Shown here piece by piece: positions 1 through 64,000 of a stretch of DNA of 64,000 nt (within the stretch, counting starts at the first letter, position 1; every line of letters begins with the position of its first letter). Below the pieces are notes generated by a model that saw only the letters and a program-made list of their open reading frames with translations, searched no databases and was not told the DNA's origin. The stretch lies in contig OZ176054.1 in the NCBI GenBank assembly GCA_964247055.1, forward strand, positions 6,262,001-6,326,000. The letters run 5' to 3'. The position numbers and the translations under genes were made by a program. The DNA comes from Paragordius varius. Lineage: Eukaryota > Animalia > Nematomorpha.

Positions 1-29
1 AAGAATATGTTAAATTATATTTAACACAT

Positions 30-1929
30 AAAATGGCTTTCAACGTTTCAACATTTAATTTTAATTTTTTTATGTCCACACTTAATTTATTTTAGAAAAA
101 ACGCGTTTAGTCGCACCGTTAATACCAGGTAAAGAGGTCGCCAATCCCACGTTTTTTAAAACATTATTGTAAGGAACGTAGTTTGTTTCAAAACGATTAG
201 ATTTTTCCAACCATTTTTACTGTTATTTTTTCTGATGCCCATAAGCTTTTCCTTATCAATATATTTTTTAACCAATGATACTTCATTAAAAAGATCATTT
301 TCTGAAATATTACTATTTGGAAATTATAGAGAAATATAATCAAAGGATTTTTGAACATCGTACCAAGTAAATTATGGTTCTAACGTAATCCAATATAAAT
401 GATCAATATCATTGAATTGTACCGTCTAGTCTTCTAAATAATCTTTGCAGTTGATATAAAACCTTTTTATATGGTTCATGATATCCTGATGGTTTATTGC
501 ACCTTGCTCTTCGAGCTCGTTTATATATTGAGAATGGTAAATGGTAGGAACTTATTTCCTAACCTCTCTTGACATTGGTATTTATTATTAACTTCATTTG
601 CTACTTCGATTGCAGATGTCACCTTCAATAAGTTTTTCGAGAAAGAGCTTGATTTTGTAGAAACTCTAGCCATATTTTTGAAAATTACTTTCAAAAAACT
701 TATGTAAAATTGTAAGACATTTGCGATAGAAAGTAGGATTTTAAGAGATCATCATGTTCAAAATTCTTAGCTGGCAGAAGAGCTAACCAAGCGTTTTACA
801 GTATCCAAGTATTTTCTGATATTCAATTTAGCATTTCTACGCGTACAGTGTATATATAGGAATAAGAATATATTTTAACAACAGTATTTTCCAATCTACT
901 GATAACAAGTCAGCAGCTGTTTGAATAGCGTTATGTATTTGCGCTGCACACCCAACACCAATAATATTGTGATTAGATCTTTCGCTAATTTATAAAAAAT
1001 AATTTGTGCCTCTTCTCTCTTTTTCTCCGATATTAGTACGTATTTGCACAGTATGCGATAATTATTTGTTTAAAAATATTTTCCAAAATATCAATAATAG
1101 AACTTAAAATTATTTAAGAATTTTCACCAGGTAAAGAGTTAAAATTATAATTTACCCCAGTATCTGAATCAAATTATCTTATGGTGGTTGGAAATGATTT
1201 TATTTCTTTATGATTAGATGAGTCAGAATATATGGATATAAAATCAATTTTTTTGTAAATTATTTTTTATTTCGGAAAATGCATATGGGGAAAGCACATT
1301 ACTTATTGCCTCGGCCTTTGTTCCAGCACAGGTAAATTTATTAAATAGCTTTCTGATAACCTGTCATGTACAATCTATAGATTTGAAGGAATGATTGTGA
1401 TTAACAGGATAAATGATATAACTCCTTTTGCTTTATTTTGTTAATTTTCATAAGTTGTTTTTTGAAAAAGATCTGGCATTTTGGAAGATGATGCAGCAAT
1501 ATTTAGACATCTTTTATGTTCTGTGTCTACAAATGCTTTGATATATCATTCTTTCCGCCGTGCAAAATACTGAATTCGCCGTTGCATGCTTGACATTTAA
1601 CTATGTAGTCCTTTTTAGATTTTTTATAAAAGGAAATTCTCTTAATTATCGTTGAGTTTACATTCTCTTTTCGTACTCATTTTGTTTAAAACAAAGATGA
1701 TTATATCAATATAAATAAATTATTATAATTTTCTATGGGAAGCGTAAGTAGGAGACTTGATTTGACTCTTCAGTTAGCAGTATGAACACAAAAAAGCGTA
1801 AAACAATGAGTTTAATATAAAATTTATCTGGATTAAAAGTCGGGATTTTTTCAAAAAAAGTAGCGGGACGTAGGACAAATGGTAAAAAATCGGAACTGTC
1901 TCGCCTAAAGCGGGACATCTGGTCATCCT
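30..1929 (-). mobile_element. Decayed hAT-superfamily DNA transposon (Blackjack-like terminus) with transposase pseudogene; runs off the window start
   Basis: Minus-strand fragments with stops and frameshifts: Zn-finger-like N-terminus (VKCQACNGEFSILHGGKNDISKH, ~1500-1610), IIAYCANT, IIGVGCAAQIHNAIQTAADLL, WLALLPA, LKSYFLSQ and a dimerisation-type motif SLPGINGATKRVFS (~95-140). The terminus reads AGGATGACCAGATGTCCCGCTT on the minus strand (ends 1929), resembling AGGGTGACCAGATGTCCC ends of hAT-Blackjack elements. Confidence 0.8.
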
Positions 1930-3196
1930 TAGAATAATGTTTTTTAAAAATCTAAAATTTTACAATTATATGACAGGGGGATTGAAGTTAATAATGTGAA
2001 AGGGAAATTTTGCCGTATTTTCAGCTAAATAAAATGCGAGATTCAAATCATTTTATTTATTAATTAATCATTTAATCAAAAAATGGTTTATTTTTTGGTC
2101 GCTGTATATCAATTGCTTTAGTAAAAACTTTTTAAAAAATACATAGTAAACATCTAACCAACTAGTCATATATTTATCAATATTACAGATATGGACTCAT
2201 CTTTATATTCTTAATATATTTCAAATTTTTGTATCTATAAAACATAATTTTATTTATAAAAATTGTCTGTTAGTTTAAATTCGTCCGGATTACATATTTT
2301 ACTGTATACATATATTCGAGACGAATATGTATTAAATTTTTCCCATATTATCTAAAATACCCCCCAAATATTAAATAATGGTGTTCGTTTTATATTTATT
2401 TTTTGTTTTTTAGATTAGATATTTAGTATTAAGCTCTATATAGTATAAAAGAATATGCTATGTTACATCTAGCCCTAGGTCTTCGCGTTAGGAATGCATC
2501 CATACCGTGCGATACAGTCAAATAAATTCGAAAATATATTTATCATTCTTATAAATTATAAATAATTTTTTAGTAAAAAAATTGGAATTAAATTTTGAGT
2601 AGTTTGTATTTTTCAATTAAAAGTCTATCCGTTTTTATATTTTGGCTTGAAATAGCGTTTTACTAAGCTAAAGATATTTTAAACAATACAATTTAAAGAT
2701 ATTTGTTATTAAAAATTTGCAACTACAATAGGGCAATTCTTGAACCATTTTTAGAATAAATATAACTAAAAAATTTATAAATCCTTTAAATTTTATTTTT
2801 GTAGTCGGAAATATGGAATATACTATAAAATTACAAAAAACTTCAAAGCTATTAAGTCTTAAATTTTTATACCGTATCTAAAATAACTAGTAATGATCAG
2901 TTTAATATTATAGAAAATCAATTGCTGTTAAGTGTATAAACCTGATGTCATTTTTAGCCATATATATATAGCTGCTATTTTATTTCATTAGTTATCCCTG
3001 TTGTCCATAAAAAGATGATGTTTTTGTTTTTCTTAGTCTTGAAAATTATTTATTAAGCATTTATAATAAAAGTTCCCATTAAAATATATATTTATTTTAT
3101 AATTATATATTTAAACGCTTCGTTCCCACATTATTATTGTTAATTAGGTTTAATCGAGTCTTTTCCCAGAATACATAGCGTGTTGATTTAATATAC

Positions 3197-6100
3197 CGCC
3201 CTTACATCGTAAGTGGTAAGAGGTGGCGTGGTGGTCGGAATAACTATATATGCGCAAAAATTGTTAATCAAAATATAGTAAAACCATAATATTAAATAAA
3301 TTTATGTTAATTAGATGTTTTATTTAAACAAACCTAAAAACTATATTAGGATACTTTTAGGAAGTTCGCACATTTTGTCAAAAAAGGATGAGATAATTTT
3401 ATATCTTGTGTAAAATAACATTTGAAAAATGATAAAATTAAGGTAATCAAAATATCTTAACAAATAAATAAATAAGAACAATATAAAATTTGTAATGTAT
3501 ATAAACCCTTATCGCATCGTTTTATCATAATTTCGGCTATGTGAGCGATTCCACTAATGGAATAAAAACCGCGAACTTCACTGACAAATGCATGGTTGTA
3601 TCTTTTTTCTGGCTTTTTGTCACCTGTGCTTATCGAAACATAAGTTGGCATTTGTCTTATAGTAGCCTAAAACATTTGAACGAAATTTAGGGTTTTAAGT
3701 TACTCAGATATTTATCAATTAAAACAAATCAAATGACTTACATTTTTGTGGTTGGTAATGGGCGAGACGCATTTTAACCGATTTGACATATCGTTTTTGA
3801 AATAAAAATTGCAAATCAATAGTAACGCATCTCCTGATGTGTTTTGTTTGGCAACTAACTATACAGATAATAAAATATGATAAAAGCAATAGAGTTGGTT
3901 GTGCCGAGCTTTTATGAAAAAATGATTTGGGTCAATATAGATATAAACATGTTAAGGTTGTATTTTGGGCTGATTCTTACTAAAAATGGAATCGATCGGT
4001 TCTAATTAATGAGAACCCTGAATGTCACCACTTATGTAAATAAAGAGTCAAATTTTTGAATATACAAGTTAATCACAAAGCATAATAAAAATATAAGAAT
4101 TTAAACTTATATTTAGTATATAAAATGTGATATTTTAATCTTTTATTTATAACGATTAAAAAAATAATTAGTTTTATTCAATAAAAAATTATTGTTCTTT
4201 TCTGGCTATAAATGACCGCATTAACAGTCCGGCTGTTTCTCTTTTATACCCTGTCAAAGACCTGCGATAACTATTTATTATTAAGATTTCCAATAATTTA
4301 AATGGTCAATTAATCAGTAAATTTTTGGCCTACTGAAAATGGGTAAAGCTACTAATATCAAAAGTCAATTCGATGTAAAAAAATGATGTTTAAATTATCA
4401 GCCGTTGTGACTTAATGATAAATTTGAGAATATATTTTTATTCATATAATCTCAGATTCTATATTTCAGAAAATATTGCTATTATTCATGAAGCTTCTAT
4501 CGAAAAAAATGATTTTTTTATATTTGCTTACTTACCGTTACCTCTATTCAGCAAAAGTAGGAAATAACATGATTTTTAACAAAATAATACAAAAATTCAA
4601 ACATGAAGGAGTGTTTTATTGATTTTTTGACAGTCCGAATCGAAAAAATTAATTAAAGAGTATAATACAATTAACTTACATTACTCGTTACAGTAACGTT
4701 TGTTGTATTAAATATCCTTTGAACAAATACAATTTCATTCAGTGTATACCGATTAACTTTGCTCAAAAGTGTTGTACACTGTGGTTTATTTGGATTGGAG
4801 CATTGAACAGATGTATTATAGATTTCATCCGCTTTCACCGACCATATAAGGTCGCGTTCCCTTCTTTGGATAAATATCTTGTCTGGACTATTAAATAAAT
4901 AAATATTTTATAACTTTATTATTAATATTAATAATATTGGTAATATTTTTTTATAAAAAAACTAATTTTTTTACATATATGAAGGGTAATTGGGAATGTC
5001 CAAAATTTCGCGCATATTATACCAACCAGTTTCAGTTATTTTTTCACATATATCAACCGTTATACCTATAAAAATTAATTTTATGCAATAAAACAAATTA
5101 TTCAAATTTATAATGCTAAAAAATGACAAATACTTGGACATTTTTTTATTATATTTTCGACAATATGATAGTTTCCCTCAATGGTATACGTTCCAGAAAC
5201 GGAGCTTATGAATAAATTTATTAAGTGTTCAGTTCTAGCGTTTCCATTTACTTGTGTTGTAATAGATAAAGCATTCTCTCCTTGTTTTATAGTAATCTAA
5301 GTTGAACATAAGTACTTAAAAAACAATATTGGCCAATTCATATATTTTAATTTTGCACTAATTTTTTTTACTAAACTGGAGACGGGTCTTTACATACTTT
5401 AAAAGATAATTGTTACATTTTTTTCAACGGGGAATTTAATAGCGTGTATAAATACTATTTTACAGAAACCATATATTTTTGTATTACATAATTGGCTGTA
5501 CTAAGTATAATTTGACACTTTTTTACAAAACCCAACTTACATTTTTAGCATCAGTTTTAGGAATATAACATATGGTTGATGTGGTGTCAAAGGTATCCAG
5601 TTTCATGTAACACACTTCTAAATCCAATGATGATTTTAGGTTAAGCTCTCTTAGATAAAACTAAAATATATAATACAGTAAAATGAAATAATAAAGACAA
5701 AACGTAAAAACATAAAGAAAAATATTTTTTCAAAAGATCGCTCTACCTTTTCAAACTTGGTTTTTTGAAATATAATTGACTTGCAAAATAAGAATAGAGA
5801 TGTAAATTGGTAATATATATATATATATATATATATAGGAAAAAATGAAGGTTAAAAATATATGATTGTCTTAAAAAAAAATATTGCCTTAATGTTTTTA
5901 CGTCTTGTTTGTTTTATTTAAATTTTTTAATTTAAAAAAATATACATAATTCTTACATTGCTACTAAAAGTGGTATCCATGACTTTGAAAGCATTTTGAA
6001 CAAAATTTAATTCTCGCATAGCAAGCTTTCGAATAGAACTAACTTCATATTGGCACAAAGCACTAGTGGCATTAGGACATGTGTCAGTAGTTTTTTCAAA

Positions 6101-9100
6101 AATTTCCGGATAGCTAATAGGCCAAATCAAATTTCCTTCATATGTTCGTTTAATATATACTGTTTCTGGCCTAAAATTTTTGTAATGATTTACGGGTATT
6201 AAATATCTAAGGAGAAATATATATAAATCCTTATATTATGTGATACATTTATTAATATTAATTTTTGTGTCCGTTGCCTTTTTGGGGCTTAAATTTTTTA
6301 ATAGAATAAAATTGGGTTTCAGAATACTGTACAGTATAAATAAAACTCGAAAATAACAAAAAGCCATAAAAATGCGCCAATTAGCTGATTCTATGACTTA
6401 TTATTTTAGGGTTTCGGTAAAATTCGATATGTTAAAATTATAACAAGCTTGGTAAACAAATATATATTTGAGTGAAGTTATTTTAAAACCTTTTATGCAG
6501 TCAATATTTAAGATTATATTTTAGACGCCACAATTTTTGACATGCAGACCTATTGTTAGTGTACTGTTATTTTAGAGCAGAATTTTTTAAAAAATTTAAG
6601 TATTGTTAAAAAAAATTGTTAAAAGTTAAAGTTTGGATCTGTCATGCAAAATACCCATTATTAAAAATTAAAAAATCCATAAAATATGATAATTAAAAAA
6701 TTCCATATTAACAAACGGTATAGATTAAATGCAATCTTTCAACATTTAACCCACATATATAAAATACACGGTTTAGTGTAAATTCTCGTTTTTTATTAAT
6801 GGGTTAAGACTTAAATTGTATTTAGTAACTACAATATCTTATGACACTCGCACCAGCCAGGAAAAGAGAAATTATGGAGTTTTGTTAACTCTGTCACACA
6901 TATGCAAATGCATATGTATTAGAGGGGCCTAAATACTCATCAATAAGTGGTTATTTTAAAAGTTTAAGGTTTTCATTCTCTATCTTTAAATATATATATA
7001 TATATATATATATTAAATTGGTAGGCAAATATAATTAATATGTTGCGCTAGGTACCGTTCGAACTACGTTGTCGTACCGCCCAGCACAAAAAGGCTATTT
7101 TGCATCTTTTTATAAATTAATGTTATTAGTGCTTTGCACGGCCTTTATTTGTAAAGTTAACTTGTTTACCCCCATTTTAATTTTTAAAAGCACAATTATT
7201 GAATTTGGCATCAAGTCGTTGAGCCGACTCAAATTCGCTTCGGCCATGCTAATAAGCCAATTAGCTCAATTCTTCCTATTTTTTAAGCTATATATATTTT
7301 TCTCAAAGGTTTCTCAATTTTTTACTATAAGATATTTCAGCCAGACCTTTGAACCAATTAAGTCGGCTCATTTACCAAAATGCCTGCCTGACTTTTTATT
7401 CTTATGGCCCTTAGTTTCTCATTAAATACTGAAATACATTAATTATAATAACAAACATGTATAATGGATATTTGTCGTCCTGCATCAAATTCTTCATATT
7501 GTATGAACCGGAGACTGGTATTAGGTTGCATAAATCTATTTCTGGACGGGCTAAATATTTTAATATATAAAAACATTCACTAAATTAAATATTATGGTTA
7601 ATAAAAACAATTTTGTATTTTCCGAATTTTTTATAATCATTTAAAACATGTAATTATACATTTTCCAAATTAATTTGTTAAACAGGTTTTTATCAGCTTG
7701 TAAAAGATATTCATGTGTAAAAGCATTTTATGGCGTAAAAACCGCTAGGCTACACTGAATCAATTTTTATGGTTGAAGTTTTTACTTATTAATGTGTGCT
7801 GTCACTTAAACCTACCATGAATATATAAGTCATAAAATAAATGGCAATAATACCACCTTTTCTGTAAATTAATTTTAACCTTAATATTGTGTATGAAAAT
7901 ACCTTTTTAAAGCGCTTTAATATCTAATCAGTATTAAAATAAGATTGGTACCTAATAAATACCTGTAGTGGTAAACGATGTAGTTGTTGGTAAAAAAGTT
8001 GGAATCGGCGTATCTTAATAATAAGATAATTTTATTAATTTACTTAATTGACTGAACAATATATTTAATAATTAAAAACTTTACTTTCATCTTCACAATC
8101 GGTAAAGATTATCTTAAATTTATGTCTATTTCCTGAGACTTCAAAGCTTCCAAATAAGTAAGTAACAAAAGCATTTGCGTACAATTCCGAATTTATTAAA
8201 CCGTCTTGTCCATATTCTTCCACGTGAATATTTATATTATCTTGACTGAGTTTGTTCTGTTTTTTAAAAAAAATTTACTAATTTGTGATCCAAAGATCTG
8301 GTTATTAAAATATGAGCCAGGACTTGGCTTTGTATTTATACATTTTAGACTAGGGTTGTCTAACATGTGGCCCTTCAAGGCATTATATACTGCCCGCGAA
8401 AACTTTGAAAATATATAATTTGAAAAAATATGCCCACAAAATCTTAGTAATATATATATTTCTTAAATAAATTTTCTGAATAAGCATATAAGAAGCAACG
8501 AACTCAAAAAAAAATTACAAATGTGTTTTGCATTTTACCGTCATATGTTTGAATATATAATATTATGAATGATATATATTTTAAATGCGGCCCACGAAGC
8601 TATTTGTGGTCAACACCCCTGTTTTACTTATTGTTTAAAAAAACGCTAAATGTATTTAGCAAACGAATATCTGATTAGCAAAACCCTACCATTCTTGCAT
8701 TGGCAGATGGAATCAAACAGATGGCACTAGCAGTGTCGCCTTGAAATTGTATTCGGCAAAATTCGAGATGATTTGCCTCGTAAGGGGAATCAAATGATAC
8801 CACCAGCTATTAACAAATTTTAAACATGTTTTTTATTATAAATATCATAAGTAATTTAAAAATCAATGATCAATAAGCCTTGCATTTGACGGAAAAAAAA
8901 ATATAGTAAAAGGAGTCAAAATAGATACATTCCTAGTTTTTTTACTGTGGTATAAGAAATTAGATATATTTCATACATTACTGCAACTAACAAACTGTTT
9001 TAAAGATTTACATTACTATCCACACTGTAGTTCCCAACAAGAGAATTAGATCGGGTTCTTTGATACTTGTTTTGTAACCAAACTATTTCATCTTGCCTAT

Positions 9101-12100
9101 TTTCATTTATTCCAGCTTCTTGTGGGATGTCGGTACTTTTACTGAATATTTCATCTCCGTTGACAACCCATATAATGCGTTCGCCTTTACGTTCAAGCTC
9201 AATTTCGTTAGGGCTATATTAATATCAATAAATTATTTAATAAATTGGGAAAAAATAGTTGACATGAATAGGGAAATGGAAAAAAGATAATAAAAAAAAT
9301 TTGAACCAAAATTAATCAAGATATTACATAAAATCAGGTATGCTTTCGTCGAGTACATCACGAATTTTATAGAGTCCTGATGAAGTTACCAATTCACATA
9401 TATCTGGGAGGGCTAGAGATAAGGTTTGAAAACAATTTTATATAAATTGCTCAAAATGGATTTTCAAAAAAAATAATTCAACAAATTATACGTGCTGGAG
9501 TTGTGGTTAAGATTTCAGTGGTATAGCTATCACCCGTTGCTATGATTAATATATATGCCATTATTTTGATTTTCATACTTTATTTAAGGTATTTTGCATT
9601 TATATAAAAAAAAATTCCCAGTCACGAAGATTTTCAAATGCGATTGGCTGGGAAAATGTTTTTACTATTAACTGGGTTTTGATAGATTAAGAAAACGTAA
9701 TTTTTTAATGAAAAATGGGTATACTTGGGTTTGTTGAATAGGTGGGAGTAGGGGTGGTAGAGGTTAACGGTGTTGTAGTATCTAACGAAAAGGTAGTTTT
9801 ATAAATTTGTGAACACCAAAAAATGGGAATAATTAATAAAGTTTACATGGCCAGCAATCTTCCAGCAAAATTTTAAAGTTGTGTTTTCCCTTTTTTACGA
9901 TTTTGAAATCTCCATAAATCAAAGTGATAAATTGATCTGATAAGATTCGATCTTCATTTCCAGTTGTGCTCACGATGGCTACTCCTTCAGTTTTTTGTTC
10001 TATCATACTCTAATTAAATGTTTAATGTTTATATAAGGTAAAATATTTAAATAATTGATAATTTTTTAATGATTGCTATATGTAAACCAGACTATTCCCT
10101 GATACATTTGGAATAAAGCAGATAACTTTGGGATCGTTTGTTGGTTTAAGATCTACAACGCACAATTCTATGGGAGAGATAAGTGTGTCATTTACAATTA
10201 TTTTCAGCTAAATACAATGGGGAATGATTATAAAAAAATTATAAATGCAAAATAACGTAATTATCAACTTAACCGTCAGCGTAAAATATATTGTGTTTTA
10301 ACTCAAATATACTAACGATATTTTAAAAAGTTTTGCCAAACACTTATTTTATTTTATTTTGATCCTTCTTAAAGTTGTGCTTTCAGGATTAATTCTTAAT
10401 AATAGAAATTTCCATTGATTCAAAGTTTCTGAAATTTTTTTTATATCATCCAAATCCTATTTTAAATTACCCTGCATTCATTTTTAACAACCAATTTTAA
10501 GCGGTGTAAGGTTTATTGCCTCCCATCTTGCAAAGACCAAAATAGTTAATGACATGCCAAATGGTTAAAAAACAATGGCTAAAACTAAATTTTATATACT
10601 TACTATATAATTAATTTATAATGACGTTTGTGATAAAAAAAAATAAAAATTACATCGCTTTCAATAACCGTGTCATTATGCATATCTTGATAATTATTGT
10701 TTTCATTTTGAGTGGAAAATCTTTTAAGCCAAACTATTTTATTGACTTGAGTAGAGGGTATGCTACTTATATTAACACTAACAGGCAAATATATATCTTC
10801 CCCTGAAACAGGCCAATAAACTAAATCATGGTCCCTTTGGAGGTATACTTCATCCTCACTAAAAATATTTTTATATGTATAATTTCAATAAAAGTTAAAT
10901 TTTATCAAGATTTCAGAAAATATACAAAATTTCCGGAACTGGATTAATAAAAGATCGAATTTTGTAGAAACCGGATACAGTAGCTGTAATACATATTTCT
11001 TTGTGATCTAAAATAATATATGATAAATAAAATATTTATAGCAAAATTTATTATGTTAACTTTGACACAAAAAATTATGTTACCGACAAAAATGGTGGAT
11101 ATTTGAGCCGTAGAGGTTGTTGGAACTTAAAATATTTGTAAATTAAGGATAGAAAAACATATTTATGTCAATTATTTCTGATTCTTACCCTGAACAGTCG
11201 TATTAAATCCCATAGCTGATGTTGTTTGAGTAATTACTAAACATGATATAAAAGATATTTTAGCGTATATATGGTAACAAACAGCTAAAGCCTAATTTTG
11301 CCATCCACAAATGGGTAAATTATCAAATATTCCCAGAACTTTATAAAAAAAAGGGGGTGCAATTTTACTATAATTAATTAAATAATTGATTAATATTGCA
11401 GTTTATACCTTGTGCGGTATAAGTTGGCGTTGGAGTGGTAGAGGTTAAAGGTGTTGTCGTATCTAATTTATAAGCATATGTCTCTCAAAATTACATTTAA
11501 GCTAAGTTTTTAAAATTGATAAGTTAAATTTTTCTCAAAAATTTATAATAAATTTTAGACATTTTTGACACTTATAAGAAATTATGATAAATAAAAGTTT
11601 GTTGATTCGCATAAAAACTTACATGGCCAACAATCCTCCAACAATATCTTAAATGTGTGCTTCCCTTGTTTGACAATCTTGAAATCGCCGTAAATAAATA
11701 CAATGAATTGATCGGACAAGATCTTTTCCTGATTGCCATTTGAGCTCATAATGGTGACTCCTTCAGATTTTTGTTCGATCGAACTCTAACATATGTATAT
11801 ATATATATATATATATAATATATATATATGTTATATTCTATTTGCTAATAAAATTTTTATCATGATTAGGAATTAAAAAGATCAAAATGTATAAATTTAA
11901 TACGTCTTATGTTTTTGTCAGACAAATTATAAGAAATCGTTTCAAATAGTTTGGATCAAAATATTTCATACATTTCTTCCTAACCTAGTTATTTATTAAA
12001 TTGTATGACCACTGTCCGTAAAAGGAGGTTGTGGATGATGTCTCTTAAAATTTTTGAATTTATTACTTAAAATATAGAGGTTTAATGCCCCAGAAGCACT

Positions 12101-15100
12101 TATTACTTATAATTTACTTGACTTCCAGCAACAGTAGGGATAAAACAGACAATGGAGGGCTGGTTCGTGGATTTAAGATCAACTACACATAATTCGATTG
12201 GTGACACCAAAGTTTCGTTGACAATCATTTTTAGCTGTATGATAAAATATATAAAAATAATTGACGATAATTTAGAAAATTATTTGGTAACATACCTATC
12301 GCAAATTTAGTAATTTACAATTTAAAAATTTGATTATATGATTACTATCAAAGATACATAAATTGGGGCCAAATTTTATTTATTATATACCATTTCCCAG
12401 TCTAAATAAACGTTTTCCCAGTCAATCGAAACATTTTCCCAATCAATCGAAACGTTTTCCCAGCCAATCGAAACATTTTCCCAGTCAATCGAAACGTATT
12501 CCCAATCAATCGAAACATTTTCCCAGTCAATAGAAACATTTTCCCAATCAATAAAAACGTTTTCCCAGTCAATAAAAACGGTTTTATTTTTGATGATAAA
12601 ATATCAAAACAGGAATATAAAAATAACTTTAAATCATTATCAGCGTAATATAGGATATTATTTTGCATAAAAACACAGTTATTGAATGAAAATTTTTCCA
12701 ATTTTATTCCAGTGCACAATCATTAATGACTTATTCTTTAAAGGTTGCATTTGAGATGTTTTTAAGATAATGTTTTTTATTTTATCGATGGTGCGCAGTA
12801 ATATTTGCAGAACGCTTTACAACTGTTTTTAAATATGTTAAGTTTATCGTTAAAAATACTGTCGGAAAAAACATCTAAATAAAAAATATTTTTTTGAATG
12901 TTTTTGATTTAAAAATATTTAATAAAATAGGATATTTGATTAAACAAGGGTGTCCAACTAAATGCTTCTCGGGGCGCTGTAACTCAAAACATAGTTCAGC
13001 ATTCGAAAATATGGGTATTCACATAATTTTTCGATTTGACATATTAAAATACAATCACATTATAATAATTTTTTTAATTCGCTACCAATTTAATAGGCTC
13101 ATTCAGAATAACTGCGTAGGAATTATGAATATTGCTAAGATTTTGGGGCCATATTTTTGCATATAAATTTCCTAATTTTTCGCGAACCGCATTAAGATAC
13201 TCGGAAGGCTAGGCCCCTGATGAACCAAATGATAAATATTATATTAGGGTAAAATTTATGTTTAAAATCCAATTTGAAGTGTTAAATGACCTTTGAGAGA
13301 AAAATGGTATATTTTAATAAATTTTATTATTTCATTCGTAAATATAGATTTTATATGTTATCCGCACATATTAGCGAACCACCGATTAAATAAAAAATAT
13401 TATCTTAAAAACATCTCAAATTCCAAAAATATAACCTTTAAAGAATAAGTCATTAATGATTATGCACTGTAAACTTGGAAAATTTGTCCTTCAATAATTG
13501 TTTTTATATTAAAATAATATCCAATATTACGCTGATAATGATTTAAAGTTTTTTTATATTCCTGTTTTGATATTTTATCATCAAAAATAAAACCGTTTTT
13601 ATTGACTGGGAAAACGTTTTTATTGATTGGGAAAATGTTTCTATTGACTGGGAAAATGTTTCGATTGATTGGGAATACGTTTCGATTGACTGGGAAAATG
13701 TTTCGATTGACTGGGAAAACGTTTCGATTGACTGGGAAAACGTTTCGATTGATTGGGAAAATGTTTCGATTGACTGGGAAAACGTTTCGATTGATTGGGA
13801 AAATGTTTCGATTGACTGGGAAAACGTTTATTTAGACTGGGAAATGGTATATTTAATCTGTTTACAAACTACAATAATTTACAGAATGCATTTGCACTTT
13901 TTATTGACTGGTAATGGCTACGAATGATGCATTGATAAGTGGTTAGACTTGGTTTTTATATTTTTACTGTATTAATTATTAATTTTGTCTTATTGAGCAA
14001 ATCCTTTAACGCCTATTTTCACGGGATTTTCTCCTTTCTTTTCGAGGAAATTGCAATAGTAACGCAAAATTTTTTTCACATCAATGTTTTTAAAGGATAT
14101 ACTTTATTTTAGGATTTGAGGCAAAAATGTATGAAATCAGTTTTATTTTAATTATATTAATGGTGAATAAAAATCACAATGGTTTATTCTGAATAATTTT
14201 CCATAAATATTATATAAAATGACGTTTAATGGTCAAGTCAAAAGTTAAAAAAAAAGGTTGAATGTAGTTTATATAAAAACGTTTGCCAAATTTTTAATCA
14301 TTCCTACTAATTAAAATTACTTAAGATTTTGTGAAATTATTATTTTGCCCTCGCATGTTTATCACAAGAAAGAGGTTTGATTATATTTCATTTTTAATTG
14401 TAAAAGTATTATTAATATTAATACATCGCTTTCAATAACGGTATTATTATAGGTATCATTGTAATTGTTATTATCATAAGTGGTGGAAAATCGTTTTAAC
14501 CAAATGATCTGATCAACTTGAGTGGATGAAACTTTGCTTATGTTTTGGAATTGTCCATTTTTAACAGGGAGATATATATCTTCGCCTGACACTGGCCAAT
14601 ATACTAAATCTCGATCTTGGTCTCGTTGCAAATAAATTTCATCCTCACTGTATAATACAGTGTAAAAATTGAAATTATACAAATAAAGTCGTAAAAAGTA
14701 AAAGACAGATATTTTTTAAAAGACCATCATGTTTTGGATTTTTATAATAACTCATCATTTTAAGGCGCGAATTAAGAAATAGAAATGTAAATTGTTAAAA
14801 CACTCAATCATATAAATACAAATTTGGGGAAAATAAAGTAAAGTAAAGTATGGTTGTTATTTGAAAAAAATTTGTTTTTAGTTTTCAAGCTTAATCTGTA
14901 AATTTTATCTTCACTATATATTATTATTTATAAATTGTTGATAAAAGTAAATTCATTTATCGTTTTATTATATAATTTTATGTGTAAGATTCGGACTCTT
15001 GCCAACTCAAGAAGCTTTGTTATAAATTATTATTTTTTTTTTCATAATAAAAGTTCAACGGCAAAAGATTTACAATATATCGGGTACAGGGTTTATGAAA

Positions 15101-18100
15101 TCGCGAATTCTATAGAAGCCAGATACAGTAGCTGTTATGCATATTTCTCTATGATCTATTAATGTATGTCACATTGATTATATATTATTACAGTAAAAAT
15201 AATGCTTTGTGGTAAAATTATTTAAATTAATACCAATGAAAATAGATGTAGTCTTCATGGTTGGTGTTGTTGTAACTATGCGTGAAAATAGGTAAGTTTT
15301 TTATATAAATTAATAGTTTTAGCAGGAAATTGGTTCTTTGAACATTTCTTAAATAATTTGACTATCTCTATTGAAAAATAATCTATTTTAAACACGGGGT
15401 TATACTTTTTTCAATTTTAATTACGTTTTACTAATGTGACGGTGGAATGAGCATGCCCCTTAAGAAAGCAATGGTTTTTTGGGTTTTTTATCAATTGGGT
15501 TTAAGGTTTGTACAGTTCTTAATTTTTATGGAGGATACTCTTTTACGCTGCTAATTTAATTTATTTAATAAAAATGACAATTAGTGATATAACAAAAGAG
15601 TAAATACTAGCGATTTTTAAATATTTTTAAATTTGACGATACTGGGACTTATATGAAATAGTGATTTACAATTCCATTACTGATTTTTGTTTTCATTACC
15701 ATCAAATTATGTATACATTTTCGTTAAACTTTTTTATTGGGAAAATTTTAAATGGTAATTATTTTCTATTTAAAAATTATAACGGGCTTAATTAACTATA
15801 TTAATTATATACTTTGGGAAGGATCGCTTGTTGTGGTTTCTAAAATAAATAAATGTATTTTAGATAATTCAATATATCATTCATATAATTAAACTTTTTT
15901 AAAAAATACCCCCACAAGCTGCAATAAAAAAATTGAGTTGATTTTGGGATCCTTGGCATTTAAACAAGAGAGGATTAGCATATACTAAGAAAGATGAATA
16001 GTGATTCAGAGTTGTGCCGTTTTTGTAATTTATTTGAACCATATTTGAGTTTTGAATTATATTTTTCTATATGTAAAATAAAAGGAATGTCATAAGCAAC
16101 ATTAATAATATTTGGATGAGTTAATTATTTTAAAACTTAAGAAATAAAAAGAATCCAAAAATATTTTACAATGAGTTTGGCATCATCAATATATGGACAT
16201 TTTTTGATAAGTTTGTTGTAATTTTCAAGGGTAAACATACAAAATGTTTTGGAAAAAATGGTTGCATCTTTCGTGTTTTGACATATCATCTGTAAAAAAT
16301 TGAAGAAATATAATTGAAAACTCTTTTATTTTTGCCTTAAAATGAAACTTTTATTTATATTCACAATAAAATACGGTTAAAGTCTCATTTTCCCTTTTTG
16401 ATTAAAGGGTAAAGACTTAACTTGTATCAAGACTTGGAAAACTTTAACACTTGCCTGTCCAAGACTGATAATGATGATGGAAAAATTGGGTAGTTTTAGG
16501 TTTCCAACCCCCCCTCCCATTCCACACACACACACACAAAATATATGAGTCCGGCGCCCTACCTATATACTCTATTTCTAATATCACAAGCACGTAATTA
16601 AAGGTTTTAAACCAATCTTTTATCCCTTGTTTTTCTATAATGTTTATGGAGAAGAATTTTTTAAATAATAACATATTTACATTAGAGCTGACGGACATTG
16701 CCATTTCATATTTGGTACGGAGCCACATATATTGTAACATAAGCATGGAGTCCCTTTTGTGGTCTCGGGACAAAGTCATATCCAATCGATCATAAGAGGC
16801 GTATATCATTTCCTCTGCTGTTCGCAACAATTCGACGGTTCCTCTTTTAAAATTCAAAAATTAGTTATGGTTTATAATGAAATATAAAAATAATTCAAAA
16901 CTACAAAGTTATACCATACAGAAGCTATAATTAACAATGTCAACGTATCAAAAAATAGATATCTAGTGGTAAAAACACAACTTTCTGACATCCGATAGGT
17001 ATAATAAGGCCTTAAAAAAGCTCTTCACTTAAAAAATTTAACGGAAAAATAAAAAATTCTTAATATATCACCGCCCTCATTCAGCCTCCCCAAACATTGT
17101 GGTTACTCTATTCCTGAGGTTTTAAATGTACTCATAATCATTCCACAAATCTTTACCAAGCATATTTAAAACAGTTTTTAAACGTTGTTTAAAACAACCC
17201 AAAACAACTCTATATGAATGTAAATGCACTTAATATCTACCACTCTACCTGACTAATTAACTTAAATGATATATGTTATATCGAATTATAAAAATTAGAG
17301 CATTCCACCAATTCTGAAAAACGAATACAAATGGTTATATTCACGTAAAAATGGATGGGCAACATAATATTTTTCTATTATTGATTAGTTTTGTAGCTGT
17401 ATGCTAACAAAGGGGTGTTTTTCCATATCTTTGTTTAATTATTGAAAAACATTTCAATAAGTTTAAAAATATGTAACCGAAATCAGAAACATTTGACCAA
17501 TAAATATAAAGGGAACCATTTTTGGCAATTATTTGATTTCGCAAAAGGATTACTTTGCTGCTGGAATATTCTCCTTATCTAACAAAAGTTGAATATCGTA
17601 ACTGCCATTGTAGTGGATGAAGTTACACACATCTAAATTAACATATTTTGTAAAAACATTCAAGCTTCAGGGCATTTATAAATTTAAAGAAGAATTACAC
17701 TTTTATCCATAATGATGGCTAATTCCCATAAAATGTTTAGGTTCTAATATTCAATTATAATCATTCATTTTTATTTATTTTACGCAGATTAACAAGTGTA
17801 ATGCGCACCCCCTCAGAAGCTTTTAAAACACACGTGTATTTGTTAGTAATACTTTCGATTAAGTAAATAAATCATAATTTTAACCGGTGGACACTTCATA
17901 AATGCAGTACCAGAAAAGTTGAGCAATTATTAGCAAAATAAAATATTTGGTACATTAAAATGAAAGGTCAATCGTTGAAGCTTTGCGGGTTGCATTTTTG
18001 ACTTAAAAATCTGGCAGGCCGCATTTATATATGGTGACATTCACAAATAATATATTAAAACATTAGAATGTATAATGCCAATACAATATAACAATTTTTA

Positions 18101-21100
18101 TTAGTTTTTGTCATTTGGGTGGACTTATTTATAAAAATTTGTTTTAGAAATATCAATTTTACTAAGATGGATTCCAATTTTTTTTGCGGGTCGCACAAAA
18201 GTCTCGAAGGGCACTGGTTTAAAATATATTATTAGTAAGTAACAAATAATCAAAATTTGATAAGATTAGAATAAATTTAGATTATTTTAAATATTTTATC
18301 ATTTAATAGCGTTATAAAGATATATTGTAAGTTTTTCTGTTGCCTTATAAGTGTTTCAGTCATGGTCATGAATGCATTTCGGTCAGAATTTAATTTAAAT
18401 ACAATAATATGGAGTTTATAAATTTGTATTTTATAATTGTTACATTTGAGATATTTATATAATACATATATTTTAATCTTACCAATTGGCTCTTTATATC
18501 GATAATAAATAAATTTAAAGAAATTATTATGATATTTGATATAGTCTTCAAACGATATCAAAAGTGAAATACTTTGAGTAGGAATAGTTTCAATGGTTGT
18601 CGTTGGTACAGTTGAAGTTATGTCTTCAGTGCTCACACCTTACAATATATATATATATAATAAAATTTTTAAATCCAAAAATTTTCAGTGTAATACAATA
18701 TTTTAATTTATTAAAGCTTGTTTAAAAAATATAATAAACCTAAATTTTATTAACACAGTGAAAATTGATAATTGAAACGACAAAATGTAAAAACTAAAAG
18801 ACAAATATTTTTCATTTAAAAACAACCATATTATTTCAACCTTGAATATTTTTATTTTAACTTATCGATTTGGATTGCAATAAAAAATTATATAAATTAT
18901 TAACAAATTCAATCACATATTTTTTATTCCTCATCTGGGTTGTATAGAAATATCATGGTTTGAAAATGTATGGCAGTCTTTATATAAAAAATATTTTTTC
19001 TATGAGTTCTTAAGTTTTGTAACCCTATTTTAATTACTTTAATTAAATTATCCATACTGTGCATTTTCAACTCACCAACCATATTAAAATTTAATTAATA
19101 ATCGATAAAAAATAAATCAACTTAAAAATATTAACTTAAAGTAGGAATGGTTTCTATGGTAGTTGTCGGTGCGGTTGATGTAATTTCTTCTGTACTTACT
19201 ACATTAAAATATTTTAAATATGAGTTTACATAAAAACAACTGAATCAAATTATGCGAAATTTTCTTTTAGTATATATTTTTTCATTTTGAATTTTTTTGA
19301 AACTTATAATTTAATAATTTACTTTGGGTAGGGATGGTATCAATAGTGGTTGTTGGTAGGGTAGTTGTGATATCCTCTACACTGACTAGAAATTATACAA
19401 GATTAATTTCTTCATAATATAAGGTTGGTTTTAGGTTTATTGTAGCTGCATATTTAGCCATTATAAAAATTCAATTAATTTATTTGTCTCTTAAAGATAA
19501 TTTATATTACTGATTGCTTTTTTCTGCAATCTATAATTTAAAATTCTAGCCCTCAATTATTTCTATATATAACAAACGGTTATTATGCATATAGAATTGC
19601 TTTAAAAAAAGATGCCATTGCGAAATGTTTTACTCCATCATGTTTTCAATGCTTTCAAATGTAAGGTTATTAAAATCGGAAATTAATAATGGAATGAAAC
19701 TTTCAATACCATCAATTATAATTTTAATGCGCGAATAAAATGTAGTTAAGTTTATTTACAGATTCGCAAACATAATTAAAAAACACGGATTTTAAACGAT
19801 ATCGCATTCAAGGGCATGCATTCAATCAGTTTTTTATAAATTTAGTTTATTTTTGTAAAATTTATTTTTACCAATTCGTATTAAACTTGCGATACCTCAA
19901 TTGAATAAATATAAAAATTAAAAAGTTCGCTACATAAAACTAAAAGGACCATCAATACACAGACAATTTACAATATGGAAATTTAATGGGATTTAATTAT
20001 TTAATTATTACTCATAGTTGGGATTGTTTCAATTGTTGTGGGTGGTAGGGTTGATGTAATTTCGCTTGTTTCTAAAGGCGGGAAATAATGGAAAATGATA
20101 AATAGTTGTTAAAATTCACCTACAATAAGGCATTCATATATTTAATTCCCTGCAAATAATAGTTATTTCATATTAATTAGATGACATTTAGCCAATGTGA
20201 TTTAAAAATTGATCTATCTGAAAACACATAAATAAATTAATTAAAAAACACCAAACCCATAAGATTGGGTCAGACCGATTCTATATACATATTCATGATC
20301 ACGACTGCTTTACAAAATAACCTATTAGAAAGTTTAGGCATATGTTTTTTACATATTCCAAAATTCTGGAAAAATTTAAAATATATGTTAAAATTGGTTA
20401 AGGAAAATTCATATATCTTAACATACGGAATTTTAATAAAATAATACTGTAAAATGGCGACATCGAACGCAATAAGATTATCACTAAAACATTTGTGCGA
20501 TTTTATATATTCTAGCCATCATTATCCTTATGGACTTATGTACACTTTTAACAAACAAATCAGTTTTTTACATGAAATTAAATACAAATTAAAATATTTT
20601 TTCATGCATGAAACCATGTGATTGAAAGCGGCAAGATATTCAAGGATAGTATTATTTTATTATATACTATAAATATATTTAAAAAATATGTTTCCTTTTA
20701 GTAATTATTAATCTTTTTCTTTGTTTTGTAGAGTTTTTATTTTATTTGTATGCTAAGTATGTAATTTAAAGAGTAACATAATTCTTAAGTCATCAAAAAT
20801 CATTGTTATACAGATCTCTCTTTTTTTGTTTTTTTTCTCTACTCCTTGGTTCCTAATTATTTTATTTTTATTAGCCTAGCCATAATTTCTTTATATTTTT
20901 CCTTTATGATTGCCAGACAGAGTAAAATATCAATATTTATAATTTATCCAAATTAACAACATTTATAAAGATTACTCTTTAATTTTAATTATTCTAGATA
21001 TTTATTTTTTGTAAGAGGGTAAGTGAGAGGGAAGGCAATGGCAAACCACCCTCGTTTATTACTGCCAAAAAATAGTTTTACTATATGAACTTAACAAGAC

Positions 21101-22282
21101 TTTTCAAAGTTGGATGCTGGAACGTACGTTCCTTAACATCAACCAAACAGGTGATAATTGAAAAGGAAATGGAAAGATTGAACATAGATATACTGGGTCT
21201 AACGGAAACCAAGCAAAAAGGTAGCGCGAAAATACAAAACGAAAATTATACATTGTTAAGATCGGGGAGAGATGACCAGAAATCTGAAGGCGTTGCAGTA
21301 TTAATAAAAAACAAATTAAATAAAAGTCTCATTAGTTATACACCATATACACCCAGAATCATGAGTATTAGGCTGAATGCCAAGCCACTTAAATTTAAAT
21401 ACATAGTAGTCTATGCTCCTACGTCAAACGCTCCCAAAGAAGACATAGAGGACTTTTATGCAACGTTGCAAATAGTTTTGGATGAAACGAAGAAAGGAGA
21501 TATGATTATCATAGGAGGGGATTGGAACAACAAAGTTGGTAGAGGTAGAGTAGATCAAATAGTCGGGCCATATGGATTGGGAGAACGAAATGAGGCCGGG
21601 GAAGCACTGATCAATTTTTGTCAAGAAAATGAGATGATGATAACCAACACATGGTTTCCACAACACAATAGGAGGTTATACACATGGACAAACGCTTCTA
21701 ATAACTTAAACCCTAAGTTTATTGTATGTAAAATGCAAATGACATATATTGTAAAGGTTTGACCTGCAATTTTTTTCAGTATCAAAATTTTAAGAAAATT
21801 ATTTTATCTCACCCTTAAACAATTCAAATCCACCCTCCAACAATTCAAATTCACCCTTGAACAATTCAAATTCACCCTAAAAATAAATTATGTGTTTTTT
21901 AACTAATATAACTCATTATTAATATGAAATATATGCTTATGGTATAGTTTATTATTTTTTCAGTAATATTTTAATTTAAAACAAAATTTTTATTTTTTAA
22001 AAATATATAAAATATAGGTAATTTTTAATCTTAAAAAACATATAATTTATTTGAGGGTGAATTTGAATCGTTCGAGGGTGAATTTGAATTGTTGGTGAAA
22101 TAGAATTATAAATGGTATATCTTTATATATAATTTTAACCATAATTGGAAAAAAAATAGAATATATAAACTCCCATATCCAAAGAATTTTATTATCTTGA
22201 TTATATCATAAGAATTACCTTGAGAAGTTACCAGAATGGCTTGTAAAATATGGAAAATGCATATCACAAAATACTTTGTCAT
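3197..22282 (-). CDS. Large secreted/surface glycoprotein: signal peptide, Thr-rich stalk, six tandem 4-Cys domains with Thr/Pro linkers (at least 1383 aa; last exon unresolved)
   Basis: GT-AG exons with continuous phase and no stop found. Signal exon 22219-22282 (MTKYFVICIFHILQAILVTSQ). Stalk exons 20012-20071, 19323-19385, 19136-19198, 18573-18638. R1: 17554-17632, 16681-16843, 16170-16289, 15910-16066. Linkers 15813-15839, 15234-15275. R2: 15074-15155, 14425-14647, 12118-12234, 11623-11785. Linkers 11409-11462, 11189-11236, 11084-11125. R3: 10926-11007, 10654-10858, 10088-10207, 9847-10009. Linkers 9725-9781, 9492-9539. R4: 9328-9412, 9012-9213, 8690-8806, 8085-8256. Linker 7963-8013. R5: 7457-7550, 5957-6170, 5541-5660, 5134-5296. 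R6: 4975-5065, 4680-4887, 3742-3858, 3507-3666. Linker 3197-3243. Total 4149 nt. Several listed ORFs (3457, 5927, 10603, 14362, 16444, 18277) overlap these exons. Confidence 0.8.
8351..8621. mobile_element. hAT-Charlie-like MITE in an intron
   Basis: Ends TAGGGTTGTCTAACATGTGGCCC ... TGCGGCCCAC ... GGTCAACACCCCTG resemble CAGGGGTGTCCAA/GCGGCCC Charlie-type ends; the 8-bp TSD is not clean. Confidence 0.5.
12385..13852. mobile_element. Foldback-type element: ~430-490-bp inverted arms, each with a 21-bp tandem array
   Basis: Left arm ~12385-12815 is the reverse complement of right arm ~13358-13852, both ending in ATATACCATTTCCCAGTCTAAATAAACG. The unit CRTTTTCCCARTCAATCGAAA occurs 8 times on the left and 11 times on the right. 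Confidence 0.85.
21010..21710 (+). mobile_element. RTE-clade LINE fragment: end of 5' UTR plus APE endonuclease domain, 3'-truncated
   Basis: ORF 21085-21762 has the endonuclease motifs GCWNVRSL, LGLTETK, YAPT, GGDWN and TNTWFPQHNRRLYTW. Similarity stops at about 21700 and there is no RT domain. It is preceded by the RTE-typical GAAGGCAATGGCAAACCACC motif. Confidence 0.85.
21027..21066 (+). promoter_or_regulatory. Putative RTE 5' UTR pseudoknot just upstream of the ATG
   Basis: GAGGG (21027-31) can pair with CCCTC (21049-53), and GGCA (21034-37) with TGCC (21063-66), in crossed order. The same arrangement occurs in the BovB/RTE GGAGAAGGCAATGGCA..CTCC..TTGCC motif. Confidence 0.5.
21805..22103. 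mobile_element. Small foldback/MITE with 21-bp units in inverted arms
   Basis: AACAATTCAAATTCACCCTYR occurs 3 times at ~21818-21880 and is inverted twice at ~22050-22095. The inverted match continues through AAATAAATTATRTGTTTTTTAA. Confidence 0.65.
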
Positions 22283-24833
22283 TTTCACCGTCGTAAAAAA
22301 ATTATGTTAAAATTGGGAAATGAAACTTAATACTACTAAAAAGTTACGCTTTAAATAATTCAACTTGACCAATGATACGTCCTTGTGCTCATTTGATTCC
22401 ATACTTTTATAATTATATATGTAAAACAAATAGTAGATTGAGATTTGATACACGACCTCAATTAAAGTTACTAGCTTGCTTGACCATTATGGTCAAGCAA
22501 ATATTTACCCTTTTTTATTGAATAAACTAGTCATTTTATATACGTGTAAGACTTATTTTATTAAATGACCTACCCTGCCCCAATAATACGAAGGGTGTGT
22601 TGGTTGTGAAGTATTGAATAATTATAGATAATATGATATTTATGATAATAACTTGTAAAACTAAAATTCTATTTGGTTAATACACTATGGAACTCAATCA
22701 GTTTCGAGCAAACTCAAAAGAACCAATGTCAAAATTCACTAAAAATCATAAAATTGGTGGATTATTTTTTGACAATTATTTTGCTAGATTATAGGATTCA
22801 AAACGATAAAATGAGACCTTCACGCCAGAAGAAATGTTGTTTTATTTAAGTCTCCTTATATTATTGCAAAACCTATTGAGCGATAAAAATTATAAATACA
22901 TGCTAATATTAAATATATATATATATATATATAATGTATGAAAAACGACAAAGCTTTTATAAAAATCAGACGAATTTATATTGGGTAATGAGACAGATGA
23001 CTGCTTTTATCATTTCAAAAATAATTTATTATGCAAATTCAATTTAATTTGTAATACTTGATAATTTTATCGGCATTTATGGAGTATATAATTTACACAT
23101 TTTTATACAACCTCGTTATATGAAAGTTAGATTGAAATGCCTTTTTACAAAAGCTTGACATTATATGGTACTATAGATTTAAATCACATGTTACGCATTA
23201 TATCCTTAAAAATTTATCTGATGAATAATTATTAATATTTATTTGGCACAATCGTGGCATTATGACGGCACCAAAGCATTTTAGCGATTTTCGCCTGTTT
23301 TTTAAACAATGCCAAAAAATCCAAAAATTAACATGTAATTTGGTTAAGCTTTTTCTAAAAATTTAATACAATAGTTGAATGTGACCGATTTTGATTTTTG
23401 GTTATGGAAATAAGGAGATATTTTTTATAAGCTTAATGCATGTTATCTTTATTGGATAAAATCAAGGGAGGATTTATTTTATGTCACGATTCAAAGATAT
23501 TTTTTATAAATACCAGTTCAAAATTTTTTGGGCTAAAGTTTTTGTCTGCGGTTTATGTTCCAGTATTTAATTGCAGGTTCGGTTACTTTTCTGATCAAAT
23601 GGTTTTAAATTCGGTTTAATCTCATATTTACCAATAATCTATTGTTTTATATATGAATATTATGACTTGATTGTGATCCATAAAAATTATATAGATCCTA
23701 TTTTTTCCAAATTAAATAAATTATCAAATAAAATTACGATTGGGTGGGATTATATATGAAAATAGGAGGAATAATAAAAAATAAATGTTTGAAACGGTGT
23801 TCATAAACTTTAACGAAATATTTTTTGGTTTTAAAGATTCTAAAATTCCGGAGTTTTCACGAAATGTTTTTGTGCGCTTCTCTTCAAATTCTATTTTATA
23901 TATAATTCAAATTTTATTTTTTAATAACTTTATTTGTTTGTTTATAGCAGTGGCACCAAAATTGTTTTAGCCCGAGTAAAATTTTTTTCTGCCTCAAAGG
24001 CCATGCATCACATAATACCCGATAAATATTTCATAACTGTTTGACTCCTTTGCATACTTTAGATAAATACATTAAATAATTGAACAAATAATTTAGGTCT
24101 TAAAAAAGCACTTTTAGGGCCGCATACGGCCGTTAGGCCGCAGTTTACATTGGATTATTTTCGAGTCAAAATATATTTTAACTGTCAAAAAAAGATTAAA
24201 TGGTTTACATGAAATTTACACATGCTATTGAATGCATAATTTTAAAATGAAAAAGAAACCAAAGGTTTTCACATCATTACGGAAACCAGATAGGGTGGAT
24301 TACTTGTAATGAGATCAGGTTGATTTCAATTAAACTGTTGAAAACATAATGATAAGAGCAAATATACATGACCACTCATAAATGGACACATTTACAAACT
24401 TGTAAAGAGATAAAATAAATATTGTTAGCAAAAGAGGAATTTACTCCATTATATAAATTTAAACAAAAACTAAACCCATAACTTCTTCGTAATTTAGGGT
24501 TCGCGTAAAACTTAGGATTTCAATCCGATTGAAGAAATAATTATTTTTTTAACAAATTATACAGCTAAAATGGCAGTTAACTTATGTCAATACTCAATAA
24601 ATTCGAAACACTTGCAATACCTTGCCAAATAGCTTGAATGCTATACTGCGGAACCAAGCTGTGAAATTAAATGACCGTATAAAATTGGATAATGATGAAA
24701 ATCACAACTCCAAGATAAAAATTTATTTATTGATTTATAATTAAAAAATATTTTATACATGATTTGGTTTCAGGATATATTTAATTTGGACAAATATAAT
24801 TAATTTAAATATAGCTAAAAAAATCTAAAAATT

Positions 24834-24836
<3 letters not shown>

Positions 24837-24866
<30 letters not shown>
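24837..24866. repeat. (AT)n microsatellite; similar tracts near 5813-5837, 6990-7012, 11795-11830, 22915-22932, 49863-49880
   Basis: Direct reading of AT dinucleotide runs. Confidence 0.9.
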
Positions 24867-24869
<3 letters not shown>

Positions 24870-24912
24870 TAAATAAATATATTTAAAAAATAATTAATGA
24901 TTGCGATAGCAA

Positions 24913-27900
24913 TTAATTAAAAATATGGACTGTCATAAGACATACACATACGGCGGACCAAGCCAACGTTAAAAATACGTAAGCGTTTGACTGGAAAGGT
25001 AAATGTTTAAAAAATGTTTGCAATAATTTTTTTTGTTCATTAATATCTTCCTCAACATTAAACATATCATCTTCAGAATGATCAGATTTTATATTTTTAT
25101 CATTATTTATAAAGGGATTCTTTAAAATTGTCGTAATATTTTGAGTTCTTTTACGCGCAGACATGACTAAAAGAGCAGGGAACAAACTTTGAATAGCTAA
25201 GCCAGGAAAAGCTCCTGTAAGCATAACTATTTGATTGAGTTTGTGAGGAAACCACCAAGCTATACAACTAGGTACAATTAAAATAATTACGACTAAAGCA
25301 AATTGTTTCCAAATAATGGTATGGCGTGTTTGAGGAGTCGGCATAATGCTTGAATTGGCATTTTCATTGTCTATAAAATAGAGTAATTTTAATCATGTGA
25401 ACTAATTTTATTTTCGAATCCATATACAATAAAAAGTAAATTATAAAAAGGCAAACAAGATAAACAAATATTTTCTTGTAAAAAAACAATATTCTTTGAT
25501 CTTTTATATGCAAATGAGAAACATAAAAGGAGGTGTGATCACAATTTCCATTTCTATTCCATATTTTTCAACGCACCAATAGGGGTTACATAAAAATCAA
25601 AATTTTATTTATAAAAATATTTGTTGGTTACTTTTTACGTTTCGTTTTTCATAATTTTAACTCAAAATCTATTACGTTTAATATGTATACCATTCCCGAT
25701 AGCTTCATAGGTTGTGCTGCTTGAAAATAGGTGTGAAAGTGCATTCGTAATATTGTTCCGCAAAGTTATAGTTAGAATGGGAAAATTCGTAGCTAATGGG
25801 AAAACTGGAAAAATAGCCAAAAAAAATCCAAATACATTTTTTACATTTACATTCTTATTGTACGAGATATTGTTTTTATAATAATGCATATGTTGCGTGG
25901 AATTAACAGAATTATTATTATTAATATTATCAATAAAATTTAACGTATAAAGATCCTTGATATCATTGGGGTTCGGGAAAGCAAAATATGCCAATTGACA
26001 TAAGATTATATAAAATACGAGTATTACACTGTACACTATGGTAAATAAAGTAAAGGGTGTAAAAAGTTTGGTTTGGCTGGCATTAGAGTGTAAATCATTT
26101 GGAGAGTCTGTTTGTGTTAATAATGGTTCTTCCTGCAAATTATCACGGTCAATAGAAACCGGTCTTATTCTATGGTAACAATCTATAATTTATAAATGCA
26201 TTTTCTAGCATATTATTTAATATATTGTTAGTTTTATACTGATACAAGACTAAATTAAAATATATATGGCAATATAGCGATTTTTAAAAAAATATTTTAT
26301 TGAATATATTTAGGCAAAATAAGGAATCATTATTTTATATAATCATTATTTAATACTTTGAATATTAACATTCAAACATCTACTAAATTTTACAAAAAAT
26401 TTCTCGACTTGTAAAGTGCTCTGTGATATGTTTTGTGTTAAAGTTATTGATTATATCACTGGTTCTTTATATATTTAGGCATATTGCCGAAAACAACTAA
26501 ATTATTTATTATCTATTTGTTAATTTAATTTATTGCTACTTGTGAAATATACATTATTATGAAAATATGAATAATTTGTTACTTTTTACGCACGACAATA
26601 GACGTTTAAGCTTTTTATGTTGATGCCTGTTTGTATATTGTGTCGTTTTCATTACTGTAACAAGCGAAGGTATCGAATGGTGACACATAAAAGAATATAT
26701 CGCGACACCAAATAATGAAGGGAGGTAAGAAAAGTTCCAAAACGTAAAGTCTTTTGTTTCTAACAGTGATTCTCGGTATGTTTTTGATAATGGTCCTTTA
26801 GAATTTTGTACTATTTTTGCGATCGACAGCCCAAATAATAAGATAATGGCTAAAAACGGTTATATATTATAACATTTTACCTGCCCAGCGCATCATAATC
26901 GTAAACAACTGTAAATATTTGGTTTTTTCAATGTTGGAAAGACAAAATGGTAAGGCTAACACTATAAAGCTAACCTAAGAAATCAAGATAAAAAACCTAC
27001 CAAGTATATATGGTACATATAGGGAACTAATTCGGGTTTGTTAAAGCACGATGTAATATTATTTTTTTGATGGCTAAAAAACAAGTGAAAAGATAAATTT
27101 TTTATCAAATAAAAAATTAGTGCTGTGTCATTAGAAAATCTATCAGACCATAAATATCCTAACAGTATTATATAGAATATCCCATTTTTTGGGGAAAATA
27201 GGTAATATATTGGAAAAGAGTATATATTTTGTGATTGTCAATTATTGTGTTTTTATTTATATTAAAAGTTTTTCTTTAAATACAAGTTATATGTAAATTT
27301 TTAGGTGGATTCACAAAAAATTGTTATTGTTTTAAATGATATAAAAAAATTATCGTGGTGACATGTATGAATTAAAAGTGAATTGAAATATATTCCATCA
27401 TTTTTTCCAAAAATTTCTATTACCAGGATATGTCTGTTAATGTATTGGCGATCGCAATAGAATAAATTGATAAATCTCCAATTAAATACAGAAATAAGAC
27501 GGAATAAAATATGTAAACACCAATAGAACCATATAAAAGTGATGCCATTTTTCCCTATATAATTAAATTAAATATACCATTTCTATTTTGTCGTTTGAAT
27601 TTAAATTCAAATCCTTAAAAGAAAATATGTTGCCTAATTTTTCGATCTATGTACACATTAAAAAATTATAAACTTTTAATAGATAAAGAGTTTCTGTCAT
27701 AAAACATGCTGTTACATAGCTATATATTAGAAAAGCACGATACCTAAAAAATCCTATAATAATTAATCCAATGGTTCCCAAAAAAACACCGGCAAACGCG
27801 AATGATTTGGGAATAGTAAAAGTTCCTGTGCCGACAATAAGATTAAAAACAAACACGAAAGATATCTGAATAATAAATAAATTTATAAATAATCCTACCA

Positions 27901-27928
27901 AATGCCTCGCCCAACCGTGTTTTTCCAT
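24913..27928 (-). CDS. TMEM104: TMEM104-like amino-acid-transporter-family membrane protein (multi-exon)
   Basis: Spliced translation gives FVFNLIVGTGTFTIPKSFAFAG, IEMGKMASLL, LYLIGDLSIYS, LFGVAIYSFMCHHSIPSLV, FLAIFPVFPLATNFPILTITLRNN and MLTGAFPGLAIQSLFPALLV, matching hallmark TMEM104 segments. Confidence 0.85.
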
Positions 27929-27978
27929 TACTAATCATACATTTTATCACATGGGAATATAAATTTTTAAAAACTTGG
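27929..27978. promoter_or_regulatory. 50-bp divergent intergenic region between TMEM104 and cyclin K (inferred bidirectional promoter)
   Basis: The start codons at 27928 (-) and 27979 (+) both align near the expected N-termini. Confidence 0.55.
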
Positions 27979-29655
27979 ATGAATATATATTATACCAAAG
28001 AAGAAATCCGTGAAAATCCTTCCATTAAATATTTTAATGAGAAAGATATTGAAAAGTTTAGACGTGATGGAGCTAGATTCATTATAGATCTGGGAACCAA
28101 ATTAGGATTGTATAATAATTTTTATTATAGACGGTATGATACAAACGCTACTGGTGTTGTCTATTTTCACCGTTTCTTTATGCAATATTCGTTTTCCGAG
28201 TTTGATAAATATGTAATATTTTTGATGATTATTAAGGTCACTGGCGCATGCTGTTTATTTTTAGCTGGGAAAGTTGAAGAAACACCCAAAAAATCAAGGG
28301 ATATTATCAAAATGACCAAAACAATCTTATCCGAGGAAGATTTTGCCAAATTTGGCGACGATCCAAAAGTTTATTTTATTGATTTATTCATGATAATAGG
28401 AGGAATTGATGACGTTAGAAAAAGTTATTTTACAAACGATTCATTTTGATTTTAATGTTGCACACCCTTACACCTATCTCCTTAAATACATGAAAACTTT
28501 AAAATTAGCCAAGTCATCATTGGAAATGACTCCCGAACACGAAGCTAAACTCCAAAAAATTGTTCAAATGACTTGGACATTCATAAATGATTCCTTATGT
28601 ACAACACTTTGTTTGCAATGGGAACCTGAGATAATTGCCATAGCGTTAATTAATTTATCAGCACGGCTAACAAAGTATGATATAGATTCATGGTTTAATT
28701 GCTCGTTAGTGGCTTCCGCCAAAGAAAGTTCAACTAGTCATTGGTATGAAAAATTTGTTACTGGACTTGAACCTGAACTATTGGAAGGTATATAATTTTA
28801 CATTTAATTTTAAATTTTTTTGTTTTCATCTAAAATTATAAATATCTAAGGACCGTGACATTCTTAAAAGAATAAAATCATATAGAGTAGACTTATTTAA
28901 TTTAAGCAAATACTCTTAATGGTTATATATTATTCATCTCCTTCAACACTTTAACTTTTGTTTTTTTTGTGTCAAAATCTACCTTCCGATTGACTGGAAT
29001 ATATACTGCACAAATTGCAAAGATAAATTTATTATATGATAACACACTTTCCAAGTTTATGTTAGCCCAAAAAACTTTTTAAGTAATTGGCCCTAAAATA
29101 TATATTTTTCGTTTAATATTAAAAACAATTATAAGTTTTCGGATAAAAAAAATCAAAAAGTATAATGGCTAAAAAATATATTTAATTATTTTGTTAAATA
29201 ACCATTAAAATCAATTTTTTTCGCAAAGTTTTATTTAGGCATCTTTAACCAGGTCCAACTTTTAATAAAGTTAAAAGTTGGCTATATTACAAGTTTAAAT
29301 ATAATAAACAAAAAAGATTTATTTTTTATCTTTATATCAATCATCGAATACAATAAATTTCAGGACTTTTTATAAAATTTAATAAATTTATTAAATAACG
29401 GTTAGTGAGTTTTGCTATTTTAAAAATGTTTTATATTAATTTTTTATTTTCATGTGTGTTTGTATAGACATTGCACAACATGTATTGGATCTTTATTCAT
29501 CATCTACGAACCACAAAAACTCTTTAATAACGAGTAAAAGTAGTACAACCAACGTATCTCATACCAAAATAATCGATTACGAAAGTATTATGTTATCAAC
29601 GAATACCACATTAACACAACAAAATGAACATAGCACAGCATCTTCGCTTTTATAA
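27979..29655 (+). CDS. CCNK: Cyclin K
   Basis: Exons 27979-28109, 28131-28212, 28237-28368, 28400-28788, 29469-29655 give [75 protein letters not shown], AWTF-like TWTFINDSLCTTLCLQWEPEIIAIA and EDIAQHVLDLY. Confidence 0.93.
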
Positions 29656-29969
29656 TCATTATTGGTTTTTTTTATATCTATATATTTGTATTGTAAATAA
29701 ATTTTCAAATATGAATATTTTTTGATTGATTTTAACCAACACCCAATCTTTAATATAGGTTAAATATAAAATATGTATATATATGTTTCATTACCAGATG
29801 TTTTTAAGCATAATTCAATGCAAAAAATTATGCTTAATATTGAAATTATCAAAGATTTATATATATTAGGTGGTATATACGAGTTCTCTAAGTTTAAAAA
29901 TTCATATGTGTTTTTGAAATTTATGTGGCAAAGTAACCCGGTAACTTAATGACACATTAATAATAAAAT

Positions 29970-30039
29970 GGCCAACAAAGTCCTATTGCCACCTCCCCGT
30001 GGTGTTGGCTGGGGCATGAAAATGCGCTAACGGCAAAGG
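29970..30039 (+). ncRNA. HDV-like self-cleaving ribozyme at the LINE 5' end
   Basis: P1 GGCCAAC (29970-76)/GTTGGCT (30004-10) with a G1-U wobble. P2 TTGCC (29986-90)/GGCAA (30032-36). P3 ACC/GGT around L3 TCCCCGT. P1.1 CC/GG (30011-12). P4 GCAT-GAAA-ATGC. J4/2 G-C-TAA with the catalytic-position C at 30027. G1 immediately follows the left TSD. Confidence 0.87.
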
Positions 30040-30283
30040 CCAGTTTTCTAATGATCTGTAAAATCATTAGTTGTACACAAGGGCATGTGTTACGTAAAAA
30101 ATTGCCTCAATAAACCATGAAGTATAATAATATGAATATGAATTTGAAAGAACATTAAAACCTATCAACATCTCAAATAACAATAATAATTTAACTTATA
30201 ATAATTATTTTGATAATATTTCCTATTTACACTTTTATACCCTATATTTTCTGATATATATTATAATAAAAACTACCAAAACT

Positions 30284-33200
30284 ATGAAAATAAATAATAC
30301 CGTTAGTAATAATAATAAAACAGTTCTGAAATTTGCTACATGGAATGTGGGTACCCTCGTGTTATCTTTTAAGGTAAATAGATAATATAAGAAATGTGAA
30401 ATGAACTGAACTTATTATTTGGTTTTTATAGGGTTTATATAGTAAACTTAGTTGTACATAATTTGCATTATATCAATAAAATTTCAAGTAACAAAGGTTA
30501 TATTATTTACATATTACACAAAAAATATAGAAAATAATACAATTCAAATAAGGGTGAAAGTTATGATATATAACCAAGGTATGTATTTCACATTTGCATG
30601 TAACAGAAAATTATGATATAAAAATAAAGTATATCTTTCAGATTTGCATAACATCACTTCCCCCTTAAGAGAACCCGACCGGCTTCCGCCGAATTCTCTC
30701 GGGGTAACGACGCTCGTGCGGATTTTCATTTATATTGTCATTAATGCTATTGTTATTATTATCAATAATGTTACCATTAATATTAGTGTTATTGTCGTGA
30801 TCATTATCATTACTATTGTTTGAGAGACCGGTGTCGTGGGTGTGTCGACGAATCTTAGTTTGAAAGATAACATTCTATGTTATGTGTGTCGACGTGTTTC
30901 ATTTGATCTCTGCCTGCCACCCTAGACCATTTCTTTTAAACTGGTCCAGGCGCACTGAAATACTATCGGCGCTGTAAGAAATCTGAACAGTGTCCTTTTG
31001 TAACTGACACATCCTCTTATTGTTGAAATCTTCGAGGGTGTTGCTTTAGCTCGGCCTGGGGAGGTAGGCGTCTTACCGATCAATCTTATTACAAGCTTGT
31101 CCGCGCCAATCTTACTTTCCCATCCATCAAATGTTGAATGATGTGGGAGTCCTCCCCAGCCATTTGTTGATAATGATTCCGAAATCGCTATAGATTCTTA
31201 GCCCGTTCGCTTTCAGTGCACTGGCGGTTGAACATATTTTTGGCAGTGTTTTTTTTTCTACATTAGCGAAGTGGTTGGGTTTTCCGCATTTGCAATTGCG
31301 GTTCCAGGCGGGACATTTGTTTGGCCCATGAACACTCCCATAACCCTTGCGCGAATGTGTCAGAGGTTGATTGTTATGATCGAAAAATTATTACCATTGT
31401 TCTAATTGGTATTATCATTAAATTTTTTACTGGACATGCTGGTGATATTGGCAATTGACATTGTCATGGTTGTGGAACTTTGGACTCTAACTCCCCATCC
31501 GAGTTTGGAACCCGGAGGTTCCACTGTTGTGTTAGATTAGTTGTTAGATTAGTTCGATACTCGAATTGCCACCAGTTGTTATCTTTTAAGGTAAATAGAT
31601 AATATAAGAAATGTGAAATGAACTGAACTTATTATTTGGTTTTTATAGGGTTTATATAGTAAACTTAGTTGTACATAATTTGCATTATATCAATAAAATT
31701 TCAAGTAACAAAGGTTATATTATTTACATATTACACAAAAAATATAGAAAATAATACAATTCAAATAAGGGTGAAAGTTATGATATATAACCAAGGTATG
31801 TATTTCACATTTGCATGTAACAGAAAATTATGATATAAAAATAAAGTATATCTTTCAGATTTGCATAACACCTCGTTAACAAAATATTAATGGTAACAAA
31901 CACTCTTAGTCATAACAATATAGATATATGTTGCATCCAAGAGGCCAGATTGAAAGGAGAGGGATTGAAAAGCTTAGACGATTATACACTATTCTTTAAA
32001 GGAAATGACAAGGGACACGGTGGTGTTGCGATTTTCATTAAAAACATCTACCGTGATAACATAATTGATGTAATAAGACATAATCCAAGAATGATTCAAA
32101 TAAAAATATTGATGAATGATAATGTAATAAATATAGTTTCAACTTACGCACCACAATCTGGTCTAAGCGAAGCATCAAAAAACGAATATTGGTAAGCCCT
32201 CTATGATTTGATGAACAAAACTTCTTCTAGCGAACAAACTTTTGTTGGTGGTGATTTTAATTGCCATATTAATAATGATAGTAATGAATACCATGGCGTG
32301 CATGGCGGAAATGGCGTCGGAACCCTCGATAAGATGGGCGAGAGTTTGCTAGACTTTTGCATTGCAAATCAACTCATAGTCGCAAATACCCATTTTAAGA
32401 AAAAAAGCAACCAGCACATAACATATAATTCTGGTGATCACTCATCTATGATAGACTTCATATTAATTCCCAAAAACATTAGGAAACATTTAACAAACAT
32501 CAAAACTTACTATCAACCCTCCTACCAACACAAGCTAATAACAGCATTTCTAATCATCGAGAAAAGCCGTAAGACCGCATCCCAACCCCAAAAAATAAAC
32601 ATAGCAAAGTTAAAGGAGTCATAATTATTAACCGAATACACCAAAAACACAGCGTTAAATATTCCCGAACAAAACAATGTTGAAACTCTATGGAAAAATT
32701 ATAAAAGCACAATTCTAACATCTGCTAAAATACACTGTGGCTTTACTAAACCAATGAGGCAACGGAAAAGCTGGTGGTGGAAAAATGAAATAAAACCATT
32801 GTTGCGTGAAAAAGGCGAAGCATATAAAAAATGGAAAAGCTCGAAAAATAATGATGATAAAAAAGTTTATGATGACAAAAAACGAGAGGTCCAGAAAGCC
32901 ATTCGACACGCTATGAATGAAAAATCCATTAAAATCGCTGAAAGTTTAGAAAAAGACTTTAAAAACCAAACGATTTTTAAAAGACTCAAAAACCTAAACA
33001 ATAGTAATAAAGATGTTAAAACCATAAAATGTATTAAAATGATAATGATAATATAATAACGAATCCCTCGAAAGTCAAAGAAATTTGGAAAACGAACTTA
33101 GAAAAACAATTCAACCAAGTAAACCCGACCAAACAAATTAGCATGGTTTCACCAGTAGCTGGTCCCATACAAGAAATCACCATAGATGAAGTCACAACTG

Positions 33201-34792
33201 CAATCAATAAATTAAAAAGTAACAAAGCTCCAGGCCCAAGCAGCCTTTCAGTCGACCTCATTCGACCCATCACAAACACTGCAAAATATCTAACAAAACT
33301 CTTTAACCAAATAATAATTACAAACCAAACTCCCAACGATTGGAAGAACAGCATAATAATCCCCATTTATAAAAATAAAGGCGATCGTTTAAAAACATCG
33401 TCCTATCGACCTTTAAAACTTCTAGAACACACACTGAAAATATTCGAAAATATTTTAGAAAGCAGGCTGAGAAAACTTATAAGCTTAGATTCAAATCAGT
33501 TTGCATTCCGTCCAAACAGTAGCACAATTGATCCCTTGTTCATCCTAAGACGCTTACAAGAAAACTATCTGAAAAAGAAACAAAAGCTATACCATGTCTT
33601 TGTAGATCTGGAACGTGCGTTTGACCAAATACCACGCTCCACAATTCAATGGGCACTACGTAAAAAGGGAATAGAAGAACATACTATACAAATTTTATTA
33701 CTACTCTATAAAAATACAACAACCAACGTTAGAACCAATATTGGCAATACAAACAATTTCCCAACAAACGCTGGACTACATCAGGGTTCAGTCCTAAGTC
33801 CACTCCTTTTTATAACTATAATGGATGCGGCAACGCAAGACATAAGAACTGAATGCCCTTGGGAAATGTTATTCGCCGACGACCTCGTGATAACGACACG
33901 ATCATGGGATCAACTGGTAAATACATATTCCAAGTGGAAGAAATGCCTTGAACAATATGGAATGATCATAAACGCCACAAAAACAAAAATAATGATAACG
34001 GGTGAAAGTGAAACACCCAGATACCCCTGTTCCATTTGCAGTAAGGAAGTACGTTCAAATTCCATTAAATGCATATCATGTCAATTGTGGGTACACAAAA
34101 AGTGCTCTAAAATAAAAGACAAGTTAACAAATGTAATTAATTTTAAATGCTTAAATTGCTTAGACCCAAGCAATAAAAATTTTAATCGACTAAAGCTACT
34201 TAACATTGATGGACATGACATCGAATTGGTTGACTCCTTCGTATACCTAGGAGATGTCATATCATCTCAGGGAAGCCCACAAAAGGCTATCAAAAGAATA
34301 CAACAAGGTTGGATAAAATATAATCAATTAAAATATGTTTTCCAAAACAAAAATGTTAACAATCGTAATAAATGGTATCTTTACAAGGCAGGAATAAGAC
34401 CTGCTCTTACCTATGGTTCTGAAACCTGGGCATTAAACAAAACAAATCAAACAAAACTCCTAACCAGTGAGAATCGAATACTCAAAAGCTGCTTTCGTAC
34501 ACCAGAAATACCAATTTTCATTAAAGAAAACGATAAAATCGATTATATAATTCAAACTAACAGATTGCGTCTATACGGTCATACTCAGAGAAGAGACGCC
34601 ACCCATCCGTTAAAAACTGTTGAAAACATTAATGTTGATGGCAATAGAAGAAAGGGACGACCACTCTTTTCTTATAATGATAATATAAAAATGGACTTGA
34701 ATCAACGTAGCCTTTCCACAGAACAATGTAAAGATCGTAATTTATGGAGGAAGCTACTTCATGGATATAAAACTCCGAATATGGAGTCCTAA
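30284..34792 (+). pseudogene. RTE APE-endonuclease/reverse-transcriptase ORF, disrupted
   Basis: LKFATWNVGTL|VNK rejoins in frame after removing the LTR insert. Motifs include CIQE, YAPQSGL, GGDFN, MIDFILI, QFAFRP, FVDLERAFD, GLHQGSVLSP and MLFADDL. In-frame stops occur at ~32195 and ~32624, with a frameshift near 33050. Confidence 0.9.
30360..31870 (-). mobile_element. Non-autonomous, internally deleted Gypsy-derived LTR retroelement
   Basis: Identical 294-bp LTRs (30360-30653, 31577-31870) with TGTTAT...ATAACA ends and a 5-bp TSD CCTCG. PBS-like TGGTGGCA at 31567-74; PPT AAGGGGGAA at ~30658-66. Remnants of a gag knuckle (CPAWNRNCKCGKPNHFAN, 31261-31318), RT (DGKVRL; RGCVSYKRTLFRFLTAPIVFQ) and an integrase tail (RRYPERIRRKP). 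Confidence 0.92.
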
Positions 34793-35399
34793 AATTATCC
34801 ATCCATTAATAATAAAATATTCATTTCGGGGGTTTTTGAATCCTAGAGAAATTAATATTAAATTATATTCATATAAACTTAATTATTATTTTTTTCCACA
34901 GTTTAAAATAAAAAAGAATACCAAAGCCCGATCAATTAATCAAATTTTTACCCAAATAATAACCAATTGGAAATAATATTTCAATAATACCCTTTAATCA
35001 TAACAAAATTTAATTTTTAAATATTTAATAAATCTACAACACAATATTAATCAGCCCAAGTCCTACAGCTACGTCCACGTGTGTGGCCATATATTTTAGT
35101 GAACTAACAGAAAAGACCAATTTTTAAATGTTCTACAAAAACATTCATTCTGCAATTTAAGAATTTGTGAAAAGTTAAAACTAACTTCGCTAACTAATAC
35201 CATGTATTCGAAAGAATATTGTACAACATTCCGAAAGGCTAAAATGCACCGTTATAAATTCTACCCAATATCAACTGTATATAATTTTAAATTGCACCGT
35301 CATAAAATAATCAAAACATAAGGAAGTAAAAAATGTTTTAATCAAATATGACCCCGCATAACTATCCCTGGGCAAATAGGAAAAATCAGGACTCCGGAG

Positions 35400-35985
35400 A
35401 ACTTTCCTTCCCAACATATTCGGCCACACTTTCACATTGTTCTAGAAGTCTAAGCAAAAGTCTATTTTTATTTAAAAAAAAGTGGTTTCTTCTTTCTTTT
35501 TTGCCATCAACATTTATGTTTTTAAAAGTTAAAGGATCGGTTGAGTTTCACCTTTGACTATGTCCGTAGAGACGCATTCTATTAGTTTGGATAATGTGAT
35601 CAATTGTATCGGTTTTTTTTAATTAAAGTTGGAACTTCCAATAAACGGAAGCAGCTTTTGATTCGCTTTTCATTTGTTTGGTGTTTTGCTGATTAGTATT
35701 GTTAAATACCCTAGTTTCAGAACTATAGGTTAGAGCTGGTTTTGTAAAGATGCTATTTATTTTTATTGTCAACGTGTCTGTTTTGGAAACAATACGTTAA
35801 TTATTTTATCCAGCCTTGTTGCACTCTTTTTATAGCCTTTTGCGATTGCCCTGACATCACTTAGGTACGAGAAAATACATTTTTATATTATTACCATCAT
35901 TGTTGATTAACTTTAGTAAATTTGAATTTTATTACTGTAGTTTAAACAATGTTTTATATTTAAAATTCCATTTATAAGTTTGCCT
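35400..35985 (-). mobile_element. Older, diverged 3' fragment of the same RTE family in inverted orientation
   Basis: The minus strand reads IDHIIQTNRMRLYGHSQR...KNINVDGK versus IDYIIQTNRLRLYGHTQR...ENINVDGN in the full copy. It also has decayed matches to the FVYLGDV and PALTYGSET segments. Confidence 0.75.
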
Positions 35986-36424
35986 TTTATATCTTAAAAC
36001 ATTTGGATAACACTTCTATTTTAAGGTGTTTTAATTTATTTGGAAACGGGCAATTTAAAAAGTAGGATATTACTAAATCATGGCTCTTTAATAGCCTTAA
36101 GATTATTTGACATCTAGCCAATTCTATTTCCAATAATTTTGTAAAGCTTAAAATTATAATACAAACATTAATCAACACCCCTACATTCGTTTTGGCCATT
36201 TTATATAACCTTAAAATTCGCCTAAACTCTAAAAAGTTCCTCGGCAATGATCAATGTGAATACAGCTTTTTAACATAGTTACCTTTGATTCAAGATTTTT
36301 AAACAAAACTCAATACTATTCCAATCAACTTTCCAAAACTTATACCACTCAAACATAATAGTTAAGCGCTTTATCCTTGTTTTATAAATTTGTTAAAATT
36401 TAGATCAGCTTATTAATTTCAGTG

Positions 36425-36750
36425 CTTAATTCAAATTGAGGTCGTTAATGACCACACACCTGTTTAAAATCAAATATTTTAAAATATGGAATAAATTGAG
36501 ACCATTGCAAGAGTTTATACCTATATAAAATTGATGCATTGAAATATAAAGATTCATTAGAACTTTCTTATTTTATGGATAAACTTGAGGATTTTAGCAA
36601 AACATATTTGCTTAACTAATAAAAAACAAACCACTATTTCTGTACATATTTATGTTATGTGATTTATAAACCGTTTAGTAGTTTTTTAATTAAATTGAAA
36701 TAACGTCTGGGGTCACTTACCCCAATTGGAATCAAGGGGTGGTGTGCTAA
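36425..36750. mobile_element. Diverged short copy of the TTAA-MITE family seen at 40382-41504
   Basis: Shares CTGTTTAAAATCAAATA and TCTGGGGT..TACCCCAAT.GAATC segments with that element. Confidence 0.45.
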
Positions 36751-37551
36751 AAAAAATTTTTGACTTGACTTGCAAGTTTTTCAAGTCACGGCTTACTTTC
36801 ATGTGAATAAAAAATTTAAGTGGACGACTAAATCAAGCAAGAAAACTTGATTCGGAGGTGTTAAATAATTAAATCAAGTAAAACTTGAAGATTCGGCAAA
36901 ATAAGGTAGAGCACACTTGACAGATATAAAAATATGGATAAAATTATATTGGAAACCACTTATGTATATAATTTAGGTTTTATATGTAAATAAACCCTTT
37001 GTTAATGCTATAAACTGTTTATTTCATAATTTTTGGCTAATTAACTTATTGAAATTGGGTGGATACAAAAGAGGATAAATTTTTATAAAAAAACATACAA
37101 ATGCTTGATAACAATGCATATAATATTTTAAATCAATTATGTAAACCGGCAAAAACTTTGATTTACGAAAACATCTAAAAATTAATAATTAAATATTATT
37201 CTTTTTTAAAATTGTTAATGCGTTTTACATATAATAAAAAATGCTAATTATTTCACTTTTAAAACATGTAAAGAGTTTATTTCATCATAAATTATTTCAA
37301 AAATGTTGATAACACTACTCGACAAATTTGGACTTTTTCGAGCACCACCACTCAAATTTTTAAATTTAAACTAATTTAAAACCGAATCTGAAAATTTTTG
37401 ATCCCTACAATCAAATTTAGAGATATTACAGGTTTTTCAGTTATTCAAAAACAAAGAAAATTAAATATAACTTTATAACACAAATTTATTATATTATAAA
37501 ATTAATATCATTTAAACTCCATCTTTTGAGTATAAATATGTCATTTAAATA

Positions 37552-38122
37552 TCAGGAAGGAAAAAATGAATCCTCAATAACATTTTCCGAAGAGTCTTTG
37601 TTTATAAAAATATCTTCTGGAGAATCGTATACTGGGGCTGGTATATTTGGATCATTTGGTACCGGTCTAATAGCGGTAGGTACATTGGGGTAAACAATTG
37701 GTTTTTTATAACGCTTTGCCCGAAAGGCTTTGAAATTATCAAAAAGGCAAAAATAGCACTCTATAATTATTGTAAAAGGAACCTTGATCATGATTTGCTG
37801 GGATACGCCATATCATGGGTACGGAAAATGGCATTATATTTTTGTGATTCTTCCAACCGTGCAAAAGGATGCGGCATGCGTCGCATATTTTTTGGGGGGC
37901 CCATGCTCTGTCATTATCAATTTTGATATCAAAATATTTTGTAAAAAGTTTTCCGGTATTAATATCGATATTCCGCAAATTATTTTTCTTAAATATATAT
38001 TTACCACAACAGATGCAAAATTTATTTGGATCATTTTTGCATTTTCGTTCTAAAATTACAATAAAAATACCTGTCCCTGGATAATTACTTTTATCAACTT
38101 GCTCGTTTAAATATTTAAACAT
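37552..38122 (-). mobile_element. Chapaev3/CMC-type transposase N-terminal Zn-binding region; spliced 175-aa ORF
   Basis: Exons 38071-38122, 37783-38049, 37552-37760 give CKNDPNKFCICCG, RAWAPQKICDAC, PFSVPMIWRIPANHDQECYFC and IVYPNVPTAIRPVP, the typical Chapaev3 N-terminal pattern. A stop follows before any catalytic domain. Confidence 0.75.
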
Positions 38123-40381
38123 ATGTACACTAGGAACGATTGTTTTTATTAAATGCAGAATTAAATTTAAAAAAAATCCTATTGGGGTCTTCGATTATTT
38201 TTTTGTTTTGGCCTAACCATGTCCTTGTGTTACGAAAAAGACAAAAAATGGGGTGGTGAAAAACCTTGTTGAGCATTGTAATTATTAAATTAATAATTTT
38301 TTATATTGAATAAACATCCCATTCGTTTTTCAAATAGACTCCTAATAAATAGAGTAGTGTCTAAAATAAAGAGAGTGTTTTCAGAGCGAATAGATTTATC
38401 TACTTTATATTACTTACCGGGCTAAATTTAATATCCATAACTAATAACATGCGTGCCATTGAGTTTGAAAAACTTCAAAAAATGTATTGATTGTTTATCT
38501 TTTTGTGCCTTATTTTATAATTGGTTAAAAATAATCAAAATAATTTCATTACATTCAAGCAAAAGACTTGACATAAGTGTTTTTTTATCCCCGATGTTCA
38601 AAAGTACACTTGCTGGCTTAAGTAAACTTGCTCAACTTTCGAAGCTTACGAATCAAGTGAGACTTTTTTATTACCCCACCCCAGATATTAAGATCTTCAG
38701 CGTAAAAAAACAACTCTTTAATGAATTTAACATTATGTAATTTTAATAATAATATGAATAATAGAAAAGTTAAATTTCGTAATTTCTTTACCGTTTAAAT
38801 GAAGTTTTAATTTTAAGTTGATAGAAAATTTAAAGTGGTAATATTGATGGAAATTTTATTGGAAAACTAATGAGTTTGTATAGAAAATGTAGAGTTTGAT
38901 TGGATAAGATTGAGTTTGGTAAATAAATTGTTGAAAACACAGCGTATTGCGAATTCTAAAATTGCACATACATTGTATCCATAGTCTTTAATAGAAATTG
39001 GGTTGTTGAGCTCGACTCACATCATTTAATAATTTTTCAAAAATCTACAAAAATTAAATTTTGTATATTTTTATAACATTGGACGCTATGCCTAAAAATT
39101 GCATATATAAAATTAATCCTTTCAGTCAATGTTCCCCTTAATTCGCATATTTTTAATATGGGTGTCCATAACCTTCTAATAAAAGACATTGAATTGCCAA
39201 AGAAAATTTTGATTTACATTTTTGAACGCATCTCCAGTAATACTTTATTCGAGCATTTATAATAGAGTTTAAGTCCAGTTAGTCTTTTGAAAAATTATTT
39301 TCACTTTTGTGACAATTTTCATATCGGTCGCAAAAAATGCGCACAATAAATGATAAAAAGGTTTCAAAAATATTTTGTTTTATGAAATAAATTAAAAGGC
39401 AAACAATATTTATAATAAATTTATTTTAAGCTCTGAAAATCTCCAACTTTCGGAAAACACTTAAAATGGCTTGCGATTAAACCATAAAAATTATTAATTA
39501 AGTTGATTATGACAATTCACCTCATTCAAAAAATATTTTTTACTATTTATATTACGAAATTTTTTAAAATGTGCAAATAAATTTTTTATTTTTTAAAATT
39601 TTTTTTACATTTTTGGTTGAACAAAAGCAATTATTTTATTCCTTTGATTAGAAATATTGGTGATCATTTTATCCGCTGTTTATTTTTTGAGTATTTAATT
39701 TTAAAATATAGAATTTATAAAACTGAAAAATAAAAACCTTTTCTCTTATTTTTAATATTTAACTTAGATAATATTTTAGCAAAAACATCTTTCAGTATTT
39801 TTTTAAAAAATTCAGCCTCTTGGATTTTAACCCATATATATTTAAACATTACCCTGATAAATCGCTTTAGCTATAGCACATGACCTTTTGGGATATTATA
39901 TCTTTGAGCAATTTGGAAATAGATATTTGAAAAAGCCTTAAAGGTATTGAGCCGATATTAAAATTTTTGTTTATTAATCTTGCAGACGCATTTAGATTTT
40001 AAAATAGGTAAAATTGAAAAAATCCTCATCTCAAATTTTTAGCCTCCATTTTTTGATTTTTTTTAAATCTCTAACACATAATATATTATATATAAGTTAG
40101 AAATGGTAAATAATTAACCTTAACAAGTTACATTTATCCGCAAAAATTGATATAAATATTGATTTTAAAATCAGATCGTTTCGTTTGCAGCTCTCCCAAT
40201 TTTCAACACTAGAACTCACAAAACTGTATATGAGCTATCTAATAATTGAAAAAATGTTCAATCATTATTTTTAACTAAAATATGTTCAAAAGAGTATTTA
40301 TTTACAAGATTTAACTCTGTGATATAAAACTACTCCAATATGTCATCGCGGAAAAAAAGTGTGTTGATATTCATTATTTAA

Positions 40382-41504
40382 CACTTGGATACAACACACT
40401 CATTTTAGTCCTTCGATTTAAATTGGGGTAGTTGGATATCCCAGGTCTGTTTAAAATCAAATACTTCAAATAGTATAAGGGGAATCGAACCCATGGCAAA
40501 ATTTTGCACTTATATAAGGTTAATAAACCTAAATATATGAAAAATTTTATTCAAAAATAGTTAATATTACTTATTTTAAGCTAAAACCGAAGGGTAAAAA
40601 TTTAATCAACGTGACATGTGTGAAATGATGAATAAAAAATAAGGCAAAATAAACCGCCTTTTCTATTTCAATCAATGTTAGATGTAATTTAAATAAAAAA
40701 CTAGCTTTTATTTTACCCTTGAAATTAAATGAAGACGATATTTTGTAAAATTTTGTAAAATAAAAATGGCGTCGAAGTAGTTTAATTCGATTCAAATTGG
40801 GGTATCTAAATACCCCAGACTAAATTTAAGTTAGAATTTTTAAAAAACTACTGAAGGAAACGGTCCCAATTTTAATTTATGCTTCTATCCTGATAAAAAT
40901 TGTATAAATATGCCAAAATATCTTAATAAAATTCTGTTTTGGAAAAAAAGTTCCATCTCAAACTACTTCGACGCCATTTTTATTTTACAAAATTTTTGCA
41001 AAATATCTGTTCATCTAATTTTAAGGGTAAAACTAATAATTTTTAATATAAATTACATCTCATTGATAGTAAAAAAAGCGGTTTATTTTGTATTATTTTT
41101 CAATTTTACCATTTCAAACATGTCACGTTGACGAATTTTTACCTTTCGGTTTTAGCTTAAAATATTTAATATCAAATATTTTTGAATAAATATTTTTATA
41201 TATTTAGGTTTATTTATGTTATATAAGTGCAAAATTTTGTCATGGTTTCGATTCCTTCCATACTTTTTAAGTATTTGATTTTAAACAGGCCTGGGGTATC
41301 CAACTACCCAGTTTGAATCGAAGGAATAAAATGAGTGTGTTGTATCCAAGTGTTAACATAGGACTTTTTTTAAAACTTAATTTTATTAAGATATTTTGGT
41401 ATATTTATATAATTTTTATTAGGATAGAAGCGTAACTAGTTTTTCAAAAATATCAATTTAAATTTAGTCTGGGGTATTTAGATACCCCAATATGAATCGA
41501 AGTG
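40382..41504. mobile_element. TTAA-flanked (piggyBac-like) MITE containing a second, oppositely oriented copy of itself (inner copy 40786-41352)
   Basis: The segment order is A-B-A'-B'. TTAA occurs at 40378-81, 40782-85, 41353-56 and 41505-08, and the intact ends read TTAACACTT. Removing the inner copy restores a junction matching the inner copy's own B/A' junction. Confidence 0.75.
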
Positions 41505-41668
41505 TTAAATTTATTATGATTTTTGACTTTTTGGATATTTAAATATTTTTTATAAGGTCGATGACCTACCGTTAATTTATAATAATAGTATCAGCCGGAC
41601 CAATGTCTGAATATGTCTGGTTGCAGCACCGCAATTTTTAAAAATCAAACAAAAAATACGATGCTTTT

Positions 41669-44600
41669 ATGATAACCTTTCATGTTTTGGATGATTTTTA
41701 CAACAAGATTCGTAATAAAGTTAAATATTTTTATAATATTAGTCCCTCTTAATTCTAGTCTCTTGCGATGTAGATTCAGTGTGTTCAGCCAAAATATTTT
41801 TGGTACTTAGTAAAATTGATTTAATAATTTTTTATTAATCTATTTAACTTTTTTTATTTAGCAAGAAATCGATAATATAAAGAGAAATTATTTTAATTAT
41901 AATTTTGACTGATTATTTTTTCCCAGTCTGGTGATATTTAACTAAAAACAACGCATTTCTTCGGATTGATGATTTATTTCTTTTAACATTTCAGCAAAGA
42001 TAAAAACCCTTTCTTATATAACGCTTTCAACCTTGTTATACATCCTATTTTAATTTATCAAAATTTAGATTGTTCCCTAATTTTTACTTATTTATAAGGT
42101 ACATCTAAATCAGATATTTTTTGTAATATTATTCATAAATAAAAACAGCATTTTGAATTTTTTTTTCATTTGATATATGGGTGAAATCCTTATATTTGTG
42201 CTTATTATTGACTAAATTTCAAATTTATGAATTTGTTATTGCTTTATTAAAACAATAGTATCTATCAAAATATTTACTATATGGTGCTTAACATTGCTAA
42301 ATTTCACTAAAACGTTAGACAAAACGATTTTACCTAAATAATATATTTAGCAGTAAAATCCCATTTTGTTATTCATATTAAACTAAATCGTATATATATA
42401 AAGGGTCTTTGATCACAATTGTGGTTAATGAAATCATTCTATATCAACATCTTGACTCTTTTAATATTTAAATGCCTTTCGGGTAAAATATATTTATTCA
42501 TGCCGCCTTTATTAATGTGGATTCGCGAAGATGTGAAAAAGATGATGAAATAAACAACACTTTATATTTGGTGCAAATTAGCATTATACTTATATTTCTA
42601 GCTCTACTTTTATCAATATGATATTTTAACTCCATTTTGATAGATTTGTATGTGTTTTATTTTTTTATGGGAATAGGCTCATCAGGCACATTACAATTTT
42701 TGATTTTAAAATAATTGTTAAAAAAATATATATTCACTACTATTATATTCAGCCAATGTAGGTGTTGATCACTCTGAAATCTTTTATTATAAATTAAAAT
42801 GCACTTGAATCAATATTTTGCATGTATAGGAGTTGTTGCAATCAGATCATATTCAATACACCATAATACCTGTTAGGGATAAAGAAAATTTACTAAACGT
42901 CTACCATGAACATAAACACTTTAAGAATGTGGTCATGTTGAATTGTGGTTCCAATTTCGATGTTATTGAATACCTCAATCCCCCTCCAAACACTCGATTT
43001 TACATAATTGATAAGTATATATATATGACATTTATTATAAATAATGAGATAATTGCATAATTGAATTCACATTTTTTTGTAAATTATTTTTCATATTAAA
43101 TAAAGTAAAATTTATTTTAAACTCTGATTTTAAACTTATCTTGTCGAACCTCTTTTTTGTGCACTAATTTGGTGTGTTAAACCAATTTTTTATCTGATTC
43201 AGTGAAAATGACCTTAAAAAATATTTGTACATATAAATGTGTAATAAAACTAATTGCCTTTTTTTGTAAAAATTATTACAGCATAAATTTATTTTTTTTG
43301 TTTTTACAAAATTTATTTTCGCACAAAAATGTTTATGTTTTGGCTACTGATATGTTAGGAAGAATAAATATTGAAAAATGTGATTTCGTGTTTATATATA
43401 TATATAAAAAGTAGTTTGACTCTATTGAAAATTATTATATATATTTTCTCTGTATATAGTCATAGACCAATTGATATATACAACATTTACAATGCCGAAC
43501 AAATAATTGTGATAGTTGATGAGGATGAACAACACAACTTTCCAGATTTTAAAGATATATTTTATAATCAGGTATAATTTTGTGCCCCTAATTTTCTATA
43601 GTGTTGAATAGAATATCCAAAATTGTGTTAATACATGCAAAATTTTACATATTTACTCTTAATTAAAACATTAAACGTCTCTCGAAAATTGGTATTTTTC
43701 ACCCATATCGGATGATTTAATGTTTGATTTATATTGATTTGTTTATTTAAACAAAAGATATATAAAATAATATACTGTTTTTAGTCCGACGATTCAGACT
43801 TATCTGACCAAGATAATGAGGTGATTGAGGATTCTTCAGAAACAACGATCGAAAAACAAAACCCCATTTTACGTGGTATGAAGCGTCAAAAAAGAAAGTT
43901 AAGACATGAGGAAAGACGTCAAAAAATTTTGTTTGAATATACGGAATACTCATATTGGGCTAATCCTGTAATTTTTGTTTTATACACCCTAACTTAAATT
44001 TTAGGTTTTAAAACGAATATATTGCATCGTAAAATGGGTGGAAACACAAAAAGTGTTAAAATCTCATATTTATTTTATACGTTTGTTTGAGCGGATATAC
44101 TAAACATTTAAATTGTACATAAATTTTCAGAGCAAAAAATGACTAATTTTTATAAGGATAATACTGATCCTTAAGATTGTTAGTTAGAGCCTGTAATATT
44201 ACGGTGGTTGTAAATAATGTATATAGATGATGTATGTATGCGTGTTGGTTACACCCATGGTAATAATCAAAAAAAATTTAAGGGCCCAATAAAATATTTT
44301 TCTTGTGGGCTGTGCACCATATAATATCGATGTTTGCAGATGTTAATACTCTTAATATTAACCAAATCAAAAAATTAAATAAACATTTCAGGGTTAAAAA
44401 ATTAAATAAACATTTCAGGGCTATCAAAAAATTAAATAAACATTTCAGGACTCTATTTAAAGGTACTTTTCAGCCGCGGTTTGATGATTACTGGCTTACA
44501 CCATAAAACTTATTGACTGCTATATACAGTAAAAACTGAAATTATACGGATCAAATGTAAAAATATAGTGTCAAATATTTTTTTACAAAAGACAACCATA

Positions 44601-47600
44601 CTACTTTTTAGATCTTGATTTATTTCAATATAATTCATTGGTTTAAATGGCTAAGTCTGAAATAGAGATATATATTATTAACACAATCAATTCTATATTT
44701 TACAATTGTAATATGTCTTATATGAGATTACGGGTTTAAAAAGTATGGTTGTCTTTTAGATAAATTGTCTTTATATTTTTACGGTTTGTGCGTATAATTT
44801 CCATTTTTACTGTAAAATATATTTTAATAAAAAATCAATTTATTTTCATTTAGTAATAATAAAAAAACAACAGTTTTTATTTTTAAGTTTATTATACACC
44901 GTATACATTTTGTTGTGAATATTTTAGAGCTGTTTAATTTTATTTACTATGGCTTGGATTTTGTCTCGTGATACAAATGCAATACTTTGGTGTACCATTC
45001 TCGGCTTCACGGATCATTATGTTAAGCGTTGCCTACAATTTGAACGGTATATGGAAGCCATGGTTAAACTCAAAAATCATGTTTACCGACTCAATAAGTA
45101 ATTATTTATTTTTGTTGTTTGCTGCTTTGATTTTTTATTGGAAAAAGGGATGATGTTGTATAATTAAAAAATATGGTTGAATTTTTCAGAGGTTTTTACC
45201 TTTATATCTTTAGTCATTAAATTACTTTTAAACCTACCATATAAATGAAATATTAGTTTTTTAAACAAAAATTTTGGCTGTAATTTTATTGTGTTTTGAT
45301 AAATGGCCTTGATTTAGGTTTCAAAAACGTTTCATTTTGTTACATTTGAAAAAAGCTCTGTATATTATTGTTTTTTGTTATTAATAAGAATAACATTTTG
45401 GTACATTGTTTCTAAAAAAAGGTATTGGTTAGTTAAATAATCTTCTATATACGGCTTTTTTCCAACAATCTAAACAATTTTTTTCATAATTATTTATTTT
45501 TCCAGAAAAGATGCGGTTGAGAATCAAAATAAAGAAAGGACCGTCATTAAAGTCATAAATGAACTTAATCTCGTCCTTTATCGGCATTGGACGCTGTTTG
45601 AAAGTTTATGGTATTCTCATAGCACAGCTTGTCAATTCCGCATTTGGAGCACACGGGGCCAACGAAGATTAAACGAATTTTTGGCTGATATTGGGTAGCT
45701 CAAAAATTTTTTTACAGTTTCTTTGAGTGAATTGATTAAAAATATTTTAAATTAGTTTTAAGCGCATTTGTGTTTATGTTTTTACATATAACTACCCAAT
45801 AAATATATATATTGATCTAAGTAATATAAATTAATATAAAATATTGGCATAAAGTTATGTTTAGTATTCACAAATTATTTGATTTATCAATTTTTTCATT
45901 GAATGTTGAAAATTTGATATTTAATAAGTTTCATTTGGTTGCAACTTATTTTTTTTGTATTTGCTAATGAATGCATTTATAAGCGATCACAGCGTTTATT
46001 ATTATTAAATCGATCAAAATCCTTGCTGTAAGAATCTTTAAAACCTAAATTTTAGGGGAAATTTGGATTATTTAAAAAAGAGAATAAGTATATATATACA
46101 TATATAATGCTATTTCATTGTATTGAGGAAGTTAAAGCAAAAAAGGCGAAATATATATTTTAAGTACTTAAGCCCATGCTATTTCTCCTTACCTGTAAAC
46201 GTTTTCTGGCAATATTTAAATTAAACATAGCACTCTATTTTTTTTGTTTTTTGTTTAAAAAATCATTTTTATTCACTTATTATTTAGAATCCCTTTAAGT
46301 CAAAGTCAACAAAAATTTCAATGTATGGAATTAGATTATAGGAAGAATGTTAAAACCTGGATCGAACAATTTGCTGAGAAATATGGGTACGTAAAAACAT
46401 TGATAATATTAACAAAATATACTTGATTTGTCAACTACACCTCATGAATAAATTTGCCCTCTTTATGATATTATTATTAAATTAAAATATATGTACTTTG
46501 GCACGAATTAGAATGGGTAACGTTTTATGTCTGCTAAAAAAATTTTTTTAGACATAGGTGCATACAATTGAATTTTTGCTTAAATTATATTTTTTGACTT
46601 TACATTGGGACTCTTTTAAAATAATTAGGTTATTCATGGAAAAAAATAAAACCTAAACCAGGACATACAAAAAGCAATAAAACTGACCAATTTTTTCTTA
46701 AATATATTTATAAATCGGCCATATACTTTGAATTAGTTTTTTCATTAAAATATATATAGAACCGAAACTAGAGACCAAAATTGATTTTTTTGTAATATAT
46801 ATTAATTGCATTAGTTTGGAAGAAATGAACTTTCCATCTTTCACCATTTCATTTGGTTACAATAAAACTTTCGGAGCTATGGATTTTACATTGGCACTTA
46901 GTGCCATTCTTGAACAAAATATCACAAGCGACGCCGCAAAGGGGAGAACTCAGGTTATTTTTGATTTTCAAATTCGTTTTATGAATCATCTAAAATACTG
47001 GTCACATATTTTATTGTAATTTTTATTTATTTTTTTAAAATATTTTTGTATAATTTATCTCATGTTTTCCTTTCCACAATGCAAAATAAATAGGTTCTGA
47101 CTAGTGAAAAAATAGTTCGTTATTCCGTTTTATCGTCCTACCTATTCATCTGCTAACGGCAAAGTCTCATTTTTAATTATCCAAAAATCAACAAAACATC
47201 CTCATATATATGCTATTTATGATGTATAAACTCTCAAACTGCACATTTTATTCATAACGATTGTTTCTACCATAGGTCCGATTATTACACAATTTAATTC
47301 CTTGATTCTTATTAAAATATAAAAAATAGTTCATACACCAAGGATGCACTATAAATTGTATTTTGTTTAGCTAAATTATAAAAATATACATACTCACTGC
47401 TTTTACCATAAAATTTATCCTATTTTTTACGGTGTAATTTAGAATTCTGATTCAACGCAAGTAGTGTTACCGACAACGTTTTTTGCGGCTCTTGATTGTC
47501 TCCAACATTCGTTGCATCACGGAGCTGGATTCACCATTTGCAAAAATGACATATTTCCCATATCATACACACCTAATTCAAATAAGTTTTTTGGTATTTA

Positions 47601-50583
47601 TGAATCAAATCAATACCACTTTCAATAGTTTTTACATTATAAATGACAAACGAAAAATATTATATAAAAAGTTTTACCTTAATTATGATAAGTCGTACCG
47701 CTGCCTGTTCGTGGTTTATCTTTGGTAAAATGGCAGAGGTCAGTTTTTGATGTTTTGCGAAAACCTTTACTTCGTTAGTAGTTTTTTTACAAGTTGAAAT
47801 GAGTGAGAATATTGCAGTACACTATTGTGTTCGAGATATCATGATAAATTTTAATTTTGTGGTACAAGCGCGACCAATTTTTATAAATTATATATATTGC
47901 ATGATAAACATATGGTAAAAATCTTTTAACTGATTATTACTATATAAGTGGTCACATTCATGGTTTTAAAAGCGGTCACTACCGATGTGAGACTCTACAA
48001 CTATCAATTTTAAAGAGTGAATCTTTAGTTGAAAGTATTCTATTTTAATAAAAAAACACTAAAAGAAAAATGATCTATAATTTTAGGTGAAAGTTTATTT
48101 ATTATTTCTTATGATTTCTACCACACATTTGCCTTTTATTTGTGTATGTGTAACATTGTTTGTCACAAAATGTAGAAAATATCCTTGGTCCAACTTGCAA
48201 TGATACGCCTGAACTTTCCAAGGATGGCAAAAATTTTGCTGAGCTGTATCGAGGGATCGAACTAGCTAAAATACATGCTAAAACGATATTTGACACAACT
48301 CAAGCCATTTTAGATGATCATCAAATCATTACTGTGGGCCCATTCCTTTATGCCACATTATCTGAGGTAAGGGATAAATTTTTAAAATTTATAGCGATTA
48401 CCCCAAAACGGTTTAGACGATTCTAAATAAATTTTTTGTCTAGATTCTTTTTTGCATTTTTTTATGTGAAGAAATTTTTGGTTCCGTTTCTATGGTTTTT
48501 TTGGTTATTTGTTTTTATTTTTAAAGTTTTACGCAAAACCTTTTTATAAGGTAAATTATATTTCCATAGTTGAACATGTAATTATTGAAATAATTACATT
48601 ATCATTTTCTCGAAAATCCAAAAATACACATTTATTATCAATAAAAGTAATTAACCATGTAATAATAAGCTTGATTAATAACAATTTTTTCTACACATTC
48701 AGGCTATTATTATTATTATTATCTCTAACGGTAGTTTTTATACATCTGCAAATTTATTGAAATCTCGGTATATCATACAATTTTGTATGGATTCATTTTT
48801 AATATGAACAAATATTTTTTTTAAAATTTTTATTAGCAACTCTCATCGGCCCACATGTTTGATAATCCCATTTTACTCAAGCGTTTAGCCCATTTTATCC
48901 TTATTGCCTATAATGCAAAAGTAAATACAAATTTTAACATATAGTATTGCTATGCTATTAACAATATTTACCTCGCGCTTTAAATTTTCATTTTATTTCT
49001 ATTCTGGTTAAAAAAAATATTAATATTAATTTCGATAATTTTATCATATTATAACAATTTAAATTCTTTATCAAACAGTTATTATGAAATATCGTAAACT
49101 TTGTTATCAACATTTTCACTCAATTTTTGTATAAGATTAATTTTGGTTTCTTATCATTTTTAACCGTTTTTTTTTCAAACAATTATAATATTTTCCGGTT
49201 TCGTAGCACGGGTTATCTAACAAAAAACTCAGACATTTACCCTTAACACTATGTGTCCCCATTATACAATCATATAAAAACCGTAAAAAAGATCAAAATT
49301 CTAATTCTCAATCTAATATTCCGCAAAATGCAAGGCATCCTGCCATAAATTCCACTAATGCACCAGAAAATTCAGATATCTCAATTATAGGTCTACCACC
49401 TCTTAGTATATTAGAATCTACTAATAAAAAGTAAATAATATTTTTTATCTATATTTCAGGATTATAAGGTATGAAACCTAATAATTTATAACAAATTGTT
49501 AAATATTAATTTAGCAAATTTTTATTTAATTTTGTTCCATTAAAATATAAAACAACCGGTTTAATAAATAAAAAAATTGGCCATAATCTATAATGACAGG
49601 CTACCAAGAATTGGTGTATATATTCTCCAAATGTTTGAATCGGCAATTTAATTGAATTTTTTTATCACATTGTGGAATCAAAATCTATATTTAAGAATCC
49701 TCCTCGAAGATTAATTTTTCAAATATTTAGTGTATATATTTTCATCAAATCTGTTTATCTTGAGAGTTGAAGGTATTTGAGTGAAATAGTTTTTTGTTTA
49801 CCAATTGTTTCTATTTTCCGCATTTGTTTGGCCTCAGTAAGGTCATCATGATTAGCCAGCTTATATATATATATATATATATTTATTTATTTATTTATTT
49901 AGATAAATTTTTTTGTTTAATACAGTATGAGTAAGTATACATTGCTAGAAAGTTATTAATTATTGCCAAATAGTAAATCCAACAAAGGGCAGTATATTGG
50001 GTTGTAGTTATTTTTTTTACTTTTTATTAATACCAATAATACTGTCCTTTGTTGTATTTACTATTTGGCAATAATTAATAACTTTCTAGCAATGTATACT
50101 TACTCATACTGTATAGAGTAAACCCATAATGAGCTCGATATTGTCCGATTTTTAAAAATACTATATATTTATTTATATTTTTAATTATTATTCTTCTTTT
50201 TTCATATTTAGAATATGATAACATTTTAATCATGGCTTATTAACTCATATATACCCATAAATCAGTAAGTTTGTGGGAAAGCATTCACAACTTTAAACGA
50301 TAAAAACTTAAAAGCTTATATTTTAAAAATGTATCATGGTCAACATGAGCTAATTAGTTTAAAAGCGCTGTTTAATTTAAGAAGAAACCCTTTAAAGGAC
50401 AGTCAACTCTATCCTTAAATATATATTTATTTTTGTAGTTTTTTGGGGAAAGCATTTGAGCAAGCCGCTCAAAACATGCATGCACACACTTTTCGACTCA
50501 AAGGATTCGATCCAACCATCATCTCCATGGGCGATCGGGAAAAAGGTCGTTTTATGGACGCCCTTGTCACCATGTTAGATTGA
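41669..50583 (+). CDS. CDC45: Cell division control protein 45 (CMG helicase subunit)
   Basis: Spliced segments: LILVSCDVDSVCSAKIFL, LQSDHIQYTIIPV, VMLNCGSN, HRPIDIYNIY, an acidic exon at 43785-43967, MAWILSRDTNAILWCTILGFTDH, LYRHWTLFESL, FRIWSTRGQRRLNEFLADIG, GPFLY, LPL, IIGLPP and FLGKAFEQAA...RFMDALVTMLD-stop. Confidence 0.93.
44366..44449. repeat. Three tandem copies of a ~27-30-bp unit (AAAAAATTAAATAAACATTTCAGG)
   Basis: Direct reading; lies in a CDC45 intron. Confidence 0.85.
44527..44812. mobile_element. Tc1/mariner-type MITE (CAGT...ACTG, TA flanks)
   Basis: TA|CAGTAAAAACTGAAATTATACG ... CGTATAATTTCCATTTTTACTG|TA, with an additional internal inverted match AAAAGACAACCATAC/GTATGGTTGTCTTTT. 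Confidence 0.7.
47400..47880 (-). pseudogene. Possible piggyBac transposase C-terminal relic
   Basis: Fragmentary minus-strand peptides LYHKIKIY..IVYCNIL and CNECWRQSRAAKNVVGNTTC loosely resemble the KWYxKL motif and the Cys-rich C-terminal domain; there are many stops. Confidence 0.3.
49923..50111. mobile_element. Near-perfect hairpin MITE (~80-bp arms, TA flanks)
   Basis: CAGTATGAGTAAGTATACATTGCTAGAAAGTTATTAATTATTGCCAAATAGTAAAT is an exact inverted match at both ends, with only a few mismatches further in. Confidence 0.88.
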
Positions 50584-52049
50584 AGTCAAATTTCTCAATC
50601 TTTACAAATTTTATCTTTTCAAAATTGTATTTATCATATCACATATTCCAAATGTTTAAAAAAGTATTGTATGACTGAATGGAAAAATGCATAATAAATG
50701 TTATATTACTTGCACGATATGTTTTCTCGAAAAATAATTTGGCGTTGCCATTAATGTTTGAAATTAGTTTCTACGGACATGAAAATTTATATGCGATCTT
50801 AAAATTTAATTTGTTTGCATCGAATATTTTTGTATTTAGATGGTAAAATTTATATGAAACAATTAATTCACTTGTATTTTCAGGAAATTAGAGAAGTAAT
50901 AAGATTCCAATAAATAGTTCTTATTTTTGTCATAAAAGACAGGATTTTATTTATTAAATATTACATTCTACCTTTTCAAAATAAATATTCATTTTTCTTG
51001 ATAGAATTTAAAAGGAATGTTTTAGGTGAGATATTATGTTTAAAAATCATAGTTAAGCGAACAATTTAAGGAAAATTATTAATAAAGTTTTGTTTTATAA
51101 AATTGACTTGGAAACGGCCAATATTCCTCATCGCAAATGTATCCGCATGTAATGACATAAAGTATTTTTTAAATTTCAAGATTAACATCATTAACTTTTG
51201 GGGTCGTTATATATCCCAGAGCGAGTTGATGGACTATCTTAAAAAGCATTTAATGGAATTGGCTATATTTGAAAGTGTGCTTAGTTTAGCTCTTTAGGCA
51301 CATGCCTCAGAAATTTTTTTTTAAATAAAACTGTAATAAACCTCATCATATATTTTTTGCCGACACTTTTTTCATTTACATCGCTACAACAGGCAAATAA
51401 ATGTATTATTATATGGTTAGAAAAAGCAAATAATTAAGTTTAGAAAGCTTTCCGGCTACCTTTTTACCAACAAACACGTATTTTTTGTGTAAAATCAGCT
51501 GTTTATTTCCATCGTATTTTGAAGCTCAAAATTTACACTCTTTAAGTAAAAAAACTGTAAAAAAATAAGCTTTTTTATCTAATACATAACAATGTTTGAT
51601 TAAATTTAATTTAAACGACTTTTAAAACAGTAATTATCACAATTTTAAGTTTGGGCAAAAACTTCCCCAAAAAGTCGTGGACAAAAATAAAAATGTAATA
51701 AAATTAAATCGTTGATGGATGGGATTTAATTTTGCTATGTGTTAAATGGTTAAAACGATTTTGGATCACGAAAATTATATTTTTTATAATTTTTTTAATC
51801 AAAATGTAATTTATGTTAGGAACAAATTTACGGATCATAGGAAAAACATTCATCAGAGATAATTAGTTTCAAAAGCAAAATTCAAGAAGCGAACTATGAT
51901 AGGTTGTATTAGATCTTGGTATATCTACTACATAATAATTATTTATTAGTTTATACAAAAATCAGAACATGTTTATATCACAGATTATTAACTGAGCTTG
52001 TATAAGCTTTTCGGATAAGGGCACAATTTTTTAGAGTCTGCTATTCGGT

Positions 52050-55000
52050 TCATTCTTCATCAGCTGTTAATACTCCATAGCGGATACCAATGTTCCTCAT
52101 AATTTTAAGGACCTGTTCCTGCATAAGATTAAAGCACATAGCGAGAATGGCCATCCCCACTAGTATATATAGGGATGTGATAGCCAATTTTTGTTTTGAA
52201 TTATCATCGTGACCAAGAACCTATGTCGATAAAATAATATCAAAATATATGGTTTGTGACTAAAAAATGACAAATAAATTTGACTTTGTTAATTCTTTTT
52301 TATGATAAATACGGACAGTAATAGCTCCGAAGTGAGGCTTGCTCAAAATTTAATTTTTTCTTTCTGATAATACTAACCCTTTGCTGTATTGTTATTGTCA
52401 ATAAGTCCCTTCGAATTTTAAAATTAAATGTAAAAATTTGAAGTGGTATAACCTAATTATTAACTAAAAATTGCACATAAACTTAATCAAAAAGCTATAA
52501 AAAAGAGTGGTTAACACCTACAAATATTTAATACAAAAACTAATGTAGGACCTACCTTATCTCCTGGAACCAAATCGCCAAACCCTATTGTACTCAGTGT
52601 TATAAAACAAAAGTATGATCCATCAATGTAATCCCATTCCTCCCAGGTTGAGAAAAGAATCGTTCCTCCCATAACGTAAGCAACGACAACCGTTATACTT
52701 AGCCAAATGGGCACTGTGATTCTATCATAGGAATAACACTTTTTTGGATCTTTAACCATTAAATTTTCAGCGTTTGGAAGTGATTGGGATCGTTTAAGCA
52801 CCACGGCTCTATGAGGTCCGTTTGTTGGTAGTAAGGATTGTCGAGGGGCTAAAATTGTTTAATATTTTTCAAAATTACCAGTTATTTTTTAAATGATTTA
52901 GTAGTTATACCGTTTTAAAACCAATATTACCAATTATTTTGTTAATGTGAAATATATTTACAAAATTATAAGATCAAAAATAAAGTATCTATTTGATAGA
53001 ATGTATATTTCATCATATTGGATAAACATGGTATCAACTATAATTGAATTAAACTCAGATGGGGTGATAATCTTATGCGCATTAAATTAAAATTAATTTT
53101 AACCAATAAAGTTATGAATTTTAAAAGAAACCGATTCTAAAATGATTCTATGGAACAAGTTCTCCCTATTATATGCAATTTCAGCGGCTCTTTACCCGTA
53201 ATTGTTTTGAATTCCAAAACTTTAACTTGTTTTCTAATTTTGGTTGTTAGTCCTGGTTTTTAAATTTGAATACAAATATGCCAAATGCTCTCATTTTACT
53301 ATTAAACTTAATTATATATGCATAAAATTTGGTCGATTTGTGTAATTAAGTGTTTTTTAAGAAATCTAGTAATATTTAAATTGTAAATTAAGCGTTATTT
53401 TAAAAGACAATTAAAAAATTTGTAGTTTTAATAAAATAATTGAAGAATCTTACGTCATTAAAAATATCAATCCTAATTTAATTTTAGCGAACTCCAAAAT
53501 AATAAATATCCCAAAATGCTTTATTTTTTAAAAAAATCCATTGAAAATAAATTAGGATTAAGAATTTTTAGGTTATTAATGAATGCAGACCATGAATGCG
53601 GCAGCTTTGAAAAACCACTCAAAAATCATATATTAATGATATTGGAAATATTTTCATAACATTTATAATAATTTACTAAAAAATTACTTACTTTCTACAA
53701 TAATTGAAGGCGATTTTTCAGTACATCGGTTTATAACTGTATTGTCTTTTATATCATTATTTGGTGTATTGATGGGTATATGATTATTAACAAATAATTT
53801 ATTAGTCATGTCATTTTCCATGTTAATTGTAGGATTTAGAAAATTATTGGAATCCTCGTCTAAGCGAAAAGTTATACGTTTAGGAGAAGATTTTGGGCTG
53901 GAGTTTTCCTCATTATCCAATTTTGATGGTGGTTGCGCTAATGCTGTATTGAATGATGAAGATTTAACAATGCCCAATTTTATGATAAGATGACTATTTT
54001 TGCGTTCATTATTGGATAAGGGTGATTCATTATTAGATGGTACACTAACAGACAAATTATTATTAACATATACAGGATCATAGAAATCTGATTGTATGAT
54101 TTTGGGATCACCCTTCTTAATTTGTAAAACTGGTGATGACTGAGGTTCATAATTTAAACACGAACCAGTTAATTGGTTATTTGTCCCATTTGTTTTGAGG
54201 GGTGTTGGGACATTATTTTGTTCGCCTTTTTTAAGGTATTTGTGATTTTTGGTTTCTAAATTACGATTTAGATTATCGGATTGCATATTTTTCCCTACTT
54301 CTACCTGATCTGAAGGATTGTGCACAAAAATTTTATTTTTCTTTTTGGATTCCGCGGCTAATTTGGCATTTTTTTCTGCGGCTTTTTTATTTTGTTTTTC
54401 AATCATTTTTTGGCGTTTCTTCTCTTCTTTACGACTTTTGACACTTTTTGACCGTTTGAGTTCTTCTTTTAACTGTTTCTCCAAACGCTTTTTATCCATA
54501 ATTTGGGATTCGATTTTATTGATCGATTTAGATCTTCGTTGACTGCCATCATACATATCAGAGTCGCTTGTGCCCGATATCTCGTTCAACAGAATTGAAT
54601 CATTCCCTGCTTTCATATTGCCGTTGGATAACACTCTTCCTGTTTCGATATCAATGGGTGTTTGGATTCCCAAATCGGATATTGATTTTCTACGTACTCT
54701 TTTATGACTTTTGGTGCGATTTTGAGCTAATTTTTTATTTGAGTTTGAATTGGTTGAAGCTTTCCTACAACATATGCAGCAACAACAGCAGGATTTAACA
54801 CAACGAAAATAGACATATTTAAACAAATGAGCCAAAAATCCACCAATGTTCGTTATGTAAAGCAATAAAATTGGAATTCCGAAAACGGCATATATCATGG
54901 TAACTATTTTACCCCACACAGTTTTAGGCGTCAAATTTCCATAACCTAGAAATATAGATTAACATTATTTTCGTAGCCAAATATAATAATTATATCTTAT

Positions 55001-56877
55001 TTTATACCTATTGTTGTTATGACTGTGAGGGAATACAAAAAAGCTTCGTTAAGGGACCATCGTGGACGAAAATCTTCTGATCTTATGTGAGTGCCATTGA
55101 AACCTTTTTGTACCAATTTTATGAGTTTGTTTTGGTAGGCCTTTAATTCACGGCCAACACCCATGGTATGGGCATGCTTATTTAAGGGTTCAATCCGTTT
55201 TTGTAATGCCCATATCCGAACAGCCGTGTCCCTCCTTAGCTGATCAATGTCGACATGAAAAGCTCGTTCGTTGGGATACTCCAAAGCCCGAAATGTAAAC
55301 GCACCTAATATTTTGTAATATTTTAATAGTTGATCATGAAAATTAACTAAATTGGGAACCTTAATGTGATATTGTTTTATATTTTACAATCCGAAACAAG
55401 ATTCAATGCTGAGATCGAAAGCAGTGGCCAGATAACCTGTCCCTCTCTCCCTAAGGAAATTTGTATAAATCCATCCCCAGTTGTCAACTACTGATTAATC
55501 AATTTTTGGACTTATACAAAAAAATATTAGATTAAGCACAAGGCTAGTTGAATAGAACATTCCCCATAGATAAAATACAAAGTCATAAGTAGGAGTATGC
55601 ATAATAAATTTCATACCCATCAAAGTGTATCCAATAACAAGTATGCAAATGCCAACGTGACTAAAGGCATATTTAATGCATAAACGACAAATATTTTTGC
55701 ATGTTTGTGGTTTCTTTTTCCTGGCGTGGGCTTGATCATATATACCACCTCCTGGTGAGAAGATGGAAGGATTCCTGAATTGACCATTAGCTTCCATATC
55801 GACTATAATGGTATTTAGATTAAGCGGTGCATGGCTAAGATCTTTCGTGCCAAGTTCTTGCTTTAGTTCTTGAGTCAATGCTTGACGCTGTTGATCCCCC
55901 ATTTCAAGGCTGAGTAGAAGGCCGGTTCCAAGCCCACGTTCAAAATGTTTCCTACTTTCGGCTCGTATAAATTGGTGCATAGGGTTGTTAGTTTCATCTT
56001 TGGATTTTTTGTGATCAGTGGTAGAATGTTTGCCATTCTTTGTGTTGTTGTTATTTAAACGCCATTTTTTATCCTTCTTAGCAGAGGATGATACAATACT
56101 ATTATAAAAATACTCCTCGGGCAATCTGAGATTAGGTAATGATGGTAACGAAGGTTTAGCCGTTGCAAACATTTCATCAATCAAGCGATTCTCTCGATTA
56201 TATGGTTCAGATTGTCTAGAATCTGTGTGTTTTTTTTTTGGTGAAAAAAAAAATAAAAAAAATAATAAGTTTAATTATACACAACAGCATACGCTTTCAA
56301 ATAATATTATAAGAAAATGTGTAATTTTTTTATACATTTATTTTTTATTTTCGCAAAATATTTTACGTTAATAATCCAGTTCAACATCATACTTTAATCT
56401 GATAAGGGCAAAAAGGACCCAGTATAAATTACGTCTGAGGTCATCCACAAAAAAATGACATTTAATATTGCTTTATTATTTATTAATTTTATTGTTTAAT
56501 CAAGATTAACAATATGATATTTATGTCAAATCTATGATATATAAAAAATCAATACCCGCAAAAAATATAGAAATGAAAAATTACATTAGGTTTTTTTGCA
56601 AATAAACGAGTCTATATAAAATAAAGTATATTAGTCTTTTCATCTCATATCAAGACCCAATTTTAATCATAATTTAAACACTTTAGCAAATTAAAAAAAA
56701 TCATAAAAAAATATAAATATGAAATTTTTAAATCAAAATGTTACAATTTATGGGGAGTGTGGACTCCATTTCAGGAACCGAGAATGGAAATAAAGGTTCA
56801 TCTTTGGGTTGTTGATAATGGGGTTCTCCTTCCTGCGCTATAACGCAAAATGAAGGTTTACGGATTTCATTTAACAT
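52050..56877 (-). CDS. Two-pore-domain K+ channel, TWK/TRESK (KCNK18)-like, with a very long M2-M3 loop
   Basis: M1 HVGICILVIGYTLMG/AFTFRALE; P1 WSLNEAFLYSLTVITTIG/YGNLTPKT; M2 IYAVFGIPILLLYITNIG; M3 VPIWLSITVVVAYVMGG; P2 FCFITLSTIGFGDLVPG; M4 SLYILVGMAILAMCFNLMQE. The start exon (56877) is less certain. Confidence 0.88.
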
Positions 56878-58936
56878 ATTTGCAATATTAATAGATATTA
56901 TTTATTATTGCGGAATGTCGGATTGATATATCGTAAATTTTGGATATTTCAAATAAACAAAAATTTTAAATAAAAATTATATGTAACTAAATAATATATT
57001 TTGAGTCAATTAAACAATTTGTAATTTTAGTTTTTAGCAATATAATAACTTTATTGTATAATTTTGACTGATGCTTTCATATTTTTATTATCATAAGGTA
57101 ATCTGATACATCATTTGTCGGTTATTTAAAAATTTTGCTGCAATCCTAGCAAGCTTAATATTGTTATTTTACGCAAAATCTCACAATGTAAATTGCAACA
57201 AATAATGCATATTATTTTGTAATTAATATTGACTGACCAACTTAAAAGTCAATTTATCTACTCATGTAATACAAATTATAAAATCCATTCTCTTAATATA
57301 CATAAAATATAATATGGCAAATTAATATATTAAACATTTTATGTTTGAAAATTGTTTCCACAATATATTATTGGAATATTTTTGTTTAAAAATTTTAATA
57401 ACCATGTTATATTTTGTTATCATGCACGATAAGTTGAAACCGATCAAAATCATTAACACCATATGGTATTGTTTATTTTAAATTGATTTTTGTTTTTTTC
57501 TCAAACAAAAAATTATCATGGAAAAATATTAAAAAAAGTCATTATCGATTTATCTTGAATTGTTAATAAACTTTTATTAAAAAAAATTGTGATTTTTTAA
57601 TGTTAAAAAAAATATTTTGTTTTTTTCGGTAGACATTTTCAAACTTTGATGGGGTATCTACTTCTAGCCAAAAACCAATCCATGATTGATCAAGATAAGT
57701 TTGTCATTAAAATATAGTTCCACAAAAACAACACTTTTCTCTGAGTGTTTTTAAAAATATAATAAAAATTTTTTGAAAGCGAAATTTTAAAATTTATGAA
57801 AGACTTTTTTATAATAATGCGCCCAAGTATTTAATTTAAAATGTTTCGAGTTAAATCACTTTTAAATGCCTAAAATATATAGCATTATAAATATTTCATA
57901 TTTAAAAGGTGCACCCTGTGAGGTGAATTCTTGTCAAATGATATTATTAAGGTCATTAAGCTAAATCCATTTTTTTATTAACCTTTTCAACGCCATTACT
58001 TATCAAAAATTTAGTCGTGTGTTAATACGGTCCGCAACCATGTTACAGCCAAATAAATAATTCATATTATCGTTCATGAAATTTAGACATGATGGCAAAT
58101 GACATGCATGTTTTCAAATAAAAATTTCTTAAAAAATAGAAAAATATTATTAATGCTTATTTAAATATCAGTTATTCTATGTAGACACATAGTGCTCACA
58201 AAAAAACATCATGATAAAAAATGTGTCAATATTCTCATGGTGCTTTTGGTATTGGGCCTTACGAATGATTGGATAAAGTTATGTTAACTTTGGAGGTAAT
58301 TGTTACATTTCGAAAAATTTGAAGAAATTTGTGCAATAATGCTGAAAATTAGTTTTTTTTTAAAAAATAAACGTTATTGAATTCCCAACACAATGAATGC
58401 TATTCATCGATATTAGATATCTTTAATAGAATAGATTTTTATAGAAAACGTGTTTTTAAATATCTTAAAGTGTTATACAATAACTTCAAAAAAGTTAAAT
58501 TTAAAAATACACGTTTTTTTAGGAATAATTATAATGTCATAATCAGCTTTAATTCAAATTTATCGCATCTCCGTTCTTTTGAGATTTTAAAATAATGGTT
58601 TATTTTAGCAGGGTCAAGTTAGGACCTATTTTAGAAAAAATTCAAGACCGTTTTTTGTTCTTTAAATTTTTTATTAAGAAATAAATCGATTGGCTTTTAT
58701 ATGCGCTAACTTTACGTATCTCGTTAAAATTATATTTATAAATGACTTATTTTTTTGTTATGAGAGATCAATATCAACATAAAAAATTATAACAAAAATA
58801 ATTTCCCAAAAAAAACTCTAAAATTTAAATTTAAGTGACAAAACTTGTATAAAAATTTATATGAATACATTATTAGACATAATAAAATCCTTATTTTTTA
58901 TTATATAAAATTTATTATATAATCTTATTGGATAAA

Positions 58937-61900
58937 TTAGGTTAAATTTTGCAAAAAAGTGTCAATGTCATATTCTTTTTCATAGGCTTGGGTAGTATTC
59001 CACATTGAATCCAATTCTGTTAAATATGCTTTAAATGTTCCTGATTTATTTTTATTGGATTCTTCACCGTCAGCATTTTTATTGATGCCTTTCAACAGTT
59101 CCGCAACAGGCGTTTGTTTAGTTTGAAATAAGGTGAGTATCTTTTGATTTGAAGTTAAACTGGTATCGGAATTTTCATCATTGATAATTGTATTGGCTAT
59201 TTTAAGTTTGAAATTTTGTAACCTATTAATAAATGATTATATACGAAATAGATTAATCATTCATTTAAAAAATAAAAAGTTCAGTGGTAAATTATTTAAA
59301 TAAAGTAATCCAGTTTAAACCCCATTATTCGTTCTTCCAGAGTATTTTTGGTTATGAGCCGATAAACATTTACTGTTTTCTTTTGTCCAATTCGATGGGC
59401 TCTATCCATTGCCTAAAAATAATTTTCGATATATGTGGTTATTTTGTGGGAAAAGATATTATTATTATATAAACTGAACAAAACTTGTAAATCAATCATC
59501 GGATTCCAATCATGTTCGAAAAATATAACAACATCAGCACCTGTAAGATTCAAACCTAAACCACCAACTTTGGTTGTCAAAAGTAGTATTTTGAGATCTA
59601 ACAGTAAATATATTCAATTAGTATACAAACTAATATAAAATAGATAAATTCTATAATTTTCACCTGGATTCGTATTGAATTCCTGTACTATTTGTAATCG
59701 CTTGTGATTGGGTACGTTTTTGTCTAAAACTCTTATAGAATCAGGTGTTGTTTTAGTTATGTCATTTTTTAACCATTGAGACGTTAGGGTAGTATATACC
59801 ATTTGTAGTGCTTCACTGTATTGGAAAAATATTATTGCTTTATGGGAATTATTATTATTGCTGATTTCATCGAGAGGGTGGTATGTTGTTGAGCCATTGT
59901 TGGACAACCATTTTTTACTTGTAGCTTTGCTATTTTTAAGGTTAACATTGTTGAAAGAATTATCTTGATTTTGTGTTTCATTTATATTGTCCACATTAGG
60001 CTGAGGTATTAATTCACATTCCTATTATGAAAATTAGATATGTATCCATAAAATTAATCAAATACCAAAGTATATAACTATATGTATAAATAGGAATAAT
60101 AATATATGAAAACCTCAAGTCAAACAGTTATAATGAGGGCTAACAATACTGAAACAAGTATAAAAAACAAAGAGGTTTAAGATTTCTCAAAATTTTTTGT
60201 TTAATTTTCTAATCAAATTTAAATTTATATGATTTATTTCATGGAGTTTTAAAAATATATTTACACACCCGTAATTATCGCTTACCATTAGCAATTCTTT
60301 TAGAGCCATAAGCTTTCCTGAGAGACGATAATTATTTTGTAAATTAAGGATTTTATCATCAAAATCTATTTCTAGATTATTGTTTTCTATGGTGTCATTA
60401 TAATTATTATTATTATTACTAATAAATTTATTCCATAAATACAATTTATGTGGCGTAAAATTTTTGGCAAAAGAAGATTTGAGCATGAAATATGGGTGAT
60501 TACAAATTTTTCTCATATAATGTAATGATTTAAAAACATGACCGGCTTCTTTTTTTACCATATTAGGAAGAGGTTCTGCTGGCATGGAACTAAATAAAAT
60601 AATGAAAAATCGAAGAAACTATCAAAGCGCCAAAATTTATAATGGGTATATTAATATACGCTAACATTTTAATATTTAAGGCAATCATATCATATTAATT
60701 CAATTAAATTAAATAACTTCTTAAAAAACCAAAGATGTGGAAAAATATAATGTGGAATTATGGTACAAGTTAACACATACTCCATTGCCATTTTGTTATT
60801 TTCGTGTGATTCATCCGTTTCAAGTGATATATGCATTTTTGATATCCAATCATTGTACAATTCCTCTTGCATAGGAGTTAATTCACAATAATAATCTTGA
60901 ATTATTTTGGGCGGTAAATCATGTAAAACTTGAGCCTTGGTCCTTCTCAAAAGAAAAGGTAATAGCAGTTTATGTAATTGTTCCAAACATTGCATGCCTA
61001 TTAATTAAAAAATTTAATTTAAATTCTAAAGTAGATAAAACATAAAAAGTAAAACTAATTTTTTTGATAACGACAGCCTAATTATACTATAGCTATGTAA
61101 AATATATATAATTGATTTTGTAATCAATTTTCATCTTTATTTATTTTGAACCAAAAACAATACGTTATATAAAAAATCAGGGTTTTACAAATAAAATCTA
61201 TAAATTAATATTTGTCTTTTAGGTTTAACGTCGTCTTGTCTTTCTATTTTCAATTTTTAATGTAATACTATGAACAAACCTAAAAAGTATCTATATTTTT
61301 AGACAGTGTTTGTTAATACAAGATATAAATTATAATGTTTAATACAACCATGGTTTTGGTTCGCCAATAGGGATATAGAAGCAAATCGGTAACACATTCA
61401 ATTATAAACTTCATAATATTAAAAAAAGTGTCAAAAAAAATTATTTTCCTTATAAAAAATAGTTTTTTACATTTTTATGTCATAATTTTGATTTATATTG
61501 TATTAAAATTTTATAAATTTAATTTTACAAGGACGTATAAAGTTTAATAAAAATAGTTATAATAACAACCAATTTCTTGGGTTTTTGAATTCGATTTTGT
61601 ATCTTTTAGCAAAGTAACAGCACGGCCAAAATTTTGGTTAAAAACTTTTTCGGTTTCTCCCAAATATCCTGGCATAAGGAAATCGAATAAAGACCACAAT
61701 TCTGTAATACTGTTTTGTAATGGTGTACCGGTCAAAATTAATCTATATAATAAAAATTTCCATGTAAATAAAACTGATTTTAATGTTAGTTAACACTGTT
61801 TATATGATGAAAATTATACATTAGTCGTAAATATTAATTAGGATACTATCTGGTATTTTTAGTACTTCGAATCTATTTTATATAAAGTTAGATTTTGGAA

Positions 61901-62904
61901 TACTTGGAATTTGCCTTGATAGATTTTATTGCAATCGAAAGCTTAGTTTTGGGATTTTTTATCACATGTCCTTCATCCAATATACAGTAGTCTAAAGTAC
62001 CATTGAAACCTATAAGAAGAGTCAAAAATAGGTTAAAATTATAATATAAAAACTATTACTGATTTCAATAATATAAAAATCTTACCACGATAAGTGTTTG
62101 AAACAAAAGTTTTACAATTGCTCCCAAAATTTTCACCATGAGTACGGGCTGTATCGTAACTTATCACAAATACTACACCGTAAATTTCCTCTTTATCTCT
62201 AAAAGATATAAATTTAAGTTAATCAATGAAAAATATAATTTACCATTATTTTCTGACAAAAAGTCTAATTCTAAAAGCAAAATAATGTATATAAACTCTT
62301 TATTTGGGTCTTCAGTGACAAAACAGGCTGGTTGTAATTGTGTTATTGGAAATGTTTTAAGAAATGTGGTATATTTTTCAATTTCATAGCACCAATGATA
62401 CACTAAACTTGAGGGGCAAATTACCAGGGAATGTGTTAAATTCGATTTCGGTAACCTTGATTTTGGATTTGATATTTCTTTATTGCTTTCAAATTGGGAT
62501 TTTTCAACAGTTTTTACTTCAATGGAATGGCATAATATTGCACCCACAGCTTGTAAAGTTTTACCTAACAAGGGTCAAAAAAAGTCATAAAAATATTAAT
62601 TTTAAATAATATAAGCGTAAATATTGATGCACAACACATTTTCTTTCTAATATAAAAAGAGATGGTATTTTAAACCAGTAAAAAAATAATAACTAATACA
62701 TCGCTTATAAAAACAGTCATACGCATACCCAACCAGTTTGAAAAGTGAATTAGTAATATATTTATACATACCTAATCCCATATCATCGCACAATATACCA
62801 TTTAAATGGTATTGACGTAAGAAATTAAGCCATACAATTCCCTGTTGCTGATAACTTCTTAATTGGATATCTGAATGGAGGGCTTGGAATAATTGATGCT
62901 CCAA
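58937..62904 (-). CDS. BTAF1: TBP-associated SNF2 ATPase BTAF1/Mot1, C-terminal part (5' exons continue to or beyond the window end)
   Basis: [159 protein letters not shown] and a Mot1-like tail ([15 protein letters not shown]). Confidence 0.92.
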
Positions 62905-64000
62905 AATATGGCTAAAAATTGTTTTAAGATTAAAAATGTGCCATATTAAAAAATTGATAAAGAATTTTTTTAAATATTAAAATATATTATCAAGTATAAT
63001 ATAATTTTCATATCTTTAAAACGAATCAATTATGAAGAAATTATAAAAAAATCAGTAGATTTAATTAATAAATGGAATGGATATTAAGCAATGATTCAAA
63101 GAATATAATATGATCAAACAAATCAGTAAATTCGAACGAATAACCCTTTCAAAGAGCCATTCAATGCCCATTAGATAAAGCAAAAAAAAACCAAAAATAA
63201 AAAGTTAATTAGCTTAAATTTTTTTAATAAAAATCAATTGCACCCGTTATTAATCGCATTAAATTGTTACATTGAGAAAAAACAAAACCTTTTATGTTGT
63301 CCCATGCCTTCATTCACAATATTTAATTTTGGTTTGATTAATTGTGTCAAAAATTGACTACCCCTGTCATAAGCATCTTGGAGTTGAGGTTCATTAGAAA
63401 AGGGATTTCCTAGGGATGTATTCTACAAAATTTAAAAATTATTATAATTTTTTTTATAATAAAACAGTTATTATTGTATATACGTTTGCGTCTACTTGGC
63501 TTTTATTGTATTAAAACTAGGTAATTCAAATTTGTTTAAATTAAATTTAGATTCAGTTTAAATTCTTGTTAAACGGTTCCAAAACTTTCAAAATAATACT
63601 TAGTTCTCTTACGTAGCGAAATATAAAAAAATGTAAACAACTGAACCTTTCCAAAAAATAATTTATACAAATATATCCCCACTTATCATTATTATTAAAA
63701 TTGAATTCCATAACATCTATTTTATTACCAAAATATATGTATGATTTGAAAACTTTTATAATCACCATATTATGATGCTACAAATTATATTAATCAAAAA
63801 AGTTTAATTTAAGTTCACCATACAATTAACAACCACATATAATGGGTATTTTGACACTGTTTTTTTGATATCATACGATTCTAACTACGTTTTCAATTTT
63901 TAAAAACGTACTCTTTGAAAAACAAATCTGACTTTATAATAAAATATCCAATAACCAATTCTTAAAAATTTTAATTTCCTAGGAATTAAAAATAATGAAT

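Follow-up and report, generated by a model that had tools for sequence, protein, structure and literature searches.

The horsehair worm Paragordius varius (Nematomorpha) probably carries an intact 38-exon protein-coding gene for a predicted secreted protein of ~1385 residues, in which mucin-type linkers connect six copies of a hairworm domain. The gene is located on the minus strand of the 64,000-nucleotide stretch that we analyzed (contig OZ176054.1, positions 6,262,001 to 6,326,000; referred to as the window), in surroundings that are AT-rich and apparently empty. Rebuilt from position 22282 to 3188, the reading frame spans 38 exons, is 4158 nt long with its stop codon, and encodes 1385 amino acids with no internal stops or frameshifts. 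All 37 introns (63 to 2190 nt) are GT-AG, with 74 of 74 splice dinucleotides canonical, and GC content is 0.357 in exons versus 0.245 in introns. The hidden gene of ~38 exons put forward in the original prediction is upheld by this uninterrupted frame, by its GT-AG introns, and by support from a second hairworm species.

Gene structure and exon evidence

The model runs from a signal peptide through four Thr-rich stalk exons into six domains of ~180 to 200 amino acids, which are joined by Thr/Pro mini-exons; the signal peptide, stalk, and linkers described originally were all recovered. Each domain is encoded by a module of four exons (a to d) with phases 1-2-0-0-1, and all linker and stalk exons are phase 1-1. 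Because every module and linker has phase 1 at both ends, duplicating an exon or a module could lengthen the array with the frame kept.

Several lines of evidence argue that the gene is real. Self-BLAST of stop-to-stop pieces grouped six exon a, five exon b, and five exon d sequences, together with Thr-rich pieces, and AG/GT exon boundaries fall at homologous positions across all six modules. In leave-one-out profile searches of 4111 six-frame window pieces, the top rank went to every a exon and, for modules 2 to 6, to exons b and d as well. A profile built only from proteins of the hairworm Gordionus had 18 predicted exons as its top 18 window matches, colinear with the domain (best E value of 1e-9). 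Between modules 2 and 3, DNA similarity is restricted to exons, with a pN of 0.14 (range, 0.08 to 0.17) and a saturated pS of 0.74 to 0.81, and these paralogous modules appear to be under strong purifying selection. It is because of the exon families, uninterrupted frame, GC contrast, exon-confined similarity, and leave-one-out recovery that we regard the gene as genuine. No sequencing run containing the gene stretch is recorded as RNA.

Exon 1 (22219-22282) encodes the ATG and signal peptide (MTK, a 15-residue hydrophobic core, and VTS) and ends in phase 1 at the donor gtaatt. On the minus strand from about 3000 to 23500, just one other exon, 9576-9492, is likewise hydrophobic, starts with ATG, and has a phase-1 GTA donor. 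The Thr-rich stalk exons (20012-20071, 19323-19385, 19136-19198, and 18573-18638) were identified by self-BLAST and splice boundaries. In module 1, only exon a (17554-17632), which carries the first cysteine, is independently recognizable, ranking top in the leave-one-out search (E value of 0.0015). Exons 1b (16681-16843) and 1c (16170-16289) are weaker placements, made solely from position, phase, splice sites, and cysteine spacing: both were missed by the leave-one-out and Gordionus profiles, 1b being the best nontraining match of the b profile (E value of 0.045) and 1c the only in-phase two-cysteine exon with good splice sites. Exon 1d (15910-16066), with the last cysteine, scored marginally with the Gordionus profile (E value of 0.24), above all nonexons. 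Two Thr-rich linkers placed by splice boundaries follow (15813-15839 and 15234-15275).

Modules 2 and 3 share the same pattern of support. Their a exons (15074-15155 and 10926-11007) were found by self-BLAST, splice boundaries, and leave-one-out profiles, and their b exons (14425-14647 and 10654-10858) and d exons (11623-11785 and 9847-10009) by self-BLAST, leave-one-out profiles, and the Gordionus profile. The c exons (12118-12234, with two cysteines, and 10088-10207) were found by self-BLAST and the Gordionus profile, with marginal scores. Between these modules lie a Thr/Pro-rich linker (11409-11462), found by self-BLAST and conserved at the DNA level with the linker at 9725-9781, and two linkers placed by splice boundaries (11189-11236 and 11084-11125). 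Module 3 is followed by the Thr/Pro-rich 9725-9781 linker itself (self-BLAST and splice boundaries) and by a linker at 9492-9539, where an in-frame ATG at 9576 marks a possible alternative first exon.

Module 4 consists of exons a (9328-9412; leave-one-out and Gordionus profiles), b (9012-9213; leave-one-out, with a Gordionus-only E value of 3.6e-5), c (8690-8806; splice boundaries and Gordionus profile), and d (8085-8256; leave-one-out and the Gordionus-only match at 1e-9). Exon 4a has two in-phase acceptors, 9412 or 9403, and the distance between them equals the ~9 nt by which our coding length departs from the 4149 nt first reported. A Thr/Pro-rich linker placed by splice boundaries (7963-8013) leads to module 5, with exons a (7457-7550) and c (5541-5660) supported by splice boundaries and leave-one-out profiles, b (5957-6170) by self-BLAST and leave-one-out profiles, and d (5134-5296) by leave-one-out and Gordionus profiles. 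Module 6 follows directly after a 68-nt intron; its exons a (4975-5065), b (4680-4887), and d (3507-3666) were recovered by both leave-one-out and Gordionus profiles, and its exon c (3742-3858) failed the leave-one-out search and scored marginally with the Gordionus profile (E value of 0.011). Exons 5b and 6b each contain an extra cysteine pair. The last exon (3188-3243), a Thr/Pro-rich tail with the stop codon, is tentative, the alternative being a read-through of exon 6d to a stop at 3457. No membrane anchor or hydrophobic C-terminal segment is apparent in the preferred 38-exon model. Across the array, modules 2 to 6 are solid, and module 1 is independently recognizable by its exon a alone.

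Features of the domain and spacers

Four cysteines are invariant in six of six window modules: one N-terminal, two in the middle ~14 residues apart, and one at the C-terminal end. Other invariant positions are few (C, G, Y, and P in exon a; R and S in b; C, C, and P in c; Q and C in d), and identity among the six copies is ~20 to 35%, except for modules 2 and 3 at 78%. The exon motif patterns proposed earlier fit some copies and not others. The 12 stalk and linker exons (27 to 66 nt) encode 195 amino acids in total, ~14% of the protein, with 63% Thr, Pro, and Ser, a composition that appears suited to dense O-glycosylation. N-glycosylation sequons had been described as frequent; however, the 19 N-x-S/T sites observed compare with ~18 expected from composition, which is no enrichment.

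A domain family of hairworms

A search of 1.84e9 proteins with the exon b profile matched only two protein clusters, both from Gordionus: XP_065322587.1 (E value of 4e-10), which carries the automatic NCBI name "mucin-22-like," and CAK9294258.1 (E value of 1e-6). The domain is present in at least five Gordionus sp. m RMFG-2023 proteins that are annotated but fragmentary, namely, these two (P0001 and P0002, respectively), P0003, P0004 (LOC135929787), and P0005. The a-b-c-d parts are contiguous and colinear in the Gordionus proteins, the four conserved cysteines are present in most copies, and identity to the window exons is 20 to 55%. In the CAK9294258.1 gene, introns occur at positions equivalent to those of the window, with phases 2, 0, 0, and 1 repeating; between this locus, the one compared, and the window we found no DNA similarity. 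Given significant similarity in both directions, the four cysteines, and the exon phases, the window gene appears to belong to a hairworm four-cysteine domain family, which so far has been found only in hairworms within the databases searched. The claim that the domain is lineage-specific thus stands at the level of hairworms as far as we searched, but not for the P. varius genome.

Like the window gene, the Gordionus relatives have Ser/Thr-rich linkers between domains, and P0003 has a typical signal peptide; they differ in having two to at least four domains rather than six. In Gordionus, some of the proteins with the domain are secreted and have two copies, and others are longer and mucin-like. 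Module 4 of the window is 38 to 43% identical to a Gordionus domain versus 28% to its closest sister module, which suggests that divergence of the domains predates the split of the two genera. The public Gordionus gene models are fragmentary; for example, one is without a c exon, and further unannotated exons lie upstream of P0005.

Searches for a known fold

The original prediction could not match the domain to a family and considered it beta-rich, and our searches agree. No Pfam family matched the window exons or Gordionus proteins above the cutoff, a PDB sequence search with the domain gave no significant match, and four fold libraries queried with two AlphaFold models gave no significant match among solved or predicted folds. 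Both models are of middling confidence (pLDDT of ~67, pTM of 0.48 to 0.57) and have ~10 to 11 strands, a loop of low confidence midway through exon b, and no C-terminal helix, pointing to a mostly beta domain of ~180 to 200 residues. Gel-forming mucin domains (VWD, CysD, and cystine knot) and SEA/TM were absent from the window exons and Gordionus proteins in Pfam searches.

Proposed architecture and alternative readings

Entry of the protein into the secretory pathway is suggested by the N-terminal hydrophobic exon, the signal peptide of Gordionus P0003, and the Thr-, Pro-, and Ser-rich linkers and stalk. Once O-glycosylated, the Thr/Pro linkers would act as stiff, hydrated, protease-resistant spacers. 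Within each globular domain, one disulfide probably ties the N and C termini together and the other staples a hairpin, and each domain, which has a hypervariable exon b loop, may serve as a binding module of its own. Such an assembly would be multivalent, an extracellular glycoprotein that contributes to a surface coat, cyst wall, egg-string, or cuticle-associated matrix.

The exons could instead form two or more tandem genes or include an internal promoter, which we consider improbable. Gene A would contain the signal peptide, stalk, and modules 1 to 3 and end by read-through of the 9725 donor, and modules 4 to 6 would belong to gene B, begun by the ATG at position 9576. In 20 kb, no exon besides exon 1 and the signal-peptide-like one at 9576 (MKIKIMAYILIIATG...) combines an ATG start, hydrophobicity, and phase 1; the 9576 exon is in frame with the linker at 9539-9492, the frame of the 9781-9725 linker continues to a stop ~20 codons on, and short two-domain Gordionus members have their own signal peptide. 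However, the stop of gene A would lie only ~130 nt ahead of the gene B start, chance translation of AT-rich acceptor tracts often gives Ile, Lys, Met, and Tyr, and long multidomain Gordionus members also exist, whereas a single gene requires no further assumption and keeps phase 1 at every junction. Although module 1 is very diverged, as might be expected of a decaying or never-expressed pseudogene relic, 38 exons without a stop or frameshift, the canonical splice dinucleotides, and the apparent strong purifying selection between paralogous modules make such a relic highly improbable. A single intact gene is our preferred model.

For the fold, both middling-confidence models recurrently drew weak matches, over model residues ~47 to 170, to carbohydrate-binding beta-sandwiches of the galectin, ConA-like, or GH32 C-terminal type, which agree with the domain in size, strand count, and all-beta character. 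Galectin CRDs reached a Foldseek E value of ~0.03, and other matches included GH32 (Z of 4.3 to 4.6), M2AP (4.0 to 4.7), PRYSPRY (4.5), LEC-6 (3.8), and VP8* (3.4 to 3.8). Nevertheless, galectin/ConA-class matches have a Z of at most 4.7 and a TM of 0.15 to 0.3, all below the background stated by the tool (typical best Z of 7 to 8 for unmatched models); there is no sequence signature, and Pfam Gal-bind_lectin, Laminin_G, and SPRY gave no match at E values up to 1. A diverged sandwich of this kind, making the protein a multivalent lectin, is somewhat unlikely. The lipocalin/calycin-like, ligand-carrying barrel raised originally gained no support and is barely credible. Two hints lie below threshold: Pfam Lipocalin_7 scored 14.3 bits (E value of 0.039) versus a cutoff of 25.4, and liver FABP chains matched the domain profile at an E value of 0.35. 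Exon a has SGxY where lipocalins have GxW. GxW is absent from five of the six copies (a GxW-like motif occurs only in module 6), no lipocalin or FABP ranks in the top 50 structural matches for either model, and both models, at middling confidence, have ~10 to 11 strands without a C-terminal helix rather than the expected eight-stranded barrel with such a helix. The idea is largely refuted. Rather than a structural matrix protein, the product could be a host interaction factor released into the insect hemocoel for immune evasion, masking, or manipulation, a minority possibility in our estimate. It would be secreted, lineage-restricted, and built of multicopy, divergent domains with a hypervariable loop, features typical of parasite surface and secreted antigens, and runs under the species label that we guess to be RNA hold almost none of the sequence words, which is compatible with stage-restricted expression. 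Conservation of domains between genera at 38 to 43%, with purifying selection, is unlike fast arms-race evolution. The matrix or coat glycoprotein outlined above is the reading that we prefer.

Comparison with known systems and implications

The principle is not new, as the alternation of mucin spacers and disulfide-bonded domains is familiar from other secreted proteins. Insect intestinal mucins and peritrophin-type proteins, as well as Toxocara TES-120 surface-coat mucins, are secreted glycoproteins of invertebrates or parasites that form coats or matrices and have small, disulfide-bonded binding domains between Ser/Thr/Pro mucin stretches. Their domains are short, with six cysteines and Pfam models (CBM14, ~60 amino acids; SXC/ShK, ~36 amino acids), whereas the window domain is ~180 amino acids long with four cysteines and no Pfam match. 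Micro-exon genes such as schistosome MEGs have most of their coding sequence in very short symmetric exons and yield variant proteins by exon skipping. In the window gene, only the 12 Thr-rich spacer exons, of 27 to 66 nt and with phase 1 at both ends, fit this pattern, and the bulk of the protein is a folded domain from asymmetric exons.

Large secreted genes such as this one are missed by ORF-based views, and they are poorly captured in Gordionus, the one hairworm whose genome is annotated, where exons are missed and models truncated. The phylum appears to possess an extracellular domain family of its own that has neither a Pfam model nor a recognizable fold and is assembled in a textbook phase-1 modular build. 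Our results provide precise coordinates for each exon, an alignment between the two genera, and domains for expression, localization, and structure solution. Few animal phyla have been studied as little as horsehair worms, and the molecules that they secrete while growing in insects and steering them to water are almost unknown. It is a long shot that the domain is a new extracellular fold confined to Nematomorpha, its six copies with hypervariable exon b loops forming a multivalent binder deployed in the insect host, e.g., as a glycan-cloaked coat that binds hemolymph or immune factors. If true, this would be the first candidate molecular interface of hairworm parasitism.

A hidden gene of 38 exons on the minus strand

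The window has a GC content of approximately 25%, and its open reading frames between 3.0 and 22.5 kb are only scraps, several of which resemble one another on the minus strand. A self-BLAST of all minus-strand stop-to-stop pieces grouped six copies of exon a together, split exon b and exon d each into clusters of three and two, and joined two copies of exon c, with Thr-rich pieces forming a further cluster. For each exon class, we enumerated all AG and GT sites fitting the phases of the original prediction, and in every module the homologous positions of the protein alignment offer a GTA donor and a strong acceptor, in most cases ttAG. The same approach yielded exon c of modules 1 and 6, the eight linker mini-exons rich in Thr/Pro, the four exons of the stalk, the exon with the ATG, and a possible last exon. 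Joined from 22282 down to 3188, the 38 exons comprise 4,158 nt and 1,385 codons and are free of internal stops. Each of the 37 introns is GT-AG; their lengths range from 63 to 2,190 nt (median, 205), and exons have a GC content of 35.7% versus 24.5% for introns. Phases run 1-2-0-0-1 through the modules and 1-1 across each linker and stalk exon. The gene had been predicted with 38 exons and 4,149 nt, almost exactly what we rebuilt; the 9-nt gap is the spacing of two in-phase acceptors of exon 4a. The motifs proposed for the exons likewise occur on the minus strand only and within the gene interval, but their strict expressions match only some of the copies.

In modules 2 to 5, exon a could also begin 9 nt further downstream, at another AG acceptor that preserves the phase (15155/15146, 11007/10998, 9412/9403, and 7550/7541); splicing at either site might yield, for each, a pair of isoforms that differ by three residues.

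The peptide encoded by exon 1 places a 15-residue hydrophobic core between MTK and VTS and reads by inspection as the standard signal peptide that had been predicted. The Thr/Pro linkers of the original prediction are equally apparent, as the 12 stalk and linker exons encode 195 residues that are 63% Thr, Pro, and Ser. Four cysteines are invariant in each domain: one from exon a, two from exon c, and a fourth that closes the conserved part of exon d. Modules 5 and 6 have an additional cysteine pair within the central, variable part of exon b. N-glycosylation sequons had been described as frequent; we counted 19 N-x-S/T sites versus about 18 expected from composition, so the sequons do not strengthen the case. 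The preferred last exon is without a hydrophobic tail, which read-through of exon 6d would supply.

Support independent of phase

Four lines of support do not depend on the exons having been picked for phase. In leave-one-out profile searches of 4,111 six-frame pieces covering the whole window, the omitted copy ranked top for exon a of every module and for exons b and d of modules 2 to 6. Modules 2 and 3 share 78% protein identity, with DNA similarity confined to exons and introns that cannot be aligned. Their non-synonymous difference is 0.08 to 0.17, the synonymous difference is saturated at 0.74 to 0.81, and the codon is shared at only 38 of 90 conserved residues. These values amount to purifying selection at the protein level.

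A profile of the six b exons, run against 1.84 billion representative proteins, returned exactly two matches, both of them proteins of Gordionus sp. m RMFG-2023 that align along three stretches each: XP_065322587.1, annotated as "mucin-22-like" (E value, 4e-10), and CAK9294258.1 (E value, 1e-6). A word search from these two added three more Gordionus proteins, and the four segments a to d directly adjoin one another in all of the Gordionus proteins. When CAK9294258.1 was mapped on its own locus, the introns matched those of the window gene in alignment position and showed a recurring phase pattern of 2, 0, 0, 1. A domain profile built only from Gordionus sequences and run on the window placed 18 predicted exons in its top 18 positions, each on the expected part of the domain. 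Comparisons with Gordionus sequences left out local-scan pieces overlapping 5908 to 5949, which is intron directly 3' of exon 5b (5957 to 6170).

Exons 1b and 1c were recovered by neither the leave-one-out nor the Gordionus-only profile, and exons 1d, 6c, and 2c/3c had marginal scores; exon 1b was the best non-training match in one earlier profile scan (E value, 0.045). Judged by these profile results, exon a of module 1 is real and the rest of the module plausible.

The synonymous difference between modules 2 and 3 (Nei-Gojobori; 15155 to 11623 versus 11007 to 9847) lies at or beyond full saturation and above the expectation for an AT-biased third position, which may be plain saturation combined with a crude counting method.

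Relatives in Gordionus and age of the domain types

Module 4 is 38 to 43% identical to one Gordionus domain type versus 28% identical to its sister modules, and exons a and b of modules 2 and 3 are 47 to 55% identical to unannotated exons upstream of the gene for a fifth Gordionus protein, P0005. The diversification of the domains therefore predates the separation of the two genera. Pairing the six modules one to one with Gordionus loci as orthologs worked only in part: only modules 2 and 3 have a clear closest partner (positions 3344 to 3636 of L003, the P0005 region), and the others are ambiguous.

One Gordionus chromosome holds two family members approximately 40 kb apart at 90.55 to 90.65 Mb and another at 73.45 Mb; the positions of XP_065322587.1 and LOC135929787 are absent from the records. 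Public Gordionus gene models of the family are incomplete. At the locus of CAK9294258.1 (L001, on OX940783.2), a well-conserved exon c with two cysteines, resembling that of the Gordionus protein P0003, lies at 21156 to 21275 inside a 2,287-nt "intron" that separates exon b of the third domain from its exon d and is missing from the deposited protein. It was either missed by annotation or is a phase 0-0 exon that is skipped. At approximately 73.45 Mb on OX940783.2 (L003, 3344 to 10108), at least two more sets of a, b, and d exons precede the annotated P0005 gene in the same orientation, within a region where no gene has been called, and modules 2 and 3 have their closest relative in the first of these sets. 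The 324-amino-acid public P0005 model is probably the tail of a far longer multi-module gene.

Outside Gordionus, no relative was found by an exhaustive search with a 63-position exon b profile (1.84 billion proteins) or by a word-indexed, length-limited search with a full-domain profile. A word search with a 117-amino-acid piece around exon 2b gave no match. Literature containing both "hairworm" and "mucin" was limited to the response of an ant host to a tapeworm parasite.

Domain identity and predicted fold

The original prediction could not match the domain to a family, and our searches, run exon by exon for the window gene, agree. Pfam gave no match for individual window exons and none above cutoffs for the Gordionus proteins and single domains, and profile searches of PDB sequences with exon b, exon d, or the whole domain returned only E values above 0.05. 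An ESM Atlas feature search with exon 2b and domain 2 of P0003 produced no usable match.

We folded two Gordionus domains, P0003 residues 27 to 205 (8 alignment rows) and 207 to 385 (33 rows, including window-exon fragments trimmed to well-aligned cores), with pLDDT values of 66.8 and 67.5, respectively; adding the window exons raised pTM only from 0.48 to 0.57. Both models have a short N-terminal helix bearing the first cysteine, two strand pairs, a low-confidence loop corresponding to the length-variable middle of exon b, and then approximately eight strands. From these models, our guess is that the first cysteine would pair with the last and the two middle cysteines with each other across a hairpin. 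Foldseek against the PDB, exhaustive VIA-align, a second look, and an ESM Atlas shape search with the two models reached at best E 0.03, Z 5.2, and TM 0.34, all below the background stated by the tools. Galectin, GH32-C, M2AP, and SPRY-type sandwiches kept returning as weak structural matches, and kinship with them would be a lead rather than a result. A calycin or lipocalin-like barrel had also been proposed; this idea is unsupported, since no lipocalin or FABP was among the top 50 structural matches of either model, and tests against the defining features of lipocalins also led us to reject the lipocalin reading.

Neighboring elements and sequencing runs

The first intron (2,147 nt) contains, on the opposite strand to the gene, a 225-amino-acid open reading frame with an AP-endonuclease domain (21085 to 21762, plus strand; Pfam Exo_endo_phos, E value 1e-11), which is a fragment of a LINE-type retrotransposon. 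Tandem repeats of 21 bp lie downstream of it, in the space between it and exon 1 (21809 to 21882 and 22053 to 22093). The longest intron (2,190 nt, between exons 2b and 2c) holds a foldback-type element (12385 to 13860), whose inverted arms of approximately 240 to 470 nt are up to 95% complementary, consist of a 21-bp tandem repeat, and are separated by approximately 0.9 kb.

Five sequencing runs contain window sequence, and RNA is on record for none of the five. Runs X4 and X5, whose kind is not on record, come from a different sample of the study that also supplied the DNA runs richest in window sequence and contain 0.21 to 0.23 of the 31-mers sampled from 3400 to 12300, versus approximately 0.245 expected from exons alone by our arithmetic. 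Run X3, labeled as a second organism, contains 0.31 of the 31-mers from the same stretch.

Alternative readings and proposed role

Decay into a pseudogene is unlikely because the frame and splice sites are intact throughout. Modules 4 to 6 might instead be transcribed separately, as a second gene or from an internal promoter: directly upstream of the linker exon at 9539 to 9492, an in-frame ATG at 9576 and a short hydrophobic stretch (9492 to 9576, minus strand) could serve as a signal-peptide-like first exon. Because of this ATG, we leave a small probability to such an arrangement, and we favor a single gene.

By analogy with established mucin-type linkers and disulfide-bonded extracellular modules, the protein would be secreted, with extended, O-glycosylated Thr/Pro spacers separating six binding domains that each fold independently. 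Such a protein would be a multivalent component of a coat or matrix and may serve the surfaces, eggs, or cysts of the worm itself or act on its host. The Gordionus protein P0003 also starts with a typical signal peptide, directly followed by its two domains. We regard the gene as a real member, hidden until now, of a family of secreted, modular, predicted glycoproteins that is restricted to hairworms and carries an unassigned domain. The system is not new in kind; the gene is of interest for annotation and for the biology of a neglected parasitic phylum.
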